Assembly: GCA_002441125.1 (NCBI GenBank)
Contig: DJVI01000009.1
Location: 8,175-72,174, forward strand
Reading direction: 5' to 3'
DNA from: a candidate division WOR-3 bacterium UBA6260
Lineage (GTDB): Bacteria > Hydrothermota > 32-111
DNA length: 64,000 nucleotides
In this document: positions 1-64,000 of the stretch, piece by piece
Layout of the letters: the number at the start of each line of letters is the position of its first letter
Numbering within the stretch: the stretch's first letter is position 1
Notes under the pieces: generated by a model
What the model was told of the DNA's origin: nothing
Databases searched by the model: none
Seen by the model: the letters and a program-made list of their open reading frames with translations, nothing else
Translations under genes and position numbers: made by a program

Positions 1-1098
1 CTCCTTTCCAACACATGATCTGTTCTTTTCAACATCTATTTTCACTCCCATAAATTCGAGTCCTTTTAAAGATAACTCCCTAACATCAGGATCATTCTCT
101 CCAATTCCCGCTGTGAAAACTACAGCATCTGGTCCTTCAAGAACAACAGAGTATGCTCCAATGAATTTTTTAACTATGTAACAGAACATCTGAAAAGCTA
201 ACTCAGCTCTCTTATTACCGTTCTTAGCAGCATTCTTTACTTCTCTCATATCTGACGAAACACCTGAAACACCTAAAAGTCCAGAATGTTTTGTTAGAAG
301 TGATGTTGCCTGCTCTATCGTCAAATCCTCTTTCTCCATAATGTTTAAAATCACTGCTGGATCAAAGTCTCCACATCTTGTTCCCATCATTACTCCAGCT
401 ATAGTTGAAAACCCTAAAGATGTTTCGATTGACTTTCCATTTTTAACAGCACTTATAGAACAGCCATTCCCAAGGTGACAGGTTATAACTGAAAAGTTGT
501 TAATATTCTTTTCAAGTATCTCACAACTTCTTTTTGAAACATAGTAATGACTCGTTCCATGAAACCCATATCTTCTTATTTTATACTTTTCATAGAATAT
601 GTATGGGATAGGATAGATATAAGCCACTTCAGGAAGTGACTGATGAAAAGCTGTGTCGAAAACTGCAACCTGTGGAACTTTTGGAAGTGCTTTTATAGCA
701 GCCTGTATACCTCTCAAATTGTATGGATTGTGTAATGGTGCTATTTCAGAGTATTCCTCAATAGCTTTAATAACTTTATCGTTTATGAGTACTGATCTTG
801 AAAATTTTTCTCCACCATGAACCACCCTGTGTCCAACAGCATCTATCTCGTTGATTGACATCAAAACACCATGCTGTTTATCAACTATTAGTTTTAAAAC
901 ATTTTCTATTGCATAGGAGTGACTTATTATCTCCTCCTCAACTTCATAAATATCACCATCAAACCTCTTCTGTTTAATAACTGAACTTGTCATACCTATT
1001 CTGTCAACAAGACCTCTTATAAGAGAGTCTCCAGTTGATGTATCTATTATCTGATATTTTAAAGATGAACTTCCTGAATTTAAAACTAAAATTTTCAT
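1..1098 (-). CDS. ackA: acetate kinase (C-terminus beyond window edge)
   Basis: Minus-strand translation from ATG at 1096-1098 gives MKILVLNSGSSSLKYQ..., the canonical acetate kinase N-terminus. The frame stays open to position 1 and has no stop inside the window, so it is absent from the M-to-stop ORF track. A GGTAGG-like RBS lies upstream. Confidence 0.8.
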   Translation of the reverse strand, partial: MKILVLNSGSSSLKYQIIDTSTGDSLIRGLVDRIGMTSSVIKQKRFDGDIYEVEEEIISHSYAIENVLKLIVDKQHGVLMSINEIDAVGHRVVHGGEKFSRSVLINDKVIKAIEEYSEIAPLHNPYNLRGIQAAIKALPKVPQVAVFDTAFHQSLPEVAYIYPIPYIFYEKYKIRRYGFHGTSHYYVSKRSCEILEKNINNFSVITCHLGNGCSISAVKNGKSIETSLGFSTIAGVMMGTRCGDFDPAVILNIMEKEDLTIEQATSLLTKHSGLLGVSGVSSDMREVKNAAKNGNKRAELAFQMFCYIVKKFIGAYSVVLEGPDAVVFTAGIGENDPDVRELSLKGLEFMGVKIDVEKNRSCVGKE

Positions 1099-1104
1099 TT
1101 TGAC

Positions 1105-1965
1105 CTACCTGTAATTTAAAAATCCCTGTTTTACCTTTATTCCAGTGTACCCTTTATCTAAAAGGTTTTTTAATATTTCTGGAACTTTATAAACAGAGCT
1201 ATCTATTTTCGATAACTCTTCAATCCAAATTTTTATATTATCCAAACCAATCTCATCAGCCATTGAAAGAGGACCTTTGTACATTTTGAGTCCTTTTTTC
1301 ATAACATAGTCAAATTCTTCAGGAGAAACTCCAGTTTCTCTCATCACATCACATGCTTCAAGGATTGTTGCTATAAGAACTCTTGGACCGATAAGCCCTG
1401 CACCATCTTTTAGCTCTACAATTTTTAAATCTATTTTTGTAATAAATTCCTTTACTATTTCAATTGTCGTATCAGAAGTATTCTCACTTTTAAAAAGTTC
1501 TATCAATTTATATATTGGAACTGAAGGAACTGGATGTATATTGACACATTTTGATGCTATATCACTATCTTCGAGAAGATCTTTTAAACTGTTAGTCTGG
1601 GATGTGAATATTACGGGGATATTCATATTAACATCATTTTTTATCTTCTCTCTAACCTCTCTTTTTCTCTGTAATCTATCTTCAACAGATTCAATTATTA
1701 TGTCTATATCATGCTTTGAAAAATCTGAAAGATTCTCGATATGTTCCATCCTTGAAAGCATAACCTTTTTATCCTTTAAAGTTAATCCCCAGTGCTCAAT
1801 CTCATTATCAATATTTCTTTCAATTATATTTAGTGCTGACTGGTAAACATCATAATCCTTTTCATATATCACAGCAGTTAATCCTTTGTTTATAACTGTT
1901 TGAACGAGACCTGCTCCCAAATTCCTTATACCATAAAAACCTATTTTAGTTATCTTTACCATCAT
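1105..1965 (-). CDS. 3-hydroxyacyl-CoA (3-hydroxybutyryl-CoA) dehydrogenase family protein
   Basis: 286 aa. N-terminal Rossmann GxGxxG motif (KIGFYGIRNLGAGLVQ). Overall pattern matches the NAD-dependent 3-hydroxyacyl-CoA dehydrogenase family. Lies adjacent to ackA. Confidence 0.7.
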   Translation of the reverse strand: MMVKITKIGFYGIRNLGAGLVQTVINKGLTAVIYEKDYDVYQSALNIIERNIDNEIEHWGLTLKDKKVMLSRMEHIENLSDFSKHDIDIIIESVEDRLQRKREVREKIKNDVNMNIPVIFTSQTNSLKDLLEDSDIASKCVNIHPVPSVPIYKLIELFKSENTSDTTIEIVKEFITKIDLKIVELKDGAGLIGPRVLIATILEACDVMRETGVSPEEFDYVMKKGLKMYKGPLSMADEIGLDNIKIWIEELSKIDSSVYKVPEILKNLLDKGYTGIKVKQGFLNYR

Positions 1966-2402
1966 CTCTCCTTAAAAAAAACTTTTTTTTCATAAAGAAA
2001 AGATTTTTTCGAATCTGAAGCATGAACAGAGTTTCTTCTAAAAGTCTCTCCGAAAAGATGCCTTATGGTTCCCTCTTTTGCTTCTTTTGGATCAGTAGCA
2101 CCAACAATTTCCCTTAAATGGTTTATAGCGTTCTTTCTTTCAAGTATAACTCCAACAGTTAAACCTGAGCACATGTAATCTACAAGATCTTTGAAAAAAT
2201 CTTTTTTTCTATGCACAGCATAGAACTCTTTTGCTAAACTTTTTGACATTTTTTGGGATTTTATTTTTACTATCTTAAAACCTTCATCCTCAACTATCGA
2301 AAGTATTTTTCCCACAAGGTTTCTTTTTGTGGCATCAGGTTTTATCAACATAAGGGTTCTTTCCAGATTACCCCCTTTTGATAAGTGTTCCCGACTCTCC
2401 AT
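1962..2402 (-). CDS. ndk: nucleoside diphosphate kinase
   Basis: ERTLMLIKPDA N-terminal signature of NDK; about 146 aa. The ATG at 2402 overlaps arcC by 35 nt, so the true start may be an internal start such as the ATG near 2351. Confidence 0.8.
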   Translation of the reverse strand: MESREHLSKGGNLERTLMLIKPDATKRNLVGKILSIVEDEGFKIVKIKSQKMSKSLAKEFYAVHRKKDFFKDLVDYMCSGLTVGVILERKNAINHLREIVGATDPKEAKEGTIRHLFGETFRRNSVHASDSKKSFLYEKKVFFKER

Positions 2403-3309
2403 TTACAACATCTTTCCCAAGCTCAACTGAACCTATCAAAGCCCTTTTACCTGTATTCTCTACAAATCTTATCATCGCTTCGATTTTTGGTCCCATAGAA
2501 CCTGCTGGGAATTGTCCCTCTATAAAATATTTTCTCGCTTCTGAAACCGTCAACTCTTTCAACTCTATTTCGTTAGCTTTTCTGAAATTTATACAAACCC
2601 TTTTAACAGCTGTTAGAATGTAGAATTCATCCGCACCGATCTCCTCAGCAAGAAGTGCAGAAGCTTTGTCTTTATCTATAACAGCATCAAGTCCTTCAAG
2701 GTTACCTTTACTATCATAATAAACAGGTATACCTCCACCACCTGCTGCAATAACTATATAACCGTTTTCAAGCAATGTTTTTATAACATCCTTCTCAACT
2801 ATTCCTTTAGGCTCAGGTGATGGAACAACCCTTCTGTAACCTCTTCCAACATCATGTTTGACAACCCAACCTTTTTTCAAAAGGTTAGGGACATCTTCCT
2901 CTTTGTAGAATTTACCAACAAATTTTGATGGATTTTTAATTGATGGATCATTCTGATCAACAAGAACCTGTGTTATAACAACAGCCACCTGTTTTTGGAT
3001 GCCCTCTCTTTTCAACCTGTTCATCAAAGATTGTGAAATCATATAGCCAATTGATCCTTGAGTTTCAGCATCTATTACACCAAGTGGGAGTGTTGGGACT
3101 TCACCTTCAGCCATCTCATTTTTCAAAAGTTCAAAACCTGCCTGTGGCCCATTACCATGTGTTATAACTACAGAAAAATCTTGACGGAGTAGCTGGACTA
3201 CTCCGTCAAGAGACATTCTTGTATTAGCGAATTGCTCAGTAATAGTCCCCTTCTGTCCATCCTGTATCAAAGCGTTTCCACCAAGAGCAACTACAGCTAT
3301 CTTTGCCAT
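2368..3309 (-). CDS. arcC: carbamate kinase
   Basis: 313 aa. MAKIAVVALGGNAL N-terminus and overall amino-acid-kinase family pattern typical of carbamate kinase. Confidence 0.8.
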   Translation of the reverse strand: MAKIAVVALGGNALIQDGQKGTITEQFANTRMSLDGVVQLLRQDFSVVITHGNGPQAGFELLKNEMAEGEVPTLPLGVIDAETQGSIGYMISQSLMNRLKREGIQKQVAVVITQVLVDQNDPSIKNPSKFVGKFYKEEDVPNLLKKGWVVKHDVGRGYRRVVPSPEPKGIVEKDVIKTLLENGYIVIAAGGGGIPVYYDSKGNLEGLDAVIDKDKASALLAEEIGADEFYILTAVKRVCINFRKANEIELKELTVSEARKYFIEGQFPAGSMGPKIEAMIRFVENTGKRALIGSVELGKDVVNGESGTLIKRG

Positions 3310-3315
3310 AATATT

Positions 3316-4641
3316 TTACTTTTTAATCTTTTTCACAAAATTTTTCAAAACATCTTCAAGATTCGGTCTTCCTATTTCCTGAAGATCATAACCAACTCTT
3401 ACTGATGGTTTGTTTATTTTCACAAGTCTACCAAGATTTATAGGTGTAGCAATAACTATTGTATCACATGGTATCTTGTTTATTGTTTTTTCAAGGTCTG
3501 AGATCTGTTTTTTAGAATAACCCATAGCTGGAAGGATAGGTCCCGCTTCAGAATATTTTTCGTATGTTTCTTTTATTTCACCGACAGCGTATGGATGTGG
3601 ATCTATTATCTCTTTTGCTCCAAACCTTTTTGCTGCAACTACTCCAGCACCATATTTCATTTCACCATGTGTGAGTGTTGGTCCATCCTCAACTACAGCT
3701 ACTCTTTTTCCCTTTATTAGTTCTGGCTTTTCAACTGAGACAGGTGATGCTGCCTCTATAACTGTCGCTTTTGGATTTACCTTTGCAATACTTTCTCTAA
3801 CTATCTCGACATTTTCAGGTTTCGCTGAATCTATTTTGTTTATAACTATTACATCTGCAAGTCTAATGTTTACACAACCAGGATAGTATGTTAACTCATG
3901 TCCCGGTCTATGTGGATCGGCAACAGTTATAACAAGATCAGGTTTATAGAATGGGAAATCATTGTTTCCACCATCCCAAAGAATTATATCAGCTTCCTTT
4001 TCAGCCTGTCTTATTATATCCTCATAATCAACACCAGCATAAACAACTGTTCCATTATTTATATGTGGTTCATACTCTTCCATCTCTTCTATTGTACAGT
4101 TATGTTTTTTAAGATCTTCTATTGAAGCAAACCTCTGAACTCTTTGCTTTTCAAGGTCTCCATAAGGCATAGGATGCCTTATAGCAACGAGTTTGTAACC
4201 CATATTTCTGAGAATTGAAGAGACAGCCCTTGTTGTCTGTGATTTTCCAGAACCTGTTCTAACCGCAACTATAGATACAACTGGTTTTGTTGATTTTATG
4301 TATGTTTGTTCTGGACCAAGAAGCATATAACTTGCACCAGCAGCCATAGCCTCTGCACCTTTTGACATAACATATTGATTTGAAACATCAGAATAAGAGA
4401 AAACAACAAGATCGACCTTCTTCTCTTTTATTATTTTTGCCATATCCTTTTCATCATAGATTGGAATACCTTTTTTATAAAGTTTTCCAGCGAGTGATGG
4501 TGGATACAATCTTCCCTCTATATCTGGGATCTGTGTAGCAGTAAAACCAACAACCTCATATTCTTCATTATTTCTAAAATAAACATTAAAATTATGGAAA
4601 TCTCTCCCTGCAGCACCTAAAATCAAAACTCTCTTTTTCAT
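3316..4641 (-). CDS. COG2403-family predicted GTPase (cyclic 2,3-diphosphoglycerate synthetase-like)
   Basis: 441 aa. P-loop-like AVRTGSGKSQTT. Size and composition resemble the cDPGS/'predicted GTPase' family. The family assignment comes from memory of the motif layout and was not searched. Confidence 0.45.
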   Translation of the reverse strand: MKKRVLILGAAGRDFHNFNVYFRNNEEYEVVGFTATQIPDIEGRLYPPSLAGKLYKKGIPIYDEKDMAKIIKEKKVDLVVFSYSDVSNQYVMSKGAEAMAAGASYMLLGPEQTYIKSTKPVVSIVAVRTGSGKSQTTRAVSSILRNMGYKLVAIRHPMPYGDLEKQRVQRFASIEDLKKHNCTIEEMEEYEPHINNGTVVYAGVDYEDIIRQAEKEADIILWDGGNNDFPFYKPDLVITVADPHRPGHELTYYPGCVNIRLADVIVINKIDSAKPENVEIVRESIAKVNPKATVIEAASPVSVEKPELIKGKRVAVVEDGPTLTHGEMKYGAGVVAAKRFGAKEIIDPHPYAVGEIKETYEKYSEAGPILPAMGYSKKQISDLEKTINKIPCDTIVIATPINLGRLVKINKPSVRVGYDLQEIGRPNLEDVLKNFVKKIKK

Positions 4642-4732
4642 AACTAAACCTCCTAAAATTAAAACTATTTTTTACTTATAATAAAAAAAATAAGTTAACA
4701 TAATAAAATATTGTTGTCAATAGGTAAAATTT

Positions 4733-5758
4733 CTATTGTTTTTTTATGATCAGGTTCAAAAATGGATAAAAGAATCCTTCACTAATTTTTGGGTATATAG
4801 ATCTTAAAACATTTAAATATCTCCGCTCAACTGAAAATGGAACCAAAAATTGTTTCAAATATGAAACTACCTTTATTTTTTCAACTTTACTGTTTAAAGC
4901 AATTTCAAACTCATGAAAACTCACCCCTCTTCCCCTTCTTAAAAAATGAAGGAATTTCTCATCTGAAAATTCTTTGTATAGTTCTCTGAAATTACTTCTT
5001 TCACTGAATTTAGTATAATCGAACGCCAACCTATCAGGTAGCCAGTTGAAAAATGGTAGCAAAGATGTGTGTTCATCAAAATACCATAATCTGTTTGGAG
5101 CTTCAACAACAATTAAGAAAGAACCATTTGAAAGTATCGAAAAATATTTTTTAATTGATTCTATCCTTTCTTCATACAACATATGCTCTAAAGATGCGTA
5201 AAAAATTATCACATCAAATTTTTTTTCTTTAACTTTTTCAAAAAGTTCTAAACAGTTGCCAGATAAAAAATCAGCTTCAAGCCCATAAATTTTCATTCTC
5301 TCTTTTGCTATATTTAAACTACTCTCATCTATATCTATTCCTGTAACAAAAGCACCCTGTTCTGTTAAAGCAACAGTTGATGAACCTGTTCCACATCCAA
5401 TCTCAAGTATATTTGAGTTTTTAAGTTTAACAGTTTTATTTATCCAAGGTATATAATGGTATCTATTTTCAAAAAGCCTAAGATAGAGTTGAGTTTTTAA
5501 ATCATTTTCAAAAACTTTTTTAGAAAAATTATCTTTTCCTCTCCAACCTTTGAAAAATTCTTCTTCAAGAAGTCTTTTAAATTTCTCCAATTTTTCTTCA
5601 TCAACATTTCTAAAATTCTCTTTAAGTTTTTTGGGAAGAGTTTCTTTTTCAATTTTTTTATAAACTCTGTTAAAAAATCTTTTCATAAAAACCCTATTAA
5701 ATTTTTTAAACGAATACTCCCAAAAAGTCAAGACTTTTTTTAAATGGAAACCTTTCAA
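4733..5758 (-). CDS. class I SAM-dependent methyltransferase
   Basis: 341 aa. Motif I LEIGCGTGSST followed by acidic motif II (GIDIDE). Confidence 0.6.
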   Translation of the reverse strand: MKGFHLKKVLTFWEYSFKKFNRVFMKRFFNRVYKKIEKETLPKKLKENFRNVDEEKLEKFKRLLEEEFFKGWRGKDNFSKKVFENDLKTQLYLRLFENRYHYIPWINKTVKLKNSNILEIGCGTGSSTVALTEQGAFVTGIDIDESSLNIAKERMKIYGLEADFLSGNCLELFEKVKEKKFDVIIFYASLEHMLYEERIESIKKYFSILSNGSFLIVVEAPNRLWYFDEHTSLLPFFNWLPDRLAFDYTKFSERSNFRELYKEFSDEKFLHFLRRGRGVSFHEFEIALNSKVEKIKVVSYLKQFLVPFSVERRYLNVLRSIYPKISEGFFYPFLNLIIKKQ

Positions 5759-5938
5759 ATTTTAAAAATTTATGATTAAAACTTTTTGTATTAATGGCAA
5801 ACAGAGTTTCCAAAAATCATTTCAAAAAACATCCTTTTTAAACTTACTTCTAATCGTTGCGATAATCTAATGGCTATTCATAGTTTTTTATTTCTTTAAA
5901 AAATCATCAATAAAGGGAAAAAAGTAATATTTTTTTCT

Positions 5939-5976
5939 TCAAAAATGTCACACTGTCAAGCACCGTCCCCAATATT
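5939..5976. repeat. 38-bp direct repeat, left copy (tcaaaaatgtcacactgtcaagcaccgtccccaatatt); overlaps the 3' end of the KAP NTPase gene
   Basis: Identical by inspection to 15946-15983. It encodes the KAP protein's last residues NIGDGA plus the stop codon on the minus strand. Confidence 0.85.
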
Positions 5977-7944
5977 TGAATTTGAAATACCGTTACCAAT
6001 ATTGGAATTATTTACTATTTCCTTAAGTTTATTTAAACTATTTGTAATATCCTCTTTGAGATATTCATCAAAATTTTCTTTTTCCATTTCCATTTTATCA
6101 TTTACTTTAGCTAAAATATTTTGAAAAATATCTTTGACTTTTGCTTTATCATAATTACTAATAACATTAATCAAAATCTCTTCCAATAAAAGATCTCTTA
6201 TACTTAAACGAGATCCTTCTTTTACAAGTCGAAGATTATTTAAATAATGTTCTTTGATTTCATTTTTAAAGTTATCAAAATCTTTATTAAAAAATTCTAA
6301 AATTTCATTTATTGACTTAAATTTTTTTTTATTTATTTCTAAAAGATTTTCTTTTAAACCTAAATATAAATTCAGATTATATATTCTAAATAATCTTTTG
6401 AATAAAATAAATTGAACTACTTTTTTTTCGTTTTTTTTCATACCCTTAATAGTATTTTCAAATATGTCTTTAAAATCCAATTTTTCTTTAAATATTTCTC
6501 TAATAAAATTTATAATCATATTTTCTTGTTCTTCTTCATTATTTTTATAATTTATTTTAAAATAAATTAAAAACAATATAAGTTCCATTACACTTTTAAT
6601 CTCAACAATATTTTTATTAAGTAATAATTCTACTTTTTCAATAAAATTGTTTACTTTAGTTTTTTCGTCCTTATCACTTGACTGACCTAATATCTTATCC
6701 GAAATTTGTTCATTATTCTCTTTAAGGTTAATTAAATTTATATCTAATTGATGGATAAATAAAATCCTTTGGGTCATTAAATGTTCCCATATTAAAGGAT
6801 GCTTAAATTTTAACCATTCAATTAGGATAATATCTAACAAAAAAATATTCTCTGCTATTTCTTTTCTACCTTTTATTATTTGTTTCACATTTTCTGTTAA
6901 CATAATAACATCTCTAAAATCATCAAAATCAAAAATACTCGTTGATGTTAAGATATTGTTTAATAAAGCCAATATCAATTCTTTTTGAGAATCGTCATTA
7001 GATAAATGTTCATCAATTATTTCTATTTTTATTTTTTCTTGAAAAAAATCTCTCAAAATTTCAATAGGATTAACAAGTTCTATTTTATAATCGAATGTTT
7101 TATTTAAATAACCACTTATTAAATATTCCTTTTCAAAAATATTCATTAAAGCATTTCTATCAATAGTTGTTATAAGGTAAAAATTTGGAATCCTGCTAAA
7201 GCAGTTTATAAATTTAAATATCTCCAAAATTGTTTCACTATCTATTAATCTATCTAATTCATCTAATATTAGTATAAATTTTTTAGATTTAATATTTTTC
7301 TTAATATGATTTTTAAAATGGTTTAATCTATTTTCAAAATTTATAAGATCATCAATGTAAAATTTAAAACCACTAACTGTTACATCATAGTTTCTAAATA
7401 TATTTTCCCAATAACAATACCTAAATTTTAATCCTAAAAATTTTATAAGATTGTAATATATCTGCTCAGAAGAATAAAAACTTATTAAATTAAGATAAAC
7501 AATTTCTATTTCTTTATCTTTTTTACTTCCATTACTTTTTTTACAAAATGTTTTTTGAAAATATTTTAATAGAGTTGACTTACCTGTTCCCCATTTCCCT
7601 ACTACAGCAATTGTTGCATTATTAATCTCCACATTTTCAATAATACTCTTTAATTCTTCACAATTCTTTTTGATATTATATGCAGGTTCATCTATATTAC
7701 TCAAATGAGTATTTTTAATTTCATCATCTGAATATTGTACATTATTGAAAAATGTATCTCTCAAATACAAGATAAAAATAGAAATAATCAATAACAGTAA
7801 TGGTAAAATTATATTTAACAAATTTAGAAAATAATTGTAAAAAAGTTTAATTTTGAAAATTAATAACAAAATTAATAGAAAAAAGATTATTAAACCTATT
7901 CTATTTATAAACTTTTCTTTATTTGAATTAAACCACATCGACAA
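5956..7944 (-). CDS. KAP-family P-loop NTPase with N-terminal transmembrane helices
   Basis: 662 aa. Walker A AVVGKWGTGKST and Walker B ILILDELDRL, in the KAP NTPase arrangement. Two strongly hydrophobic N-terminal segments. Very AT- and Lys/Asn-rich. Confidence 0.65.
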   Translation of the reverse strand: MSMWFNSNKEKFINRIGLIIFFLLILLLIFKIKLFYNYFLNLLNIILPLLLLIISIFILYLRDTFFNNVQYSDDEIKNTHLSNIDEPAYNIKKNCEELKSIIENVEINNATIAVVGKWGTGKSTLLKYFQKTFCKKSNGSKKDKEIEIVYLNLISFYSSEQIYYNLIKFLGLKFRYCYWENIFRNYDVTVSGFKFYIDDLINFENRLNHFKNHIKKNIKSKKFILILDELDRLIDSETILEIFKFINCFSRIPNFYLITTIDRNALMNIFEKEYLISGYLNKTFDYKIELVNPIEILRDFFQEKIKIEIIDEHLSNDDSQKELILALLNNILTSTSIFDFDDFRDVIMLTENVKQIIKGRKEIAENIFLLDIILIEWLKFKHPLIWEHLMTQRILFIHQLDINLINLKENNEQISDKILGQSSDKDEKTKVNNFIEKVELLLNKNIVEIKSVMELILFLIYFKINYKNNEEEQENMIINFIREIFKEKLDFKDIFENTIKGMKKNEKKVVQFILFKRLFRIYNLNLYLGLKENLLEINKKKFKSINEILEFFNKDFDNFKNEIKEHYLNNLRLVKEGSRLSIRDLLLEEILINVISNYDKAKVKDIFQNILAKVNDKMEMEKENFDEYLKEDITNSLNKLKEIVNNSNIGNGISNSNIGDGA

Positions 7945-8266
7945 TTTTTATCTTATTTTAAGGAACCAATCTTTGAAATTTAAAAACTTTATTCCTAACT
8001 TCATTCCCTTTATACTTTTTTAAAATTATAAACAATAAAATTACTAAATCAAGCAAAAATTTTAAGTCAATTTACTTGTTTTGAATAACCTACATTGAAA
8101 TAAGTGATGGTATATTTATCTATAAAACTTAAAATAATCATAATAAAAATCATTTAAACATAGTAAAGTAAAAGGTCTTTATCTAACATTACATTAAGTC
8201 CTATAATTAAAAATATCCTTTTCTCAATAATATCTTATTTTATAACAGTTTTTGCAATTTTTATTT

Positions 8267-8365
8267 CTCATTCCCTTCCACTATTTTTATTTCTTCCTCA
8301 GTCAAACCATATAATTTATAAACCATCTGGTCAATCTGGCGTTCGTATTCTTTGACTTTGGCCTG
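8267..8365 (-). pseudogene. Duplicated ~100-bp fragment: 3' end of the MmeI-family methyltransferase gene plus the ATGA start/stop junction (non-functional remnant)
   Basis: About 90% identical by eye to 9292-9395. Translates on the minus strand to ...QAKVKEYERQIDQMVYKLYGLTEEEIKIVEGNEK*, against GLTDEEIKIVEGRQ* in the intact gene. It retains the overlapping ATG but continues into a 15-codon junk ORF. Confidence 0.7.
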
Positions 8366-8372
8366 GCAAATT

Positions 8373-9296
8373 TTAAAATAATGACAATTCCCCTTGTCCA
8401 GATTTTTCCTCAACATATTTTAAATTTCTATTAGTATAAAACTGGTTCCTATATCTTTTTGGGTCGCCAATATCTGTTTTTTCTTTTGGGAAAAATCTAA
8501 CCATTATTCTCTTATTATAAGAACTATTTTTCGTATTATCAATTAGTTCAATGAGTAATGGCAAATAACAATCAGCAAGTTCTTCTCTATATTTTGATTT
8601 TTTACTCTTTTCAATACCATGAATAATACTTGTTGTTACACCGAGAACACAATCACATAATTGTATTAGGTTGGAACGTCTGTCTACTTTATGGTCTTTT
8701 GGAAGAAAAGTTATTTCTTTACAATTGAAGAATATATCTTCTTGTTCACTTATTTTGTAAATACAGTGCCAAGGGAAATATTTGTGTTGTTTTTGTTGTC
8801 CATCCTCGTGATAAATATTCTCAACAATAATTTTTTTATTCCCAAAAAATGTTTTTATGGCATATAATAATGCTGACCGAAAAAAACGATTGTATTTACT
8901 ATTGAAGTCATTATTCTGGTCAAACTCTTCTTTTGAAAGGTATGAGTTATTTAATCCAAGAATATATGAATAAAATTTCTTTTGACTTTTATCAGGGTTT
9001 AAAATATACTCAAACCATCTTCTACATATATTTTTTTCATCTGCACTTGCAATTTCTGACCAATGCATAATATGGTTGTTTTTCACATAATAAGGAGAAT
9101 TTATATCAAAATTGCCCTTAAATCGTTCCTGAATAATATCATCAAGTAAAGGATTGTCAATATCTTCAACAATCAACCCTATGTAATGCCATTCATTCCC
9201 AGTATATGAACAAAATTTGGATTGGATTTCATCGGCATAAATATTAATTGTAACAGGATTTTCTTTTATTTCATTACCAAATAAATCCTTGCTCAT
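8373..9296 (-). CDS. hypothetical protein (possibly DUF3800-like), translationally coupled to the methyltransferase
   Basis: 307 aa. Its start ATG overlaps the methyltransferase stop TGA (ATGA). An N-terminal INIYADE motif is loosely similar to the DUF3800 'iyiDES' signature. No other recognisable motif. Confidence 0.5.
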   Translation of the reverse strand: MSKDLFGNEIKENPVTINIYADEIQSKFCSYTGNEWHYIGLIVEDIDNPLLDDIIQERFKGNFDINSPYYVKNNHIMHWSEIASADEKNICRRWFEYILNPDKSQKKFYSYILGLNNSYLSKEEFDQNNDFNSKYNRFFRSALLYAIKTFFGNKKIIVENIYHEDGQQKQHKYFPWHCIYKISEQEDIFFNCKEITFLPKDHKVDRRSNLIQLCDCVLGVTTSIIHGIEKSKKSKYREELADCYLPLLIELIDNTKNSSYNKRIMVRFFPKEKTDIGDPKRYRNQFYTNRNLKYVEEKSGQGELSLF

Positions 9297-12200
9297 TGTC
9301 TCCCTTCCACTATTTTTATTTCCTCATCAGTCAAACCATATAATTTATAAACCATCTGGTCAATCTGGCGTTCGTATTCTTTAACTTTGGCCTGCTTTTC
9401 TTTGTTCTGCAAATAATCATCGTCTTTTGTTATTTCAAGAATTTTATCTACGATGTCAATAAAGGGTTGTTGGTCAATTTTTTCTAGTTCAACTATTGGT
9501 AAAGAATATAAAGCATAAATCCTAAACTGCGCAAGGGTTCGGTTTTTCTGACCGTATAAACCATTTTGATATAAAAAAGACAATAGTTTAGATGAAAACA
9601 AAGCTAATAGTAGTTTTATATTTATATAATTCATTTTGGATTTTACAACATATAAATTTTGATGAGCAATTGCAAAATCATATTTCACGGGTGGGACACA
9701 TAATATTGTATCTCCTGTTTTTCTAATAAAAATTCTTTCACCATTATGTAAATTATAATCATATTTTTGGCATTGTTTTTTTGGTAGATAAACTATTTTT
9801 GCGTAACAGTATCTGTTTAATAGATCATCTCTGATTATAGGTAAAACATTTTTTGATTTTTTGTAAAAAATTTTAGAAAAATTATTATCTAATGAATGTT
9901 CACCTTCCGATATTTTACAATATTCTTTCATTTTTTTGAGGACGTTTAAATAAATCTTTTTTGCTAAATGATTTTTATAAAAACAAATATTCCCATTAAT
10001 ATATTCAACCTTGACTAATTCCTCATTTATAATGTCTCTAAGTATATATTTTCTTATTAAGTCACGTTCTATCATTTTTATATCCGAATAATTTACATAT
10101 TTATTTTCAGACTTTAATTTTTGTGAAATAAATATTGCCGTGGCAACAATTGGTTCTTCAAAAATATTGAAACCTAAATCTACTATAATAATATTATGGA
10201 ATTTATTAATAATTATATCCCGTATATCAGCATATTTAGATAGTGTAATATATGTGTTTGGAGTAATATATGTTATTATTCCTTTTTCCTTTATAATTTG
10301 AGTCCCAAGTTGTATAAACCATTTATATAAATCCTTACATCCTTTTGAGGATTCTGGAAATCTTTTTGTTATATCCGCCAATTCTTTTTCTAATAATTCT
10401 GCTTCCTTTCTTTTTCCTTTTCTTATTAATTCTTTTACAGGACTACCTTTCCCACTTAGAAATTTATACGGAGGATTTGCAATGACAATATCAAACCCAT
10501 TTTTTTCGCGAAATACTTCAGAAAAATAAATATGAAAGTCAAATTCTATATTTCCAATAGTATGGTCTATTGTTCTTAAAAATTTTAGTTGTTCGATAAA
10601 TAATTTTTGAATCTCATCTCTAATTTTAACTTTTTCCATTAAGGATGTAGTAGAAAATAAAAGTTTTTTCTTCTCTTCTATTCTTTCGTTAATATTATTA
10701 TTTGGTAGAATATTTTCTGGTAAACCTAAAAGTGAATTTCCGCATACAAGTTTGTAATCCAGGTTTGGCAAAGGTTTTATTTTTGTAACATCATCTTCGT
10801 CAACTATTAGAGAAAGCCAGAACCTGAGTTTAGCAATATCTATTGCTGATGAATCAATATCTACGCCATAAATACAGTTTTCAATGCAATGACGTTTGAA
10901 ATTATATGATGTTCGTCCCTCTTGGTTAGATAAAAAATTTGTTAAAATATTTCTTGCCTTTACAATTTCCAGCATCATTCCAACAGGAAAGGCGCCTGAA
11001 CCAACGGCAGGATCGCAAACACGGATGTTTTCTAATTTTTCATCTATAAGTTTAGCATTATTCTTTATACTTTCAGGCATCTTAATCTTTTTATATTTCC
11101 CATTATATTCCGGGTTTTCTTCTATCCTTGCAATGACAAGTTTATCGTGTTCAATTGTTATATCTCCGTATTTAATAAGTATTTCAATATCTTCTTTTTT
11201 CACCTTGCCTTCACATTCTGTTGCTAAATAATTTATCAAACTCTCCTGGCACATATAATGAACAATCTCACGAGGAGTATAATATGCCCCCTGACCTTTT
11301 CGCAAGTTCTCTTCAATCAGGTTTTCAAAAACTTTACCAAGTAATTCAGGATCAAGAGCGACCTCTTTTTCAAGTGGCTCATCTTCTTGCACAGTAAAAT
11401 TATACCTATCAAAAACATCAAGAATGCCAGTGCCTATATCTCCTTCTTTCGTTTTTTCATTATTAGAGAACAATTCATTAGGAATAATTAAATCTTTTTT
11501 TTGCCAGTCGTAGTTGTTTACTGGTTCAAAAAGACCACCATTTAAAAATGGGATTTTACAATCAAAATAGTTTGAATATGTTGAATCTGCCTGATTTGTT
11601 CTTGGATTATTTAATGTGTTATAAAACAATACTTCAAGATAATCATTAAAGAAATTTTTCTTTTCTTCACTGCACTTTTTAAATAATGAACGCAGAAAAT
11701 TCCTGTCCCCTTCTCCCCAGTTTTTATCTTTTGGAACACCAAGCCAACCCTTCTTTTGTAAAAAATAGAGGAAGACTATTTGACCTAAAAGTTTTTTGGA
11801 AAAGTCTGATGTTTTTATCTTTTTATTTTCAAATTCTTCTTTAACATTATTATCATTTTTAACAATTGTTTCAATGGTATTATTTAATTTCTGATATAGG
11901 CTAAGGTATTGACTAAGAAATTCTTTTGTAATTTTTTCAACACTAAACGCTTTTTCAAGTTGTTCTAATGTGGGATTATTTACATCATCTTGTAAAATAG
12001 GGAGTAATTGTTGTTGAGCAGTATGATTGGGCTCATTTTTGCCTACCAGAAAAGAATATCTACGAGCAGGTGTAAACTCTTCTTCTCCTTTTGGCTTGCC
12101 TGATTTTGTTTGTGTTAATTTGTATTCCTTTTTAACCAGAGAAAAACGCCAATCGTCAAGTTCTGGTGAAACAAAAGCAACAACAGCAGCATCTTTTTCT

Positions 12201-12517
12201 TTAACAGAACCATATTTACCAGCAAGATAACCTGCAATAAAATTTCGTTGCATTGTCCTGGCACGTTCAATTGAAGTTTCTTTTTTTAAGTAAACTATTA
12301 AAATATCAATTCTTTTGTCTTCTGATACATATTTGCCAACTCGTTCGTATTTGTTAATATATGGCTCATATGTATCTGGTATGTATTGTCCATGATATTC
12401 AAACGGTTCCAAAGAAATTTTATTAAATAAGTTCTTTACAAAATAGACAAATCTTTCCTTTTCAAAAGAGTTTTCAAATGTTTCTCTTATCAATTTTATA
12501 GCAGATTTTTTATCCAT
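9293..12517 (-). CDS. MmeI/PglX-family gamma-class N6-adenine DNA methyltransferase (Type IIG/IIL-like), with N-terminal MmeI-like domain and C-terminal target-recognition region
   Basis: 1074 aa. Motif X GAYYTPREIV, motif I DPAVGSGAFPVG, motif IV VIANPPYKF. Stretches resemble MmeI by recall (RNFIAGY, LFYNTLNNP...IPFLNGGLFEP). C-terminal ...LYGLTDEEIKIVEG helix. GAAGG RBS 8 nt upstream, inside the helicase 3' end. Confidence 0.8.
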   Translation of the reverse strand: MDKKSAIKLIRETFENSFEKERFVYFVKNLFNKISLEPFEYHGQYIPDTYEPYINKYERVGKYVSEDKRIDILIVYLKKETSIERARTMQRNFIAGYLAGKYGSVKEKDAAVVAFVSPELDDWRFSLVKKEYKLTQTKSGKPKGEEEFTPARRYSFLVGKNEPNHTAQQQLLPILQDDVNNPTLEQLEKAFSVEKITKEFLSQYLSLYQKLNNTIETIVKNDNNVKEEFENKKIKTSDFSKKLLGQIVFLYFLQKKGWLGVPKDKNWGEGDRNFLRSLFKKCSEEKKNFFNDYLEVLFYNTLNNPRTNQADSTYSNYFDCKIPFLNGGLFEPVNNYDWQKKDLIIPNELFSNNEKTKEGDIGTGILDVFDRYNFTVQEDEPLEKEVALDPELLGKVFENLIEENLRKGQGAYYTPREIVHYMCQESLINYLATECEGKVKKEDIEILIKYGDITIEHDKLVIARIEENPEYNGKYKKIKMPESIKNNAKLIDEKLENIRVCDPAVGSGAFPVGMMLEIVKARNILTNFLSNQEGRTSYNFKRHCIENCIYGVDIDSSAIDIAKLRFWLSLIVDEDDVTKIKPLPNLDYKLVCGNSLLGLPENILPNNNINERIEEKKKLLFSTTSLMEKVKIRDEIQKLFIEQLKFLRTIDHTIGNIEFDFHIYFSEVFREKNGFDIVIANPPYKFLSGKGSPVKELIRKGKRKEAELLEKELADITKRFPESSKGCKDLYKWFIQLGTQIIKEKGIITYITPNTYITLSKYADIRDIIINKFHNIIIVDLGFNIFEEPIVATAIFISQKLKSENKYVNYSDIKMIERDLIRKYILRDIINEELVKVEYINGNICFYKNHLAKKIYLNVLKKMKEYCKISEGEHSLDNNFSKIFYKKSKNVLPIIRDDLLNRYCYAKIVYLPKKQCQKYDYNLHNGERIFIRKTGDTILCVPPVKYDFAIAHQNLYVVKSKMNYINIKLLLALFSSKLLSFLYQNGLYGQKNRTLAQFRIYALYSLPIVELEKIDQQPFIDIVDKILEITKDDDYLQNKEKQAKVKEYERQIDQMVYKLYGLTDEEIKIVEGRQ

Positions 12518-12520
12518 AAA

Positions 12521-15500
12521 TTAGCCTTCTTTAATAAGGTATTCAGAAAGTATAACTTCTCTCGGACCAGATGTCTGCCCTGGTAACTCAGAGCTTGGTG
12601 TTTTAAAAAATGTTTCAGGAATATTCTTCTTTATTATTCCATATATTTTTAAGTAATTGTTTTCTTTTCCAATTTTTTTTATTATATTTTTAACTGTTTG
12701 TTTAGGTATAACTCCTTCTTCAAGTAGAATTAGAACTTTGTTTAAATACTCTTCATCATCTTCAGTAAAACCTTTCATTTTTGATATTGCCTTTATTAAA
12801 ATCTTTAATCTTACATCACTACTTTTACCACCTTTGGTTTTAACTTCTTGAATATCTTCAACTAATGATGACTTAAAAGCATCTTTGTTCTTGTCTAAGT
12901 AGTCATAATATTTCTGACCTATTTTTTCTCGTTTAGTATCTTTGTTTGATTTCAATATTTCTGCTGTTTGAAAGAAATCCAATTCTTTTGTTGATTCTGC
13001 GTTACTAATAAACATTTTTCTTAATTTACCTTTTCTAAAAAAAGTTATTACAGATTCTTTATCAACAGAATGAATTTTAGCACTTCGTGCTTTTTTAGGT
13101 AAGCGTTTTATTTTTTCAAATAAGTCAGGATTATTGTCCCTGATATTTCTGAGTTCAGAAAGGTATTTAAGTTCGGACTCTTCTGATTCCTCACCTTCAA
13201 TAACTTCTTTAGAATTTAACCTTTTGAAAAGTTCAAATGAATTGACCTCTTCCCCTTCAGTTAAATAAGATGCATCTTCACCAAGAATATTGTGGAAAGC
13301 CTGCAATTTTCCAATAGCTGCTTCTTCTAATTTTATTTCTTCATTTGATTGGACTGTCGGAAAGAAATTATAAATAAAAATTTTATCAAACTGTGTATCT
13401 ACTCTGTTTATACGACCTACTCTTTGAATTATACGAACAGGATTCCAAGGAATATCATAATTTATAATAACATTGGAACGATGAAGATTAACTCCTTCAG
13501 AAAGAATATCTGTGGTAATTAAAATTTTTATATCGTCTTTTGGCTTACTGCTTTTTGGATCAAAATTTTCAATTATTTTTTCCTTTATAGGAGCACCTGA
13601 TTTGCTGGAAAATGATATAACAGCGTCTTTATACATACTCTTTAAATTCTTTTCAAGATATTCCGCTGTTTCCATTGATTCGGTAAAAACAATTATCTTA
13701 TTTTCTTTCAATATTTTATCTGTTGATAGTTTATGTATAAACTCATTGATTTTAGGGTCTGTTGTTATATCTTCCCAAAGCGTTTTTATTTCTTTTAAAA
13801 TTTTTAAGTCATTGTTCAGGTCTTCAATAAATTCTGGTCTAAATTCATTTATTTTATATTTTCTAACTTTTTCTTCTTCAATCAATTTCATTATTTCATC
13901 AATATTGTCATTTTCTAAAAGGTCAAATATTTTATTGGTATATTTTTTACTGATGTAAATAGTTCCTTTATCGAACATATTGATAAATTGCTCATAAGAA
14001 TATATAAATCTATCAAGTGTATTTTTAAACGCAAAAAAACTGCTTTCAAGCCTTTTGACAAGCAACACCTTCATAAATACTTTTAAATTTTTCTGTCCAA
14101 TTTCCTCCTCTTGGATAGGATTTTCTAAATATAAGAGCGGTGTATATCTGGAATACTTAAATAGTTTTATTTTATTTATTGTTTCATTAAAAATAAAATC
14201 TGTCTTTTCATCAAATTTATAATATAGTCTTTTAGGTGTCTTTACATCGGGGAACTTTAACCCTTTTTTTGTCAGGTCTTTACTGAAATACTTTTTTATA
14301 TCTTCTCTTGTTCTGCGAACTATAAGATATTTCAGGACATCTTCCCTTATCTTTTTTGAATTATCTTTCATGATTTTTATATATTTATCGAATTCTTTTA
14401 ATCGGTCTATTCCTTTTAGTCGTTTTTGCAATGTATTAAAATATTTTTCCAGATTTTTTATATTAGGAATTGTGCTATTTCTTCCTTTTTGAAATAGTTT
14501 TATCTGACTTAATATATCATTTGGAGTATTGTTCTGCGGTGTAGCTGAAATCAAAATTACCCTTTTCCCCCAGCATATCTGTTTTAATTTTTCATAAGTT
14601 TGCGTTGACTCATTACGAAACCTGTGTGCTTCATCTATAAAAACATTTTTGTATTCTCTTTTTTTTGTTATTTCAATTATATCATCTAACTTCCCTAACG
14701 ACTCTACAATAACTGGAACATGAAAATCCTGAAATGTGCTTTCCCAATAATCTTTAAGGATTGGTGGACAGATAACTAAATTACGACCATCTAACTGTTG
14801 TGCCAGCATTGCAGAAATATATGTCTTACCAAGACCTACTACATCTGACAGGAATACACCGCCATATTCTTCTAATTTATTTTTAGCATCACTTACTGCT
14901 TCCCGTTGATATTCAAAATTCATAAAACCGTGCGGAACATCAGGTGTGTTTATTTCCTCTTGATCAATATTTATTGTTTCCTTAAAATATTCATACAAAT
15001 ATTTTAAGTAGAGTTCGTAAGGAGTTATACTCTCATTAACCCATGTTCTGGTCTTGATTGTTTCAATATATTCCTGCGAGATATCCACTGAATTCTCCCA
15101 CAATTTGTTAAATGCAGTGATAGCAAATTCATAATCAGACGGGTTTTTTAGTTCAACATTAAATTCTAAGTTTTCTTTAAGACCAGCCTTAGTAAAGTTG
15201 CTCGAACCTGTAATAACTCTTCCTATATCTCTATCATTCTCTTTAAAAGTCATGATATAAAGTTTTGAATGTATATTTTCAGTAGGATATGCTTTAATCT
15301 CTATTTTCCCCTTTTGTACCCATTCAACGAATTTTGACACACCTTCTTCAACATTATGATTATCATCCGAATACTCCATTTCTTTTATAATGGAGCCATT
15401 AATTTTTTCTTTAACTTCAGAATAAGAATAGTAGAGGTTTAGTTGTTCATTTAATCTTGCTTTTTCAATATTTTCCATAGTTTCCTTATCAGTACATATT

Positions 15501-15679
15501 CCAACTAAGATCCTTATTTTTTCAGTATTCTCTAAAGATTTATAAAGTTCATAAAAACCGCTCATATAAAAATACCCAACCAAGACATCAAAATAACGAG
15601 TATCTTTTATAAGTAATTTGAATCTTTCAAGAAGGCTTTTATCTTTTTCGTTGGTAATAAATGTTAAATCTGAATCCAT
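12521..15679 (-). CDS. PLD-family (HKD) nuclease domain fused to SNF2/DEAH-box superfamily-2 helicase
   Basis: 1052 aa. N-terminal PLD motif IHSKLYI...GSSNFT. Helicase motif I GLGKTYIS, motif II VFIDEAHRFRN, motif III ILISATPQN, motifs V/VI ...TDILSEGVNL...QRVGRINR. Only 3 nt separate its stop from the methyltransferase start. Confidence 0.8.
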   Translation of the reverse strand: MDSDLTFITNEKDKSLLERFKLLIKDTRYFDVLVGYFYMSGFYELYKSLENTEKIRILVGICTDKETMENIEKARLNEQLNLYYSYSEVKEKINGSIIKEMEYSDDNHNVEEGVSKFVEWVQKGKIEIKAYPTENIHSKLYIMTFKENDRDIGRVITGSSNFTKAGLKENLEFNVELKNPSDYEFAITAFNKLWENSVDISQEYIETIKTRTWVNESITPYELYLKYLYEYFKETINIDQEEINTPDVPHGFMNFEYQREAVSDAKNKLEEYGGVFLSDVVGLGKTYISAMLAQQLDGRNLVICPPILKDYWESTFQDFHVPVIVESLGKLDDIIEITKKREYKNVFIDEAHRFRNESTQTYEKLKQICWGKRVILISATPQNNTPNDILSQIKLFQKGRNSTIPNIKNLEKYFNTLQKRLKGIDRLKEFDKYIKIMKDNSKKIREDVLKYLIVRRTREDIKKYFSKDLTKKGLKFPDVKTPKRLYYKFDEKTDFIFNETINKIKLFKYSRYTPLLYLENPIQEEEIGQKNLKVFMKVLLVKRLESSFFAFKNTLDRFIYSYEQFINMFDKGTIYISKKYTNKIFDLLENDNIDEIMKLIEEEKVRKYKINEFRPEFIEDLNNDLKILKEIKTLWEDITTDPKINEFIHKLSTDKILKENKIIVFTESMETAEYLEKNLKSMYKDAVISFSSKSGAPIKEKIIENFDPKSSKPKDDIKILITTDILSEGVNLHRSNVIINYDIPWNPVRIIQRVGRINRVDTQFDKIFIYNFFPTVQSNEEIKLEEAAIGKLQAFHNILGEDASYLTEGEEVNSFELFKRLNSKEVIEGEESEESELKYLSELRNIRDNNPDLFEKIKRLPKKARSAKIHSVDKESVITFFRKGKLRKMFISNAESTKELDFFQTAEILKSNKDTKREKIGQKYYDYLDKNKDAFKSSLVEDIQEVKTKGGKSSDVRLKILIKAISKMKGFTEDDEEYLNKVLILLEEGVIPKQTVKNIIKKIGKENNYLKIYGIIKKNIPETFFKTPSSELPGQTSGPREVILSEYLIKEG

Positions 15680-15744
15680 ATTTTTTCCCCTAAGTTAATA
15701 TCTTGATATTTTTTTATTCTTTATAAAATAAATTTAATTTGGTT

Positions 15745-15773
15745 ATTATAAATCACAATTATTTTATTGTCAA
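15745..15773 (-). promoter_or_regulatory. Candidate sigma70-type promoter for the helicase-methyltransferase operon
   Basis: Minus-strand TTGACA (15768-15773), 17-nt spacer, TATAAT (15745-15750), about 65 nt upstream of the helicase ATG at 15679. Confidence 0.4.
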
Positions 15774-15945
15774 CTTTTTTGAATAAACAATATATTTTTA
15801 GGTGTTTATAAATTTGTTATTATAAGTAGATAAAGTTTTTTTAAAAACAAAAAACATTGGCCGTGCAGCAGTGATTGCAAACTCAATAATAGATTTCAGA
15901 GTTATGAGTCCTGTCTTTGACCAATTTGACAAAATTGTTTCAAGA

Positions 15946-15983
15946 TCAAAAATGTCACACTGTCAAGCACCGTCCCCAATATT
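15946..15983. repeat. 38-bp direct repeat, right copy (identical to 5939-5976)
   Basis: Perfect match by inspection. Lies in the intergenic region upstream of the island operon. Confidence 0.85.
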
Positions 15984-16104
15984 ATCCTTAAAACAAAAAT
16001 TTGATTTGTTGTTTTAATATGTTTTTGCAATGATCGGAGAAGAGAAAAATTCATTTGTAAATTTTTTCTTGAACTAAAAATTTTTATCTTTATACTTTTT
16101 TAAT

Positions 16105-16908
16105 ATGTATGAAATTTTAAAAATTTACGCCTTTATTGTAAGAAAATTTATAAATAAAAAAAAGAACATCAAAAAGATGCATCCCCATTTAAAAAAGGGA
16201 TATGAAGAGTATTTGAAGTTAAAAGATAAAGAAATAGTTGAAATAGAAAATAGAAAATTTAAAATAATAAAAATAAAGACAAAAATTTTTCAGGGTGGAG
16301 AGGATCTTATTGGTTACATATATGAAAACTTAAAAGAGAGTTTAAAAGATAATGATATTTTAACTGTTGCTGAATCTATAATAGGTGTAACACAGAATAG
16401 AGCATATAGAGTTGATGAGATAAAACCATCAAAATGGGCTTACTTTTTATACCCTTGGGTATCAAATGTTGATTATGGAACTGGACTTGGTATGGCTGAA
16501 ACTATGGAATGTGCTATCAGAGAGGTAGGTTTGAAAAGGATTTTAAAAGCTACCTTTTTTGGTTTTTTGGATAGAATACGAAAAAAAAGCGGTTCATTCT
16601 ATAGGATAGCAGGGAAAGAGGTTAAGAGCATTGATTTTAAGAAGAACCATCCTATACCTTTCAAAGGTTCCAACAACTATATAGTCCTTTCACCAAAAGA
16701 ACCAGAGATTTTTGCAAAAAAAGTTTACAAAAAATTTTCAAAAAATATTTTTGTCTCTGTTGTAGATGCCAACAATGTTTCAGTAGATGTACTTGCACTC
16801 TATCCTGAAGATAAAAAAATAGAAAAAATCATATATAATGTTATGAAAGGAAATCCAGCTGGACAGGACGATGAAAAAACACCTATCATTATTATCAGAG
16901 AAATTTAA
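16105..16908 (+). CDS. CofE-like (F420-0:gamma-glutamyl ligase family) protein
   Basis: 267 aa. Pattern FQGGEDLIGYI...DILTVAESIIGVTQNRAYRV resembles the CofE-family core. The start may be the internal ATG near 16177. Confidence 0.45.
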   Translation: MYEILKIYAFIVRKFINKKKNIKKMHPHLKKGYEEYLKLKDKEIVEIENRKFKIIKIKTKIFQGGEDLIGYIYENLKESLKDNDILTVAESIIGVTQNRAYRVDEIKPSKWAYFLYPWVSNVDYGTGLGMAETMECAIREVGLKRILKATFFGFLDRIRKKSGSFYRIAGKEVKSIDFKKNHPIPFKGSNNYIVLSPKEPEIFAKKVYKKFSKNIFVSVVDANNVSVDVLALYPEDKKIEKIIYNVMKGNPAGQDDEKTPIIIIREI

Positions 16909-18205
16909 ATCGAACTTTTTTAAGTCCATATTTTCAACTTCAATACTGATAGGTATATCGAGATTTACAGGTTTTTTAAGAGAGGTTGTCTACTCAGCAT
17001 ATCTCGGGACATCAAGGATAATGGATGGTTTTTTAGTTGCTTTTCTGATACCCAACTTTTTCAGAAGGATATTGGGAGAAAGGGCAGCTGAATCAGTTTT
17101 TTTACCAATGTATATAAGGGAGAGAGAAAAAAGTGAAAAAGATGCTAACGATTATATGTCAATTTTTTTCACAACAGTATCAATTATTTTGATTTTAGGA
17201 ATAATAGTTCTTTACATATTCTCTCCTCTAATACTAAAAATCCTTGCTCCGGGTTTTGACAAAGAAACTTTTAACATATCTTTGAAGATAACCTACATAA
17301 TTCTTCCATACATGTTTTTCATAGGAATATACAGTTTTTTAGGTTCTCTTCTTGAATCTTATAAAAGATTTTCTCTATATAACATCTCTCCTCTTTTATT
17401 CAACATTGTGATGGTTGTGGCTATTCCACTCTTTTATAAAAAAAATCCAGTTCTAACAATATCCTTCTCAGTTCTTGTCGGAGTTATAGCTCAAACAGCT
17501 ATACTTTTTTTAGGTTTAAAAAATTTACCTGTTAAATTCAGGTTCAAAATTTCTTTCAAAGATGAAAGGATAAAAAGAACATTTTATCTTCTTCTCCCAA
17601 TAATACTTGCAAGTTTTATAGAAAAAAGTGCTATATATATTGACAGGATTTTTGGGTCAATACTTGGTACAGGTGCTATATCCTCACTGCATTTTTCCTT
17701 TCTTTTAACCGACCTCCCTTTTGCAGTTTTTTCGATAGCTATTTCAAAAGTCATCCATCCTTACATTTCAGAGAAAGAAGTTTATTCCTCAAAAAATAAT
17801 TTCAAAAAGTATATAAAAAGAGGTATTATTTTAAATGTGATGATACTTTTACCAATAACTTTATTTTTTATAATATTTGCAAAAAGTATAATAAGGATAG
17901 TTTACTTAAGAGGTGAATTCAACATAAATTCTTTGAATATGACTTACCTTCCATTCATATATTATACAGTGGGACTGATACCAATGGGGTTGATACAAGT
18001 TTTTGCAAAAGGTTTTTATTCTCTTCTAAACACAAAAACTCCCCTTTATGTTTCAGGTTTTGCTATGTTAATTAATGTATTTCTTAATATAATTCTTATG
18101 CCAAAATTTAACATCGCTGGAATAGCGCTTGCGACATCCCTATCATACTGGATACACGCGATATACCTTTACTTTAAATTAAAAAAGAATATGGACAGAT
18201 TATGA
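16871..18205 (+). CDS. murJ: lipid II flippase MurJ (MviN family)
   Basis: 444 aa polytopic membrane protein. N-terminal RFTGFLREVVYSAYLGTS...DGFLVAFLIPNFFRRILGE signature of MurJ. Confidence 0.75.
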   Translation: MKKHLSLLSEKFKSNFFKSIFSTSILIGISRFTGFLREVVYSAYLGTSRIMDGFLVAFLIPNFFRRILGERAAESVFLPMYIREREKSEKDANDYMSIFFTTVSIILILGIIVLYIFSPLILKILAPGFDKETFNISLKITYIILPYMFFIGIYSFLGSLLESYKRFSLYNISPLLFNIVMVVAIPLFYKKNPVLTISFSVLVGVIAQTAILFLGLKNLPVKFRFKISFKDERIKRTFYLLLPIILASFIEKSAIYIDRIFGSILGTGAISSLHFSFLLTDLPFAVFSIAISKVIHPYISEKEVYSSKNNFKKYIKRGIILNVMILLPITLFFIIFAKSIIRIVYLRGEFNINSLNMTYLPFIYYTVGLIPMGLIQVFAKGFYSLLNTKTPLYVSGFAMLINVFLNIILMPKFNIAGIALATSLSYWIHAIYLYFKLKKNMDRL

Positions 18206-18570
18206 GAATTTCAAATGGAATAGATATTATAGAAATCGAAAGGATCAGAAAAAAATTTGAAAGAGATCTCAAATTCAAAGAAAAAATATTCACACAAAAA
18301 GAGTTGAAGCAGGTTGAAGGCCTTGAAATAGAATATATAGTTCTCGCCGGAAAATGGGCTTCAAAAGAAGCTTTTTCGAAAGCACTTGGAACTGGTATTG
18401 GGAAAGAGTTGGATTGGAAAGATATCCAGATAAGTAACGATATTACGGGTAAGCCTCAGGTTGAAGTTTCAAAAGATATTATAGAAAAATATGGTATAGA
18501 AGAGATTTCTTTATCAATATCACATATCAAAGATTACGCTGTTGCTTCAGTTGTCATCCTTTTCAATTAA
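18202..18570 (+). CDS. acpS: holo-[acyl-carrier-protein] synthase
   Basis: 122 aa. GIDIIEIERI...LAGKWASKEAFSKALGTG...ISISH motifs of the AcpS 4'-phosphopantetheinyl transferase. Confidence 0.8.
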   Translation: MRISNGIDIIEIERIRKKFERDLKFKEKIFTQKELKQVEGLEIEYIVLAGKWASKEAFSKALGTGIGKELDWKDIQISNDITGKPQVEVSKDIIEKYGIEEISLSISHIKDYAVASVVILFN

Positions 18571-21129
18571 ACCTGCTATCCTTTTCTTTAAACCTTTTAT
18601 AGAAGTGTTATCATCTTTCTCAATTTTAGAAATCTTTTCAAGATAACCTTTATACATTTTTATCAGATATCTGTATTTATCGTTAGAGATAAGTTTGTAA
18701 ATAGTAATATACTCTTCATAATTTTTTAAATCTCCAACATTCTGCATATACCTTAATGTTGAGGAGAACTCGGAAAGATAGTTAGATATAGCCTGCCTTA
18801 CTATCCTGTCCTTTTCACTATCAATTTTTTTAACGAAATACTCAACCTTATCAAACTTATGTTTTCTCATAGATTCAACTATCTCAACCTTCAACCTGTA
18901 ACTACCATTATCGAAATTTTCGAGTAGGAAGGAGAGATCAACATTTGTATCAAGTTCACCTATCGCGTAGACAACAAGTTCCTTTATTTTGTAATCAGGA
19001 TAGTTAACATTCTCTTTCAAAACATTGAAAGATGGATTGTATTTCATCTGTGAAAGTATATAAATGATATTTTTCTTAGTGTTTTTATCTTCAACTTTTT
19101 GTAGTTTTTGAACTATTTTATTTTTCAAACTATCTGAACAATTTTTGAAAAAGAAATTTATAGCTTCAAGTTCAAGACCATCATCTGTTGAGATTTTTTT
19201 ATCAAGTATATACCTGACAGATTCAGTCTCCCTTTCAAGTAATATCTTTCTTGCTTTTTGAACCTTATAAGAGTTATCCCTAACTGCCCACTCTGAAGAT
19301 ATTTCAAAAATTTTCTCTATCGGAAAATCATTTTTAACAATAAAAGTATCGGGTTCCTTTTTCTCTTCAACAAATCCAACATCAATTCCAAAGCCATAAA
19401 ATCTGTTTATCCAGCTTATAGAATCTCTACTACCACTTCTCGAATAGAAATCTTTTCCTTCACAATCTATGAAAAGTCCAATACCTGAAAATCCTCTCGA
19501 TTCGTTAACATCTCCATTTGAAAGTTTCTCACTGGTAAAGTAAGAATCGTTACCCTTTTTATCGAGAAATATCCCAACGGAATTGTTAAGACCAACTCCC
19601 TGTCCACCTGAAACTGTATAGTTGTCATCACCTTTTTGATCTATCAAAACTCCATAAGCGAAATCATGACCTTCTCCCTGAGATGGTCCAAACCTTGAGA
19701 AATAACTATCATCACCACTGTAATCGAAAAGCCCACCTGTTGAAAGATGTATTCCAGAACCTTGAGCATATTGTGCTGATGTGTAATAATCGTTTCCTGA
19801 AAAATCAAAAAGTAATCCTATACTATGCCAATAACTTCCACCCTGTCCAAATACTGATGAAAAATAGTTATCATTCCCTTTGTAATCAACAAGTATCCCA
19901 ATTCCACCACATGTTCTTGGTCTAAGACCAAAACCAAATCCTTGACTCATCGAAAGGTAATCATTTTCAAGTAATGGTGTATGTTTAAAAAAAGTTCCAG
20001 ATGTATAATTATCATCACCAGAAGAATCTACGAGTATCCCACATCCTTTAACGAATCCAAAACCCTGCGAAAATGCTGAAGAGTAGTATATATCGTTACC
20101 CGATAGATCTATTAACTCTCCCCTTCCATAATAACCAGCCCCCTGAGAGAAGAATCCAGATCTGTAATAATCATTTCCTGAAAGGTCACAAAGTTGGGAG
20201 AACCCTATAAATGCAGCACCAAGAGAAAAATTGGATGTTATATAAATATCGTTCCCGGCAAGATCGTAGAGAAAACTAACTCCATTTATTGAACCAAATG
20301 AAACTCTGAAACTATCTGTTGATAAATACTGGTCGTTACCATCAAAATCAATTATGAATTTAACTCTGTTTGTATAAGGGTATATAACTCCACCACTATT
20401 AACATATTTATCATCACCACCAAGATCTATTATAAAATCGTATTCATCATAGTATGTGTTTGAATAGATATCACCTACAAAAAGTCTTCCATTTGAAAGG
20501 AATGTGTCAATAGGATAAAAAAGACCCTTCATAAAAAATTCTGTGATCTTGGCTTTGAACTGATCTGTTAAAATTTTGATCCTATCAAAATCTGGATCAA
20601 CAAAATATGAGTATGTTATAAGAGAATCAACTTTCAAAGAGTTTGTATCAACATTCAAACCAAAAGATTGTTCTACTCTTCCTTTGTAAATATAGGATAA
20701 GGATTCTTCGAAAAAAAGGAGAGGAATAAGTTGTAATATATCTTTACTCTTATCAACATTAATTTTTATCTTCTCCCTTAAAATTTGATTGACATCTTTT
20801 GTGTAAGCATCTATTAGTTCAAAAGGGTTTGTGAAATTTTCGTAAACATTCTTTTTATCTTTTAAAAATTTCAATTCAACTATTGAATCTAAGTAGAATT
20901 CCCTTTTCTGAACAAGCAAAAGTGGTGAATTCAAAAGTGTATCAGCAAGTTTGAAAAGAAAAGAATCGTTTGATGAAAAATCTTTTTTAAAGTTTAGATC
21001 CTTTTCTATCAAACCAAAATTTTTCATCTTTTCGTTAATTATTCTATAATCGTCCTGCGGAATATTTCCAAAAATTGAAAGACAAAATAAAGTTATGATA
21101 AAGATTTTGATCAAATTTCTAAGAAACAT
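18547..21129 (-). CDS. secreted repeat protein (about 12-14 tandem D-x-x-G-(N/D)-D-x-Y units) with C-terminal HEAT-like region
   Basis: 860 aa. N-terminal signal-peptide-like hydrophobic segment. Central array of repeats such as DLSGNDIYYSSAFSQGFGF, DSSGDDNYTSG, DYKGNDNYFSSVFGQGGS, DFSGNDYYTSAQYAQGSG. Confidence 0.55.
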   Translation of the reverse strand: MFLRNLIKIFIITLFCLSIFGNIPQDDYRIINEKMKNFGLIEKDLNFKKDFSSNDSFLFKLADTLLNSPLLLVQKREFYLDSIVELKFLKDKKNVYENFTNPFELIDAYTKDVNQILREKIKINVDKSKDILQLIPLLFFEESLSYIYKGRVEQSFGLNVDTNSLKVDSLITYSYFVDPDFDRIKILTDQFKAKITEFFMKGLFYPIDTFLSNGRLFVGDIYSNTYYDEYDFIIDLGGDDKYVNSGGVIYPYTNRVKFIIDFDGNDQYLSTDSFRVSFGSINGVSFLYDLAGNDIYITSNFSLGAAFIGFSQLCDLSGNDYYRSGFFSQGAGYYGRGELIDLSGNDIYYSSAFSQGFGFVKGCGILVDSSGDDNYTSGTFFKHTPLLENDYLSMSQGFGFGLRPRTCGGIGILVDYKGNDNYFSSVFGQGGSYWHSIGLLFDFSGNDYYTSAQYAQGSGIHLSTGGLFDYSGDDSYFSRFGPSQGEGHDFAYGVLIDQKGDDNYTVSGGQGVGLNNSVGIFLDKKGNDSYFTSEKLSNGDVNESRGFSGIGLFIDCEGKDFYSRSGSRDSISWINRFYGFGIDVGFVEEKKEPDTFIVKNDFPIEKIFEISSEWAVRDNSYKVQKARKILLERETESVRYILDKKISTDDGLELEAINFFFKNCSDSLKNKIVQKLQKVEDKNTKKNIIYILSQMKYNPSFNVLKENVNYPDYKIKELVVYAIGELDTNVDLSFLLENFDNGSYRLKVEIVESMRKHKFDKVEYFVKKIDSEKDRIVRQAISNYLSEFSSTLRYMQNVGDLKNYEEYITIYKLISNDKYRYLIKMYKGYLEKISKIEKDDNTSIKGLKKRIAGLIEKDDN

Positions 21130-21731
21130 AAAATTTTTCCTTTTTTAAAAGTGAATAAAACTTTATCTTTTATTATCCTGTTACTGACACCTATAGGTGA
21201 ATCAAAATAGAGAGTTCTATTTTTGTATTCATATTCAAAACCTTTTGAAACTATTTTTTCACTCTTTGGTGTTATTGAAAAAAAAGAAACTCTTTTATCT
21301 TTCATATTTAAAAATTTATATATTGTTAAAGGCTTTAAAATGAATATCTCTTCTTTTGAAGTCAGAAGATGGATATTATACTTTTCATATTTTTTTAAAA
21401 GCATTAAAGATGTAAAAAAATGATCTTTTCTTGAACCGGATATCCCTGTTATAAAAATATTTTTATAGCCTTTTCTGATAGAATAAACTATTGCGAGTTC
21501 AATGTCGGTAAAATCTTTCCTTTGAGAAAATTTTATTTTTTCTATTCTTTCAGGTAGATCTTTTTCATCTATAGAATCAAAATCACCTATAACACATAAA
21601 GGTTTTACACTTTTCGGAATATTATTATAACCTCCATCCGCAGCAACTATATTTTCAAAATTTTTTATAGTTCCTTTGGAACAAAGATCCTCTCCGTTAC
21701 CAACTATTAAAATTTCTCTATCATTGTTCAT
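21111..21731 (-). CDS. thiamine pyrophosphokinase
   Basis: 206 aa. VAADGG...VIGDFDSI motif characteristic of the TPK catalytic domain. Confidence 0.65.
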   Translation of the reverse strand: MNNDREILIVGNGEDLCSKGTIKNFENIVAADGGYNNIPKSVKPLCVIGDFDSIDEKDLPERIEKIKFSQRKDFTDIELAIVYSIRKGYKNIFITGISGSRKDHFFTSLMLLKKYEKYNIHLLTSKEEIFILKPLTIYKFLNMKDKRVSFFSITPKSEKIVSKGFEYEYKNRTLYFDSPIGVSNRIIKDKVLFTFKKGKILCFLEI

Positions 21732-21771
21732 TCTTTTAATATATAACTCTACTTTTTTATGTCAACATTTT

Positions 21772-21806
21772 TATAAAAAAAAAAGGGGATCTTTAAAGAC
21801 CCCCTT
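21772..21806 (-). terminator. Rho-independent terminator downstream of the 779-aa secreted protein gene
   Basis: On the minus strand, GC-rich hairpin GGGGGTC-tttaaa-GATCCCC followed by a T-tract of 11-12 (plus-strand A-run 21773-21784), just past the gene's stop. Confidence 0.6.
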
Positions 21807-21826
21807 ATTGGAAAAGTTTTGAAAAT

Positions 21827-24166
21827 TCATTTACCTAAGTATAAAAATTTTCCCTTTGCTAAATTATTTTTTGACTCTATTTTGAAAAAGTAAACACCAC
21901 CGGAGATCTTTTCCTTCCCAAGATCTAAACTTATCCTGTCAACATTAGGATTGTAATCTACACTTTTTATTACTCTTCCATTGTTATCATAAATTTTTAA
22001 TGTTACATTTTCTTTAAGATTTTCGAAAAATGAGATTGAAAATATTCCTGAAGTTATTGTTGAAACATTTTTCACAAAATGTATTTTTTTACCATCTTTC
22101 GAAATTTCATCTATACCTGTAAGTTCAGATGCCTTGAAAAGATTGTGCAGAAGTGGTAGAAAATCCCCAGAAATCTCATCTCCAACAAACCCGTCAGCAG
22201 GGAAGATATTCACTCCTATAACACCACCCTTAGGGGAGGGAAGATTTCTATACCCTAAAAGCCATTCACCATCACTAAATCTTGCGACAGAATCAGCACC
22301 AGCATTTAAAACCAAATAATCTCTAAAATAAGAAACAAGTGAGTCCACATTTTGCATAAATGGATGTGAGGCAATATATGTACCAAGATCACTATAAGAG
22401 TAATGGCTATTTCCGTTTAAAGGTCTAAAAGGATTTATGAGCGTATCCATTATACCACCACGGAGATCACAACCAAATGAAGTAAACCAACAAAAAGTTC
22501 CTGTTATAACCCATTTACCTTCATTAACAAATTGTAGTAAGGTATCTCCAAGGCTATCAGGTTCAAGATAATTCATATTTGGCTGGGTATAAACAAGATC
22601 ATATATTGACAGGTCAACTCTGTTTGGAAGAAAAAGTGCAGCATTGAAGTAATCTATATTTCCAAAATCTGGATACTCTTCAATTTGTTGAATTATATTT
22701 TGAGAACAATTATAATCAGCAACAGCCCACATTATATTTGGATTGTTTCCATATACCCAGTACATATCTATATTTTCACCAATTTGTGAGTACGCATAAC
22801 CATAAGCATACTCAAAAGGCATTGTTGTGGCTATAATTCCACCTTTTTCTATCCTTTTTATGAAAAGTATAGTATCAATATTGTCTGATGTAAGAATTAC
22901 AGGGTATGAATTCTCAGGTAAATTGATCAAACCTCCATGAGAAGAGTGATTCCAACCTGAAAGTGTTGAACTGTTTTCATCAGAAAACTCATTTAAAAAT
23001 GGATGCCACTCTTTCAAAATTGAAACACTATCTTTTGTTTCAAAATGCATAGTAAAACCAAAAGGCATTTCAACACCACTCCAATCGTTAGAATTGTAAG
23101 TTGCACCATTGATCTGTAAAACACCTCCATTCCTGACCCAATCTTCATACCTTACTTTATCTGAAGATAACGCTTGATAAAAGCTATTAGGCTGAGCTGA
23201 GGCGAATATACATTTTTGAAATCTTGTCAGATCTACAAGATAAATTTCACTTCCGATAAAATGATGAAAAGCTATTCTATGATTATAAAGAATATCTTCA
23301 TTCGATGCTAAACCCCATGGGGCTTGGGTTTCAAAGTATGCTACCCTTGTTTTCGCGTATCCAACATCAAACCTGTATGCATAAGTATTCAAATAAGTTG
23401 TAACCCAAATATCGTTACCATCAAAAGCAACTCCTTCCCCTGTATTCGATGGCTCAGGATATGGAAAACTATCAATTTTTGCTGGTGGATCTACACTTAT
23501 ATCAAGTTTGTAAACCTTCTCGTTTACACCATCTAAAACCCAAAGAGTTGAATCTATATCACAATATGCTATATCCATAGGCCATCCAATAATTGTTGCA
23601 ATATGCAAAGTATCTATAATATTTAAAAGAGTATCGGTTACAAAAATAAAACCGCTACTGACACCTCCTCCAGTTGAGGCTATATAGAGTTTTTCACCAT
23701 CACTTGTTACTCCTCTTGTATAGTTTGAACCGGGTGAAATATAAGTAGAAACAGGTGTATGATTTTTATTTATTTTCTCTATGGTACCATTAGTAAAGTT
23801 TGAAATGTAAAGATTATCACCAACAATTCCTATTCCAAAAATTGAACCGAGGTTTGGCATAGGAATAGAATCTAAAATACCATAAATATAGTCAATTTTA
23901 AAAACATATGCAGGGTTTGTTTTATTGTTTGCAAGATAAAAATACCTGCCATCAAATTCTAAACCATTTGATTGTGACCTCTGGTAGTTAAAAGTATCTA
24001 TCGGATTACCATCCAAAGCTAAAGATTTAAAATTTCCAATTTTCCCTTCATAGCCACCAGAAAAAGATGATGAAAAAAGAAATGAGAAAATAAAAAGAGT
24101 TAGAAAAAAGACAGAGATTTTTTTCATATAACCTCCCTTTTTTAAATTTTTTTTATTATACACCAT
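21827..24166 (-). CDS. secreted protein with T9SS-type C-terminal sorting domain
   Basis: 779 aa. Signal peptide. C-terminal ...VTLKIYDNNGRVIKSV...GGVYFFKIESKN...GKFLYLGK resembles the Por/T9SS C-terminal-domain consensus. Confidence 0.55.
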   Translation of the reverse strand: MVYNKKNLKKGGYMKKISVFFLTLFIFSFLFSSSFSGGYEGKIGNFKSLALDGNPIDTFNYQRSQSNGLEFDGRYFYLANNKTNPAYVFKIDYIYGILDSIPMPNLGSIFGIGIVGDNLYISNFTNGTIEKINKNHTPVSTYISPGSNYTRGVTSDGEKLYIASTGGGVSSGFIFVTDTLLNIIDTLHIATIIGWPMDIAYCDIDSTLWVLDGVNEKVYKLDISVDPPAKIDSFPYPEPSNTGEGVAFDGNDIWVTTYLNTYAYRFDVGYAKTRVAYFETQAPWGLASNEDILYNHRIAFHHFIGSEIYLVDLTRFQKCIFASAQPNSFYQALSSDKVRYEDWVRNGGVLQINGATYNSNDWSGVEMPFGFTMHFETKDSVSILKEWHPFLNEFSDENSSTLSGWNHSSHGGLINLPENSYPVILTSDNIDTILFIKRIEKGGIIATTMPFEYAYGYAYSQIGENIDMYWVYGNNPNIMWAVADYNCSQNIIQQIEEYPDFGNIDYFNAALFLPNRVDLSIYDLVYTQPNMNYLEPDSLGDTLLQFVNEGKWVITGTFCWFTSFGCDLRGGIMDTLINPFRPLNGNSHYSYSDLGTYIASHPFMQNVDSLVSYFRDYLVLNAGADSVARFSDGEWLLGYRNLPSPKGGVIGVNIFPADGFVGDEISGDFLPLLHNLFKASELTGIDEISKDGKKIHFVKNVSTITSGIFSISFFENLKENVTLKIYDNNGRVIKSVDYNPNVDRISLDLGKEKISGGVYFFKIESKNNLAKGKFLYLGK

Positions 24167-24183
24167 AAATTTTTAATTTCAAG

Positions 24184-26484
24184 TTAAAAAAATTCAATTA
24201 TTGTCACTCCATCTCCCCCTTCATCTAATGGGGCTGGAGAAAAACCTTTAACGAATTTCACCCCTTTTAAAAATGACCGTATCTTATCTTTCAAAATACC
24301 TTTTCCATGTCCATGTATAACTCTTACCCTTTTAATTCCAGAACCTGAAGCTTTCAAAATGTAGTTTTCAAGTTCTTCCAATGCTTCATCAGAAAATTTT
24401 CCTCTAAGATCTATCTCCTCTTTTATATCTTCATCAACATAGTATCTCTTTTCAACACCATCCTTTCTTTCAATTATGTTAACTATATTTGCCAGATTGG
24501 TTTTCAAAATAACTCCATTTATATCTATAGAAACTCTATCCCCATCAATATTTTTGACAATCCCTTCAACTTTATCTCTAAGCTGAACAGTATCTCCCGG
24601 TTTAATAATTAAATTTTCTTTAATTGAAGATTTTTCACCTTCTTTAATAACAACATTCTCATCCAAAAATTTTCTAAAATTTTTTATTATCTCTTTCTTT
24701 TTACTCTTTTCTTTACTCTCGGTTAATTCTCTAACAACCTTTTCAAACTCACTCCTTAAACTCTCTATCTTTTGGTTTATCCTATTTCTATACTCTTTTT
24801 CCATCATATTTTTTTTATCCAAATAATCATCCAACTCTTTTTTTGTTATTTCCTCTATTTTCATTTGACTTTTTTTCAAAAGTTCTATTTTTTCTCTTTC
24901 AGATTCCAATTTTTCTATCTTTATCTGGTAATCTCTTATTATCTGGGTATAATCCAAAAAATCTTTCCCAACTATTCTATAACTCTCTTCAATTATTTTT
25001 TCTGGAAAACCATATTTCTTTAAAAGAGAAAACATCCCAGATTGCCCTACAGTCCCATATTCGAGTTCAAAATAAGGGATATTATTCTCAAAATCATATT
25101 TCATAGCACAGGTAGAAATTTTTTCGTTTTTTAAAGAAAAATCTTTTATAGGGTCAAAATGTGTTGTGAAAACTAAGGTAGATTCTTTTTCCAAAAAAGT
25201 TTTTATAAGTGATATAGCAAAAGATGTTCCCTCTTTAATAGAAGTCCCAGTTCCAACCTCATCAAGAAGTATAAGAGAGTTTTCATCACAATTTTCAACT
25301 ATTTCCTTATAGTTTAAGAGATGAGAAGCAAAAGTAGAAATACCATCCTCCAAAGATTGGTCATCACCTATATCACAGAAAATTTTATCAAACAACCTTA
25401 TCTTTGAAAATTCACTTGAACATACAGGAAGCCCAAGTTTAGTTAAGAGTGCTGAAACTCCAATAGTTTTAAGCACTGCGGTTTTACCACCCATGTTGGG
25501 TCCAGTTATCAAAAGTGATCTATTCTTTTCAATCCTTATATTTACAGGTTTTGCATCTTTACCTTTTACTTTTTTTATTATAGGATGGAAAACCCTTACA
25601 AGTTCAATATCATCATCTATCTGTATAAAGTTTGCATCATACTCATTCATAAAAAGAAGAATAGAATTTATAAAATCTATCTTCGGAATAAAACTTATAA
25701 AAATAGAGAAAATTGAAGAATTAGACAAGATATTATCTTTCAACTCTTCAAGTATCTTTGCTATCTCAAGTCTTTCCTCCTCTTTCAATTCGTTCAATCT
25801 ATTGTTCAAAAAAACAAGCTCTTCAGGTTCAATAAAAACTGTTCTTTTCGTGTTCGAATACGAATGGAAAACTCCTTTCACTCTGTTTTTTTCATGAACA
25901 TCCACCTGAAGAACTATCCTGTTATCAACAAGAGTAATGTTTGCCTCTGTAAGATATTTTTCATACTTTTTAAGTATCTTTGATATGATTCTGTCCTGAG
26001 AGGAAATAAGTTTATTTATATTTTTTCTAATCTGTGAAAGTTTCAACGATGCTTCATCTTTTATTTTCCCATCATCATCAACTATCTTTTCTATGTTATC
26101 CTTAAACAGGTATACTTTCTGAATATCGAATTGAAAATCAAAAAATGAAAAAAAATAGTTTTTATCAGCTTTGAAAAATTTTAAAGTATAATCAATTGAA
26201 CTCTTTATTTCAAAAAGATCTTCCTCTACAAGATGCCCATTCAAATTCTTTAGCCTTTCAGTTATTTCATCAATTTTAGAAAAACCGTTAAAAGGAAGTT
26301 TCAAAAAGATTTTTTTATTGTATTCGGTTACAATATCTTTTAATTTTGAATATTCTTCTTTATTCCTTATATAACTTAGGTTATCAAATTTTTCTTTGGT
26401 AGATTTTAAAAGGGAATTTTTCTTAAACTCTTCCAAGATAAGAGAAAGTTCTAACTTTTCCCTTTCCCTAATGTTTTCTAACAT
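24184..26484 (-). CDS. mutS2: endonuclease MutS2 (MutS ATPase domain plus C-terminal Smr domain)
   Basis: 766 aa. Walker A LITGPNMGGKT, Walker B LLDEVGTGT, C-terminal Smr (IDLRG...VRVIHGHGKGILK). Confidence 0.85.
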   Translation of the reverse strand: MLENIREREKLELSLILEEFKKNSLLKSTKEKFDNLSYIRNKEEYSKLKDIVTEYNKKIFLKLPFNGFSKIDEITERLKNLNGHLVEEDLFEIKSSIDYTLKFFKADKNYFFSFFDFQFDIQKVYLFKDNIEKIVDDDGKIKDEASLKLSQIRKNINKLISSQDRIISKILKKYEKYLTEANITLVDNRIVLQVDVHEKNRVKGVFHSYSNTKRTVFIEPEELVFLNNRLNELKEEERLEIAKILEELKDNILSNSSIFSIFISFIPKIDFINSILLFMNEYDANFIQIDDDIELVRVFHPIIKKVKGKDAKPVNIRIEKNRSLLITGPNMGGKTAVLKTIGVSALLTKLGLPVCSSEFSKIRLFDKIFCDIGDDQSLEDGISTFASHLLNYKEIVENCDENSLILLDEVGTGTSIKEGTSFAISLIKTFLEKESTLVFTTHFDPIKDFSLKNEKISTCAMKYDFENNIPYFELEYGTVGQSGMFSLLKKYGFPEKIIEESYRIVGKDFLDYTQIIRDYQIKIEKLESEREKIELLKKSQMKIEEITKKELDDYLDKKNMMEKEYRNRINQKIESLRSEFEKVVRELTESKEKSKKKEIIKNFRKFLDENVVIKEGEKSSIKENLIIKPGDTVQLRDKVEGIVKNIDGDRVSIDINGVILKTNLANIVNIIERKDGVEKRYYVDEDIKEEIDLRGKFSDEALEELENYILKASGSGIKRVRVIHGHGKGILKDKIRSFLKGVKFVKGFSPAPLDEGGDGVTIIEFF

Positions 26485-26950
26485 TTTTTAAAATCTCAGA
26501 ACTTATAAAAATTTTATAATAATTTAAAATTAAACTCTTCTCAAAACTTTTCAGAAAACTTACACCTAAATTTAAAGATACCAAAAAATTCAAAATAGCA
26601 CCTATCAGAAGAAAAGTAATTAAACCCCAAACCAAAAAGCCAAGAATCTTGTCGAATATTGTCAGAGGTGTTTTTTTCAATATATTGACTATTATCATAA
26701 CTACAAGAATTATAATGACAAAAACTATTATAAGAAGGATAAGGAATGATAGAAATTTTAAAAGATTCCCATCAATTTTTATATATCTTACCAAAACATT
26801 TGCAAAAGGTATATAATTTTTTAATGTAATGAAGAATGAAACCAAAAAAGCGAAAATATATCCGAAAGGTTGTAAAATTCCTTTAAAAAAACCTATAATA
26901 GAACTAATGAGGATTAAAGTCGATGAAACTATATCGACTATGTTCATCAA
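26468..26950 (-). CDS. CvpA-family membrane protein
   Basis: 160 aa, four hydrophobic segments. N-terminal IVDIVSSTLILISSIIGFFKG pattern typical of CvpA. Confidence 0.55.
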   Translation of the reverse strand: MMNIVDIVSSTLILISSIIGFFKGILQPFGYIFAFLVSFFITLKNYIPFANVLVRYIKIDGNLLKFLSFLILLIIVFVIIILVVMIIVNILKKTPLTIFDKILGFLVWGLITFLLIGAILNFLVSLNLGVSFLKSFEKSLILNYYKIFISSEILKNVRKH

Positions 26951-26951
26951 T

Positions 26952-27155
26952 TTAATCCTTCATCATGTTTGAACGATAGCTTTTCCTTACAGCTTGGATT
27001 TTTTCTCTTTTCTTTATTTCACTAGGTTTTTCATAGAATTGATGTTTTTTAATCTCACTTAAAATTCCAGCTTTTTCACACAATCTTTTGAACCTTTTCA
27101 ACGCTCCATCAAAAGATTCACCTTCTCTTACTTTTACTCCTGGCATTAAAATCAC
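26952..27155 (-). CDS. rpsU: 30S ribosomal protein S21
   Basis: [43 protein letters not shown] is a near-canonical S21 sequence. Confidence 0.85.
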
Positions 27156-27180
27156 CTCACTTTGGTTAATTTTTTATCGT

Positions 27181-27208
27181 ATTATATTAAAAATCTATAA
27201 ATTGTCAA
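27181..27208 (-). promoter_or_regulatory. Consensus sigma70-type promoter for rpsU
   Basis: Minus-strand TTGACA (27203-27208), 16-nt spacer, TATAAT (27181-27186), about 25 nt upstream of rpsU. Confidence 0.5.
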
Positions 27209-27263
27209 CAAAAATTTGGAAAATGTAAAAATTTCTTTTTTTTGGTAAAATAAAAAAATGATA

Positions 27264-27291
27264 TTGACAAAACAAAAAAAAATTATATAAT
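27264..27291 (+). promoter_or_regulatory. Consensus sigma70-type promoter for the OmpA-family gene (divergent from the rpsU promoter)
   Basis: TTGACA (27264-27269), 16-nt spacer, TATAAT (27286-27291). The -10 ends 9 nt before the annotated ATG at 27301, so the transcript may be leaderless or the true start lies downstream. Confidence 0.45.
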
Positions 27292-27300
27292 TTTTACAGA

Positions 27301-28308
27301 ATGAAAAGAATAATCAATATCTTTTTAATCTTTTTTCATTTTTCCTCTTTACTTGTTTTCGGGAAGGGGGTGGGGGAGATAGAATTTATAAAGGGGATTT
27401 ATAATTATAGAGGGGGTTGTTTATTTTCAAATTCTTCTTCCCCAAAAAGTTTTCTCAATTTCAAAAAGCATGAAGGATTTTTGGTTGCTAATGTTTTCTG
27501 TTTAGAGGATGGTTCTGAATTGGATGCTTTGATTTTAATAGGTAAAGAAAAATTCTTTATTGAAGATGGGAACAAAAAGATTAAATTAAAAGAGGGGAAA
27601 TACAAAGTAAAATTGTTATCCGATGAGATGGAACCTTTCGAAGATAGTGTAAAAATTTTTAAGGATTCAACTACAGTTAAAATATTTCAACTGAAACCTG
27701 TTGGAAAAAAGGTTGAGTTAAAAGGTAAAATTTTAGATTTTGAGAATTCAAAACCTATTCCTTTTTATTTTGATGCGACAAATTGCAAGAACTATTACGA
27801 TTGCGATTACGATTCTTTAACAGGGATATTCAGGATAAGCGGTTTTGTAGGCCTTTGCACCTTACAGATTTATCCTTATGGTGATTATTTACCTGTGTTA
27901 AGAGAAATAAATTTAACTGAAGATTGTGATACATTCCCTGATATATATATAGTGAATGGTAATGGAAACATTACAAAAAATTTGAGTTCGGTGAAATTTA
28001 AAAATAACAGTTTTATTTTAGAAAAAAATTCTTTTGAAGAACTTGATAGAATAGTTAATATTTTAAAAGATTATCCATCTTTAAAAATAAAGATCCATTC
28101 TTTTACAGATGACTCTGGAAAAGCTTCCGAAAATTTAAAACTGTCAGAAAAAAGGTGCGAGACGGTTAGGGAATATTTTTTGGAGAAAGGTATTGAAGAG
28201 GAGAGAATATCTATTAAAGGTTTTGGAGAGACCATGAATCTTTTCGACAACGAAACGAAAGACAACAGGTTAAAGAATAGAAGGATAGAGATAACTTTAT
28301 ACAGGTAG
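27301..28308 (+). CDS. OmpA-family peptidoglycan-binding protein
   Basis: 335 aa. Signal peptide. C-terminal OmpA-like domain (...IHSFTDDSGKASENLKLSEKRCETVREYF...NRRIEITL). Confidence 0.7.
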   Translation: MKRIINIFLIFFHFSSLLVFGKGVGEIEFIKGIYNYRGGCLFSNSSSPKSFLNFKKHEGFLVANVFCLEDGSELDALILIGKEKFFIEDGNKKIKLKEGKYKVKLLSDEMEPFEDSVKIFKDSTTVKIFQLKPVGKKVELKGKILDFENSKPIPFYFDATNCKNYYDCDYDSLTGIFRISGFVGLCTLQIYPYGDYLPVLREINLTEDCDTFPDIYIVNGNGNITKNLSSVKFKNNSFILEKNSFEELDRIVNILKDYPSLKIKIHSFTDDSGKASENLKLSEKRCETVREYFLEKGIEEERISIKGFGETMNLFDNETKDNRLKNRRIEITLYR

Positions 28309-28423
28309 TTAGTCTCCAAAAACCTTTAATATTATTCTCTTTCGAAAAATCCAATGATTAAAATTAGAAATTTTTCAAAAATCTAAAAAATAATATTTGG
28401 GAGAATTTTATTATTTTGGCTAT

Positions 28424-29566
28424 CTATTTTCGACCTTCTAAAAACAGATCTTCCAATTTGTTTCTATAAATTTCAACAGAATAAAATTTTGAATATTTTA
28501 AATTCATATCAATCTTTCCCCAATCTTTAAGAACTTTTTCAATAACAGACTTCAAATCCAAATGGTTTCTATTTTCAAAAATAAAAAGTTTTGGATAACC
28601 TTTAAGTAACTCCTTCGCTGCTGTCAGATTTGAGGATATTATAACTTTACCACATTTGGCACCCTCAAATATAACCCTTCCGGAAGTTTCAGGCCAAATT
28701 GAAGGAAAAATAAGAACATCGAAACTTTTTAAAACCTCATCTATTTTTTCACTTTTGAATTTCCCTTTTATAACTATCCTTTTATCTTTATTTTTTATTT
28801 TGATATTTCCATACAGAAGAAGTTTTATATTTTCATTCTTAAGAATTTTAAAAGCTTTCAGGATAGTTTGAAGACCTTTGTGGTAAGATGAATGTCCTAC
28901 GAAAGCAAACACAGGATAGTCTCCTTTTTCCCTTTTTTCACAATCAATATCTTTTTGAAAATTGTTTATAATTACACTTTTCTCTTTTTGTTTTAAAAAT
29001 CTGTCAGTTATATCAAAAGATTTTTTTGAAGGGTAAATTATTCTATCGATAAATGTAAAAATTTCATCAAAAAAATTTTTTCTATCTTTATACCATTTTA
29101 ATCTTTTTAAAACTAATGAAAGAAATGGGAACAAAAGATCCCTTATCTGTCTGGTTATAGGAATAAAAAGGTATTTATCCATATAACAGTAAATACAGTT
29201 CTTGCCATATGGACCAGAGCATAACATATTTCTGTTATTTATCAGGACAACCCTTTCACATATAGAATAATAATCATGTGAAATATATCCTATCTTAACA
29301 TTTCTTTTTTTCAATTCACTCAAAATTTTTGGAGTTAAAAATTTTAAAGAATGAAGTAAAAAAAGATCAAATTTTTCTTTATCAATTTTTTTGAAAAAAT
29401 CTTCTTCATCCAAAAAATTTCCTTTTAAAAGAGCCTTTTTTACTCTTCCATCCTCAAAATCTGATTTCGTAGTTAAAATAGTTTCATCTACCAAAGCGAG
29501 TTCCTTTACAAAACAAGATGAACCACCATCATCTTTATAACTATCTATATAATGTAAAATCTTCAT
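28424..29566 (-). CDS. glycosyltransferase family 4
   Basis: 380 aa. C-terminal GT-B pattern (...LIFPSIWPETSGRVIFEGAKCGKVIIS). Confidence 0.6.
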   Translation of the reverse strand: MKILHYIDSYKDDGGSSCFVKELALVDETILTTKSDFEDGRVKKALLKGNFLDEEDFFKKIDKEKFDLFLLHSLKFLTPKILSELKKRNVKIGYISHDYYSICERVVLINNRNMLCSGPYGKNCIYCYMDKYLFIPITRQIRDLLFPFLSLVLKRLKWYKDRKNFFDEIFTFIDRIIYPSKKSFDITDRFLKQKEKSVIINNFQKDIDCEKREKGDYPVFAFVGHSSYHKGLQTILKAFKILKNENIKLLLYGNIKIKNKDKRIVIKGKFKSEKIDEVLKSFDVLIFPSIWPETSGRVIFEGAKCGKVIISSNLTAAKELLKGYPKLFIFENRNHLDLKSVIEKVLKDWGKIDMNLKYSKFYSVEIYRNKLEDLFLEGRK

Positions 29567-30780
29567 AAAAGATTCTCCAAAATTTTATCTAACTGTTTGT
29601 TAAACCTTTTTTTATCAAATCGCCCTTCACTGTAACCATCGATGAGATCACTCCCATTTAAAGCTATATTCCTTGCATTTTCAGATAATCTCTTCTTAAG
29701 CTGTTGGTTAATGTATAGTTGTTTTAAATAGTTGTATGTTAAAAGATAATCTCCAAAAGGAACAAGGTATCCGTTTAAACCATTCTTCACAATATAAGTT
29801 GACCCCCAGCAGTAAGAGTTTATAGTTGGAATACCATAAGAATGAGCTTCAACACTAACTATCCCAAAAGATTCTGCTATTGAAGGCAAAATAAAAATAT
29901 CAGTTTTTAAAAAGAGTTCATCTTTTTCTTTATCTGTAACATATGGATGGTATTCAATAAAATCCATTCCCTTTACCATACTTAAATATTTTTCATCCAT
30001 TTTACCAACAATAGTGAACTTTATATTCTTGAACTCTGAGTATAAAAGTTTTACAGCATTTAAACTTGTTAGTATACCTTTTTCATAATTCTGTGTTCCA
30101 ATAGTTAGTATGTTGAAAAGGCCATTCCCACCTTTTGAAACTTTTTCAGGAATATCTATATAAGAGTTAAGGTAAAAAACTTTATTTCCAAAATTTTTTA
30201 AATATTCTTTTTCATTCGTGTTTAAGCACACAAGAATATCTGCCATTTCATACAAACTTTTGTAATATGGATGAAAAAATTCGTAAGAGAATCTTTCAGT
30301 TTTTGGAATAGTTGAGTGTATTTGCGGAATGAAAATAGATTTTTTTTTATATTTTTTCGAATAGTAAAGTGCCGGATAAACAACTGAAGTAAAAGGTAAG
30401 AAACCTGTTATAACAATATCATATTTTAGAATATTTTTTTTCAGGTTGTAAAGAAGAGATGGGGATACTATTTTAAAGTTCAAAGAATAGTATTTTAAAA
30501 TTCCATAATTTTCAAAAAATTTAAAAATTCTGTTTTTGTATCTAAAATCAATAAGAGAAAATCTTTTTATCGTAGAACCTTTTATATTCTCTTCCCTTTT
30601 CAAATTTCTATCGTTAAATTTATAAGAATCGTCAGATACTCTTAAAGTGTAAACATCAATATCAAAACCTTTTTCTTTCAGGTTATCAAAAATCATTTTT
30701 GAAAATTTTTCTGAACCAGATAATACAGGGTAAAATCTGTTGAAAACGAGTAAAACTTTTTTACCCATCCTTCCTTCCAA
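29563..30780 (-). CDS. glycosyltransferase family 4
   Basis: 405 aa. GT4 E-x7-E region (ILPSIAESFGIVSVEAHSYGIPTI). Confidence 0.7.
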   Translation of the reverse strand: MEGRMGKKVLLVFNRFYPVLSGSEKFSKMIFDNLKEKGFDIDVYTLRVSDDSYKFNDRNLKREENIKGSTIKRFSLIDFRYKNRIFKFFENYGILKYYSLNFKIVSPSLLYNLKKNILKYDIVITGFLPFTSVVYPALYYSKKYKKKSIFIPQIHSTIPKTERFSYEFFHPYYKSLYEMADILVCLNTNEKEYLKNFGNKVFYLNSYIDIPEKVSKGGNGLFNILTIGTQNYEKGILTSLNAVKLLYSEFKNIKFTIVGKMDEKYLSMVKGMDFIEYHPYVTDKEKDELFLKTDIFILPSIAESFGIVSVEAHSYGIPTINSYCWGSTYIVKNGLNGYLVPFGDYLLTYNYLKQLYINQQLKKRLSENARNIALNGSDLIDGYSEGRFDKKRFNKQLDKILENLL

Positions 30781-32077
30781 TGTAAGTTATTTTTACTTTT
30801 TCTTCAGTTTTTATTTTAATATTTATTTTCCTTTTTGATACCTTAAAATAGAAAGGTGATCTTTTTGAAACCATTTCAAAACCGTTGTAATAAATGTAAA
30901 CTTGCTGATTTTCAGGATAATATATAAGAACATATTCACAATCTTCCTTACTTTCCAAAAAGATCTCACCTTCAAAGAAAATGTATCTACCAACAGGAAA
31001 ATTTTTATCTAAAAAAGAGAATCCCCTTCCAATATAAAAATCATCTATTCCAAAAGTTATTGAGCTTTTTAAAGAAGGTATCTGTTCAAAAGTAGAAACT
31101 ACATTTACCCTTTCATCAAAAATTTCTTCAGTTTGAAAAGGTTTATAACTTTTTTCAAGAAAATGTTCTATCCTTTTTGCTTTTATGATAAATTTCCTTT
31201 TAAACCTAAAAAATAAAATTTTGGGCAAAAGTAAAAATAAAGAAACAAAAATTTTTATATGTAAAAGGTTTCTTTTCAAAAATCTTGTTTTCAGAAAGTA
31301 TATTTTTGCTTTTAAAAGATATGGGAAGGATAGAAATTTTAGAAGAAAAAGGTACTGATTTTTCAATATTAAAAAATCTTTCTTCTTTGAAAAATTTTTG
31401 AAACTCCCAGAATACTCATGGTAACATACTGCATCTTTGACAAAAGAAATTTTATAATCAGTTTCAGTTAAAATTCTTGCTGAAAGATCAGCATCCTCAT
31501 AGAATGAAGAGTAGGAAAAATCGAAAAGTGAAACCTTTTTTAAAAGTTCCCTTTTTATTCCAAAACAACCACCAGATAAAAAAATATTGGAATCACTTTT
31601 TATTTCAACATTATCGCCAAAACCGTAATCTCTGTTCTTCGCAAAACCGGTGAGGTTCAGAATAAGACCAGTTGAGTTGATAATATCTTTTTTTCTGTTG
31701 AATTTTATAAGTGGCATTGCAGCACCAACATCCTTTCTATTAAAAACTGGGTCCAGTTTTTCTAAAAAATCTTTTTCCAAGATTATATCGTTGTTCATAA
31801 CCAAAAGGATATCGGCTTGGGCGTAAAGAAAATATTTGAGTCCAAAATTATGTGAAACATAGCCAAGATTTTTGTTAACTCTTGTTACCTTAACAGCGGG
31901 AAAATTCTTATGAACATCTTCCACAGATGTATCTGTTGAGCAGTTGTCTATAAGATGAACTATATAATTTTTGTATGTCTGTTTAAAAATGGAACCTATA
32001 GATTCAAAAAAAACATCCTTTAAAAATGAACTCCCATTGTAGTTGAGTATTTGAACTATATAGAGATTTTTTTTCAT
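30761..32077 (-). CDS. glycosyltransferase family 2 with C-terminal extension
   Basis: 438 aa. N-terminal GT-A fold with DNCSTD (DxD-type) motif. Confidence 0.65.
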   Translation of the reverse strand: MKKNLYIVQILNYNGSSFLKDVFFESIGSIFKQTYKNYIVHLIDNCSTDTSVEDVHKNFPAVKVTRVNKNLGYVSHNFGLKYFLYAQADILLVMNNDIILEKDFLEKLDPVFNRKDVGAAMPLIKFNRKKDIINSTGLILNLTGFAKNRDYGFGDNVEIKSDSNIFLSGGCFGIKRELLKKVSLFDFSYSSFYEDADLSARILTETDYKISFVKDAVCYHEYSGSFKNFSKKKDFLILKNQYLFLLKFLSFPYLLKAKIYFLKTRFLKRNLLHIKIFVSLFLLLPKILFFRFKRKFIIKAKRIEHFLEKSYKPFQTEEIFDERVNVVSTFEQIPSLKSSITFGIDDFYIGRGFSFLDKNFPVGRYIFFEGEIFLESKEDCEYVLIYYPENQQVYIYYNGFEMVSKRSPFYFKVSKRKINIKIKTEEKVKITYIGRKDG

Positions 32078-32919
32078 AAGAACTCTTTAATAGATCTTTT
32101 CAAAGCATCCTCAAATGTTGGCATAATTTCTATACCAAGATTTTCAAGTTTTTCACTTTTTAAAGCACAATTTTTTGGAATCTTTTCAATAAGTTCATCG
32201 TTCCTTACATTTATTTTTACATCCTTTTTAAGAAAATCTTTTATAAACTTTGCAACATCTATATATGAAACGAAACCTTTATTAACAAGATGCAAAATAC
32301 CTGAAAAGTTAGTTTTTTTTCTCAATATCTCTTCGATCTTCAAAGAGAGATCCAAAGCGTATGTTGGTGAAGTGGTTATGTTGTATAAAGAAACATCCTT
32401 TCCTTCAAGTATCTTTTTTATCGTGAACCCTATAACATTATGACCTGGTGTAAAATTGCTATACCCAAAAATCTCATCAGTTCTTATTATCAAAGAGTCA
32501 GGGTTGTTTTCAAGTATCAGAATCTCCCCCTTGTATTTCGAAAATCCGTAAACTGTTTTTGGTTCGGGAAGATCACTTTCAACATACTCTGTTTTCTTTT
32601 CCCCGTTGAAAACAAATCCAGTTGAAAGATGAATGAATTTGCAACCAAATTCCTTAGAAATCTTTGCCATTTCTGCGGGAGAGTATGAGTTCACTTTCAA
32701 AGCTTCATCAGGGTGCTTTTCACAGTAATAGATGTTAGTTAAACCTGCACAGTTTATACAAACTTCTATTTTATTTTTCTTAATAAAAGAATGAAACTCT
32801 TCATAATTTAAGATATTCAACTCACTATGCGATGGTTTAAAAACTCTGTTACTCTTTTCAAAAATCCCAGACAGATATTTCCCAAGCAAACCTCCACTTC
32901 CCAAAATCAAAACATTCAT
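32074..32919 (-). CDS. dTDP-4-dehydrorhamnose reductase-like NAD(P)-dependent sugar reductase/epimerase
   Basis: 281 aa. N-terminal ILGSGGLLG Rossmann motif. YGFSKYKGE (YxxxK) catalytic motif, as in RmlD-type enzymes. Confidence 0.55.
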   Translation of the reverse strand: MNVLILGSGGLLGKYLSGIFEKSNRVFKPSHSELNILNYEEFHSFIKKNKIEVCINCAGLTNIYYCEKHPDEALKVNSYSPAEMAKISKEFGCKFIHLSTGFVFNGEKKTEYVESDLPEPKTVYGFSKYKGEILILENNPDSLIIRTDEIFGYSNFTPGHNVIGFTIKKILEGKDVSLYNITTSPTYALDLSLKIEEILRKKTNFSGILHLVNKGFVSYIDVAKFIKDFLKKDVKINVRNDELIEKIPKNCALKSEKLENLGIEIMPTFEDALKRSIKEFL

Positions 32920-32974
32920 TTCCCCTCCTTATTTTTAAAAAGAACTAAAGAAAATAGCAGGATATTTGAAAAAC

Positions 32975-34102
32975 TCATAATTTCCAACTTACAGGTATCT
33001 TTACAAAACCTAAATGTGTTTTTCTGTTACCTACAACCTCAAATGAAGAAGCAAAATCTATATGATCGTAAGGGAATCTATTAAAAATATCATAAAAAGC
33101 AACAGAGATGTAATATTTCCCAGGATTCAGATTCAAAGGTTGAAAAGAAAAATATAATTCACCTGTATCTTTCACATCAATATATTTCCCTTCATAATCG
33201 TAAGTGTTTGGACCACATATAACATTTGAAAACTGATCGGTTATAGCGAAACCGAATATTGCTTTTTCAACCTTTCCGTTCTTTTTGTATTTGATTTTAA
33301 AACTTATATTTTTCCTTTCATAAAAAGAGTAAATATCATTTTCACATATTATATCTGTTATCTCTACCTCTCTGCTTCCCCTTCTAATAAAATTTTTAAT
33401 AGGATCATTTTCCTTACGGGAAAGATATGAAGATACGACCTCTTCCGGATCACCTAACTTTACAAGTTCCCCTTCATCAAGCAATGCTACCCTATCTGAA
33501 AATCTTGTGATCATTCCCATATCATGAGAAACGAAAAGAATAGTTACCCCTTCATTTTTTAAACTTTCAACTTTTTCAAGACATTTTCTTTGGAAATGAA
33601 TATCTCCAACTGCAAGTACCTCATCTATTATAAGTATTTCAGGCTTTGTGAATATAGCAACAGAAAAACCTAACCTGACATACATACCTGTAGAATACTC
33701 TTTGACCTTCATATCTATAAAATTTTCAAGTTCTGAAAAATCTATTATTTTATCTATTATCGAACTTATGTATTTTTTTGAAAACCCCATAATGGTTCCA
33801 TAAAGAAAAATATTCTCCTTTCCAGTAAGTTCTGGATTGAAACCTATTCCAAGACCAAGAAAGGAAGAAACATTTCCATAAACTCTAACAGTACCTTTAT
33901 CAGGTTTTAAAATTTTTGAAACTATAGATAATAGAGTTGTTTTTCCTGAACCGTTGGCACCTATTATAGAAAAAAACTCATTTCTCGAAACATCAAAAGA
34001 AATATTTTTTAAAGCTTCAATTTTCTTCTTTTTGAAAAAACCTATGTTTGGATAGTAAGTTAAGGAAACATCTTTCAATGAAACTACAAAATTTCTGTTC
34101 AT
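32975..34102 (-). CDS. polysaccharide/teichoic-acid ABC exporter ATP-binding protein (Wzt/TagH-like)
   Basis: 375 aa. Walker A GANGSGKTT, Walker B ILIIDEVLAVGD. Extra C-terminal beta-rich domain as in Wzt. Confidence 0.8.
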   Translation of the reverse strand: MNRNFVVSLKDVSLTYYPNIGFFKKKKIEALKNISFDVSRNEFFSIIGANGSGKTTLLSIVSKILKPDKGTVRVYGNVSSFLGLGIGFNPELTGKENIFLYGTIMGFSKKYISSIIDKIIDFSELENFIDMKVKEYSTGMYVRLGFSVAIFTKPEILIIDEVLAVGDIHFQRKCLEKVESLKNEGVTILFVSHDMGMITRFSDRVALLDEGELVKLGDPEEVVSSYLSRKENDPIKNFIRRGSREVEITDIICENDIYSFYERKNISFKIKYKKNGKVEKAIFGFAITDQFSNVICGPNTYDYEGKYIDVKDTGELYFSFQPLNLNPGKYYISVAFYDIFNRFPYDHIDFASSFEVVGNRKTHLGFVKIPVSWKL

Positions 34103-34851
34103 AAACTTTTTACCATCCTATCCTCAAAAATGTTGAAGAAAAGGTATCCAAAAAGTGAGAATATTATTGAAAAGAAGAGAGAATTTATCATAACAGTTGT
34201 ATCTGGGAAAGTAGAATAGAAAAGAATATTCTGAACTCCTATTATATATACTGCCACAGGATTTAAAAGATAAATATGGATAAACTTGTAAGGAACATAT
34301 TCGAAAGGATAAAATATTGGACAAAGAAAAAACAGAGCTTGAACCAATATGTCCCAACCAGCTTTAATGTCTCTGAAAAAAACATAGGTAACTGAAAGTA
34401 TCGTTGATAAGCCAAAAAGGAAAAATGAAAAAACAATAATATAAGGTATGAATGAAAGAAAAACCAAAGGGAAAGATTTAGTAACAATTATATAGAAAAT
34501 AATATATATCAGGTATTCAAAGAAAGTTATTATAAGGTTTGAAATAACAAGTGATAAAGGTAAAATTAATCTATCTATCTTTACCTTTAAAACCAACTCT
34601 CTGTTTCTGTAAAAAAGATGTAAAGATTGTGATGTAGTGTTAACAAAAAATCTCCATAAGGTTGTTCCAGAAAGAATAAATAAAGGATAATTTTTCATGT
34701 TGAATCTCATAAATCTGTTAAAAACTATATATATGATAAACATCAGAAACAAAGGTTCAAAAATTATCCATAAAAATCCTAAAATTGAATTTTTATATTT
34801 TGTTTTAAGGTCAGATTTTATGAGTTCAACTACAAGATCAAAATTTATCAT
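34099..34851 (-). CDS. ABC-2 type polysaccharide exporter permease (Wzm/TagG-like)
   Basis: 250 aa, six hydrophobic segments. Overlaps the ATPase gene (operon). Confidence 0.7.
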   Translation of the reverse strand: MINFDLVVELIKSDLKTKYKNSILGFLWIIFEPLFLMFIIYIVFNRFMRFNMKNYPLFILSGTTLWRFFVNTTSQSLHLFYRNRELVLKVKIDRLILPLSLVISNLIITFFEYLIYIIFYIIVTKSFPLVFLSFIPYIIVFSFFLFGLSTILSVTYVFFRDIKAGWDILVQALFFLCPIFYPFEYVPYKFIHIYLLNPVAVYIIGVQNILFYSTFPDTTVMINSLFFSIIFSLFGYLFFNIFEDRMVKSL

Positions 34852-34937
34852 AAAAGTATTTTAACAGAGATTGAATTACAGTCAAGAATATTAAAGGTTG
34901 TATTGACTATTTAACTATATTGTGATATAAATAGATT

Positions 34938-35723
34938 ATGATAAGAGTTGGAGTTAATGGCTGTGCTGGAAAGATGGGCAGCATAATATGTTATAAAATC
35001 CTTAACGAAAGCGATATAGTTTTAACCGAAGCTTTTGAAAGATCCGGTTCAGAATTTATTGGAATGGATCTTGGTTTAGCTTTAGGTATTGAGGAATGGA
35101 AACTTAATATCAAAGAACTTAAAAGTTCTGAAAATTACAAAATGGATATTATAATAGATTTCTCATCTGAGGAAGGATTTTTAAATTCTCTCGAATACGC
35201 TTTTTCACATAGGATTCCATTCGTTGCAGGAACAACCGGACTATCAGAAAACAGTATGAAAAAAATGAAAGAATATTCTAAAAATATTCCTATACTCTAT
35301 TCTTCAAATATGTCAACAGGTATCAATTCTATATTGAAAATTTTGGAAAACATGAAAGATATTTTAAACGATAGAAAAAGGGACATTGAGATTATTGAAT
35401 ACCATCATAACAAAAAAAAGGATGCTCCGAGTGGAACAGCGTTGATGATAGCTGAAAAAATATCCGCACTAACAAAAAGGGATATAAACAAGAACGGAAA
35501 TATAACATTCCCAAGGGGTGATGAGATAAGGATACACTCTCTAAGAATTGGAGAGATATACGGTTACCATAAAATAATAATTTCAGGAAACGGTGAAACT
35601 ATAGAAATTTCCCACTCAGCGTTATCAAGGGAAACTTTTGCAAACGGAGTTATAGAAAGTATAAGATTTTTAATAGATAAAAAGGAAGGATTGTACTCTC
35701 TTTTAGACATCAAAAGGAGATAG
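34938..35723 (+). CDS. dapB: 4-hydroxy-tetrahydrodipicolinate reductase
   Basis: 261 aa. E(I)IEYHHNKKKDAPSGTA active-site signature of DapB. Confidence 0.85.
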   Translation: MIRVGVNGCAGKMGSIICYKILNESDIVLTEAFERSGSEFIGMDLGLALGIEEWKLNIKELKSSENYKMDIIIDFSSEEGFLNSLEYAFSHRIPFVAGTTGLSENSMKKMKEYSKNIPILYSSNMSTGINSILKILENMKDILNDRKRDIEIIEYHHNKKKDAPSGTALMIAEKISALTKRDINKNGNITFPRGDEIRIHSLRIGEIYGYHKIIISGNGETIEISHSALSRETFANGVIESIRFLIDKKEGLYSLLDIKRR

Positions 35724-35724
35724 G

Positions 35725-36870
35725 ATGTTTTCTCAAAATCTTAACAAACTCCCTTTGTACCTATTCGATCAGATAGATAAGATGAAAAAAAGTATACCTG
35801 ATCCAATAGATTTCGGTGTGGGAGATCCAGATATTCCGACACCAAAAATTATTGTTGATGAGTTGATAAAAAATGTAAAAAAATCAGAAAACCATAGATA
35901 CCCTCCATACGATGGAATTTTAGAACTAAAGAAGGAGATATCTGAATACTTTAAAAAAAGATTCTCTGTTAATCTTGATCCTGAAAAAGAGGTTTTGGTA
36001 CTTATAGGTTCAAAAGAGGGTATAGCCCATTCACTTGAAGCGTTTTTGAACAGAAACGATAAAGTTTTAATCCCTTCAATATGTTATCCAGTCTATAAAA
36101 ATCAAACTATCCTTAAGGGTGGAAAACCGGTAGAATATAAGATAAGATTTGAAAACAATTTTGTTCCAGAAATCAGCGAAATCGAAAAGAAAATAGATAA
36201 AAAAACAAAAATCCTATTTTTAAATTATCCTAACAACCCTACTGGTGCAAAAGTAAAAAAAGAATTCTATGACAGAATCTATGAACTATGTGCTAAAAAA
36301 AATATTATGGTTTTAAACGATAATGTTTATTCTGAAATATATTTCGATGATTCCCCACCTCCTTCATTTTTACAATCAGACAGGGATAAAAATTTATCAT
36401 GCGAATTCCATTCATTCTCAAAAGTCTTCAACATGACAGGTTGGAGAATAGGATTTTTGGTTGGAAATCAAAAGATTATAGAGATGGTTAAAAAGATCAA
36501 AACTAATACAGATTCCGGAGTTTTCATACCTATTCAAAAAGCGTCCATTGCAGGTTTAAAGAATATTGAAAAGATAAAAGAAAATAACATTAAAATATTC
36601 AAAAAAAGGATGGAGATACTTTCTGAGCATCTATACTCTAAAGGTTTTGAATTTCATAAACCTGTCTCAACCTACTATATATTCACTAAAACTTTAAAAA
36701 ATATGGATTCTTTATCTTTCACAAAACTTTTACTTCAGAAAGCAGGTATAGTGACAACACCAGGAATTGGATTCGGTAAGGATGGAGACAGATTTGTTAG
36801 ATTTTCAATTACTCTAAATGAAAAAGATTTTTATAGAGGTATAGAAAAAATAAAAAGAATGAAAATATAA
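35725..36870 (+). CDS. class I/II PLP-dependent aminotransferase (possibly LL-diaminopimelate or aspartate aminotransferase)
   Basis: 381 aa. SKVFNMTGWRIG PLP-lysine region. Sits between dapB and lysC. Confidence 0.6.
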   Translation: MFSQNLNKLPLYLFDQIDKMKKSIPDPIDFGVGDPDIPTPKIIVDELIKNVKKSENHRYPPYDGILELKKEISEYFKKRFSVNLDPEKEVLVLIGSKEGIAHSLEAFLNRNDKVLIPSICYPVYKNQTILKGGKPVEYKIRFENNFVPEISEIEKKIDKKTKILFLNYPNNPTGAKVKKEFYDRIYELCAKKNIMVLNDNVYSEIYFDDSPPPSFLQSDRDKNLSCEFHSFSKVFNMTGWRIGFLVGNQKIIEMVKKIKTNTDSGVFIPIQKASIAGLKNIEKIKENNIKIFKKRMEILSEHLYSKGFEFHKPVSTYYIFTKTLKNMDSLSFTKLLLQKAGIVTTPGIGFGKDGDRFVRFSITLNEKDFYRGIEKIKRMKI

Positions 36871-38046
36871 ATGGCATTAATAGTAAAAAAATTTGGTGGA
36901 ACATCTCTCGCAACCTGTGATCTTATAAAACATCTTGCAAAAAGAGTAGCTTCTGATATAAAGGCTGGAAACAAAGTTGTTGTCGTTGTTTCTGCGATGG
37001 GAAAAACGACAAACGAACTTATTTCTATGGCTAAATCTTTAACTTCAACACCTGATCAGAGAGAAATGGATATGCTTTTAACTGCTGGTGAAAGGATATC
37101 GATGGCTTTATTTTCAATGGCTTTAAACTCTCTCGATATAAAAGCTTACTCTTTCACAGGTTCTCAGGTAGGTATAATTACAACATCAACACATACTGAT
37201 GCAAAAATAATAACTGTTAAGGGTGAAAGATTGCTCGAAGCTCTATCAAACGGAATAACTCCAATAGTTGCAGGATTTCAAGGTGTTTCATCAACAAAAG
37301 AGATTACAACACTTGGAAGAGGTGGATCAGATACTACCGCTGTGGCTATAGCTGCATTTTTGAAAGCGGATCTATGTGAAATCTACACTGATGTTGATGG
37401 AGTTTTCAGGGTTGATCCAAGGATAGTTCCAGAATCCAAAATAATAGATAAAATCCCTTATGACCAGATGCTCTTAATGTCACATCTCGGTTCAAAAGTT
37501 CTACATCCAAGATCTGTTGAGATAGCGAAAAAATACAATATACCTATAGTTGTTAAATCATCTTTTAATGAAGGAGAAGGTACTATGGTAACAAATATTG
37601 AAAATATAGAATCCACAAATGTAAACAGTATAAGTGTTAAAGATGATCTCGCTTTGGTGAACATGAAAATTCAGGATATGGGACTTGTTAAATTGTTGAA
37701 TGAAATAAATGATAAGGATCTTAAGATTGAACTTTTTATGACAAAAAGTCCGGAAAATATTTCATTAATCATATCACAGGATAAGGTCAATGAACTTTTA
37801 TCTTTAGTTGAGAATTTTTCAAATTCTTTGAGTATAAGCAGTGATATATCTCTCATCTCATTCATAGGTGAAGGGATAGCTGAAGACAAAAACATAATAA
37901 AAAATATAATCGATATCGTTTCAAAATATGACAAAGATGTTTTTGGAATTTTTACTAATAAAATTTCTTACACGATAGTTACAAAGAAAGCTTATAAAGA
38001 GAAAATTGTTAAAGAGGCAGGAAAAAGATTTGAACTTACAAAATAA
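36871..38046 (+). CDS. lysC: aspartate kinase
   Basis: 391 aa. KFGGTSL and VVVSAMG motifs. C-terminal ACT-like region. Confidence 0.85.
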   Translation: MALIVKKFGGTSLATCDLIKHLAKRVASDIKAGNKVVVVVSAMGKTTNELISMAKSLTSTPDQREMDMLLTAGERISMALFSMALNSLDIKAYSFTGSQVGIITTSTHTDAKIITVKGERLLEALSNGITPIVAGFQGVSSTKEITTLGRGGSDTTAVAIAAFLKADLCEIYTDVDGVFRVDPRIVPESKIIDKIPYDQMLLMSHLGSKVLHPRSVEIAKKYNIPIVVKSSFNEGEGTMVTNIENIESTNVNSISVKDDLALVNMKIQDMGLVKLLNEINDKDLKIELFMTKSPENISLIISQDKVNELLSLVENFSNSLSISSDISLISFIGEGIAEDKNIIKNIIDIVSKYDKDVFGIFTNKISYTIVTKKAYKEKIVKEAGKRFELTK

Positions 38047-39007
38047 AAAAGCTAACATAGCTCTCGTCGGAGCGACGGGACTCGTTGGAGTTGAGTTTTT
38101 AAAACTTCTTGAGGAAAGGGATTTTCCTTTCAACATGTTGTATCTTTTTTCTTCCCAAAAAAGTGCTGGATTAAAGTTGAAAGTGAAAGGTAAAATTTAT
38201 ACTGTACGGGAGTTTGATAAGAATCTTTTTCAAAATATAGATATAGCATTTTTCGCTACATCTGCTGAAGAGTCCAAAAAATACATATCCTTAATTAAAG
38301 ATTTTAAAACTGTATCTATAGATAACTCCTCAGCTTTTAGATTGAAAAGGGATATTCCACTAATCGTTCCAGAAATAAATTTTGAAAATGTAAAAAAAAC
38401 AACGAAATTAATAGCGAATCCAAACTGTTCAACAATACAACTCGTTTTGGTCTTGAAGAGTTTGTTACAGTTTGGACAGATAGATTCTATAAATGTCTCA
38501 ACATATCAGGCGATTTCCGGAGCTGGAAGGGATGCTTTATCTACATTTTTTGAACAAGCAAAAGGTAAAAATAAAAAAGGTTCTCCAATATTTTACAACA
38601 ACCTTATACAACATATAGGGAGTTTTAAGGGAGAATGGTGTGAAGAGGAAAATAAGATTATAAACGAAACAAGAAAAATTTTAAACAAAAAGGATCTCAA
38701 GATCTCAGCAACAACAGTAAGAGTACCTGTTGTGAATTCACACACAGAGGTTGTGAATGTTGAGTTCAAAAATAATGTAAGTCTTGCAAAGATAAAAAGT
38801 GTTATAAATAAAACACCATACCTTATTCTTTTACCTGAAACTGATCCGATTTCTGTTTCTGGAACAAATTTGGTTTTCGTTTCAAGACTAAGGAAAGATA
38901 AATTTAGAGATAATGTGATTCATTTTATCGTTACAGCTGACAATTTAAGGATAGGTGCGGCTCTCAACGGTATAAAAATAGCGGAAAGGATCGTATATGA
39001 AAAATAA
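38006..39007 (+). CDS. asd: aspartate-semialdehyde dehydrogenase
   Basis: LVGATGLVGVEF NAD-binding motif. ANPNCSTIQLVL with the active-site Cys. The ATG at 38006 overlaps lysC, so the real start is probably a TTG/ATG near 38030-38050. Confidence 0.85.
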   Translation: MLKRQEKDLNLQNKKANIALVGATGLVGVEFLKLLEERDFPFNMLYLFSSQKSAGLKLKVKGKIYTVREFDKNLFQNIDIAFFATSAEESKKYISLIKDFKTVSIDNSSAFRLKRDIPLIVPEINFENVKKTTKLIANPNCSTIQLVLVLKSLLQFGQIDSINVSTYQAISGAGRDALSTFFEQAKGKNKKGSPIFYNNLIQHIGSFKGEWCEEENKIINETRKILNKKDLKISATTVRVPVVNSHTEVVNVEFKNNVSLAKIKSVINKTPYLILLPETDPISVSGTNLVFVSRLRKDKFRDNVIHFIVTADNLRIGAALNGIKIAERIVYEK

Positions 39008-40157
39008 AATACTATTTTTTATTCTTTTTTTATCAAGTTTACATCTCTTTTCATCATTTGAGGATGCTATAATAATAAGTGAGATAAATGTAGATTCAAT
39101 AGATAAACCATCTTTGAGTTTGAATATAGATATTCCTTCAAAGGATATAATTTTTTTGAAAGATAGTTCAAAATTCACTTCAAAAATCGGTATAACTTTT
39201 ACTTTTTTAAAAGATAATGATAATCCAATAGTTACAAGAAATGTTGATACTTCTTTCAGTTTCGATACTTTTCCATCATCTTTCGATACAGTAGTTTTGA
39301 AATTCAGAAACCTTAATTTTGAAGTTCCAGAACAAGCAAATAAAATATCGATAAACATTTTTGATAAACAGACCGATAGATCTAAAAGTTTTGTTTTCAA
39401 ACTCGATATTCCCAAAGTACCCAAAACAGGTAATTACCTGAAAAGTTTTTCCATATTTAATGGTAAAGATGGTACATTCTTCGCAAGAGATACAATAAAA
39501 ATTGAGACAAACCTTGTAAAAAGAGAAGAAAAAAAAGGAAGTTTCAATGTATTGATAGTTGATCAGACAGAAAGGATAGTTTACAAAAATAAATTCCCAT
39601 CTTTTGGAATAAATGATACGCTTCTTATCTTTAAAGAACTTTATGGTGGGAAATACAAACTGAAAGTTGAATACATTGAAGATAACAAGATTACAAACTT
39701 CCTGACAAAGGATATTCTCATAAAATTTTCTTTTATGAACTCAGAGAGTGAATTTCAGGATATACTGAATGCACTCTCCTATATAGCGAAATGGGATGAA
39801 CTTGATAGACTGAAAAAAGCTCCAAAAGAAAAAAGAGAAGAAGAATGGAACAGATTCTGGATAAAACAGATTTCTGAACCTGTCATTACAACAAATATAT
39901 CTTACTCTGAGTTTATGGAAAGATACAATTATTCGAACAAAAATTTTTCCGGATACAAAAAAGGTTACAGAACAGATTTTGGAAAGATATACATAATGTA
40001 TGGGAAACCTGATGAGATAGAAAGACATCCATTCGATAAGGATAGTAAACCATATGAGATCTGGTATTATTATTCGAACAATATACATTTCATCTTTGTT
40101 GATGTTAACGGTTACGGTGAATATGTTTTACAAAATTATCTTGAACAGTTGAGGTGA
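38997..40157 (+). CDS. GWxTD-domain secreted protein
   Basis: 386 aa. Signal peptide. C-terminal ...GYRTDFGKIYIMYGKPDEIERHP...YEIWYY resembles the GWxTD-domain signature. Confidence 0.5.
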   Translation: MKNKILFFILFLSSLHLFSSFEDAIIISEINVDSIDKPSLSLNIDIPSKDIIFLKDSSKFTSKIGITFTFLKDNDNPIVTRNVDTSFSFDTFPSSFDTVVLKFRNLNFEVPEQANKISINIFDKQTDRSKSFVFKLDIPKVPKTGNYLKSFSIFNGKDGTFFARDTIKIETNLVKREEKKGSFNVLIVDQTERIVYKNKFPSFGINDTLLIFKELYGGKYKLKVEYIEDNKITNFLTKDILIKFSFMNSESEFQDILNALSYIAKWDELDRLKKAPKEKREEEWNRFWIKQISEPVITTNISYSEFMERYNYSNKNFSGYKKGYRTDFGKIYIMYGKPDEIERHPFDKDSKPYEIWYYYSNNIHFIFVDVNGYGEYVLQNYLEQLR

Positions 40158-41473
40158 ATATGAGGGTTCTTAAATTTATGTTTGTTTTGCTATTTTCTAT
40201 TAGTATTTTTTCTAACTATGATGTTTCTATAACTTCTTTTAAGGCAAAAGATAACATACACCAGATTTTCTATGATATCCAATTCTATGCTAAAGATATA
40301 ACATACAAAAATATTGATGGAAAGAATACCGGAATACTACACTTCAAAGTTTTCGTAAAAAATATTGAAACATCACAGGAAATATTCGATGAATGGAATT
40401 CAAAATCCTATATATCACAGTCAGAACAGCTACACAGGGATATGTTTCTTCTCGATAGGGCTTCATTCATACTATCCCCTGCTAAGTATGAGATTAGAAG
40501 TTTAGTTGTTGATTCCTTTTCAAAGAAGGAATTCTCAAGGGTTGATACAATCAGTTTAAAACCCTATGATAACATTCCATCAATATCAAACATACTTGTA
40601 GGATACACAGTAAAAAAAGATTCATTAGAAGGAAAATTTACAAGGAATGGATATTCAGTAACTCCAAACCCATCTAAAATCTTTACTTTGGTGAATCCGC
40701 TCATATACCTTTATTTTGAAATTTATAATCTACATAACAAAGACTACACTATCGATTATCTAATCTACGACGAAAATGATTCTCTTGTTACTATAATAAA
40801 TGGTGACAAAAAAATCTCTCCACAGTTTGATTTTGTAGTTAACAATTTTTTTAATACACTCGGTTTTAAAGATGGGAAATACAGATTGGATGTAAAAATA
40901 AAATATGATGACAAAGAAATTGTTTCATCGACGAATTTTGAAAAATTATCAAATCTTTACTCTGGTCAGGAATCCAAATACAATCTCACAGAAGAGGAAT
41001 TGAAATACTACTCTTTAATCGATTATATAGCATCACCTTCAGAGTTAACACAATATCGTTCCTTAAAAGATCAAAAAGCAAAACACAATTTCCTTATAAA
41101 TTTCTGGGAAAGAAGGGATAAAGATAAGACAAATGATAAATTGGAATCTTTGAAAGAATTCATAACAAAAGTAAAATATGTCAGAAAAAACTTCTCTTCA
41201 GGTGGAGAGGATGGATACCTTTCAGCAAGGGGAAGAATTTATTTGAAATATGGCCCACCGGATGAAACTCTTCTTGTCCCTATGAGTAAAGGAACAAAAA
41301 ATTATGATTCATGGATATACTATTCTAAAGGTGGGATGCAATTTATATTTATGGATATTAAAGGATTTGGTAAATATGAACTTATATATACAAATGTTCT
41401 TGAGGAGGATATACCTCAGAATTGGTCTAATTATATTGATGATTACAATATAATACAATTCTATAGAAATTGA
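40154..41473 (+). CDS. GWxTD-domain secreted protein (paralog)
   Basis: 439 aa. C-terminal ...GYLSARGRIYLKYGPPDETLL...YDSWIYY has the same domain pattern as the upstream gene. Confidence 0.5.
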   Translation: MNMRVLKFMFVLLFSISIFSNYDVSITSFKAKDNIHQIFYDIQFYAKDITYKNIDGKNTGILHFKVFVKNIETSQEIFDEWNSKSYISQSEQLHRDMFLLDRASFILSPAKYEIRSLVVDSFSKKEFSRVDTISLKPYDNIPSISNILVGYTVKKDSLEGKFTRNGYSVTPNPSKIFTLVNPLIYLYFEIYNLHNKDYTIDYLIYDENDSLVTIINGDKKISPQFDFVVNNFFNTLGFKDGKYRLDVKIKYDDKEIVSSTNFEKLSNLYSGQESKYNLTEEELKYYSLIDYIASPSELTQYRSLKDQKAKHNFLINFWERRDKDKTNDKLESLKEFITKVKYVRKNFSSGGEDGYLSARGRIYLKYGPPDETLLVPMSKGTKNYDSWIYYSKGGMQFIFMDIKGFGKYELIYTNVLEEDIPQNWSNYIDDYNIIQFYRN

Positions 41474-41474
41474 T

Positions 41475-43046
41475 ATGAAAAACTTTGATATTATAGTTGT
41501 TGGCTCAGGAATCGCAGGTTTAACTTTCGCATTCAAAATAGCACCATATGTTAACAATGTTTGTCTTATTACAAAAAAGAGTATGGAGGATTCAAACACC
41601 AACTATGCTCAGGGAGGTATTTCAGCAGTATTTGGGGATGATGATTCTTTTGAACTACATATAAAAGACACATTGGAAACAGGAAGATTTTTATCTCACA
41701 GGGACGCTGTTGAAATAATGGTTACCAATGGTCCAAGACTCGTGATGGAGTTAAAAGAACTTGGAGCGAAATTTGAAACTGATGAAAATGGTAAATTCAA
41801 ACTCGGAAAAGAGGGAGGGCATTCAAGAAGAAGAATAGTTCATGCGGGAGATTATACAGGATATGAGATAGAAAAGACATTGATAGAAAATATTAAAACA
41901 TACAACAATGTTTTTATGCATACGAACCATTTCGTATGTGACCTTATTGTTGATGAGAACAATCTATGCCAGGGAGTCTATGTTCTCGATGTTGAAAAAA
42001 ATGAGATTGAGCCATACTTTTCACAGTTCGTTGTAATCGCAACCGGTGGATGCGGTCAGGTTTACAAATTCACAACGAATCCTATGATAGCAACTGGAGA
42101 TGGAATAGCGATTTCATACTTAGCCAACGCAAAGATTGCAAACATGGAATTCTTTCAGTTCCATCCAACAGCACTATACAATTCTGAAGAGATGGGAAGA
42201 TCTTTTTTAATATCTGAAGCTGTAAGAGGTGAAGGAGCATTTTTAAAACTGAAAGACAATAGACCTTTTATGCATAAATACAGTGAAAAAAAATCTTTGG
42301 CTCCAAGGGATATAGTTGCAAGAGCGATAGACACAGAGTTGAAACTTACAGGTGAAGATTTTGTATATCTCGATTTATCTCCTTTTACAGAAAAGAAGTT
42401 TAAGGAGAGGTTTCCTAAAATATATGAGAAATGTAAACAGATGAATATAAATGTTCCTTATGAACCGATACCTGTTGTTCCAGCAGCGCACTATTCCTGT
42501 GGAGGTATTTGCACAGACACAAACGCAAGAAGTTCAATAAAAAATCTCTATGCTATCGGAGAGGTGGCTTGCACAGGTGTTCATGGAGCAAACAGATTGG
42601 CATCCAATTCACTCTTAGAAGCCCTCGTTTTTGCTGATCTCGCCTTCAGGGATGTAAGAGAAAAATTGAAGGAACCATTCGAAACAACAGTTCCCGGTTT
42701 TTACAGCCAACCAAGGCCAATTGATGATGAAACAAAAAATACTCTTATGGGAATTAGAAAACAGTTGAAAGAGATAATGTGGAAAAAAGTTTCTATAGTA
42801 AAAACCGTAAAATCTTTAAAAGAGGCTGACGAACAGATAAACATACTTTCTGAAACTTTCTTCAGTCTTGAGAACTATAATAATGTCGAATATTTTGAAG
42901 TAAGGAATATGTTAATAGTTTCCAAAATAATAATCAATTCAGCTTTGAAAAGAAAAGAATCGAGAGGTTTACACTATGTAAAAGATTTTCCTGAAGAAAA
43001 AAATGAATATTTACATGACACAATCATTCAAAAGGAGGTTTTATGA
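41475..43046 (+). CDS. nadB: L-aspartate oxidase
   Basis: 523 aa. FAD-binding IVVGSGIAGL, YAQGGISAV, and RSFLISEAVRGEGA motifs of NadB/fumarate-reductase flavoproteins. Confidence 0.85.
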   Translation: MKNFDIIVVGSGIAGLTFAFKIAPYVNNVCLITKKSMEDSNTNYAQGGISAVFGDDDSFELHIKDTLETGRFLSHRDAVEIMVTNGPRLVMELKELGAKFETDENGKFKLGKEGGHSRRRIVHAGDYTGYEIEKTLIENIKTYNNVFMHTNHFVCDLIVDENNLCQGVYVLDVEKNEIEPYFSQFVVIATGGCGQVYKFTTNPMIATGDGIAISYLANAKIANMEFFQFHPTALYNSEEMGRSFLISEAVRGEGAFLKLKDNRPFMHKYSEKKSLAPRDIVARAIDTELKLTGEDFVYLDLSPFTEKKFKERFPKIYEKCKQMNINVPYEPIPVVPAAHYSCGGICTDTNARSSIKNLYAIGEVACTGVHGANRLASNSLLEALVFADLAFRDVREKLKEPFETTVPGFYSQPRPIDDETKNTLMGIRKQLKEIMWKKVSIVKTVKSLKEADEQINILSETFFSLENYNNVEYFEVRNMLIVSKIIINSALKRKESRGLHYVKDFPEEKNEYLHDTIIQKEVL

Positions 43047-43330
43047 ATATTAAAATCACAGGAAAACATTTGGAAATTTCACCTGAGATTAAAAATTTTA
43101 TTGAGGAATCTTTAAAACATATAGAGAAATTTGAGCATAACGTTATGGATTGTGAAGTTATTATAGAACTTAATGGTAGAAGGTATAAAGTTGAAATCGA
43201 TGTTGATGTTAAAAAACATAGATTCGTCTCTTCGGATGAATCTTATGATCTTATGACATCGATAGATAAAGCTATAGATAAAATGAAAACTCAACTTAAA
43301 AAGTTCGAGGAGAAAAAACATGACAGATGA
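43043..43330 (+). CDS. hpf: ribosome hibernation-promoting factor (RaiA/HPF family)
   Basis: 95 aa. MNIKITGKHLEISPEIKNFIEE is a canonical HPF N-terminus. Confidence 0.75.
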   Translation: MNIKITGKHLEISPEIKNFIEESLKHIEKFEHNVMDCEVIIELNGRRYKVEIDVDVKKHRFVSSDESYDLMTSIDKAIDKMKTQLKKFEEKKHDR

Positions 43331-44318
43331 AACAAAACATAAAAGTGAATTGACTGTTGAAGATCTTTTTAAAGATAACAAAGAAGAACTATCTTTGACC
43401 GTTGTTTCGGGAATTTTGGGAATGAACAATTTGATAAAGAGTAAAGAGGTAGTGAACGCTGGACTCGCTTTTGCTGGATACACAGAACATATTCAAAAAA
43501 ATTCAATAGTTGTTGCTGGAGATGTTGAACTAAATTTTTTTAACAACCTTAACGGTTCTAAAAGAAAACTTTTTCTATCTTCAATTTTTGATAAAGGGTG
43601 TGCTGCCCTCTTTATTATAACAGAAAAGAAAATCCCAAAAATCATAAAGATCTTTTCAAACAAAAAAAATATTCCCGTTATTACAAGTAACAGATCTATA
43701 TACAGCACCACGAATAAACTCTCTCTCTACCTATCGAGTAAACTTGCAGAATCTGTAACAAAACATGGAACTCTCGTTGATATTTATGGAGTGGGAGTTT
43801 TACTTACAGGTAAAAGCGGAATAGGAAAAAGCGAATGTGCGCTGGACTTGGTTGACAGAGGACATAGACTGGTAGCTGATGATGCGGTAAAAATATACAA
43901 AAGAGGTGAATATATCCTTATGGGAACAGGTATCGCACCAGATTCATCAATACAGTACCATATGGAAGTTAGAGGCGTTGGAATACTCGATATAGCCAAA
44001 ATCTTTGGTATTAGAGGTGTTAGGTTACACAAAAGGATCGAAATTGAAATTAACCTTATTGAGTGGAAACCTGATACAGACATTGAAAGGGTAGGACTAA
44101 AAGAGGAAACATCAAACATCCTCGGTGTTGAAATACCTCTTGTAAAGATACCACTCTTACCCGGAAAGAATATTTCAGTTATTGCAGAGGTTGTAGCTTT
44201 GAACCATCTATTAAAAATTTCCGGTTACGATACAAGTAAAGTATTCAACGCTACACTTATAAAACTGATGCAGGAGAAAGCAAAAAAATTGGCAAGACTC
44301 GATGAGGATGAAGAATGA
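43320..44318 (+). CDS. hprK: HPr kinase/phosphorylase
   Basis: 332 aa. P-loop GVLLTGKSGIGKSECALDL plus LVADDAV motif. Confidence 0.85.
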   Translation: MTDETKHKSELTVEDLFKDNKEELSLTVVSGILGMNNLIKSKEVVNAGLAFAGYTEHIQKNSIVVAGDVELNFFNNLNGSKRKLFLSSIFDKGCAALFIITEKKIPKIIKIFSNKKNIPVITSNRSIYSTTNKLSLYLSSKLAESVTKHGTLVDIYGVGVLLTGKSGIGKSECALDLVDRGHRLVADDAVKIYKRGEYILMGTGIAPDSSIQYHMEVRGVGILDIAKIFGIRGVRLHKRIEIEINLIEWKPDTDIERVGLKEETSNILGVEIPLVKIPLLPGKNISVIAEVVALNHLLKISGYDTSKVFNATLIKLMQEKAKKLARLDEDEE

Positions 44319-44692
44319 TATTTGGAATATTTGCAGGTCATGGTGATTTCGCTTACGAAACTGTTAAGAGTTGTGAAAGTATAATCGGAAATCAGGAGAA
44401 CTATTCTGTAATCTCTAACAGAGATCTTTCAAATGAAGAGATATATAAAAATTTTGAAAATATAATTAAAAAACATTCCGAACATAAAGAATTTTTTATT
44501 TTCGTTGATTTTTACGGCTCATCCATTTCACTTCCAGCTATCAGAATAAAACAAAATTCAGAAAACAGTATAACACTCATTTTTGGCTACAATCTTCCAA
44601 TGGTAATAGATTTTTTCCTTCACAGGAATAAACTGAAAGGTGAACAACTTTTTGAAAAAATAATTGATGTTGGAAGGAAAGGTATAAGATGA
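44315..44692 (+). CDS. PTS EIIA component, mannose/fructose family
   Basis: 125 aa. N-terminal GIFAGHGDFA with active-site His, typical of EIIA-Man. Confidence 0.6.
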   Translation: MIFGIFAGHGDFAYETVKSCESIIGNQENYSVISNRDLSNEEIYKNFENIIKKHSEHKEFFIFVDFYGSSISLPAIRIKQNSENSITLIFGYNLPMVIDFFLHRNKLKGEQLFEKIIDVGRKGIR

Positions 44693-45159
44693 AAATATTA
44701 AGGGTTGATGACAGATTGATACATGGACAGATAATAGCTGGATGGATACCCACTTTCACTATATCAAACATTATACTCATAAACGATTCTATACCTTTAG
44801 ATATGTTACAGATCTATAAGAATATGCTTCCTGTTGAGATTAACCTGTTAATTTTTAACATTAACGAAGTTGATAAGATTATCGATAAAAATTCTTCGAT
44901 TTATCTAATAGAGAGCATCAAGTTATTAAAAAACAATTTGCAAAAATTTGAAAATATCTCTTTCGATCTTTTCAATCTTGGAGGTATGAGAAGTAAAGTT
45001 GATAAAGAAAAGATTTTAGACTTCATTTATATGGATAAAAATGACATTAACGATTTTTTTGAAACTATTAAAAATTTAAAATTTAAAAAAGTTAACGCAC
45101 AACAGTTGCCAAATACACAATCTTTTGATATAAAGAGAATTCTTGAAAGAAGGAGTTGA
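44689..45159 (+). CDS. PTS EIIB component, mannose/fructose family
   Basis: 156 aa. [11 protein letters not shown] active-site His motif of EIIB-Man. Confidence 0.65.
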
Positions 45160-46831
45160 GATGAAAAAAAGAAAATATGGAAGAAGTCTTTTAACAACAA
45201 TTATCGCTACCGTTATTCCCTTTTATGTCGCTTTCCTTTTTATTATTCTTTTTTTCCTCGAATTTAACAATATTTCAAAACATAACAGAGATGTTGAAAA
45301 TTATTTTAAAACTATTATAGAAAACTATTCAGTTTCATCAACAAACTACATAGAAAATAATGATACTTTAGATATCTTTCTGATACTCAAAAATATCTCC
45401 AAAATTCAGGATTTCAAATTCGCTTTCATACTTGATTCTAATTTTGAAATTTTCACCTATTTGAAAGCAAAAGATAAAGATAAAATTGATTTTTCAAAAG
45501 AAACAGCAAAAAGATCTCTTGAGGAATTTTCAGTTATAAAAGAGTTCGATAAGAATATTTTGACGGATATATACTATGCTCCAATATTTTCAGAAAAAAA
45601 TGGGGAAAAGTATCCTGTCGGAGTCTTTTTGGTTGGGTTATCAAGAAGTGAGAATGTGAAATCAATATTTAAAATAATCTTTCAAACTCTTCTTATAATA
45701 GCATTTTCTCTCGTCCTCTTTTTCATAGTAATTCTTATTCTCTATAGAAGGATCAGAAACCCTATCATGATGATAACAAACCAGATGGAGCAGATAAATC
45801 AAGGCAAAGGAAATATTGAAAATCGTAAAATCACTGTTAAAGCTGAAAGAGAGATCAACGATCTCATCGAGGAATTCAACAAAGTTCTCGATATGCTTTA
45901 CATCGTAAAGAATGATGTTTCCCTTGTTACAAATCAGCTTAACGAACATATAGAGATCCTCTCATCCTCATCACAAGAACTTACAGCTTCTTCAGAAGAG
46001 ATCACTTCAACCATTCAAGAAATTTCCCAGAACTCATCTGACCAAGCTAAAAAAATAGAAGAAGTATTCAATAAAACTGAATCAACTAAAAATAATATCA
46101 AAACTTCGTTTGAAAAAACAAAAATGAATGAAGAGTTCTCATCAAAGATAAATCAGGTTACATTAACAGGTAAAGAACTATCCAAAAAGGCTGTTGAAAA
46201 AATTGAGACTATAATAAACAGTTCAAATGAACTTTATGAAAAGATTAAGGACATAAATGAAAAACAGGAAAAGATATCAATAATCACCGATACTATAGAA
46301 TCTATCACGAACAGGACGAACATACTATCTTTGAATGCATCTATAGAAGCTGCAAGAGCTGGAGAATATGGAAAAGGTTTTCAGGTAGTTGCTGAAGAGA
46401 TTAGAAAACTTGCTGAAAAATCACAACAGTCAGCTCTCTCTATCCATTCGATAATAAAAGAAATTAAAGATTCAATAGAGATCTTGATAAATCAAAGTAG
46501 AGAGAATGAAACGGTTCTTAGTGAAGGTAAAGAGGTTATAATAAACACTTCCGAAGTTCTTGAAAATATAAGTAACAGTATCTCTTCTATAGCAGAAAAC
46601 AGTAAAAGTATTTCAGATCAGATAAAGAATGTTAAAGATGTAATAGATGAGTTCAGTTCAACGATCGATGAAGTAGTTAAAATTTCAGAAACCAACGCTT
46701 CAGCGAGTGAGGAAATAGCAGCAAGTATAGAGCAACAGGGTGCATCAATAGAAGAGTTAGCTTCAAGTGCTCAACATCTATATGAAATAGTTGGAAAACT
46801 TAAAGAGGTCGTTAGTAAATTCCAAGGTTGA
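45143..46831 (+). CDS. methyl-accepting chemotaxis protein
   Basis: 562 aa. N-terminal TM/sensor region. Highly conserved MCP signalling motif [31 protein letters not shown]. Confidence 0.8.
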
Positions 46832-47419
46832 TCACAACCTTTGAAGTATCATTTTTGAAACTGCCTTAAGGGTTTCAAAAACTCCTATCCCTTGTGTAGC
46901 AACAGCTTCAAAGTATGGGACATTCCAAGGATTTAGAGCTTGTTGTAAATCTTCAATAGATGAAATGTTTGGAAGATCCCTTTTGTTGTATTGCATAACG
47001 AAAGGTATATCTTCTATTTTTAGATTATGTTCAGCAAGATTTTCAAGAAGGTTATCAACACTCTCTATATTATCTTCAAACCTTTCTATCTGTGAATCAG
47101 CAACAAAAACTATCCCATCAACTCCCTTCAAGATCAATTTTCTCGATGCATTGTAATATATTTGTCCTGGGACAGTGTAAAGCTGAAACTTTGTTTTAAA
47201 TCCTTTTACTGAACCAATATCCATAGGAAGAAAGTCGAAAAACAATGTCCTATCCATTTCTGTTGCAAGAGATATCATCTTTCCCCTTGTTTCTGGACTT
47301 ATCTTGTTATATATAACTTTAAGATTTGTTGTTTTCCCCCCTAAACCTGTTCCATAGTAAACTATTTTAAATGTAATTTCTCTTGATGAGTAGTTAATAA
47401 CTGACAAATTATCCTCCAA
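46832..47419 (-). CDS. mglA: Ras-like small GTPase MglA
   Basis: 195 aa. [17 protein letters not shown]-loop. MglA-like overall pattern. Confidence 0.7.
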
Positions 47420-47421
47420 TT

Positions 47422-47919
47422 TTACTTGAACAGATCATCGAGTTCACTCTCCGCTGCCTTTTTAAAATCCTCATTGAAAGTATCTCTCATCCTTTCAGAA
47501 TTACTGTTCAGTTTTGCAAAAATGTTTGTAAAAATCTTTTCAAGTTCAGTAACGGTAGTTTTAATCCTTATCCTTATAAGTCCAAGATTTGTTGATTTAC
47601 CAAAAATCACAACAAGGATTATTCTTGAAAGAATTATTGTAATATATATATTTTCCTGTTTACCCTGATGAAAGAGTTCAGTGAATTCATCTTCTCCAAT
47701 AAGCATTGCAAGTTGACTCGTTGCTGCAAAATCAGCTGCTGCAAGAGAACCAAAGGAAACAAGATCCAAATTCGAAATGTTTCCAACAGATGTTATGAGT
47801 TGTCCAGCTTTATCTACAAGAAGCAGAGCTGTTGCGTTTGTAGAAGTCAACAATTTATTCAGAGAATTGTTTATATCCCAGAAATCCTGTTCAAAGATGC
47901 TCAGATTTTCATATCCCAA
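47422..47919 (-). CDS. mglB: Roadblock/LC7-domain protein (MglB-like GAP)
   Basis: 165 aa. Roadblock-like pattern. Immediately upstream of mglA in the same orientation. Confidence 0.6.
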
Positions 47920-47927
47920 AAATCCTC

Positions 47928-48851
47928 CTATCTATTTGAACATTCCTCTTTTTTTAGAAGACTCTGATATTTTTCATTCAGATATCTTCTCAACTCTTCA
48001 ACAAGTTCTGGATTGTTCTTAAGATGTTTAAACCTTTGCTGTTTGAAAAGGAATTCCTCAAGAGGTTTTTCCTCTTTAGGTTTTACATTTACTTTATATT
48101 TTCCATTCTCGTACTCAAAAACATTCCAAAAGTGAGTTGATACAGCCAATTGTGATAATTCAACAGATGCTGAAGGTTCTGAACCCCATCCGAGTGGACA
48201 AGGTGAAAGAACATCTATAAAACTGGGACCATCAACCTTTAAAGCTTTTTTAACTTTTTCAACAAAATCGTTCCAATAGAATATTGATGCCTGTGCAACA
48301 TAAGGGATGTTGTGTGCTATCATTATTTCTGTTAGATCCTTTCTATGTTGCATCTTACCTTTTATCTCTTTTCCAGCTGGACTTGTCGTTGTGTTAGCTC
48401 CAAAAGGTGTTGCTGAAGACCTCTGGATACCTGTGTTCATGTAGGCTCCATTATCGTAACACACATAAAGAAGTTTATGTCCCCTTTCCATAGCCCCAGA
48501 TAAAGATTGCAAACCTATATCGTATGTTCCACCATCACCACCAAACGCTATTATATTTATATCCTTATTTATCTTCCCTCTTTTCTTCAAAGCTCTGTAA
48601 GCACTCTCTATACCACTTGCAGTTGCTGCTGAGTTTTCAAAAGCATTATGCATAAAAGGGATTTTCCATGAAGTGTATGGGTATATTGTTGAAACAACCT
48701 CCATACATCCTGTTGCTCCAACGAATACACTATTTTCACCTGCAGCAGCGGAAAGAAGTCTCAAAATTATTGTTCCACCACACCCTGCACATGCTCTATG
48801 TCCGGGGGTGAAAAGATTTCCTTTACTTGCTAAATCTTTTATATTAGCCAT
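47928..48851 (-). CDS. porB: 2-oxoacid (pyruvate):ferredoxin oxidoreductase beta subunit (TPP-binding)
   Basis: 307 aa. HRACAGCGG... and GDG..D TPP-binding pattern. Confidence 0.8.
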   Translation of the reverse strand: MANIKDLASKGNLFTPGHRACAGCGGTIILRLLSAAAGENSVFVGATGCMEVVSTIYPYTSWKIPFMHNAFENSAATASGIESAYRALKKRGKINKDINIIAFGGDGGTYDIGLQSLSGAMERGHKLLYVCYDNGAYMNTGIQRSSATPFGANTTTSPAGKEIKGKMQHRKDLTEIMIAHNIPYVAQASIFYWNDFVEKVKKALKVDGPSFIDVLSPCPLGWGSEPSASVELSQLAVSTHFWNVFEYENGKYKVNVKPKEEKPLEEFLFKQQRFKHLKNNPELVEELRRYLNEKYQSLLKKEECSNR

Positions 48852-48860
48852 TTTTTACTC

Positions 48861-50036
48861 CTACTCTCTTACAGTTATATATTTTACAGATTCACCTTTA
48901 CCATGATTTTCTGTAAAATCTTTTATGTCATTATAAACATTTTCAATGTCCTCAACATCGATATCTCTTCCACCGAGACCATAAACATAATCTCTTACAA
49001 ATGGTCTTGAAGAAGAGTTATAGAGTGCTGATTTTATATCGTTGAAAAGATGACCACCTGTACCAGCGAACATATCACTTCTATCAAAAATCGCACATCC
49101 TTTAATATTTTTCAAAGCTTCAACTATATCCTCCTCAAAGAATGGTCTATAAAATCTAACTTTCAACAATCCAACCTTTTTCCCTTCTTTTCTTAATTTA
49201 TCAACAGTATACCTTAAAGTTCCAGCTGTTGAACCCAAAGCAACAAAACAGAACTCCGCATCATCCATCATATATTTTTCGACAACACTGTAATCCCTTT
49301 TCATCTTTTTATTGAAGTCGTTCAAGATTTCTTTTATCTTAGATTTTGACTCCTTAATAAAGTTTGCCTGCTGGACCTTAATCTCCATATAATAATCCTG
49401 TAAAGCGAGTGGACCTACAGTTATCGGATTGTCAAGATCAAGAAGATTGTAAGGTGATTTAGGTTCACCAAGGTATTCCTTAACCTCTCTATCATCATAC
49501 ATTTCAACTCTCTGCATAGCATGTGATATTATAAAACCATCTGTCGTTACCATCGAAGGTATGAAAAGTTGTTCGGAAAGTTTCATAGCAAGAATAGTCT
49601 GATCGTAAGCTTCCTGAGGATCTTCAGAAAATATTTGTATCCATCCAGCATCCCTTGAAGCCATCGTATCAGAATGATCACAATGAATATTTATAGGAGC
49701 AGATAAAGCTCTATTAACTTCACATATAACTATAGGCAACCTTAAACCACCAGCTATAAAAAGTATCTCGTGCATCAAAGCAAGTCCTTGAGAGGATGTT
49801 CCAGTCATAACCCTTGCTCCGGCAGCTGCAGCACCAACACAGGCTGAAATTGCAGAATGTTCTGATTCTGTTGGAACAAAAACTGTATCAACCTCTCCGT
49901 TACTCACAAAAGATGAAAATATTTGAACTATCTCCGTAGCAGGTGTTATAGGATAGGCAGCAACAACATCTGGATTTATCTGCCTCATAGCTTCAGCCAT
50001 TGCCTCATTACCTGTTTTTGCTACTATTTTAGACAT
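48861..50036 (-). CDS. porA: 2-oxoacid (pyruvate):ferredoxin oxidoreductase alpha subunit
   Basis: 391 aa. Transketolase-like pyrimidine-binding domain pattern. Positioned between the beta and delta subunits. Confidence 0.8.
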   Translation of the reverse strand: MSKIVAKTGNEAMAEAMRQINPDVVAAYPITPATEIVQIFSSFVSNGEVDTVFVPTESEHSAISACVGAAAAGARVMTGTSSQGLALMHEILFIAGGLRLPIVICEVNRALSAPINIHCDHSDTMASRDAGWIQIFSEDPQEAYDQTILAMKLSEQLFIPSMVTTDGFIISHAMQRVEMYDDREVKEYLGEPKSPYNLLDLDNPITVGPLALQDYYMEIKVQQANFIKESKSKIKEILNDFNKKMKRDYSVVEKYMMDDAEFCFVALGSTAGTLRYTVDKLRKEGKKVGLLKVRFYRPFFEEDIVEALKNIKGCAIFDRSDMFAGTGGHLFNDIKSALYNSSSRPFVRDYVYGLGGRDIDVEDIENVYNDIKDFTENHGKGESVKYITVRE

Positions 50037-50052
50037 TTTATTCTCCTTTAAA

Positions 50053-50328
50053 TCATTTCTCTTCTTTTACCATATCTATAGCATCAAATGGACAAACTTT
50101 ACTACATATGCCACAACCTTTACAATGGTCGTAATCGATTCCCAACATCTTGCCATCTTTTACAATTATTGATGAATCTGGACAGAAAAGCCAACATTGT
50201 AAACATTGTTTACATTTATCATTCTTATATAAAGGTTTTTCAGATCTCCAATCACCTGTTTTGAACTCTTCGGCTGTTCCACCTTTAACTATAAGAGCGA
50301 TTTCAACTTCTTTCCAATTCTTTTTCAT
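50053..50328 (-). CDS. porD: 2-oxoacid:ferredoxin oxidoreductase delta subunit (2x[4Fe-4S] ferredoxin)
   Basis: 91 aa. Two CxxCxxCxxxCP motifs (CKQCLQCWLFCP; CKGCGICSKVCP). Confidence 0.75.
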   Translation of the reverse strand: MKKNWKEVEIALIVKGGTAEEFKTGDWRSEKPLYKNDKCKQCLQCWLFCPDSSIIVKDGKMLGIDYDHCKGCGICSKVCPFDAIDMVKEEK

Positions 50329-50906
50329 TCTGAAACAACCTCCTCATAAGCCCTTTTTATAGCTCTGATATTACCTTCAACTACTTCCGGCTTATTCACA
50401 AATTTCTTTTTCATTTTTTCTTCTGTATCTTTCAACATCCTTTCGAAATCAAGAATTTTTGTTACCTTCACAAGTGCTCCAAACATCGGTGTGTTCGGTT
50501 TGTTAGCACCTATCTCTTCCAATGAAATCTTTGAAGCATCAACTGTAAAAATTTTAATATTTTTATTTATCTTGTATTTTTCCCTAATCTCAGATGGTTT
50601 TTTTACAGTGTTTATTATAATTGTTCCACCATTCTCCATACCTGATGTAGTATCAACTGTATCCATAAGAGATTGGTCAAGGACAACAACAACATCAGGA
50701 TTTTTTATTGGGGAATGGATAGATATTTTGTTATCAGATAACCTGTTAAAAGATTGAACAGGTGCACCCATCCTTTCTGGTCCATACTCTGGAAAAGCTT
50801 GAATATATTTCCCTGTTGCCAGCGCTGAATCAGCGAATAAAAGAGCCACAGTTTTTGCCCCCTGTCCGCCTCTTCCATGCCATCTTATTTCAAAAAAATC
50901 TTTCAT
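50325..50906 (-). CDS. porG: 2-oxoacid:ferredoxin oxidoreductase gamma subunit
   Basis: 193 aa. GRGGQGAKT motif of POR gamma. First gene of the porGDAB operon. Confidence 0.75.
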   Translation of the reverse strand: MKDFFEIRWHGRGGQGAKTVALLFADSALATGKYIQAFPEYGPERMGAPVQSFNRLSDNKISIHSPIKNPDVVVVLDQSLMDTVDTTSGMENGGTIIINTVKKPSEIREKYKINKNIKIFTVDASKISLEEIGANKPNTPMFGALVKVTKILDFERMLKDTEEKMKKKFVNKPEVVEGNIRAIKRAYEEVVSE

Positions 50907-51014
50907 TATTAAACCTCCAATTCATTAAACCTATATTATATTTTAACTATTCTTAAAGTCAAGAAAATTTTCTTTTCTATTGATTTTATCATTTAAACAA
51001 TTAAACTATCTTTT

Positions 51015-52034
51015 ATGGAATCAATTTATAGGTTCACTTTAAAAAATTTAAAAGAAGATATAGAGAAAAAGGGATTTAAGCCTTTTAAAGCGGAACAGAT
51101 ATTCAAATGGATATATTGTAAAAAAATTAACGATTTTACAAAAATGACCGATATTTCTTTAAAAGATAGAGAAATTTTAAAAGATCTTTATGATACATCC
51201 CTTTTTACAGATTATAAAGAGTTCATATCCAAAATCGATAAAACAAAGAAATACCTCTTCAACATTTCAGAATATGAAAGTATTGAAGCAGTTTTTATGA
51301 AGGAGGATAAAAGGGTAACAGTTTGTTTGTCCTCCCAAACTGGGTGCCCTTTGAAGTGCAGATTCTGTGCAACAGGTAAGAAAAATGGAAGGAATCTTTC
51401 AATAGAAGAGATAGTTAAAGAGTTCACAACAATCTATTATCTAAATCCTGAAAGGATAACAAACATAGTTTTTATGGGAATGGGAGAACCGCTTTTAAAC
51501 TATTCAAATGTTTTTGAAGCTATAAAAATTTTCAACGAAGAAAAAGGGATAAAGATCGGTGCAAGAAAAATTACTCTTTCAACAGCCGGAATAGTTGAAG
51601 GAATTGAAAAAATAATTGAATTCCCATTACAGATAAAACTTGCTATTTCACTTAACAGCGCTATAGAGGAAAAAAGAGAGTACCTTATGCCTGTTACAAA
51701 AACAAACAATCTTTCCCAACTTAAAAAAGTTCTAAAAAAATATCAAGAAGTAAAGAAAAAGAGGATCACATTCGAATATATTATAATTCCCGGATACAAT
51801 GATGGCGGAAAAGATATAGAAGCACTTTTAAAATTCCTTTCAGAATTTGACTGCAAACTAAACCTGATTCCATACAACAGAACTGATGACCAGTTTAGGG
51901 AACCAACAGAAAAAGAGATAAAAGAATTTTATAGAAAAGTGTCAGTTTTGGAAGATGCAGTTTCAATAAGAAGAAGCAAGGGGAAAGACATTTCTGGAGC
52001 TTGTGGACAGTTGAAAGGGAAATTCACTTCTTGA
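51015..52034 (+). CDS. rlmN: 23S rRNA/tRNA adenine-C2 methyltransferase RlmN (radical SAM)
   Basis: 339 aa. CPLKCRFCATG radical-SAM cluster motif. GMGEPLLN. Confidence 0.8.
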   Translation: MESIYRFTLKNLKEDIEKKGFKPFKAEQIFKWIYCKKINDFTKMTDISLKDREILKDLYDTSLFTDYKEFISKIDKTKKYLFNISEYESIEAVFMKEDKRVTVCLSSQTGCPLKCRFCATGKKNGRNLSIEEIVKEFTTIYYLNPERITNIVFMGMGEPLLNYSNVFEAIKIFNEEKGIKIGARKITLSTAGIVEGIEKIIEFPLQIKLAISLNSAIEEKREYLMPVTKTNNLSQLKKVLKKYQEVKKKRITFEYIIIPGYNDGGKDIEALLKFLSEFDCKLNLIPYNRTDDQFREPTEKEIKEFYRKVSVLEDAVSIRRSKGKDISGACGQLKGKFTS

Positions 52035-52536
52035 ACAAGGGATACTTTTTAAAATTAAAAATTGAAGAAATTATACTATAAGGAAACTGTTCAATTTTCG
52101 TATTAAAATTTGTGACACACCAGTTATAATTTTCCCTTCTATCGGCAATGTGGTTTTCAATTGTTGTGATCCTTTTCTGAAGGTTCAAAAAATTTTCATT
52201 GGCTTTTAATTCTGGATACTTCTCCGCAAGTGCGAAAAGATTTTTTGTCTCTTTGGTAAGGTTGTTGTTGAATTCTGATTTCTCATTCACACCCATTTCA
52301 TCAGAATAACCACTTCTAATTTTTATTATTTTAGACAATGTTTCCTGTTCATAGGATGCATAACCTTTAACTACTTCTATAAGGTTTGTCAACTCATCGT
52401 TTCTCTGTTTTAAAAGAACATCTATATTTGAAAGGGATTGAAAAATTCTATTTTTTAAAAAAACAAGATCGTTGTAAAGGATAACAAAAGTAATGATTAA
52501 AAAAATAACAATCGCAATCAAAATTATTAAAATCAT
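52024..52536 (-). CDS. lemA: LemA-family protein
   Basis: 170 aa. N-terminal TM helix. YN..V.....FP LemA pattern (YNWCVTNFNTKIEQFPYS). Confidence 0.8.
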   Translation of the reverse strand: MILIILIAIVIFLIITFVILYNDLVFLKNRIFQSLSNIDVLLKQRNDELTNLIEVVKGYASYEQETLSKIIKIRSGYSDEMGVNEKSEFNNNLTKETKNLFALAEKYPELKANENFLNLQKRITTIENHIADRRENYNWCVTNFNTKIEQFPYSIISSIFNFKKYPLFKK

Positions 52537-54245
52537 TAAAAACCTCCAAAAATAAAGATTAAAACTATAAGTATTACAGCCATAAGTAAGGAAGATATAA
52601 GAAATATGTTGGAATACTTCAAAAAGGTCTTTTCACTTATATCTGAAATAAAAAGGATTTTATCATCTTTTGAAAAAACTATCTCAAGACTGTCAGTCTC
52701 TTTTCTCTGGTTGACTTTTCTTTCAAATTCTTTCTCAATGTTTACTTTTGCACTCTCCCATTCATCCTGATCTATCACATCATCTTTATTATAATCAAAA
52801 TTCTTCATATAATCTCTATCAAGCTTTTTGTTTTTAATATAATCATTTTTTTCCTTGTAATAGTCTTTATTTACTACAGAACCAACAACAAAGACCTCAC
52901 TCATCACAGGCAATATTTCCTCTTCATATTTTACATCATTTGAATCCTCTACTGAAAAAAATTTATAAAAAGTTCTTGTATATACAGTTTTGTTCTTCAA
53001 ATTGAATGTCGCATTGTTAGTTTTTACAGATATCCTGTTCCCTTCATCATCCTGAACTATAAATTTTTCAGGTAAGTATTCTCCTATATGCTCAAGTTGC
53101 CATTTTGTTTTACCTTCACTATCTTTAACCTTTCTGTACTTTTTGTACTGGAAATAGACACACCTTGTTCCAGATATGGGAGATGGAATAGAATAATCAT
53201 CAGTTATGAAACCTTTGATTTCATTTAATCCCACACTTATCGATTCCAACTTCGAAAATGGTATGGATTCGAGAAAAACTTTTAATTTCAAAACTTTAAA
53301 AAAGTAAAAAATATAGTAGATTGATCCCAAAAGGAAAAGATAGGATGAAATATTCAACATTCCTACTCTTATAAATATAAGTAAACCAAAAAATATTATT
53401 CCAAATGGAATAAAGAATATTTCAAGCAAATTGAACCTGTTTATCGATATACTCTTTTTTTTGAAGATGATATCCTGAGGTTTATAAATATTATAATTGA
53501 ATTCGTAAACTAAACTGTTTATATCAGATTCTCTATCTTTGTTAACAAAATTTTTATTGTATGAAAATGAATATAAACCGTTTTTAAAAAGTAAAGATGA
53601 AATAACTGAATAAGTTTTTAAATCAAAAAAAAGATCCTCAACATAATTTTCAGAATAGTTAAGATCCTCAACAAAATTTTGCGAAAATTCCTTTAAACTA
53701 TTATAGAGTTTAAAAAAATTCTCACTTTTGGAATATTTAGAAAAGTTTTTAATTTCTTTATAGTTTAACTTTTCATGTTCGCACCTTATTATGAGTTCAT
53801 TACTCTTGGTAAAAATATAAAACACAAAATTGTTTTCCAGTAGAAGTTTCTTTAAATTTACATTCTCCATCCTTTTTTTATCTATCCCGGCAACGAAAAA
53901 AATCGTATCATTTTTTGATATCGTTATTTCATCATTTCCTGAAAGAAATTTAATATTGTAATCATCAACCTGTCTTATGGATGATACATCGATAATTTTG
54001 TATGAAAAGATATCACTATCTGAAAGTATAACGGATTCTATTTTCAGAGAATCCAAACCATTTTTTATTTTTATTATTTCTTCTTCATCTTCAGATTTTT
54101 TTAAAATCGCCCATCCCTTACCTACGAACTTTTGTTTTAGAGTATAGATATCAATATTTGTTGCATTAAAAACTTGTTCAAAAAAATTTTTTTCAACAGC
54201 GTCAGTCCTATCGAAAATACACTTAATAAATAGTTTATATTCCAT
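52536..54245 (-). CDS. membrane protein, possibly GIDE-domain-like, partnered with LemA
   Basis: 569 aa. Internal and C-terminal TM helices. Adjacent to and co-oriented with lemA. The GIDE-like call is tentative, from recall only. Confidence 0.35.
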   Translation of the reverse strand: MEYKLFIKCIFDRTDAVEKNFFEQVFNATNIDIYTLKQKFVGKGWAILKKSEDEEEIIKIKNGLDSLKIESVILSDSDIFSYKIIDVSSIRQVDDYNIKFLSGNDEITISKNDTIFFVAGIDKKRMENVNLKKLLLENNFVFYIFTKSNELIIRCEHEKLNYKEIKNFSKYSKSENFFKLYNSLKEFSQNFVEDLNYSENYVEDLFFDLKTYSVISSLLFKNGLYSFSYNKNFVNKDRESDINSLVYEFNYNIYKPQDIIFKKKSISINRFNLLEIFFIPFGIIFFGLLIFIRVGMLNISSYLFLLGSIYYIFYFFKVLKLKVFLESIPFSKLESISVGLNEIKGFITDDYSIPSPISGTRCVYFQYKKYRKVKDSEGKTKWQLEHIGEYLPEKFIVQDDEGNRISVKTNNATFNLKNKTVYTRTFYKFFSVEDSNDVKYEEEILPVMSEVFVVGSVVNKDYYKEKNDYIKNKKLDRDYMKNFDYNKDDVIDQDEWESAKVNIEKEFERKVNQRKETDSLEIVFSKDDKILFISDISEKTFLKYSNIFLISSLLMAVILIVLIFIFGGF

Positions 54246-54286
54246 TTTTTCATTATATATTCATTTTAATCAATTTCAATACTTGA

Positions 54287-54886
54287 TTGGTTTTTTCAAG
54301 AATGTATAATTTTAAAATGTTTAAAAAAGAGGTTGAAAGAAGATTCCTTATAAAAAAGGGATCTTTAAAAAATGAAAAATTCACAAAAAAGATAAGGATA
54401 ATCCAAGGTTACTATAACTTAAAAAATTTAATTGATATTGAGCCGATAAAAGAAAACTTGTTCAAATATCCTTTTCTGAAAAAAGAAATCGTAAGAATTA
54501 GGATTGAGAATAAGAAAGATATTTATCTGACTTTAAAGAGAGGAAAAGGAGTTGAAAGGTATGAGTTTGAAATAAAACTGGATTTTAACAAAAAAATTTA
54601 CTCTTTTTTAAAAAATGATGAAAAAGTTTTAAAAAAGATCAGAAAAGAATTCATCATGGATGGTTTTAAGGCTATGCTTGATAGTTTTACCGAAAGATAC
54701 AAAGGAGTTAAAATAGTTGAGGTTGAGTTCAAAAATAAAAGGGAGGCGAAAAATTTCCAACCACCTAAAAATTTTATAGAAATTACCGATTTTATTTATC
54801 TGACAAACAAAAGTATGTATTTTAACGATGAGGAAAAAATTTTAAAAAGGATAAGGGAGATTTATGATAGTAAAAATCAAAAATAA
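54287..54886 (+). CDS. CYTH-domain (triphosphate tunnel metalloenzyme) protein
   Basis: 199 aa. N-terminal EVERRFLI (ExExK) motif of the CYTH domain. Confidence 0.55.
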   Translation: MVFSRMYNFKMFKKEVERRFLIKKGSLKNEKFTKKIRIIQGYYNLKNLIDIEPIKENLFKYPFLKKEIVRIRIENKKDIYLTLKRGKGVERYEFEIKLDFNKKIYSFLKNDEKVLKKIRKEFIMDGFKAMLDSFTERYKGVKIVEVEFKNKREAKNFQPPKNFIEITDFIYLTNKSMYFNDEEKILKRIREIYDSKNQK

Positions 54887-55871
54887 GGTTATAAAAAAAG
54901 GTGAAATTTTTATAATTGCTGAAGGCGGTGTTAACCATAACGGGGATATAAATCTTGCAAAAGAACTGATAGTAAAAGCAAAAGAAGCTGGCGCAGATGC
55001 TATAAAATTTCAAACATATAAAACCGAAAAGTTGGTGATAAAGAATAGCAAAACTGAAGATTTTTTCAAAATGATAAAGGATCTTGAACTTTCAGAAAAA
55101 GATTTTATAGAACTGAAAGAATATGCTGTTAAAAATGATATAATTTTTCTTTCAACCCCAGACGAGGAGGATTCCTTAAAATTTTTGATGTCTTTGAATT
55201 TACCAGCTATAAAAATAGGTTCAGGAGAGGCTAACAATTTACCTTTTCTCAAAAAAGTTGCGAAAACGAAAAAAACTCTACTTATATCTACAGGTTGTTG
55301 CACAGAAGGTGAGATAGATAGGATATATAAAACTGTATACCCTATAAATAAAAAACTTGTTCTTTTACATTGTATATCTGAATATCCAGCTGATATAGAT
55401 TCGCTGAACCTTAACTTTATAAAGAAGATGATTAAAAAATATAACTGTCCTATCGGTTTTTCAGATCATACCACTTCAATATTTACACCATCAATCGCTT
55501 ATATACTTGGTGCAACAGTTATAGAGAAGCATTTCACACTTGATAAAAATTTACCCGGTCCAGATCACAAATCTTCACTCGATTTTAAAGAGTTTAAAAG
55601 TATGGTTGAAATTTTATCAGAAACAAAAAAAGCTTTGGGGAAAGATATTAGAAAGATAACACCCCGTGAGGACAAAATTAGAAAGTTCATTAGAAAATCA
55701 CTATTCTCAAAAGATGAACTTAAAAGCGGTGAAATTCTGACTCCCCAAAATACAATTCTTTTAAGACCTGAAATAGGTATCAGAGCAGATCAAGCAGAAC
55801 TGATCTACGGAAAAAGAATAAAAGTTAAAAAAAACAGATATAAACCTATTTTCTTTGATGAAACAGATTAA
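54864..55871 (+). CDS. neuB: N-acetylneuraminate/pseudaminate synthase family (NeuB-like nonulosonic acid synthase)
   Basis: 335 aa. IIAEGGVNHNGD...AGADAIKFQT motif. C-terminal SAF domain. Confidence 0.8.
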   Translation: MIVKIKNKVIKKGEIFIIAEGGVNHNGDINLAKELIVKAKEAGADAIKFQTYKTEKLVIKNSKTEDFFKMIKDLELSEKDFIELKEYAVKNDIIFLSTPDEEDSLKFLMSLNLPAIKIGSGEANNLPFLKKVAKTKKTLLISTGCCTEGEIDRIYKTVYPINKKLVLLHCISEYPADIDSLNLNFIKKMIKKYNCPIGFSDHTTSIFTPSIAYILGATVIEKHFTLDKNLPGPDHKSSLDFKEFKSMVEILSETKKALGKDIRKITPREDKIRKFIRKSLFSKDELKSGEILTPQNTILLRPEIGIRADQAELIYGKRIKVKKNRYKPIFFDETD

Positions 55872-56026
55872 AAGATAGTATAAATGAATGGTGAAATTGT
55901 TGATGATGAGAATACGAATATAAGAATACCTAAAAGTAAAATTATTATAATCAAAGGCAACAACCAGTATTTTTTCTTTTTAATCAAAAATTTTGCCAAA
56001 GATTTTAAAGTTTTTAAAACTCCCAT

Positions 56027-56401
56027 TTAAAAAGGCTCCTCAATATCAAATTCGTTATCAGAATTTTTGTTATAATAAGTTTTTAAATTTTTATCAATTT
56101 TTCTGAAAAACCTTTTATCCATAATAAAAAGAATTGGTTTAAACATTAAAAAAATTATATAATAAAGAAAAACTATTATCAAGAAGGTAAAGACCAGAGT
56201 TATAATTTCAAAAAATTTATCGGTAAAATTTTTAACTCTCTTTAACTTTTCAGGTAAAAAGATAAAAAGTAATAGAGAAAAAAAGAATAAGGATATAAAA
56301 ATGATTTTCACTAAAAAAATCTTTCTAAAAATGAAAGATAGGATCAAAAATAATAAAACAACTTGAAGCAGTTTTAACCTTTCAATCGTTTCTTTTTTCA
56401 A
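56027..56401 (-). CDS. small hypothetical membrane protein
   Basis: 124 aa, three hydrophobic segments, no recognisable motif. Overlaps the carbamoyltransferase start by 20 nt. Confidence 0.3.
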   Translation of the reverse strand: MKKETIERLKLLQVVLLFLILSFIFRKIFLVKIIFISLFFFSLLLFIFLPEKLKRVKNFTDKFFEIITLVFTFLIIVFLYYIIFLMFKPILFIMDKRFFRKIDKNLKTYYNKNSDNEFDIEEPF

Positions 56402-58172
56402 TTTTAAAATCTCCCCTTTTTCTTACCTGTTCCTCTTTTCTCAAAATGAAATTACCTATAATCAAAACATCAATATCTGTTTCTATAAATGTTTTAAAAG
56501 CATCCTCAGGACTTTCAACTATAGGTTGACCTCTGACATTAAAGGAAGTGTTTATAACCATAGGGCATCCAGTTTTTTCATAAAAATGGTTTATAAGAGT
56601 GTAAAAAAGAGGATTACTCTCTTTGCTTACAAGTTGAACCCTTGATGTAAAATCAGAATGAACAACCGATGGGAACTGTGTTATACTTTTTCTTAAAATT
56701 TTAAAATCATGTTTTATCAGTTCATGAGTATTCTTAAATTCATCCTTGATCTCACATACCGTTAACATATAGAATGTTGGATATCCTTTTTTAAAAATAA
56801 GATCAAACTTGTCTTCAAGTACTGCTGGAGCAAGAGGTCTGAAGGATTCTCTGAATTTTATTTTAAGGTTCATTATCCTCTGCATTTCAGGATCTGTTGG
56901 ATCTCCCAAGATACTTCTGTTCCCCAACGCTCTTGGTCCATACTCCATCTTACCTTGGAACCAACCTACAACTTTTTTCTTAATTATCTCTTCAGATGCA
57001 ACTATTTCTGGAAAGTTTATCTTTTTATAAACTCCATTTAACTTTTTTAAACTCTCCTCTATCTGTTCATCTGAATATTCTGTTCCCAAAAAAGAATAGT
57101 TCTGACAGTTTCTTATATTCAATCCATAATACCTGTTCGCGACATACAGAGCAGCACCGAGAGAGCCTCCCGCATCCCCTGAAGCTGGCTGGATGAAAAA
57201 TTTTTCAGGCTGATATGCTTCAAGAACTTTAGAATTAGCAACACAGTTTAAGCCTACTCCACCACCTATTATCAAATTTTTTTCTTTACTCTCTTTTTTT
57301 AATCTCAAAGCCATTTTTATCAAAATCTCTTCTAAAACAACTTGAACTGATGATGCTATATCAGCATACTTCTCATTTAATGGTTCACTATCTTTCCTTA
57401 TTTTTACACCAAAAAGTTGTTCCATCCTTTTACCACACATTCTTAAACCGTTTTGGTAATCAAAAAATTTCATGTTTAATCTATATGAGCCATCCTCCTT
57501 TATATCGATAAGATTCTCTTTTATCAAAGAGACATATCTCGGCAAACCATAGGGAGCTAAACCCATAAGTTTGTATTCCCCAGAGTTAACCTTAAAACCA
57601 GCAAGGTAAGTGAATGTCGAATAGAACATCCCTAAAGAATGTGGATAATCTATAGAATAGATAATATTTATTTTTTTATCATCAACAACACCTATTGTGG
57701 TTGTTTCCCATTCTCCAACTCCATCATTGACAATGAACGCTGCCCTGTCAAGATCTGATGGATAAAATGATGAAGAGATATGAGAAATATGATGTGGAAC
57801 ATAAAAAATTTTGTAATCACCTTTTACAAGTTTTCTAAGTTTAGATTCAGTGTAGAGTTTATCTTTAAGCCAGATAGGTAAAGAGTTGAAAGCGAACTGA
57901 AAATTTTTTGGAGAAGTGTATATTAAATTTTCAATTATCCTTTCGAATTTTAAAATCGGTTTATCATAAAAAACAAGTGCTGTTAAATTTTTAGGATCAA
58001 AATCGAAATTTTTCACGAGTGCATCTATAGAGAGTTCAGGTGACCTCTCGTCGAACTTTATTTTTGAAAATCTTTCCTCTTGGAGAGCAGCAACAACCTT
58101 ACTATCCTTTATATATGTAACTGAAGAATCATGAAATAATGCTGAAACTCCTAATATCTCTATTTCACTCAT
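56382..58172 (-). CDS. NodU/CmcH-family carbamoyltransferase
   Basis: 596 aa. N-terminal ILGVSALFHDSSV...ALQEERFSK(I)K signature of the HypF/NodU carbamoyltransferase family. Confidence 0.8.
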   Translation of the reverse strand: MSEIEILGVSALFHDSSVTYIKDSKVVAALQEERFSKIKFDERSPELSIDALVKNFDFDPKNLTALVFYDKPILKFERIIENLIYTSPKNFQFAFNSLPIWLKDKLYTESKLRKLVKGDYKIFYVPHHISHISSSFYPSDLDRAAFIVNDGVGEWETTTIGVVDDKKINIIYSIDYPHSLGMFYSTFTYLAGFKVNSGEYKLMGLAPYGLPRYVSLIKENLIDIKEDGSYRLNMKFFDYQNGLRMCGKRMEQLFGVKIRKDSEPLNEKYADIASSVQVVLEEILIKMALRLKKESKEKNLIIGGGVGLNCVANSKVLEAYQPEKFFIQPASGDAGGSLGAALYVANRYYGLNIRNCQNYSFLGTEYSDEQIEESLKKLNGVYKKINFPEIVASEEIIKKKVVGWFQGKMEYGPRALGNRSILGDPTDPEMQRIMNLKIKFRESFRPLAPAVLEDKFDLIFKKGYPTFYMLTVCEIKDEFKNTHELIKHDFKILRKSITQFPSVVHSDFTSRVQLVSKESNPLFYTLINHFYEKTGCPMVINTSFNVRGQPIVESPEDAFKTFIETDIDVLIIGNFILRKEEQVRKRGDFKIEKRND

Positions 58173-60045
58173 ATTTGAAATCTTTTATATAAAATTTTAA
58201 AATATCGACAACTTTTCCGTTAGAACCTTTAAAATCCTCTACCATCTTTTCAACATTTTTCTCTTCAATTCTATCGTTACAATCTACCAGTTTATAAATC
58301 TTTTCAAATCTGGTTTTTTCTATTTTATCCTCTTCACCATGAAGTTCCTCATGAAGTTTTTCACCTTTCCTTATTCCAGTATAAACGATTTTTATATCTT
58401 TGTGTGGTATGTATCCATACATTCTGATAATATTTTCAGCAACATCGTTAATTTTAACAGGTTTCCCCATATCAAGCATGAAAGTTTCTCCACCTTCGGC
58501 GATTCCAGTTGCTTCAAGGCATAATGTCACCGCTTCTTGTATTGTCATGAAATATCTCGTCATATTCTTGTCCGTAACTGTTAAAGGACCTCCATTTTTT
58601 ATCTGCTCTTCGAAAATTGGGATAACACTACCTCTTGAACCCAAAACATTTCCAAACCTGACAGCAAAAAATTTTGTCACAGGATCCTTTTGGGAGGTAA
58701 CAATTATTTCACCTATCCTTTTTGTAGCACCCATTACAGATTTTGGATTTACAACTTTATCTGTTGATATGTAAAGGAAACTTTTCACCTTTCCCTTGGA
58801 TGCTTTTACAAGGTTGAAAGTTCCAAGAATGTTTGTTTTTACTGCCTCATATGGAAATAATTCGCATATAGGAACATGTTTTAATGCAGCTGTATGAAAA
58901 ACAAAAGAGATCTTTTCATTTTCGATAAGTTTTTCAATAAGATAAAAATCCCTAACATCAGCAAAAACCACATCTATATCTTTTGAATATTTTCTTTTTA
59001 TCCTTTCTTTCAAGTAAAAAAGTTCAGTTTCGTTAATATCGAGAGCATAAACTTTAGATGCGTTGAATTTAATAACCTGATTAACAATCTCACTCCCTAT
59101 AGACCCAGCAGCTCCAGTTATAAGAACATTTTCACCTTTTAAATATTCGCATATAAACTCAATATCATAAGAGACTTTTTCCCTTCCAAGAAGGTCAGTT
59201 ATATCTATATTTTTCAAATCTTTCGAAGAGACTTTACCATCCACAATACTATCAACCGATGGAAGAATCTTTATCTCTTTACATCCATTTTTTTCTAAAC
59301 TCTGAAAAATTCTTCTCAGATTTTCGCTATCTATAGATGGAATAGCTATTAGAACAGAATAACAATCATTCTCTTTCATAACACTTTTTATAGTATCAAT
59401 ACCACCAACAACTTTTAGACCATGGATAGTATTTCCTTTTTTATTTGGATCATCATCTATAAAAAGTATGGGATTGTAATCACTCTTCCTCGATAACATA
59501 TCTCTTACTATCTGTTCACCTGCATCACCTGCTCCATAAATAATTAGCTTTTTTCTTTTTTCAATATCCTTTTTTCCTTGAAAAGAGAGATAAACTCTTT
59601 TTAAACTTCTTAAAGTCAATAGAAACCATAGGGAAAGAAAATAATCAAGGAAGAATACTGACCTTGGTAAAAAAGATAGGATCTCTTGTTTAAGAAAAAT
59701 AAGTGATATATAGAAGGAGATCACTTGAGATAATGTCAAAGAAAAAACTACTTTCAAAGCATCGTTGAAAGAAAAGTATCTCCAGTTGAAAGAGTATATA
59801 TCAAAAATCAAAAGGAACAAAATTTTTGAAAGGATAAATATCGGAAAAAAATTTTTATAAAGATTAAAATTCGAAAAAACTTCACCGATACTGAATCTGA
59901 TACTGAAAGAAATAAAATATGAAAATGTAAAGAATATAAAATCAAAAAGTACAAAAAAGATAGCCCTTTTAAAATAATTCGGCCTAAAAAGCTTCTCTTT
60001 CAAAAAATTCTTCAATCTTTTCATAAACATATAACTGCTCTCCAT
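58165..60045 (-). CDS. membrane-anchored UDP-sugar 4,6-dehydratase (CapD/PglF/WbpM family)
   Basis: 626 aa. N-terminal TM helices. Two Rossmann regions (IIYGAGDAG; VLITGAAGSIGSE). Confidence 0.8.
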   Translation of the reverse strand: MESSYMFMKRLKNFLKEKLFRPNYFKRAIFFVLFDFIFFTFSYFISFSIRFSIGEVFSNFNLYKNFFPIFILSKILFLLIFDIYSFNWRYFSFNDALKVVFSLTLSQVISFYISLIFLKQEILSFLPRSVFFLDYFLSLWFLLTLRSLKRVYLSFQGKKDIEKRKKLIIYGAGDAGEQIVRDMLSRKSDYNPILFIDDDPNKKGNTIHGLKVVGGIDTIKSVMKENDCYSVLIAIPSIDSENLRRIFQSLEKNGCKEIKILPSVDSIVDGKVSSKDLKNIDITDLLGREKVSYDIEFICEYLKGENVLITGAAGSIGSEIVNQVIKFNASKVYALDINETELFYLKERIKRKYSKDIDVVFADVRDFYLIEKLIENEKISFVFHTAALKHVPICELFPYEAVKTNILGTFNLVKASKGKVKSFLYISTDKVVNPKSVMGATKRIGEIIVTSQKDPVTKFFAVRFGNVLGSRGSVIPIFEEQIKNGGPLTVTDKNMTRYFMTIQEAVTLCLEATGIAEGGETFMLDMGKPVKINDVAENIIRMYGYIPHKDIKIVYTGIRKGEKLHEELHGEEDKIEKTRFEKIYKLVDCNDRIEEKNVEKMVEDFKGSNGKVVDILKFYIKDFKYE

Positions 60046-61144
60046 ATTTCATATCTGTGTAAAAAGGTATTGCAACCAATTGACCCGATATTTTTTCGCT
60101 TATAGGGAAATCTCCTTTTTTATAACCAAATTGACTTTTATAGAATGGTTGGAGATGAATTGGATAGAAATACCTTTTTGAAGATACACCATTTCTGTTC
60201 AAAAAATCTATAAAATTATCCCTGATTTTTTTATCAACAAGAATGTAAAAAAGAAACCATGAATTTTTTTGACCTTCAAGAATTAAAGGTAACTTAATAC
60301 CATCAATATTTTTCAAAATTTTATAATATCTTTTTGCTACATTATTCCTTTTTTTCAAAATTTTATCCAGAATTTCCATCTGCCCCAAACCTATAGCAGA
60401 GTTTATATCACTAACCCTAAAATTGTATCCAAGATACCTATGGATGTAATTTGGATCACCTTCAACTCTCCCTTGGTTTCTCAAAGCTTTCATATAAAAA
60501 TATAGTTTTTCATCATCTGTTAATATAATTCCTCCCTCACCTGTAGTTATCTGTTTGTTAGGATAGAAGGCAAAAACAGAACCTTTACCAAAAACTCCAG
60601 ATTTTTTCCCATTAATTTCACTTCCAAGAGATTCTGACGAATCCTCAAAAAGTGTAAGGTTGTAATCTTTACACAAATCTTCCAATTTTTCATAGTCGCA
60701 GATGTTTCCAAGAATATCAACAGAAAGAATCCCTTTCAATATTTTCCCACTCTTTTTGTTAACTATATTTTTACCTTTCCTTTTATAATCTTTTTTTATC
60801 TTCTCCTCTATAAGAACAGGAGATATACAAAAAGTTTTTTCATCAATATCAACAAAAATTGGTATCGCGTTAGAGTGGAGTATAACATTTGAAGATGCTA
60901 TAAAAGAAAATGGAGTAGTTATAATCTCATCACCATCTTTTATTCCAGAACCCTTCAAAAGTAAGAATAAACCAGCGGTTCCAGATGAAACTACGAGAGC
61001 GAATTTTCTTCCAATGTAATCCTTAAAGATATTTTCAAATTTTTCTGTGAACTCTCCCATACTAAGGTTACCTTGTTTAAGTAACCTGTCAACATACTTT
61101 TTTTCATTACCTTTTAAATATAAGCCTGATAGGGGAATATTCAT
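59984..61144 (-). CDS. DegT/DnrJ/EryC1/StrS-family PLP-dependent sugar aminotransferase
   Basis: 386 aa. Fold-type I aminotransferase pattern typical of UDP-4-keto-sugar aminotransferases. Confidence 0.75.
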   Translation of the reverse strand: MNIPLSGLYLKGNEKKYVDRLLKQGNLSMGEFTEKFENIFKDYIGRKFALVVSSGTAGLFLLLKGSGIKDGDEIITTPFSFIASSNVILHSNAIPIFVDIDEKTFCISPVLIEEKIKKDYKRKGKNIVNKKSGKILKGILSVDILGNICDYEKLEDLCKDYNLTLFEDSSESLGSEINGKKSGVFGKGSVFAFYPNKQITTGEGGIILTDDEKLYFYMKALRNQGRVEGDPNYIHRYLGYNFRVSDINSAIGLGQMEILDKILKKRNNVAKRYYKILKNIDGIKLPLILEGQKNSWFLFYILVDKKIRDNFIDFLNRNGVSSKRYFYPIHLQPFYKSQFGYKKGDFPISEKISGQLVAIPFYTDMKYGEQLYVYEKIEEFFEREAF

Positions 61145-61145
61145 A

Positions 61146-62171
61146 TTACCTTTTTTTCAGAAAAATTTTTTTTCCATTTTTGGAAGCTTCATATATAGCC
61201 ATAATAAGCTCTAAAGATTTTCTTCCCTCATCTCCATCAGTTAAAGGGAAACCCTTTTCTTCAAGTGAATTTAAAACATTATCATAGTATGCGAAATGAC
61301 CTTCTCCATAAACATTTTTGGGAATATAGTTGACCTTCTCGACCAATGAATCGTCATCGTCATATTTTTCGAATTCCCATTTTTCTATTCTGTTTAGGGC
61401 TGTTCCCCCGACTTTAACTGTTCCCTTTTCTCCAATAACTGTTATTGATCCTTCATAATTTCTTGGATATGTAAGCATTGTTACCTGTAAAACACCTAAA
61501 GCCCCATTTTTGTACCTTAGAACTGCTCCGCCGGAATCTTCAGCTTCTATTTTTCTTGCAAGTCTTGCTGTTATTGAAACTACCTCTTTTACTTCTCCAC
61601 CGAGCCAGACCATAAGATCAACATAATGGGAAGCTTGATTTAAAAATGCACCTCCATCATATTTCCAAGTTCCCCTCCATTTAGCCTGATCATAATATTC
61701 CTGAGGTCTATTCCAGAATACCGTTGAGTTAATAAAATATATTTTTTCAAATCTATTCTTCTCTATAGCTCTTTTTAAAAGTTGTATAGTCGGATTCAAC
61801 CTGTTTTGCTTTACAACAAAAAGTTTCACCTTATTTTTTTTGCATTCGGAAATGAGTTTATCTGCATCTTTTAGATTAACAGCCATAGGTTTTTCAGTTA
61901 AAACATTTATCCTTTTTTTTGCTGCCATAATACCATGAACTGGATGTAAACCTGAAGGAGTACATATTGCAAGTAGATCCATACTCTCTTTTGAAATCAT
62001 ATCTTCTAAATTTTTGTAGTATGGAACAGAAAATCTTTCAGAAACTTTTTTGGCTTTCTCTAAAACTATATCACAAACTGAAACCAATTTTATCCTATCT
62101 TTAAAATTCTCATAAACTTCAAAATGTTTTTCAGATATTCTTCCACACCCAACAAGACCAACCTTTATCAT
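61146..62171 (-). CDS. Gfo/Idh/MocA-family oxidoreductase
   Basis: 341 aa. N-terminal KVGLVGCGRISEKH Rossmann pattern. Confidence 0.75.
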   Translation of the reverse strand: MIKVGLVGCGRISEKHFEVYENFKDRIKLVSVCDIVLEKAKKVSERFSVPYYKNLEDMISKESMDLLAICTPSGLHPVHGIMAAKKRINVLTEKPMAVNLKDADKLISECKKNKVKLFVVKQNRLNPTIQLLKRAIEKNRFEKIYFINSTVFWNRPQEYYDQAKWRGTWKYDGGAFLNQASHYVDLMVWLGGEVKEVVSITARLARKIEAEDSGGAVLRYKNGALGVLQVTMLTYPRNYEGSITVIGEKGTVKVGGTALNRIEKWEFEKYDDDDSLVEKVNYIPKNVYGEGHFAYYDNVLNSLEEKGFPLTDGDEGRKSLELIMAIYEASKNGKKIFLKKR

Positions 62172-63112
62172 AAAACACCTCTAAAATATTCAATAGTTTT
62201 TAAAATCCCAACTTCTATAGGAATATTGTTTTTATATTTTAAAACTTTTTTTGCAAGAGAAAGATCAGGTTTTCTTTTAACAGGATCATCTTTAGGTAAA
62301 TCTTTGAAAATTATTTTCGATTTTGATCCTGTCAATTTTATAACTATATTTGCAAGATCTATTACTCTGATCTCTTCATCTGAACCAAGGTTTACAGGCC
62401 CTGTAAAATCATCTTTGCTCTCACTCAAACTTATTATCCCTCTCAAAAGATCATCTATATAACAAAAGGATCTGGTTTGGTTACCATCTCCATAAACAGT
62501 TATATAATCATCTTTTAATGCCTGAACTATAAAATTTGATACTACCCTTCCATCATCTTTTGACATGAATTCACCAAAAGTGTTGAATATCCTGCAAACT
62601 TTAATTTTAATTTTAAAATTTCTAAAATATTCAAAAGTCAAGGTTTCAGCTACTCTTTTCCCCTCATCATAACAAGCCCTGATTCCAATTGGGTTAACAT
62701 TACCCCAATAATTCTCGTTCTGAGGATGAACAAGTGGGTCGCCATATATTTCAGAAGTTGAAGAAAAAATAAATTTTGCCCCGCTTTTTTTAGCAACTTC
62801 GAGCATATTCAAAGTTCCCGTAAAGTTAGTTTTCAATGTTTCTATAGGGTATCTCTGATAAAACTTTGGTGAAGCCATCGAAGCGAGATGAAAAATTTTA
62901 TCTATATTTTTATACTCTATTTTTATATTTTTTGAAACATCTTTCTTTAAAAATTCAAAATTTTTATATTTTCTTAAAATTTTTAAATTTCTTTCTGAAC
63001 CTGATGATAGATTATCTATTCCTAAAATCCTTTCCCCATTCTTCAAAAGTTTTAAAGATAGATTTGTTCCAATAAAACCAGCACAACCTGTTATAACTGT
63101 TATTTTCACCAT
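62168..63112 (-). CDS. NAD-dependent nucleotide-sugar epimerase/dehydratase (UDP-glucuronate decarboxylase-like)
   Basis: 314 aa. VITGCAGFIGTNL. Catalytic YxxxK (ACYDEGKR). Confidence 0.7.
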   Translation of the reverse strand: MVKITVITGCAGFIGTNLSLKLLKNGERILGIDNLSSGSERNLKILRKYKNFEFLKKDVSKNIKIEYKNIDKIFHLASMASPKFYQRYPIETLKTNFTGTLNMLEVAKKSGAKFIFSSTSEIYGDPLVHPQNENYWGNVNPIGIRACYDEGKRVAETLTFEYFRNFKIKIKVCRIFNTFGEFMSKDDGRVVSNFIVQALKDDYITVYGDGNQTRSFCYIDDLLRGIISLSESKDDFTGPVNLGSDEEIRVIDLANIVIKLTGSKSKIIFKDLPKDDPVKRKPDLSLAKKVLKYKNNIPIEVGILKTIEYFRGVL

Positions 63113-64000
63113 CCGATTCCTTTATAATTTTTTGAACTTTTCTTTTCTGGAAACATGTTAACAAGGTCAATTATTAAGATTTCTTTTTTTTGATAAGAAT
63201 TTAGAATCTCTCTATAAGAATTGTCCCTATTTGCAATAACAACAATCTCGACACTATCCAAAAATTTTTCTCCATCTTCAACAAGTATTTCGGAAATGTG
63301 TTTTATTTCCCTTTCAATATACTCTCTGTTGGAACCAACGAGTTTTGATAATTTTACATTCTCATCATATATTAAAACATTTTTACCTTTCCCAAGTAGT
63401 TTCTCAACAAGAACAACCGCTGGGGATTCTCTAAGATCATCTGTTCCGCTTTTGAATGTGATCCCCATAACTCCAATATTATTAAACTTCTCTTTCAAAA
63501 TTATATCAAAAGCCCAATCAATGTGTATAATGTTTGAATTCATAATATTTTCAATTATAGGTAAAGACAAACCGTTCTTTTTTGATTCATAAGATAAAGC
63601 TCTTACATCTTTTGGTAAACAGGAACCTCCGAATGCAAAACCTGGTCTTAGATAATATTCAGAAATGTTGAGTTTCCTATCCATAAGAAAAAGTTCCATA
63701 ACCTCTCTACTGTCTAATCCCTTCTTTTTGCAAATCCTTGCAATCTCATTTGCAAAACCAACTTTTAAACCATGGAAAGTGTTGTTAACATATTTTAACA
63801 TTTCTGCTGTTTTTATAGATGTTACAATAAAAGGTGCTTCAAGAAAAGAATACATCTGCCTTATAATTTTTTCACTCTGTTCACATTCACAACCTATAAG
63901 AGTAAAAGGTGGATTGTAAAAATCGTTTACTGCGTTTCCTTCCCTTAAAAATTCCGGGTTGGAAATAACATCAAAATCTTTTTTTCTTTTTTTACCACTT
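63106..64000 (-). CDS. UDP-glucose/GDP-mannose 6-dehydrogenase family (N-terminus beyond window edge)
   Basis: The ORF-track ATG at 63855 is internal. The frame stays open upstream and reads ...NPEFLREGNAVNDFYNPPFTLIG..., then GFAFGGSCLPKDVRAL with the catalytic Cys of nucleotide-sugar dehydrogenases. Confidence 0.8.
   Translation of the reverse strand, partial: SGKKRKKDFDVISNPEFLREGNAVNDFYNPPFTLIGCECEQSEKIIRQMYSFLEAPFIVTSIKTAEMLKYVNNTFHGLKVGFANEIARICKKKGLDSREVMELFLMDRKLNISEYYLRPGFAFGGSCLPKDVRALSYESKKNGLSLPIIENIMNSNIIHIDWAFDIILKEKFNNIGVMGITFKSGTDDLRESPAVVLVEKLLGKGKNVLIYDENVKLSKLVGSNREYIEREIKHISEILVEDGEKFLDSVEIVVIANRDNSYREILNSYQKKEILIIDLVNMFPEKKSSKNYKGIGW

What the first reader, a model, noticed from the sequence alone, without database searches (positions are those of the whole stretch)
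5939..15983. AT-rich ~10 kb defense island bracketed by a perfect 38-bp direct repeat
The sequence tcaaaaatgtcacactgtcaagcaccgtccccaatatt occurs identically at 5939-5976 and 15946-15983 and nowhere else in the window. The enclosed ~10 kb holds four co-oriented minus-strand genes, the PLD-SNF2 helicase, the MmeI-family methyltransferase, the 307-aa unknown and the KAP NTPase, and is visibly more AT-rich than both flanks (the SAM-methyltransferase and arcC side; the CofE-like and murJ side). The left copy forms the last 7 codons of the KAP gene and the right copy lies in the operon's upstream intergenic region. That geometry is what site-specific integration leaves behind: an att core supplied once by the host and once by the element, with the element's copy completing the KAP 3' end. 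No integrase, transposase or tRNA is present, so mobility would have to be supplied in trans or be ancient.
Basis: seen in the sequence. Interest (0 to 1): 0.8.

Follow-up and report, generated by a model that had tools for sequence, protein, structure and literature searches.

The report
Defence island flanked by dispersed REP-like repeats
The 38-base repeat on both sides of this 10-kb phage-defence island is not a private integration scar but two copies of a short repeat scattered through the genome and tied to a REP-type transposase, and comparison with relatives suggests that recombination at these repeats moved the island into a variable hotspot.

Summary
The 38-mer is exact at 5939-5976 and 15946-15983 and occurs nowhere else in the window. 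It brackets four minus-strand genes: a KAP-like NTPase, ORF307, a type IIG-like methyltransferase and a PLD-SNF2 helicase.

- **What the repeat is.** It is a copy of a ~32-nt dispersed repeat, core TGTCACACTGTCAAGCACCGTCCCC. The closest reference genome (candidate division TA06 bacterium 32_111) has 21 exact copies on 12 scaffolds.
- **Its transposase.** In three lineages a RAYT-like Y1 transposase gene is flanked by inverted copies of the repeat.
- **Variation at the site.** Near-identical relatives have this site empty (one repeat), filled by a cyclase/TPR cassette, or holding both cassettes. The island's presence or absence equals exactly "island + one repeat".
- **Origin of the island.** Its promoter-side end carries a decayed tRNA-Gln plus spacer plus repeat. 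This block is copied from the chromosomal tRNA-Glu/repeat/tRNA-Gln locus, so the island probably once lay beside tRNA-Gln.

Best reading: repeat-by-repeat recombination moved or deleted a horizontally acquired island, and no integrase was needed. Whether RecA or the RAYT-like enzyme does this is unknown. I class it as a new variant of a known kind, of moderate interest.

The parts
5939..5976 (+). Left copy of the repeat. The 25-nt core is 5946-5970, and the 33 nt at 5939-5971 are shared with relatives. It overlaps the last six codons and the stop of the KAP gene on the minus strand.
   Evidence: Exact match. The same position and left flank are found in L002 and L032. It belongs to the dispersed family.
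5876..5938 (+). About 63 nt of left flank ('e60') that occurs again, together with a degenerate repeat copy, at the tRNA-Gln locus of a relative (L064 2692-2804, 86% identical).
5956..7944 (-). KAP/AAA_22 P-loop NTPase of 662 aa, GC 20%. It is weakly PifA-like. Its last residues (GDGA) and its stop codon are encoded by the repeat.
   Evidence: Pfam AAA_22 2e-10 and KAP_NTPase 7e-6; PADLOC PifA 2e-10. GC. Present in allele 1 (L032) at 99.5% identity.
8272..8365 (-). Relic of an older methyltransferase 3' end. This is the downstream copy of the 94-nt direct repeat and encodes ...QAKVKEYERQIDQMVYKLYGLTEEEIKIVEGNEK*.
   Evidence: In L103 a related MTase 3' end is directly continuous with this DNA. 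L032 retains a longer relic of 163 nt.
8373..9296 (-). ORF307, the conserved third gene of the PLD-SNF2/methyltransferase module. It has a predicted RNase H-like fold. It is absent from allele 1.
   Evidence: About 290 homologs at 57-85% identity, none with a Pfam domain. It always follows the MTase. The AF2 model has pLDDT 87, and the best PDB match is RNase HII 1eke at E = 6e-4.
9293..12517 (-). Type IIG/MmeI-family (PglX-like) N6-adenine methyltransferase of 1074 aa. Its last 94 nt (9301-9394) form the upstream copy of the nested repeat. The segment 8366-10724 (specificity domain, C-terminus and ORF307) is replaced in allele 1.
   Evidence: Pfam Eco57I 1e-27 and N6_Mtase; PADLOC PDLC03596 2e-251. 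Homology breaks at 10724/10725 and resumes at 8365 against L001/L032.
12521..15679 (-). PLD(HKD)-SNF2 helicase/nuclease of 1052 aa, the first gene of the module.
   Evidence: Pfam PLDc_2, SNF2-rel_dom and Helicase_C; PADLOC 'HKD+Snf2' C3a139 3e-42 and DrmD 2e-36.
15857..15930 (-). Decayed full-length tRNA-Gln(CTG) pseudogene. The spacer that follows it (15931-15945) is also homologous to the spacer of the chromosomal tRNA-Gln/repeat/tRNA-Glu locus.
   Evidence: About 70% identical to the tRNA-Gln of L020 and L064. The alignment score is 71, against 16 +/- 2.8 for 500 shuffles (max 29). ARAGORN and Rfam do not call it.
15946..15983 (+). Right copy of the repeat (core 15953-15977), 267 nt upstream of the PLD-SNF2 start.
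   Evidence: Exact match. In L001/L032 the equivalent copy is the 3' end of the 499-aa TPR gene.
15979..16044 (.). About 66 nt of junction DNA found only in this allele. It stands where relatives carry the 4.2-kb cyclase/TPR cassette. Its origin is unknown.
   Evidence: It is not significantly similar to tRNA-Glu.

Best explanation
The two 38-mers are copies of a dispersed REP-like repeat of about 32 nt: AAAAA or CTAC, then TGTCACACTGTCAAGCACCGTCCCC, then AA. This repeat family belongs to a RAYT-like Y1/HUH transposase in this TA06/WOR-3-type lineage.

The DNA between them is a horizontally acquired defence island. It consists of a three-gene restriction-modification-like module (PLD-SNF2 helicase/nuclease, type IIG-like methyltransferase, RNase H-like ORF307) plus a KAP-type NTPase. 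It sits in a variable hotspot between the SAM-methyltransferase and CofE-like/murJ genes.

The island entered this hotspot, and can leave it, by recombination between repeat copies. A segment bounded by two direct copies forms a circle, or is taken up as linear DNA, that carries one copy. That copy then recombines with the resident copy at another site. The result is repeat - island - repeat.

The island came from beside the tRNA-Gln gene. It dragged a tRNA-Gln copy, the spacer and the repeat along with it. The tRNA copy has since decayed, while the repeat has stayed perfect.

**Shown here:**
- The repeat is dispersed and is associated with the RAYT-like gene.
- The alleles differ by exactly the island plus one repeat.
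- The tRNA-spacer-repeat block at the island's right end is a segmental copy.
- The island core has been transferred horizontally.

**Inferred:**
- The direction of the event (insertion or deletion).
- The circular intermediate.
- The enzyme involved: RecA-type homologous recombination on about 33 bp, or the RAYT-like protein.
For: **1. The repeat is dispersed.** TA06 32_111 has 21 exact core copies on 12 scaffolds, each with unique flanks on both sides. Metagenome contigs give 61 further loci.

**2. It is linked to a RAYT-like gene.**
- A 305-aa Y1_Tnp protein (Pfam 8e-10) has the REP-associated tyrosine transposase model as its best NCBIfam match (59.8 bits). HUH (HFH) and Tyr motifs are visible in its sequence.
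- Its gene is flanked by inverted repeat copies in L031, in L082/L094 (81% aa identity, syntenic) and in L036 (42% aa identity).
- JGI names homologs of this protein 'RayT'.

**3. There is an allelic series at one locus with 99% identical flanks**.
- L002: flank - repeat - cyclase/TPR cassette.
- L001/L032/L049+L053: flank - repeat - island - repeat - cassette.
- Window: flank - repeat - island - repeat - 66 bp.
- L027: flank - repeat only.
- Every junction lies exactly at ...CCGTCCCCA.

**4. The island's right end is a segmental copy.** Window 15857-15978 is homologous, as a block of tRNA-Gln, spacer and repeat, to the tRNA-Gln/repeat/tRNA-Glu locus L020/L064. The right copy is therefore not an independent repeat insertion.

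**5. The repeat marks synteny breaks and insertions elsewhere.** Examples are L080 vs L089 and L045 vs L063. Five left-flank clusters are joined to more than one right-flank cluster, and five right-flank clusters to more than one left-flank cluster.

**6. The repeat is kept far better than its surroundings.** Four non-redundant orthologous pairs show 3 differences where about 20 are expected from flank divergence.

**7. The island has no integrase**, and the repeat does not occur in viral contigs.

**8. The island core is horizontally mobile.** It is 78-80% nt identical to Ca. Tepidiaquacella (Ignavibacteriae) and 86% identical to L103 in another context.
Against: - No circle-junction contig (island right end - repeat - KAP end) was found among 104 repeat copies, and neither was a precursor allele (flank - repeat - 66 bp).
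- No genome was found with the island beside an intact tRNA-Gln.
- Thirty-three bp is marginal for RecA-dependent recombination.
- The single copies do not form a hairpin (0 kcal/mol), so it is unclear how a Y1 enzyme would recognise them.
- The neighbouring cyclase/TPR cassette has a repeat at one end only. Not every insertion at this hotspot fits the model.
- The extra ATATT shared by the two window copies is unexplained.
- The RAYT-like protein scores below NCBIfam's curated cut-off.
- The window itself encodes no such gene.
Confidence: 0.6

Rival explanations
1. Bystander repeats. The island arrived by another route, such as homologous replacement through the conserved flanking genes or one-sided homology-facilitated illegitimate recombination. 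The two repeat copies are ordinary dispersed copies that tend to sit at gene 3' ends. The island-free allele either arose later by deletion between them or never had the island.
For: - Repeat copies often lie at or over the 3' ends of unrelated genes. Examples are a DinB-like gene ending ...GDGA*, a Por_Secre_tail protein, and the operon end in L016.
- The cyclase/TPR cassette at the same hotspot has no second copy.
- Within the island, the specificity-domain/ORF307 segment was clearly replaced by one-sided recombination without any repeat involvement.
Against: - The right copy is part of a block copied from the tRNA-Gln locus, so it travelled with adjoining DNA.
- The alleles differ by precisely island + one copy.
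- With about one copy per 80-100 kb, two chance copies exactly at both ends of a 10-kb island are unlikely.
Confidence: 0.2
2. RAYT-catalysed mobilisation. The Y1/HUH transposase cuts single-stranded DNA at the repeat. It excises and re-inserts whatever lies between two directly oriented copies, much as IS200/IS605 TnpA acts on its left and right ends. The island would then be a non-autonomous, repeat-bounded cargo element mobilised in trans.
For: - All new DNA at this hotspot joins exactly at the 3' edge of the repeat. This recalls the IS200/IS605 rule of inserting 3' of a fixed target (established knowledge).
- Four independent loci carry a 25-27-nt tandem duplication that starts at one fixed position inside the repeat (TGT|CAAGCACC). 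It has no microhomology and is polymorphic between 97-98% identical orthologs. This suggests site-specific nicking.
- The repeat is conserved far beyond its flanks, and beyond its own transposase.
Against: - No hairpin forms in single copies. Known RAYTs and TnpA enzymes need one (PMC3337134 and established knowledge).
- RAYT-like enzymes have not been shown to move kilobase cargo.
- No circle junction was found.
- The transposase is encoded elsewhere and was not tested.
Confidence: 0.13
3. One reading: a classical integrative island. A tyrosine or serine integrase, now lost or acting in trans, recombined a 38-bp attP with an identical unique attB.
For: - Direct repeats lie at both ends and empty sites have one copy.
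- A tRNA-derived sequence at one end is typical of tRNA-targeting islands.
Against: - The 'att core' is present in more than 20 unrelated places per genome.
- Only 33 nt are shared between alleles.
- No integrase is present in the island or in any allele examined.
- The pseudo-tRNA is full-length and lies inside the island next to the repeat. It is not a 3' fragment forming the repeat itself.
- The repeat has no hits in viral contigs.
Confidence: 0.07

Closest known systems
REP/REPIN elements with their RAYT (REP-associated tyrosine transposase), as described in Pseudomonas and enterobacteria (PMC3337134, PMC3116915, PMC5581495)
   Same: - Short dispersed, mostly extragenic repeats, with one specific repeat type per transposase.
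- A Y1/HUH transposase gene flanked by inverted copies and kept at a syntenic position.
- Inverted doublets (REPIN-like) in some genomes (L029, L044, L088).
- A CTAC/GTAG tag in one subfamily.
- Repeat sequence conserved over long times.
   Different: - Most copies here are single and not palindromic (no hairpin).
- The copy number is low (about 20, not hundreds).
- The transposase is about 305 aa with a C-terminal extension and scores below the curated RAYT cut-off.
- The host is a TA06/WOR-3-type candidate lineage.
- Several copies overlap gene 3' ends and supply stop codons.
- Copies bound a 10-kb island.
tRNA-linked genomic islands bounded by direct att repeats
   Same: - The island is bounded by direct repeats.
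- Empty sites exist in relatives.
- The cargo is foreign.
- A tRNA-derived sequence lies at one end.
   Different: - There is no integrase.
- The repeat is not tRNA-derived and is not unique.
- The tRNA copy is a decayed full-length passenger.
Rearrangements at dispersed repeats. Examples are REP-mediated duplications in Salmonella, and the dRS3/Correia repeats and 'minimal mobile elements' of Neisseria (my own knowledge; PMC3898611 reviews Neisseria genome flexibility).
   Same: Short dispersed repeats act as portable homology or as recombination and insertion sites where gene cassettes differ between strains.
   Different: - The repeat family and host are different.
- Here a passenger flank (tRNA-Gln) documents a translocation from one repeat site to another.
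Helicase-plus-methyltransferase defence systems: DISARM class 1 (DrmD/DrmMI), BREX PglX, PADLOC 'HKD+Snf2' candidate C3a139, Hma, and type IIG restriction-modification enzymes
   Same: - The cargo pairs a PLD/HKD-SNF2 helicase with a PglX/MmeI-like N6-adenine methyltransferase.
- The best PADLOC matches are to these models.
   Different: - DrmA/DrmB, PglZ/BrxC and HmaC are all absent.
- A conserved RNase H-like third gene (ORF307 family, no Pfam) is present instead.

Membership tests
REP/REPIN-RAYT system | A Y1 (HUH) transposase of the RAYT clade | tested here: inconclusive
   For L031 (305 aa), Pfam Y1_Tnp gives 8e-10. The best NCBIfam model is REP_Tyr_transpos NF047646 at 59.8 bits, below its 80-bit cut-off; IS200 gives only 17 bits. 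JGI names homologs 'RayT'. The gene lies outside the window.
REP/REPIN-RAYT system | The transposase gene is flanked by its own repeats in inverted orientation | tested here: met
   L031: 3032-3056(-) against 3973-4000(+) and 4015-4039(+). L082 and L094 show the same arrangement. L036: 2053-2077(-) and 3012-3036(+).
REP/REPIN-RAYT system | The transposase is single-copy and vertically inherited | tested here: inconclusive
   The locus is syntenic in three assemblies at 82-90% nt identity. There is one hit per lineage among the repeat-bearing loci. Whole genomes were not scanned.
REP/REPIN-RAYT system | The repeat unit is a short imperfect palindrome (hairpin in single-stranded DNA) | tested here: not met
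   The window copies fold at 0 and -1.5 kcal/mol, no better than shuffles. Only the inverted doublets in other genomes (L029, L044, L088) could form hairpins.
REP/REPIN-RAYT system | Many dispersed, mostly extragenic copies in one genome | tested here: met
   TA06 32_111 has 21 exact copies on 12 scaffolds plus degenerate ones. The flanks are unique. A few copies overlap ORF 3' ends.
Integrase-dependent integrative island (attL/attR) | An integrase or recombinase is encoded in the element | tested here: not met
   None of the four island proteins has such a domain. None is present in alleles L001, L032 or L034.
Integrase-dependent integrative island (attL/attR) | The att core is specific to the integration site | tested here: not met
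   The core is dispersed genome-wide.
Integrase-dependent integrative island (attL/attR) | An empty site with a single core copy exists in relatives | tested here: met
   L002 and L027.
Integron gene cassette (attC) | An IntI integrase, and palindromic attC sites in a tandem cassette array | tested here: not met
   The repeat is not a palindrome. No integrase domain was found in the proteins I scanned at this locus: the SAM-methyltransferase and 441-aa protein on the left, the four island genes, and CofE-like and MurJ on the right. The precomputed Pfam hits for the genes of the related loci also list none. Copies are scattered and not arrayed.
DISARM / BREX / Hma (the cargo) | The full gene set: DrmA+DrmB, or PglZ+BrxC, or HmaC | tested here: not met
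   Only the helicase and methyltransferase match, and only partially (DrmD 2e-36, DrmMI 1e-24, PglX 2.5e-23, HmaA 1e-21). The other two proteins match none of these systems.
Type IIG restriction-modification enzyme (the methyltransferase) | A full-length match to a type IIG RE-MTase model | tested here: met
   PADLOC PDLC03596 gives E = 2e-251. I did not test whether the N-terminal domain is an active nuclease.

The most novel reading that the evidence does not exclude
The short repeat is the recognition and cleavage site of a domesticated Y1/HUH (RAYT-like) enzyme that can excise and re-insert any DNA lying between two directly oriented copies. Integrase-less defence islands would then be non-autonomous 'repeat-bounded translocatable units' that hop between repeat sites and carry scraps of their previous neighbourhood with them, here a tRNA-Gln. 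The fixed-boundary 25-27-nt duplications would be footprints of this enzyme's staggered nicking.
Probability: 0.15. Interest if true: 0.85.

Novelty: new variant of a known kind. Interest (0 to 1): 0.55.

Why it matters
Many defence islands sit in chromosomal hotspots with no integrase or transposase, and how they get there is an open question.

This locus offers a concrete, testable route. A dispersed, transposase-associated repeat acts as a portable recombination site. An allelic series is available (empty, cassette A, island plus cassette A, island alone). A molecular fossil, the decayed tRNA-Gln with its spacer and repeat, records a move from one repeat site to another.

The locus also extends REP/RAYT-type systems to an uncultured TA06/WOR-3-type lineage. 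There the repeats are mostly non-palindromic single copies that are conserved more strictly than their own transposase.

Tried and rejected
- **Unique att site.** Rejected by the genome and metagenome scans.
- **Phage att site.** The core has no match in viral contigs.
- **Structured RNA or terminator.** Rfam finds nothing in 15600-16200 at E <= 10, and neither strand forms a hairpin.
- **Sigma-70 promoter.** The reverse complement contains TTGACA, but by eye I saw no consistent -10 element across copies (read). I did not pursue this.
- **tRNA-Glu remnant.** I asked whether the 66-bp junction segment (15979-16044) is a decayed tRNA-Glu. It scores no better than shuffles, with or without leniency for transitions.
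- **Cyclase gene start.** I asked whether the same segment holds the start of the cyclase gene. There is no similarity.
- **Transposable element with terminal inverted repeats.** Copies are single, with unique flanks on both sides.
- **Integron attC.** Rejected (see the membership test).
- **Circle junctions or precursor alleles.** None appeared among 104 repeat copies.
- **Exact-sequence look-ups that led nowhere.** The KAP protein and the 341-aa SAM-MT start variant are not on record. The PLD-SNF2 and 317-aa SAM-MT look-ups returned only the same strain.
- **afdb50 fold library.** It was unavailable.

Full report
**Observation**

The 38-mer TCAAAAATGTCACACTGTCAAGCACCGTCCCCAATATT occurs exactly twice, at 5939-5976 and 15946-15983. 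There is no third copy at up to 3 mismatches, and shuffled sequence gives none. A relaxed search with a 27-nt core and up to 7 substitutions finds no further copy in the 64 kb.

Four co-oriented minus-strand genes lie between the copies:
- An AAA_22/KAP-like NTPase (5956-7944).
- A 307-aa protein with no family match (8373-9296).
- An Eco57I/N6_Mtase/MmeI-type methyltransferase (9293-12517; PADLOC type IIG model E = 2e-251).
- A PLD + SNF2 helicase (12521-15679; PADLOC 'HKD+Snf2' 3e-42).

The left copy supplies the last six KAP codons (NIGDGA) and the stop codon. The right copy lies 267 nt upstream of the helicase start. The island has GC 0.264, against 0.329 and 0.303 for the flanks. This is mostly due to KAP (0.201); the other genes are close to the window mean of 0.299.

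**What the repeat is**

I scanned one genome per species for the 25-nt core, with the wobble positions left free. The scan returned 21 exact copies on 12 scaffolds of 'candidate division TA06 bacterium 32_111' (LGFX01). A few near-identical copies came from MAGs labelled Omnitrophota, Spirochaetes and Atribacterota.

Aligned, the copies share [AAAAA or (C)CTAC]-TGTCACACTGTCAAGCACCGTCCCC-AA and have unrelated flanks on both sides. A metagenome scan added 61 loci. Viral contigs have none.

The unit has no hairpin (0 and -1.5 kcal/mol, no better than shuffles) and no Rfam match.

In TA06 32_111 a 305-aa gene is flanked by inverted copies of the repeat (L031 3032-3056 on the minus strand; 3973-4000 and 4015-4039 on the plus strand).
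- The protein is a Y1_Tnp (Pfam 8e-10).
- Its best NCBIfam model is 'REP-associated tyrosine transposase', at 59.8 bits, below the 80-bit cut-off. IS200 scores only 17 bits.
- HFH and Tyr motifs are visible in the sequence.
- The same gene is flanked by inverted copies in two further assemblies at a syntenic position (L082 and L094, 81% aa identity). It is also flanked this way in a distant relative (L036, 42% aa identity), where the repeat core is still 25/25 identical.
- About 130 homologs occur, mostly in WOR-3/TA06/Stahlbacteria MAGs. JGI names many of them 'REP element-mobilizing transposase RayT'.

Inverted doublets of the repeat (REPIN-like) occur in some genomes (L029, L044, L088).

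These are the hallmarks of REP/REPIN-RAYT systems (PMC3337134). The exception is that the single copies here are not palindromic.

Orthologous copies are far better conserved than their flanks. Four non-redundant pairs show 3 differences where about 20 are expected.

**The locus in relatives**

Exact-protein look-ups and blastn give an allelic series with 99% identical flanks.
- **Allele 2** (L002): SAM-MT - repeat - [TPR 490 aa, cyclase/AAA_16 579 aa + 316 aa] - CofE. Here the repeat forms the 3' end of the TPR gene (...KSGDGA*).
- **Allele 1** (L001; L032 = FWPV01005325; L049+L053 on an 893-kb contig): SAM-MT - repeat - KAP - methyltransferase (a different specificity domain, no ORF307) - PLD-SNF2 - repeat - [TPR 499 aa, cyclase 896 aa] - CofE.
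- **The window**: the same island, then the repeat, then 66 bp of unique DNA, then CofE.
- **L027**, the orthologous site of TA06 32_111 (88-91% identity): only about 480 bp, with one repeat copy abutting the CofE promoter region.

Every junction lies exactly after ...CCGTCCCCA. Only 33 nt are common to the copies across alleles. In allele 1 the left copy continues ATATT (KAP) and the right copy continues CTTTT (TPR). Alleles 1 and 2 therefore differ by exactly 'island + one repeat copy'.

**A fossil at the island's right end**

The 89 nt between the helicase promoter region and the right repeat (15857-15945) are homologous to tRNA-Gln(CTG) plus its downstream spacer at the chromosomal tRNA-Gln / repeat / tRNA-Glu locus. 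That locus is represented by L020 in TA06 32_111 and L064 in the 893-kb contig that also holds allele 1.
- Identity is about 70%.
- The alignment score is 71, against 16 +/- 2.8 for shuffles (max 29).
- ARAGORN and Rfam no longer call it.

The true tRNA-Gln and spacer are 100% identical between L020 and L064. The island copy is therefore a decayed or foreign passenger, yet the repeat next to it is perfect. This shows that the right repeat came as part of a block from a tRNA-Gln locus and not by independent repeat dispersal.

Conversely, the last 63 nt of the window's left flank plus a degenerate repeat occur at the tRNA locus of L064 (86% identity).

**The repeat elsewhere**

Clustering the flanks of 104 copies gave 57 left and 57 right clusters. 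Five left clusters are joined to more than one right cluster, and five right clusters to more than one left cluster. Two examples:
- L080 vs L089: 5.4 kb of 92% identity on one side and unrelated DNA on the other, with the break at the repeat.
- L045 vs L063: a 2.35-kb insertion immediately after the repeat, and in L045 a truncated tRNA-Leu.

Four independent loci carry a 25-27-nt tandem duplication that always starts at TGT|CAAGCACC inside the repeat and ends 11-13 nt beyond it. There is no microhomology at the ends. The ortholog of one such locus (97-98% identical flanks) lacks the duplication.

**The cargo**

ORF307 belongs to a family of about 290 proteins, 57-85% identical across phyla and without a Pfam domain. 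Its gene always lies directly after a PLD-SNF2 helicase and a type IIG-like methyltransferase. The AlphaFold model (pLDDT 87) resembles RNase H-like nucleases most closely (RNase HII 1eke at E = 6e-4; NurA; TM1739).

The core is 78-80% nt identical to a locus in Ca. Tepidiaquacella proteinivora (Ignavibacteriae, CP054675; PMC7509429). It is 86% identical to a contig with a GmrSD neighbour. This points to recent horizontal transfer.

The island is itself a mosaic. Window 8366-10724 (specificity domain, C-terminus and ORF307) and the corresponding part of allele 1 are independent replacements. Both leave a relic of an older methyltransferase 3' end, which explains the nested 94-nt repeat. The same geometry, a 152-nt repeat, brackets the ORF307 homolog in a Melioribacteraceae genome.

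**Mechanism**

The best-supported reading is recombination between copies of a dispersed, RAYT-associated repeat. A segment bounded by two direct copies is excised as a circle, or taken up from another strain. It carries one copy plus the former left flank of that copy, here tRNA-Gln and its spacer. It then recombines with the resident copy at the SAM-MT/CofE hotspot. The reverse reaction deletes it.

The shown parts are the dispersed nature of the repeat, the RAYT link, the exact indel and the copied block. The direction of the event, the circular intermediate and the enzyme are inferred.

The rivals are:
- Bystander repeats with a later deletion between them (0.2).
- RAYT-catalysed single-strand mobilisation of repeat-bounded cargo (0.13; the most novel reading).
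- Classical integrase-mediated integration (0.07).

Against the best reading:
- No circle junction or precursor allele was found.
- Thirty-three bp is short for RecA.
- Single copies lack a hairpin.
- The cyclase/TPR cassette has a repeat at one end only.

**Verdict**

The finding is a new variant of known things (REP/RAYT systems; rearrangement at dispersed repeats). It bears directly on how integrase-less defence islands move.

Noticed in passing
window 8272-8365 and 9301-9394; L101 (CP129490) around 9001-10100: A second, nested direct repeat (94 nt, 97% identical) brackets ORF307. The upstream copy is the methyltransferase 3' end and the downstream copy is a relic of an older 3' end. A Melioribacteraceae genome shows the same geometry (152 nt, 88% identical) around its ORF307 homolog. 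Allele 1 keeps a 163-nt relic but has a different specificity domain and no ORF307.
   Followed up: partly
window 8373-9296 (-): ORF307 belongs to a widespread family with no Pfam domain (about 290 homologs, 57-85% identical across phyla). Its gene always lies right after a PLD-SNF2 helicase and a type IIG-like methyltransferase. The predicted fold is RNase H-like, and an N-x-Y-A-D-E motif is invariant.
   Followed up: partly
L027 (~5960-6015), L051, L057 (~7378-7445), L092; the ortholog L072 lacks it: A recurrent 25-27-nt tandem duplication starts at a fixed position inside the repeat (TGT|CAAGCACCGTCCCC) and extends 11-13 nt into the right flank. It occurs at four independent loci, has no microhomology, and is polymorphic between near-identical relatives. 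It looks like a footprint of site-specific staggered nicking.
   Followed up: partly
L033 (CP054675) 11593-12262; L034 ~1730-2476; equivalent to window ~10918-10938: An IS200-like Y1_Tnp sits inside the methyltransferase gene at the same position in two relatives, and the gene caller reads it as one fused ORF. In L033 it is bounded by hairpin repeats (AGTAACTCAACCATCCTGGTTGAGA).
   Followed up: no
L001 5688-9911; L002 5671-9911: An alternative cassette occupies the same hotspot: an adenylate/guanylate cyclase + AAA_16/STAND protein (896 aa) with a TPR protein (499 aa). In L002 the cyclase gene is split into 316 + 579 aa.
   Followed up: no
L033 5784-13264; L103 2092-8656: The PLD-SNF2 + methyltransferase core is 78-87% nt identical to loci in an Ignavibacteriae genome and in a contig with a GmrSD neighbour. 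This indicates recent cross-phylum transfer. In L033 the island lies between two aminotransferase paralogs.
   Followed up: partly
L036 2053-3036; L017, L024, L029: The repeat core is 25/25 identical next to a RAYT-like gene that is only 42% identical. It is also 24-25/25 identical in MAGs labelled Omnitrophota, Spirochaetes and Atribacterota. This could reflect unusual conservation, transfer or mis-binning.
   Followed up: no
L064 2692-2804 vs window 5876-5983: The last 63 nt of the window's left flank plus a degenerate repeat copy recur at the tRNA-Gln locus of a relative, exactly where synteny with TA06 32_111 breaks. This may be a second example of a flank carried along with a repeat.
   Followed up: partly
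L045 (~6240-6480) vs L063 6586-6842: A truncated tRNA-Leu plus about 150 nt plus a repeat copy lies in one assembly, against the intact tRNA-Leu locus in another. A 2.35-kb insertion sits immediately after the repeat in L063.
   Followed up: no
L021 20-1240; L028 3100-5100; L031 3026-3943: The repeat overlaps the 3' ends of unrelated genes and supplies their last residues and stop codon. These are a DinB-like polymerase (...GDGA*), a Por_Secre_tail protein (...GTVLDSVTF*) and the RAYT-like gene itself.
   Followed up: no

What the first reader, a model, noticed from the sequence alone, without database searches (positions are those of the whole stretch)
5956..7944. KAP-family P-loop NTPase with N-terminal transmembrane helices as the terminal gene of the island
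Walker A and Walker B motifs in KAP arrangement, together with two strongly hydrophobic N-terminal helices. In classical KAP NTPases the TM segments are inserted within the P-loop domain rather than ahead of it. The last 7 codons lie inside the 38-bp boundary repeat. The C-terminus ends in a short NIGNG/NIGDG repeat. KAP NTPases are predicted membrane-associated NTPases of defense or abortive-infection context. The gene is separated from the 307-aa gene by about 430 bp that contain the duplicated junction remnant, so it may be transcribed separately.
Basis: partly seen in the sequence, partly recalled or inferred. Interest (0 to 1): 0.5.

Follow-up and report, generated by a model that had tools for sequence, protein, structure and literature searches.

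The report
Membrane-anchored KAP NTPase defence cassette
The gene is a real, divergent member of the KAP/PifA family of membrane-associated NTPases, a likely anti-phage accessory that sits beside restriction-modification-type genes and is bounded by a conserved 32-base DNA element that also marks the ends of the 10-kb island.

Summary
The 660-aa ORF (ATG at 7938) has KAP-style Walker A and B motifs and two N-terminal hydrophobic helices. Its last codons lie in a perfect 38-bp repeat that flanks a 10-kb island. KAP membership holds: Pfam KAP_NTPase scores above threshold, 60 of 61 nearest distant relatives are KAP proteins, and hhalign against the PifA family gives E = 5e-32 over aa 77-422. The N-terminal placement of the helices is not unusual: 25 of 60 near relatives share it. 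A related contig shows the empty insertion site, so the island and its 32-bp crossover core are defined exactly. The same 32-nt element flanks the KAP gene alone in two other WOR-3 lineages, and one nearly identical cassette sits behind two unrelated loci. KAP therefore looks like a mobile cassette. Every homologue with readable context lies next to a DNA methyltransferase and/or a helicase-nuclease gene. Close relatives of the island's helicase-methylase pair lack KAP. KAP has the lowest GC of the genes measured in four of five lineages, and its strain differences are mostly amino-acid changes concentrated in the C-terminal helical region. It is most likely an accessory defence NTPase. The mechanism is inferred.

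The parts
5956..7938 (-). KAP/PifA-type P-loop NTPase gene, 660 aa from the ATG at 7938 (an in-frame TTG lies at 7944); stop codon at 5956-5958
7843..7899 (-). hydrophobic helix 1 (aa 14-32); present in the window protein, P0001, P0005, P0006 and P0009, weak in P0002-P0004
7762..7830 (-). hydrophobic helix 2 (aa 37-59), conserved in all homologues and followed by a conserved R/K-D motif
7576..7599 (-). Walker A, GKWGTGKS (aa 114-121), the KAP-style GxWGxGK[ST]
7249..7275 (-). Walker B, ILILDELDR (aa 222-230), the KAP-style hhhhD[DE]xDR
6673..7710 (-). region homologous to the PifA-family KAP core (aa 77-422)
   Evidence: hhalign 99.9%, E = 5e-32; AAA+/ORC, RdrA fold matches
6007..6672 (-). all-helical C-terminal region (aa 423-644) with no known domain; 17 of 20 amino-acid differences from strain L001 fall in aa 408-632
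5959..6006 (-). C-terminal tail with the NIGNG / NIGDG repeat; the last codons (GDGA + stop) are encoded by the 32-nt element
5939..5976 (-). right copy of the 38-bp repeat; the conserved 32-nt element GGGGACGGTGCTTGACAGTGTGACATTTTTGA occupies 5939-5970
15946..15983 (-). left copy of the 38-bp repeat (element at 15946-15977), about 298 nt upstream of the helicase start
7939..8372 (-). non-coding leader upstream of KAP; 8272-8365 is a 94-nt duplicate of the methyltransferase 3' coding end
8373..9296 (-). 307-aa cargo gene with no family match, flanked by the 94-nt direct repeats; absent in strain L015/L027
9293..12517 (-). Eco57I/Type IIG-like N6-adenine DNA methyltransferase, 1074 aa
12521..15679 (-). 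HKD(PLD) nuclease + SNF2 helicase fusion, 1052 aa
15984..16060 (-). about 78 bp of strain-specific sequence that replaces three genes (316 aa, guanylate cyclase-AAA_16, TPR) present at this position in L025 and L001

Best explanation
The ORF encodes a divergent KAP/PifA-type P-loop NTPase built from three parts. The N-terminus is a membrane anchor of one conserved and one lineage-variable hydrophobic helix. The middle (aa ~77-422) is a cytoplasmic AAA+-like NTPase core. The C-terminus (aa ~423-644) is an all-helical region with no known domain.

It is an accessory anti-phage module attached to restriction-modification-type loci, not a core subunit of them. In this window it is the last gene of a 10-kb island (HKD-SNF2 helicase, Eco57I-type methyltransferase, 307-aa cargo, KAP). 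The island is inserted into the 3' end of a TPR gene, and the insertion duplicated a 32-bp core. The same 32-nt element bounds the KAP gene alone in other lineages, so KAP behaves as a mobile cassette.

Proposed mechanism (inferred):
- The helical C-terminal region senses a phage product, or failure of the neighbouring restriction system.
- The NTPase core then oligomerises and turns over NTP.
- The membrane anchor converts this into a membrane-level block. This could be a PifA-like permeability lesion, Tmn-like ion export, or interference with DNA entry.

Shown here: family membership, domain layout, island boundaries and empty site, cassette boundaries, linkage to methyltransferase and helicase genes, and an excess of amino-acid changes between strains. 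Inferred: the defence role, the sensor and effector assignment, and the membrane effect.
For: Family membership:
- Pfam KAP_NTPase 26.2 bits (cut-off 20) and AAA_22 41 bits.
- PADLOC PifA, E = 2.2e-10.
- 60 of 61 nearest distant relatives hit KAP_NTPase.
- hhalign against 20 full-length PifA-family proteins: 99.9%, E = 5e-32, aa 77-422.

Membrane anchor.

Island and empty site:
- L025 has TPR ...SGDGA* followed by the core and then the SAM-methyltransferase flank, with no island.
- L001, L014 and L015 are occupied, and homology to the window breaks inside the core.

Cassette behaviour:
- The element flanks KAP alone in L002/L003 and in L007/L008.
- L007 and L008 share 99.7% identity over 2323 bp starting at the element, with unrelated upstream flanks.

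Linkage to restriction-modification-type genes:
- HKD-SNF2 helicase + Eco57I methyltransferase + variable cargo + KAP occurs in three lineages.
- Methyltransferase (845 aa) - KAP - Res-like helicase (961 aa), with a 4-nt gap and an overlap, occurs in L019 and L022; fragments of the same neighbours flank KAP in L004-6, L018, L020, L021, L023 and L024.

Accessory rather than core: the helicase family has more than 7900 relatives, and three sampled loci (77%, 81% and 66% identity) show no KAP. L033 is cut off inside the methyltransferase gene.

Separate history: KAP has 20-23% GC against 22-33% for neighbours, and is the lowest of the genes measured in four of five lineages.

Substitution pattern: dN/dS is 2.3 and 1.1, against 0-0.5 for neighbours; Fisher P = 6e-5. 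17 of 20 replacements fall in aa 408-632 (P = 4e-6).

Precedent: proteins built as TM + KAP NTPase + ~320-aa unknown C-terminal region protect against phage and need both Walker B and the C-terminal region (PMC13552941). For PifA and Tmn see PMC13001434.
Against: - No experiment exists on this protein or its close relatives.
- dN/dS above 1 is not significant on its own (P = 0.2) and could reflect relaxed constraint.
- AlphaFold draws the N-terminus as one long helix (aa 3-80), so a two-helix hairpin is not established. Three homologues show only one strong hydrophobic segment.
- No recombinase that could act on the 32-nt element was found in the window or the loci. The check was a crude tblastn.
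- The element is absent from the methyltransferase-KAP-Res lineages.
- EF_KAP was reported not to act by abortive infection (PMC13552941), so a PifA-like suicide mechanism is not a safe default.
Confidence: 0.55

Rival explanations
1. KAP is an obligate third subunit of a helicase-methylase-ATPase system. It would be a variant of the Hma / DUF499-centred BREX-related systems in which a membrane KAP ATPase replaces the DUF499 ATPase. It would regulate or localise the HKD-SNF2 nuclease-helicase and the methyltransferase.
For: - The order helicase-methyltransferase-(cargo)-KAP is kept in three lineages even though the helicase and methyltransferase are only 33% and 28% identical.
- Variable cargo sits between the methyltransferase and KAP, as in the 'embedded' genes of Hma (10.1101/2024.01.29.577857).
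- Type-2 BR systems have the same HKD-SNF2 helicase and N6-methyltransferase, plus an ATPase (PMC12839542).
- In L019 and L022 KAP is translationally coupled to the methyltransferase and the Res-like gene.
Against: - Sampled close relatives of the helicase-methyltransferase pair (66-81% identity) carry no KAP and no other ATPase in that position.
- The helicase family is huge while the KAP family is tiny.
- The same KAP cassette sits behind two unrelated loci.
- KAP has a distinct GC content.
- There is no DUF499 or HmaC match.
- A 290-430-nt leader separates KAP from the upstream gene in the element-bounded lineages.
Confidence: 0.2
2. The protein is a TniB/TnsC-like AAA+ regulator of DNA mobility. 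It would help move the element-bounded cassette or the island, and would not be a defence protein.
For: - Pfam TniB 22.7 bits (cut-off 22.4) and AAA_22.
- The gene is always next to a conserved 32-nt element that marks recombination junctions.
- No other mobility gene lies in the island.
Against: - The TniB match covers only the P-loop region (aa 91-173).
- Homology to PifA-family KAP proteins is far stronger and longer.
- No transposase or recombinase partner lies nearby.
- A membrane anchor is not a feature of TniB or TnsC.
- The methyltransferase-KAP-Res lineages have KAP without the element.
Confidence: 0.07
3. It is a membrane NTPase unrelated to defence (for example signalling or membrane-complex assembly), or a decaying passenger gene that is tolerated in a variable region.
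For: - dN/dS is about 1-2.3 with very few synonymous changes, which is compatible with relaxed constraint.
- GC is extremely low.
- No effector domain was recognised.
Against: - The 660-codon frame is intact in all strains and in homologues down to 41% identity, with about 170 invariant columns.
- Replacements are concentrated in one region rather than spread out.
- Adjacency to restriction-modification-type genes is strict and the distribution is patchy.
Confidence: 0.08

Closest known systems
PifA (F-plasmid T7 exclusion protein; KAP = Kidins220/ARMS and PifA)
   Same: Homologous NTPase core plus the following helical segment. hhalign aligns aa 77-422 with PifA-family positions 8-369 at E = 5e-32. 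The KAP-style GxWGxGKS and DxxDR motifs are present. PifA acts at the membrane against phage (PMC13001434).
   Different: PifA has no transmembrane helices, whereas this protein has an N-terminal anchor. The C-terminal halves do not align. The PADLOC PifA profile matches only aa 202-384, at 37.8 bits. This family is tied to methyltransferase and helicase loci.
EF_KAP-type 'KAP NTPase + region of unknown function' anti-phage proteins (PLoS Biol 2026, PMC13552941)
   Same: The architecture is the same: transmembrane helix or helices, a KAP NTPase, and a C-terminal region of about 320 aa with no known domain. Those proteins are experimentally protective and need both Walker B and the C-terminal region.
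   Different: [quoted passage not shown] EF_KAP-type genes were found next to small serine recombinases, and none was found here. The sequence relationship to EF_KAP was not tested.
[quoted passage not shown]
   Same: It is a membrane-anchored P-loop NTPase with long helical C-terminal arms that sense phage proteins, and it synergises with neighbouring defence systems (PMC13001434; 10.1101/2022.08.21.504612).
   Different: Tmn has two helices inserted after Walker A. This protein has no Tmn hit in PADLOC and no YobI-ATPase hit in Pfam. It belongs to a different family.
Hma / DUF499-centred BREX-related systems, Type 2 (HKD-SNF2 helicase, N6-methyltransferase, DUF499 ATPase)
   Same: The neighbours have the same helicase and methyltransferase architecture. 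An ATPase occupies the third position, and variable cargo is embedded between conserved genes (PMC8565338; 10.1101/2024.01.29.577857; PMC12839542).
   Different: The ATPase here is KAP-type and membrane-anchored, not DUF499/HmaC. No DUF3780 gene was detected. Sampled helicase-methyltransferase relatives stand alone, without any ATPase.
RdrA of RADAR (S. suis RdrA, deposited as a KAP NTPase domain protein)
   Different: RdrA is soluble, forms heptameric rings with the RdrB deaminase, and has no membrane anchor. Sequence similarity is marginal (E = 0.003).
Integron cassettes / pdif modules (analogy for the 32-nt element only; from general knowledge)
   Same: Gene modules are bounded by a short conserved site, the same module occurs in different contexts, and no recombinase lies inside the module.
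   Different: The element is 32 nt, not palindromic, and has no conserved hairpin. It does not resemble dif or attC. No integrase is known for it.

Membership tests
KAP family P-loop NTPase (Pfam PF07693) | Profile match above the curated threshold | tested here: met
   26.2 bits against a cut-off of 20. The best stretch covers only profile positions 6-72 of 293. All six close homologues carry PF07693 in the precomputed annotation.
KAP family P-loop NTPase (Pfam PF07693) | Homology to bona fide KAP proteins across the whole NTPase core, not only the P-loop | tested here: met
   hhalign of A1 against 20 PifA-family proteins gives 99.9%, E = 5e-32, over 335 columns (aa 77-422). 60 of 61 nearest relatives hit KAP_NTPase, best E = 3.9e-67.
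KAP family P-loop NTPase (Pfam PF07693) | KAP-style Walker A GxWGxGK[ST] and Walker B hhhhD[DE]xDR | tested here: met
   GKWGTGKS and ILILDELDR. G114, W116, G117, G119, K120, D226, D229 and R230 are invariant or nearly invariant columns in the alignment with distant relatives.
KAP family P-loop NTPase (classical description, Aravind et al. 2004, as cited in PMC13552941) | [quoted passage not shown] | tested here: not met
   There is no hydrophobic window between Walker A and Walker B; both helices precede Walker A. This feature is not universal in the family. PifA has none (PMC13001434), and 25 of 60 near relatives have N-terminal helices only.
PifA (PADLOC PDLC02361) | Full-length match to the PifA profile | tested here: not met
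   Only aa 202-384 match profile positions 163-343 of 720, at 37.8 bits. True PifA-family proteins match positions 6-709 at about 400 bits.
Tmn / YobI family | Tmn or YobI-ATPase profile match, and two helices inserted after Walker A | tested here: not met
   No Tmn model appears among the PADLOC hits and no PF20693 hit for this protein. No inserted helices.
Hma / DUF499-centred BREX-related system | DUF499 (HmaC/BrxC-like) ATPase as the third core gene | tested here: not met
   No DUF499 hit in Pfam and no HmaC hit in PADLOC for the KAP protein or the 307-aa protein.
Hma / DUF499-centred BREX-related system | HKD-SNF2 helicase and N6-adenine methyltransferase as neighbours (Type 2) | tested here: met
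   The helicase has PLDc_2 + SNF2-rel_dom + Helicase_C, with an HmaA hit at E = 9.6e-22 on the helicase part. The methyltransferase has Eco57I and N6_Mtase.
EF_KAP-type anti-phage KAP proteins (PMC13552941) | Architecture of TM helix or helices + KAP NTPase + ~300-aa uncharacterised C-terminal region | tested here: met
EF_KAP-type anti-phage KAP proteins (PMC13552941) | Phage protection that depends on Walker B and on the C-terminal region | not testable with these tools
   This needs cloning and phage challenge.
TniB/TnsC transposition ATPases | Adjacent transposase (TniA/TnsB) and a full-length TniB match | tested here: not met
   The TniB hit is 22.7 bits over aa 91-173 only. No transposase lies in the island or in related loci.

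The most novel reading that the evidence does not exclude
The KAP gene is the cargo of an undescribed type of small mobile defence cassette. The cassette is bounded by a conserved, non-palindromic 32-nt element (GGGGACGGTGCTTGACAGTGTGACATTTTTGA). It inserts at other copies of that element at the 3' ends of restriction-modification-type operons, and it builds modular arrays, including this 10-kb island, without a linked recombinase. Functionally, KAP would be a membrane 'guard' that backs up the adjacent restriction system.
Probability: 0.3. Interest if true: 0.7.

Novelty: new variant of a known kind. Interest (0 to 1): 0.5.

Why it matters
KAP NTPases were predicted to be defence proteins in 2004, but experimental support came only in 2026, and their mechanism and partners remain unknown.

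This family gives three things to work with:
- A compact, natural test case in which a KAP protein is repeatedly wired to restriction-modification modules. In some lineages it is embedded between mod-like and res-like genes; in others it is appended behind a helicase-methylase pair. The question of whether KAP proteins guard or cooperate with restriction systems becomes directly testable.
- Natural allele pairs that differ almost only by amino-acid changes in the C-terminal region. These are ready-made specificity-swap constructs.
- A 32-nt element with empty and occupied sites and multiple junctions. It offers an entry point to a recombination system that moves defence genes in an uncultured phylum (WOR-3).

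If the mobile-cassette reading is wrong, the finding reduces to a routine new KAP subfamily in a defence island.

Tried and rejected
- A second word-indexed homologue search with the family profile returned only the same six proteins.
- The scan of GTDB genomes found only distant relatives at 23-29% identity, with no useful context.
- tblastn of the protein against PLSDB plasmids found nothing.
- PHROGs gave no match for KAP or for the 307-aa protein.
- NCBIfam gave only a sub-threshold ABC-type P-loop hit.
- The 32-nt element has no exact match in IMG/VR and no Rfam family at E <= 1. It has no consistent hairpin across copies.
- The sigma-70 promoter scan was at background (36 found, 30.2 expected) and found no terminator, so the transcription question stays open.
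- The AFDB Foldseek library was unavailable.
- Fold searches of the full model found only generic AAA+/STAND folds plus RdrA. The C-terminal model found only generic helical repeats.
- A crude tblastn with Hin, gamma-delta resolvase and XerD found no recombinase in the window or the loci.
- The 298-aa gene that follows the methyltransferase in L034 is not related to the 307-aa cargo.
- The origin of the 78-bp junction sequence at 15984-16060 could not be traced.
- The KAP leader in this window shares no significant similarity with the leaders in L002 and L007, although those two share a 156-nt block.
- Aravind et al. 2004 is not held in the library. It is cited only through PMC13552941 and PMC13001434, which describe the position of KAP transmembrane helices differently.
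- I considered and rejected the idea that the GDGA tail is a conserved protein feature. In L007 the element starts after the stop codon, so the conservation is at the DNA level.
Full report
OBSERVATION. The ORF exists as described. It runs 5956..7944 on the minus strand and is listed as 662 aa from a TTG. The likely start is the ATG at 7938, giving 660 aa, and a gene caller gave 660 aa for the 99%-identical copy in L027. Walker A is GKWGTGKS (aa 114-121) and Walker B is ILILDELDR (aa 222-230). Kyte-Doolittle analysis shows two strong hydrophobic peaks at aa 14-32 and 37-59, and nothing above 1.6 between the Walker motifs. A perfect 38-bp direct repeat lies at 5939-5976 and 15946-15983. Its core occurs twice in the window against 0.02 expected by chance. 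The stop codon and the last six codons lie inside the right copy. The tail reads ...NSNIGNGISNSNIGDGA. The 428-nt gap to the 307-aa gene contains a 94-nt, 97%-identical duplicate of the methyltransferase 3' coding end. The gene has 20% GC, against 27.6-35.4% for the other genes measured in the window.

WHAT THE PROTEIN IS. Pfam gives AAA_22 (41 bits), KAP_NTPase (26.2 bits, cut-off 20) and a marginal TniB hit over the P-loop only. PADLOC gives PifA at E = 2.2e-10 for aa 202-384. The family is small. There are six close homologues at 41-97% identity, two of which carry source names that place them in candidate division WOR-3. An exhaustive profile search of 1.8 billion representatives found 12 at E <= 1e-30 and 823 at E <= 1e-3. 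Of the 61 sequences scanned (the query plus its 60 nearest distant relatives), 60 hit Pfam KAP_NTPase, best E = 3.9e-67.

THE N-TERMINAL HELICES. The second helix is conserved in all homologues and is followed by a conserved R/K-D motif. The first is strong in the window protein, P0001, P0005, P0006 and P0009, and weak in P0002-P0004. AlphaFold draws aa 3-80 as one helix, so a hairpin is likely but not established.

The arrangement differs from the classical description. That description has segments inserted in the NTPase domain (Aravind 2004, as cited in PMC13552941), and Tmn is likewise described as having two helices within the P-loop (10.1101/2022.08.21.504612). The arrangement is still not rare. 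Among the 60 nearest relatives, 25 have hydrophobic helices only ahead of Walker A, 28 have none and 1 has inserted ones. That sample may be biased, because the query profile includes the hydrophobic region.

THE ISLAND IS REAL AND ITS ENDS ARE EXACT. Looking up the flanking 441-aa protein returned contigs of the same species in different states.
- L025 is an empty site. It has the same left-hand genes as the window (860 aa, ACPS, MurJ, F420 ligase). These are followed by a 316-aa gene, a guanylate-cyclase/AAA_16 gene and a TPR gene ending ...LKSGDGA*. The TPR gene joins directly to the SAM-methyltransferase flank through one copy of GGGGACGGTGCTTGACAGTGTGACATTTTTGA.
- L001, L014 and L015 are occupied. 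Their homology to the window's island ends at window position 15978, inside the left element copy. The left copy there forms the 3' end of the TPR gene.

The island therefore runs from the helicase to KAP and carries one duplicated 32-bp core. KAP is its terminal gene, and the GDGA-stop of KAP is encoded by the core.

In this window the three genes to the left of the island are missing. About 78 bp of untraceable sequence replace them, next to the left element. No integrase lies in the island, and a crude tblastn found no serine or Xer-type recombinase in the window.

THE 32-NT ELEMENT TRAVELS WITH KAP.
- In the lineage of P0002 (KAP 51% identical), the element occurs about 320 nt upstream of KAP and again at its 3' end, where it codes ...SGDGG*. 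An inverted copy sits just upstream of the helicase.
- In the lineage of P0003 (48% identical), it occurs 290 nt upstream of KAP and again 5 nt after the stop codon. There it is not translated, so the conservation is at the DNA level.
- L007 and L008 come from different samples. They are 99.7% identical over 2323 bp from the element through KAP to the second element, while their upstream flanks are unrelated. One flank is an Eco57I methyltransferase-Ymh-KwaA-310 aa locus and the other is a Res-like helicase.
- Three contigs begin or end at the element. This is what an assembler does at a repeat.

The element has no consistent hairpin. It has no Rfam match and no match in IMG/VR. It is absent from the methyltransferase-KAP-Res lineages and from helicase-only loci. 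I read it as a recombination site for an unidentified enzyme. That is an inference.

LINKAGE TO RESTRICTION-MODIFICATION-TYPE GENES. Every homologue with readable context sits beside a DNA methyltransferase and/or a helicase-nuclease gene.
- In the window lineage, P0002 and P0003 the order is HKD-SNF2 helicase, Eco57I-type methyltransferase, variable cargo, then KAP. The cargo is the 307-aa gene here, nothing in L015, a Schlafen/AlbA_2-HATPase_c_4 gene in L002, and Ymh + KwaA + a 310-aa gene in L007.
- In L019 and L022 an 845-aa N6_N4 methyltransferase is followed after 4 nt by KAP, which overlaps a 961-aa ResIII/SWI2_SNF2 protein. That is a mod-KAP-res arrangement. Shorter contigs (L004-6, L018, L020, L021, L023 and L024) show fragments of the same neighbours on one or both sides.
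- In L022, and in several library representatives, KAP is split into a TM+NTPase gene and a C-terminal gene.

The helicase itself belongs to a very large, widely distributed family, with more than 7900 hits at 58-81% identity across phyla. Three sampled loci (77%, 81% and 66% identical helicases) show helicase plus methyltransferase without KAP. One of them, L033, is cut off inside the methyltransferase gene.

Together with KAP's low GC (20-23%, the lowest of the genes measured in four of five lineages) and its cassette behaviour, this makes KAP an accessory add-on rather than a core subunit. The pattern resembles the 'embedded' defence genes described for Hma, BREX, DISARM and Type I systems (10.1101/2024.01.29.577857). 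The helicase and methyltransferase resemble those of Type-2 DUF499-centred BREX-related systems (PMC12839542). The defining DUF499 ATPase is absent.

EVOLUTIONARY SIGNAL. Between the window and L001, KAP shows 21 nonsynonymous and 2 synonymous differences (dN/dS = 2.3). Against L015 the ratio is 1.1. The helicase, the 307-aa gene, the SAM-methyltransferase and the 441-aa gene give 0-0.5. The contrast with the pooled helicase, SAM-methyltransferase and 441-aa genes is significant (Fisher P = 6e-5). Seventeen of 20 replacements fall in aa 408-632 (P = 4e-6). dN/dS above 1 is not significant by itself (P = 0.2). The pattern fits a fast-evolving recognition surface but does not prove one.

MECHANISM. 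Three kinds of membrane-associated P-loop defence proteins are known.
- PifA is a KAP protein with no transmembrane helices. It acts by membrane depolarisation and nucleotide leakage.
- Tmn belongs to the YobI family. It is a decamer that senses phage RIIB through helical arms, and it causes ATP turnover, Mg2+ export and plasmolysis (both from PMC13001434).
- EF_KAP-type proteins consist of TM + KAP + an unknown C-terminal region. Walker B and the C-terminal region are both required, and they do not act by abortive infection (PMC13552941).

The present protein has the third architecture and PifA-type core homology. I therefore propose an NTP-driven oligomeric switch at the inner membrane. The variable helical C-terminus would recognise a phage cue or failure of the adjacent restriction system. 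The output would act at the membrane or at DNA entry. The family assignment, the architecture and the genomic behaviour are shown here. The trigger and the output are inferred.

NOVELTY AND VERDICT. The 'unusual' helix position is common among relatives, and the transcription question remains open. The protein is a new, divergent variant of a known kind. The added value is threefold: the repeated wiring to restriction-modification modules, the exact empty and occupied sites, and the 32-nt element that bounds both the island and the KAP cassette. The enzyme that acts on that element is unknown. Interest is 0.5. The element-bounded mobile-cassette reading has a probability of about 0.3 and would deserve about 0.7 if true.

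Noticed in passing
window 8272-8365 and 9301-9394; L007 4135-4234 and 4981-5080: The 307-aa cargo gene is bracketed by 94-nt direct repeats (97%) of the methyltransferase 3' coding end, and it is absent in strain L015/L027. In L007 the embedded Ymh gene is bracketed in the same way by a 100-nt, 76% repeat of its methyltransferase's 3' end. The conserved ...LYGLTEEEIKIVE coding end may serve as a recombination arm for inserting cargo genes.
   Followed up: partly
window 9293-12517 versus L001 5199-8516 and L015 4530-8041: The methyltransferase is only 80-81% identical over aa 1-797, and aa ~800-1019 do not align at all between strains. The adjacent helicase is about 99% identical. This looks like allele replacement of the methyltransferase (specificity switching) inside an otherwise near-identical island.
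   Followed up: partly
window 15984-16060; L025 4445-8685: This strain lacks three genes (316 aa, guanylate cyclase + AAA_16, TPR) that lie between the F420-ligase gene and the element in L025 and L001. About 78 bp of sequence with no traceable origin sits there instead. The left repeat copy also carries the extra AATATT found at the KAP end.
   Followed up: partly
L002 9695-10000 and L007 6806-7063: The ~300-nt leaders between the upstream element and the KAP start share a 156-nt block at 74% identity (E = 7e-23) in these two lineages. The leader in this window shares no significant similarity with either. The block may be a conserved promoter or regulatory region of the cassette.
   Followed up: no
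L022 8766-9713 and 9706-10800; representatives P0007, P0008, P0010-P0012, P0014, P0019: In some lineages the protein is naturally split into a TM+NTPase gene (~315 aa) and a C-terminal-domain gene (~350-364 aa) that overlap by 8 nt. This supports a two-module organisation.
   Followed up: partly
L028 128-1112: In another strain an IS110-family transposase (called as two ORFs, DEDD_Tnp_IS110 and Transposase_20) lies upstream of the conserved 441-aa gene, where the SAM-methyltransferase and the island sit here. This suggests the region is a rearrangement hotspot.
   Followed up: no
L016 9422-9595: Two tandem 87-nt repeats (82% identity) overlap the 3' end of the Schlafen-type cargo gene and end just upstream of the element that precedes KAP.
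   Followed up: no
window 7945-8001 versus L001: In L001 and L014 the KAP frame is open for 19 more N-terminal codons (MKLGIKFLNFKDWFLKIRYKLS...). In this window a TAA interrupts it where those strains have a Tyr codon. More distant homologues start near the hydrophobic region, so the extension is probably not translated.
   Followed up: partly
window 5939-5970 (element): The element contains two heptamers, GACGGTG and GACAGTG, 10 nt apart (one helical turn), followed by TGACA. This looks more like a protein-binding site with direct repeats than a dyad-symmetric recombinase core (read).
   Followed up: no

What the first reader, a model, noticed from the sequence alone, without database searches (positions are those of the whole stretch)
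8267..9395. ~100-bp duplication of the methyltransferase 3' end and ATGA junction flanking the 307-aa gene (cassette-insertion footprint)
The 3' end of the methyltransferase ORF, including the overlapping ATGA stop/start junction, recurs about 90% identical at 8267-8365, just past the 307-aa gene's stop. The remnant encodes ...LYGLTEEEIKIVEGNEK*, against ...LYGLTDEEIKIVEGRQ* in the intact copy. It also retains the downstream ATG, but that leads only into a 15-codon junk ORF. The 307-aa gene is therefore flanked by direct repeats of the conserved methyltransferase C-terminal helix region, as if it had been inserted, or an earlier downstream gene swapped out, by recombination at that conserved 3' end.
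Basis: seen in the sequence. Interest (0 to 1): 0.6.

Follow-up and report, generated by a model that had tools for sequence, protein, structure and literature searches.

The report
Leftover methyltransferase gene end marks insertion
The repeat is a real leftover of an older end of a DNA-methyltransferase gene, left behind when a nuclease-like gene was recombined in, and related loci in many phyla hold different defence genes between such leftovers.

Summary
Window 8272-8365 and 9301-9394 are a 94-nt direct repeat, 91/94 identical, and unique in the 64 kb (BLAST E 4.5e-41).

All genes are on the minus strand. The upstream copy is the working 3' end of a 1074-aa Eco57I-family methyltransferase, which follows a PLD+SNF2 helicase. 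The downstream copy is a dead relic.

The relic is still joined to a decayed 5' stub of an ORF6N gene. A relative without the 307-aa gene (L102) has the undisturbed order, methyltransferase then ORF6N. So the 307-aa gene (p307, predicted RNase H-like fold) arrived together with a replacement methyltransferase end.

The pattern recurs. An HMM of the methyltransferase C-terminus finds 34 relics in 24 independent loci, and all 86 hits are co-oriented. Relics bracket p307 and also UvrD helicase, ATPases, DarT-Macro, Schlafen-like and HEAT genes. They also precede SIR2 and Mrr genes.

The two copies differ mostly at third codon positions (27/22/82), and some loci carry mismatched relic types. The copies therefore come from different alleles rather than from an in-place duplication. 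Relics now evolve neutrally.

Best explanation: repeated recombination anchored on the conserved methyltransferase C-terminal region. The enzymology is inferred, not shown.

The parts
12521..15679 (-). PLD (HKD) nuclease + SNF2 helicase, 1052 aa; first gene of the operon
   Evidence: ORF. Pfam PLDc_2, SNF2-rel_dom, Helicase_C. PADLOC 'HKD+Snf2' E 3e-42 and DrmD-like.
9293..12517 (-). Eco57I-family (type IIG-like) N6-adenine DNA methyltransferase, 1074 aa
   Evidence: Pfam Eco57I 1e-27, N6_Mtase, weak TaqI_C. PADLOC REase_MTase_IIG 2e-251.
9395..10724 (-). Variable, specificity-domain-containing segment of the methyltransferase gene. It has been exchanged between the window and its close relatives L029 and L104.
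   Evidence: Flanks are 98-99% identical and this block is unalignable. The left breakpoint is the same, at window 10724/10725, in both comparisons. The right boundary lies at or in the repeat.
9301..9394 (-). Upstream repeat copy: the working 3' end of the methyltransferase (conserved C-terminal helix region). It ends 5 nt before the 307-aa gene's start codon.
8373..9296 (-). 307-aa gene (p307). Its start overlaps the methyltransferase stop (ATGA). Predicted RNase H-like fold. No family assignment.
8261..8365 (-). Downstream relic of an older methyltransferase 3' end: the repeat at 8272-8365 plus the old last codons and stop ...GNEK*. It lies inside a spurious 51-aa ORF (8261-8416).
   Evidence: HMM of methyltransferase C-termini, E 2e-19. 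About 88% identical to the natural methyltransferase end of L102 (my count from the alignment).
8160..8252 (-). Decayed 5' stub of an ORF6N-domain gene, the former downstream neighbour of the methyltransferase
   Evidence: Nucleotide match of window 8365..8172 to the L102 methyltransferase end plus the ORF6N start, 81% over 194 nt. tblastn with the L095 ORF6N protein gives 71% over 31 aa with an in-frame stop. ORF6N Pfam E 7e-36.

Best explanation
The distal 94-nt copy is a non-functional relic of an earlier 3' end of the methyltransferase gene.

The ancestral locus read helicase - methyltransferase(...EGNEK*) - ORF6N. A piece of DNA from a related locus recombined in. It carried a methyltransferase 3' part fused by an ATGA overlap to the 307-aa gene. 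Its left crossover was by homology inside the methyltransferase gene. Its right end joined about 105 nt before the resident stop codon. The resident C-terminal coding segment and its neighbour were therefore pushed downstream, and have since decayed.

The roughly 55-codon conserved C-terminal region follows the hypervariable specificity domain. It is the only homology available on that side, so it acts as the anchor. Once a gene is flanked by two copies of this region, an ordinary double crossover can carry it into any methyltransferase gene with a similar end. Repeated rounds would build arrays of the form methyltransferase - gene - relic - gene - relic.

Shown: the relic, its polarity, its recurrence, its allelic origin and its neutral decay. 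Inferred: the recombination steps, and whether the first right-hand joint in each lineage was illegitimate.
For: Repeat real and unique in the window.

Polarity. The relic is contiguous with an ORF6N stub. L102 has methyltransferase-ORF6N without p307. L030 has methyltransferase-p307-relic-ORF6N.

Recurrence. BLAST finds flanking repeats abutting the p307 start and stop in 13 loci besides the window and its identical copy L001: L029, L005, L008, L030, L031, L033, L047, L051, L052 and L053, more weakly L007 and L043, and L038, whose BLAST copy lies 742 nt past the stop. They cover three unrelated C-terminal sequence types.

HMM survey. 86 hits, all on the methyltransferase strand. 34 are relics, in 24 unique loci.

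Junctions kept. Of the 25 relics with a downstream ORF of at least 100 aa, 20 have it starting within -23 to +72 nt of the relic's stop. Each module is therefore a methyltransferase end plus its tightly coupled downstream gene.

Other cargo bracketed in the same way: L007, L008, L020, L034, L038, L045, L106, L107. A relic precedes the cargo in L033 and L061.

Copies come from different alleles. Pooled pN/pS is 0.21 and differences by codon position are 27/22/82. An in-place duplication followed by neutral decay is rejected at p 6e-5 under assumed rates. L016 has a type B end upstream and a type C relic downstream. L045 and L056 have a type D methyltransferase with type A relics. The L033 relic has a different linker. 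L104 has a diverged upstream copy but the window's relic.

Relics are now neutral. Orthologous relics differ evenly over codon positions ([9,10,12], [15,13,14]), while working ends differ at third positions ([2,1,14], [0,2,17]). Stops or frameshifts occur in L008, L052, L009, L029 and L056.

The conserved end serves as a crossover site. The window, L029 and L104 carry three different specificity segments between one shared left breakpoint and the repeat.
Against: No recombination intermediate, donor or empty site of the very same lineage was seen. L102 is only 86-90% identical.

In every locus the relic begins within about 0-55 nt of the cargo's stop, and no relic includes part of the specificity domain. 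That is more regular than random illegitimate joining would give. It has to be explained by inheritance of an older joint plus homology-guided transfer.

The three unrelated C-terminal types need at least three independent founding events, and their mechanism is unknown.

In the window and L029 the two copies are 95-97% identical, whereas the sister loci L030 and L031 have 77-86%. This requires later gene conversion or a more recent exchange.

The survey was seeded with p307-containing loci. Only six p307-independent methyltransferase loci were examined, and two of them carry relics.
Confidence: 0.7

Rival explanations
1. p307 is a minimal mobile element. Its RNase H-like protein acts as a transposase or integrase that targets the 3' end of Eco57I-family methyltransferase genes. 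It makes staggered cuts about 50-155 nt apart, and the repeat is a very long target-site duplication.
Against: Unrelated cargo genes are bracketed the same way without p307 (L106, L107) or next to it. The two copies are of different types in L016, L045 and L056, and are diverged in L104. Differences are third-position biased, which a fresh duplication does not predict. Repeat length varies from 50 to 155 nt. No inverted repeats sit at the ends of p307. The best structural matches are RNase HII/HIII and PIWI, not transposases. p307 also occurs with no anchors in non-methyltransferase contexts (L003, L044, L048, L050).
Confidence: 0.1
2. The duplication is kept by selection. One form of this idea is a loop-out switch: recombination between the repeats deletes p307 and leaves an intact hybrid methyltransferase. 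Another is a cis-regulatory or antisense RNA element that acts on the methyltransferase/p307 junction.
For: The window and L029 copies are 95-97% identical although sister loci show 77-86%. Many relics keep an open frame through a stop codon at the natural position. p307 stubs and losses exist (L095, L028).
Against: Orthologous relics diverge evenly over codon positions, as neutral DNA does. Several carry stops, frameshifts or internal insertions. The RNA fold is no better than shuffles (z 0.15). No Rfam match. No terminator, and no clear excess of promoter-like sites (17 found against 11.9 +/- 3.2 in shuffles). The reading-frame relation between p307 and the relic differs between loci, which excludes a conserved frameshift fusion.
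Confidence: 0.1
3. Chance similarity, low-complexity similarity or an assembly artefact.
For: The genome is AT-rich (30% GC). The C-terminal motif is widespread at the protein level.
Against: 91/94 identity, E 4.5e-41, with no other copy in 64 kb. The same structure appears in four independent assemblies.
Confidence: 0.01

Closest known systems
Orphan module arrays of Rhs and CdiA polymorphic toxin loci (own knowledge; not checked in the library)
   Same: Incoming DNA recombines by homology in a conserved part of a long gene and brings a new 3' part plus a tightly linked downstream gene. The displaced old 3' fragment and its partner gene stay downstream in direct orientation. Repeated rounds give arrays.
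   Different: Here the displaced piece is only the conserved last 22-55 codons, not a variable toxin tip. The cargo are accessory defence genes, not immunity genes. The host gene is a DNA methyltransferase of a helicase-nuclease defence system.
Integrative elements that carry a replacement 3' end of their target gene, such as e14 and phage 21 in icd, or tRNA-gene integrating islands (own knowledge)
   Same: The insertion leaves a direct repeat. The new 3' end completes the gene and the old 3' end persists as a pseudogene fragment on the far side. The copies differ mainly at synonymous sites.
   Different: No integrase or att core is evident. The insert is about 1 kb and holds a single gene. 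Repeat length and boundaries vary, and many different cargo genes use the same spot.
Specificity-domain shuffling by homologous recombination in conserved flanks of restriction-modification specificity genes: type I hsdS cassettes (PMC7394358) and tandem-paralogue units spanning adjacent genes (PMC2568036). Both papers were seen as title and abstract only.
   Same: Conserved segments flanking a variable specificity domain serve as crossover sites. The window, L029 and L104 show exactly such an exchange.
   Different: Those systems swap domains without leaving co-oriented relics that bracket unrelated genes. Phase-variable hsdS systems use inverted repeats and often a recombinase.
Integron gene cassettes and CRISPR repeat duplication (analogy only)
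   Same: An array of short direct repeats alternates with acquired units. In some arrays the more distal relics look more decayed (L008, L038, L009, L034).
   Different: No IntI, attC hairpin or Cas1-Cas2. The repeat is a coding-gene fragment whose sequence tracks the local methyltransferase. Three unrelated repeat types exist.
PLD/HKD+SNF2 helicase with Eco57I-like methyltransferase defence pairs: PADLOC 'HKD+Snf2' and DrmD/DrmMI-like, and the loci noted in PMC9881135
   Same: The window operon has this two-gene core.
   Different: A third, translationally coupled RNase H-like gene (p307) is not part of any described system that I could find.

Membership tests
PLD(HKD)+SNF2 helicase / Eco57I-family methyltransferase restriction-like system | Helicase protein with an N-terminal PLD/HKD nuclease domain and an SNF2 helicase core | tested here: met
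   Pfam PLDc_2 1.8e-10, SNF2-rel_dom, Helicase_C. PADLOC HKD+Snf2 3e-42.
PLD(HKD)+SNF2 helicase / Eco57I-family methyltransferase restriction-like system | Adjacent, co-oriented Eco57I/N6_Mtase methyltransferase with a TaqI_C-type specificity region | tested here: met
   Pfam Eco57I 1e-27; TaqI_C 3.8e-4, below its cut-off. PADLOC REase_MTase_IIG 2e-251. The same gene pair is in L005 and L102-L108.
DISARM class 1 | DrmA helicase, DrmB (DUF1998) and DrmC present together with DrmD and DrmMI | tested here: not met
   Only DrmD-like and DrmMI-like partial matches. No protein in the island matches DrmB or DrmC, and the sole DrmA match is a secondary hit of the helicase itself.
BREX | PglZ and BrxC/PglY together with PglX | tested here: not met
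   PglX models match only partially and far below cut-off (76 bits against 500). None of the six island proteins scanned, from 3316-4641 to 12521-15679, matches PglZ or BrxC.
Transposable element with target-site duplication | Terminal inverted repeats or defined element ends, and a fixed-length duplication | tested here: not met
   No inverted repeats at the ends of p307. Duplication length is 50-155 nt and its boundaries vary.
Transposable element with target-site duplication | Element-encoded transposase or integrase | tested here: inconclusive
   p307 has an RNase H-like fold, but its nearest structures are RNase HII/HIII and PIWI. Activity cannot be tested with these tools.
Diversity-generating retroelement | Reverse transcriptase, and template/variable repeats that differ at template adenines | tested here: not met
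   No reverse-transcriptase domain. The three mismatches are T/C, T/G and G/A, which is not adenine-specific.
Integron | IntI tyrosine recombinase, and attC sites that fold as hairpins | tested here: not met
   No recombinase in the island or its flanks. Repeat fold z-score 0.15.
RNase H-like superfamily (for p307) | RNase H-like alpha/beta fold with acidic residues on the first strand | tested here: met
RNase HII family / DUF3800 (for p307) | Significant sequence or profile match to the family | tested here: inconclusive
   No PDB sequence hit to RNase H. DUF3800 matches only 4 of 24 members, best E 0.27. hhalign probability 2.6%, although it aligns the shared QL.D motif.

The most novel reading that the evidence does not exclude
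The conserved 3' end of Eco57I-family methyltransferase genes may work as a portable, recombinase-independent attachment sequence. Accessory defence genes flanked by two copies of it would be captured, stacked and exchanged between helicase-methyltransferase systems across bacterial and archaeal phyla. That would be a homology-anchored cassette array that builds defence islands, and it would let new defence genes be found simply because relics bracket them. A stronger version is that a locus-encoded enzyme promotes the process: the RNase H-like p307, or the IS200-like Y1 protein that recurs at array ends.
Probability: 0.3. Interest if true: 0.8.

Novelty: new variant of a known kind. Interest (0 to 1): 0.62.

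Why it matters
How defence islands are assembled, and how accessory genes come to join core systems, is largely unexplained. These relics give a concrete mechanism that can be read from sequence. The only conserved stretch after a hypervariable specificity domain serves as the crossover anchor. Each exchange leaves a dated scar.

Three things follow.

- The scars mark which genes were once translationally coupled partners of such methyltransferases. This nominates p307 and several unannotated genes as accessory defence components.
- They show that specificity domains and accessory genes are exchanged as modules, even between phyla.
- They explain spurious small ORF calls and assembly breaks next to these genes.

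Tried and rejected
- Diversity-generating retroelement reading: the mismatches are not adenine-specific and there is no reverse transcriptase.
- Structured RNA or an attC-like hairpin: fold z-score 0.15, no Rfam hit, no terminator.
- Frameshift fusion of p307 to the relic: the frame relation differs between loci.
- Assembly artefact: the same structure is in four independent assemblies.
- p307 on plasmids or phages: no tblastn match in either collection.
- Exact look-up of the downstream 662-aa ATPase, to find p307-free contexts: not on record.
- Fold search against afdb50: the library was unavailable.
- PDB sequence search with the p307 profile: only spurious helical hits.
- DUF3800 relationship: weak and inconclusive.
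- BREX-related 'BR' systems (PMC12839542): they are centred on DUF499, which was not detected here.
- Literature searches for relic-bracketed cassettes at methyltransferase ends found no description. The library is incomplete, so this is not proof of novelty.
- A possible p307 5' stub after the type B relics: BLAST extends only about 12 nt into p307, so I left it as unsupported.
Full report
ANATOMY. All the relevant genes lie on the minus strand.
- 12521-15679: a 1052-aa protein with a PLD/HKD nuclease domain and an SNF2 helicase core.
- 9293-12517: a 1074-aa Eco57I-family N6-adenine methyltransferase (Pfam Eco57I 1e-27; PADLOC type IIG model 2e-251).
- 8373-9296: a 307-aa gene (p307) whose ATG overlaps the methyltransferase stop (ATGA).
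- 8261-8416: a 51-aa ORF that contains the distal repeat copy.
- 5956-7944: a 662-aa P-loop ATPase.

The island spans 3316-15679. It sits between housekeeping genes, a carbamate-kinase-like gene on one side and an F420-ligase-like gene plus MurJ on the other. No integrase or transposase is present. The window is 30% GC.

THE OBSERVATION. Window 8272-8365 and 9301-9394 form a 94-nt direct repeat, 91/94 identical, spaced 1029 nt apart. It is unique in the window: BLAST E is 4.5e-41 and the next best match is 22 nt with E 0.055. The copies encode QAKVKEYERQIDQMVYKLYGLT(D/E)EEIKIVEG. The working copy ends GRQ* and the distal copy ends GNEK*. The structure recurs in independent assemblies (L001, L029, L104). 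The repeat does not fold better than shuffled sequence (z 0.15). It matches no Rfam family and has no terminator.

POLARITY OF THE EVENT. L102 is a relative whose helicase and methyltransferase genes are 86-87% identical in nucleotides to the window's, outside the variable segment. Its methyltransferase ends ...IVEGNER* and is followed directly by an ORF6N-domain gene, with no p307. Window 8365..8172, which is the relic plus about 100 nt beyond it, aligns to the L102 methyltransferase end plus the start of ORF6N at 81% over 194 nt. The window stretch translates to an ORF6N N-terminus, 71% identical over 31 aa with an in-frame stop (ORF6N Pfam 7e-36). L030 carries methyltransferase-p307-relic-ORF6N, with ORF6N intact as far as the contig goes. 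So the distal copy is the old, resident methyltransferase end, still attached to its old neighbour. The proximal copy and p307 are the incoming DNA. In the window lineage ORF6N has since decayed.

RECURRENCE. I fetched 101 loci that encode p307 relatives. BLAST of the upstream flank against the downstream flank found direct repeats abutting the p307 start and stop in these loci:

| Locus | Length (nt) | Identity |
|---|---|---|
| L029 | 94 | 95% |
| L005 | 152 | 88% |
| L008 | 76 | 89% |
| L030 | 77 | 77% |
| L031 | 88 | 86% |
| L033 | 71 | 80% |
| L047 | 152 | 84% |
| L051 | 152 | 84% |
| L052 | 145 | 86% |
| L053 | 143 | 72% |

L007 and L043 gave weaker matches. L038 has two relics: one just past the p307 stop, found at the protein level, and one 742 nt downstream. 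The repeats belong to three unrelated C-terminal sequence types. Type A ends ...QIDQMVYKLYGLTEEEIKIVEG. Type B ends ...DRIMPDRRELDKIVFEVLGLTEEEQLEVYRAVLELVKNRLLKAKSK. Type C is the L005 type. In these loci the relic matches the local type, so the architecture arose or was renewed several times.

I then built an HMM from the last 62 residues of 120 methyltransferase homologues and searched the six-frame fragments of all loci. It gave 86 hits, all on the methyltransferase strand (binomial p 2.6e-26). Of these, 34 are relics that no contig end can explain, spread over 24 non-redundant loci. The type B relics are not counted, because the HMM is biased towards type A.

NOT ONLY p307. Relics bracket other genes:
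- L007: methyltransferase - 963-aa SMC_N-like ATPase - relic - p307 - relic.
- L008: methyltransferase - UvrD helicase - relic - p307 - relic - IS200-like Y1 gene - relic.
- L045: methyltransferase - p307 - short relic - AAA_15 ATPase - relic - Y1 gene.
- L020: gene resembling L015's radical-SAM gene (shared C-terminal motif only) - relic - DarT-Macro - relic - p307.
- L034: p307 - relic - two unannotated genes - relic - ORF6N.
- L038: methyltransferase - p307 - relic - 189-aa gene - relic.
- L033: relic followed by a SIR2-like gene.
- L061: relic followed by an Mrr_cat gene.
- L095: a graveyard holding ORF6N, a relic, a 46-aa p307 stub, a relic of the Y1 gene and an anchor fragment.

Six methyltransferase loci were chosen without reference to p307. 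Two of them carry a relic right after the first downstream gene: L106 after a Schlafen/AlbA_2-HATPase gene and L107 after a HEAT-repeat gene. L102, L103, L105 and L108 have none.

Of the 25 relics that have a downstream ORF of at least 100 aa, 20 have it starting within -23 to +72 nt of the relic's stop, as after an intact methyltransferase. Each unit is therefore a methyltransferase end plus the gene once coupled to it.

ORIGIN OF THE COPIES. Between the upstream and downstream copies, pooled pN/pS is 0.21 and differences by codon position are 27/22/82. An in-place duplication followed by neutral decay of one copy would give about 39/35/57 under assumed relative rates. This is rejected (chi-square 19.3, p 6e-5).

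Direct cases agree with this:
- L016 has a type B end upstream and a type C relic downstream.
- L045 and L056 have a type D methyltransferase with type A relics.
- The L033 relic carries a different linker sequence.
- L104 has a working end only about 75% identical to the window's over most of the conserved region, yet the same p307 and the same relic.

After the event, relics drift neutrally. Among the type B loci, relic-to-relic differences are even over codon positions ([9,10,12], [15,13,14]). Differences between working ends fall at third positions ([2,1,14], [0,2,17]). Several relics carry stops, frameshifts or insertions.

THE CONSERVED END AS A CROSSOVER SITE. The window, L029 and L104 are 98-99% identical over the helicase and the first roughly 600 codons of the methyltransferase. 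They are unalignable from window 10724 to about 9395-9462, which holds the specificity-domain segment. They become similar again from the repeat onward. The left breakpoint is the same in both comparisons. In L029 the exchanged segment brought its own stop codon, so even the copy upstream of p307 is a partly decayed relic there.

MECHANISM (inferred). Homology-driven module exchange accounts for all of this. The left crossover falls in the conserved methyltransferase body. The right crossover falls in the conserved C-terminal region. A gene flanked by two such regions can be inserted into any similar methyltransferase end by a double crossover. Stacking follows when the donor's distal relic pairs with the recipient's working end. 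The founding joint in each sequence type must have been non-homologous or based on one-sided homology, and I could not reconstruct it. The high identity of the window and L029 copies (95-97%, against 77-86% in the sister loci L030 and L031) implies later conversion or a recent exchange.

COMPARISON WITH WHAT IS KNOWN. From my own knowledge, the closest processes are the orphan arrays of Rhs and CdiA toxin loci, and integrative elements that bring a replacement 3' end for their target gene, such as e14 in icd. Specificity-domain exchange at conserved flanks is established for restriction-modification genes (PMC7394358 and PMC2568036, abstracts only). I found no description of methyltransferase-end relics that bracket accessory defence genes. 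The library is incomplete.

VERDICT. It is a new variant of a known kind of process. The mechanism is inferred from about 30 loci that were mostly selected through p307.

Noticed in passing
P0122 and P0138 (methyltransferase homologues); also L008 5750-6292, L045 8784-9356, L095 about 1250-1330: Two close methyltransferase homologues carry an in-frame internal insertion of an IS200-like Y1 transposase domain, flanked by a repeated 'VTQPSWLS' peptide. Free-standing genes of the same family sit as the last cassette after relics in L008 and L045. L095 holds a relic of one.
   Followed up: partly
window 8373-9296; P0001-P0120: p307 is far more conserved than its neighbours: 57-83% identity across metagenome-assembled genomes of many bacterial phyla and a Nanoarchaeota genome, against roughly 30-50% for the neighbouring methyltransferase and helicase. 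This suggests strong constraint and frequent horizontal transfer.
   Followed up: partly
window 9395-10724 versus L029 and L104: Three near-identical genomes carry three different specificity-domain segments in the methyltransferase, all with the same left breakpoint at window 10724/10725. This indicates a recombination hot spot and recent changes of specificity.
   Followed up: yes
window 3316-7944: Just downstream lies what may be a second system. It has a 662-aa AAA_22/KAP-like ATPase (PifA-like, weak mad8), a 341-aa SAM methyltransferase (PADLOC mad2 3e-21) and a 441-aa protein with a weak CobW-type GTPase match.
   Followed up: no
window 8261-8416; L001 1525-1680: The 51-aa ORF that covers the relic is called as a gene in a public annotation of the identical contig. 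It is a pseudogene fragment, not a gene.
   Followed up: yes
L002 (1033 nt), L006 (1101 nt), L016 (1084 nt): Several public contigs consist of p307 bounded by partial anchor copies. Assemblers probably break at the repeat. The same pattern would also be seen if presence/absence variants or circular forms existed.
   Followed up: no
L106 8186-8995: A DUF1016/YhcG nuclease-like gene is inserted between the helicase and the methyltransferase of an otherwise similar operon. The helicase-methyltransferase junction can therefore also take cargo.
   Followed up: no
L005 9085-9180; L014 upstream of p307; L015 downstream of p307: GC-rich palindromic REP-like units, for example CCGCCTCTGGCGG, flank some arrays.
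   Followed up: no
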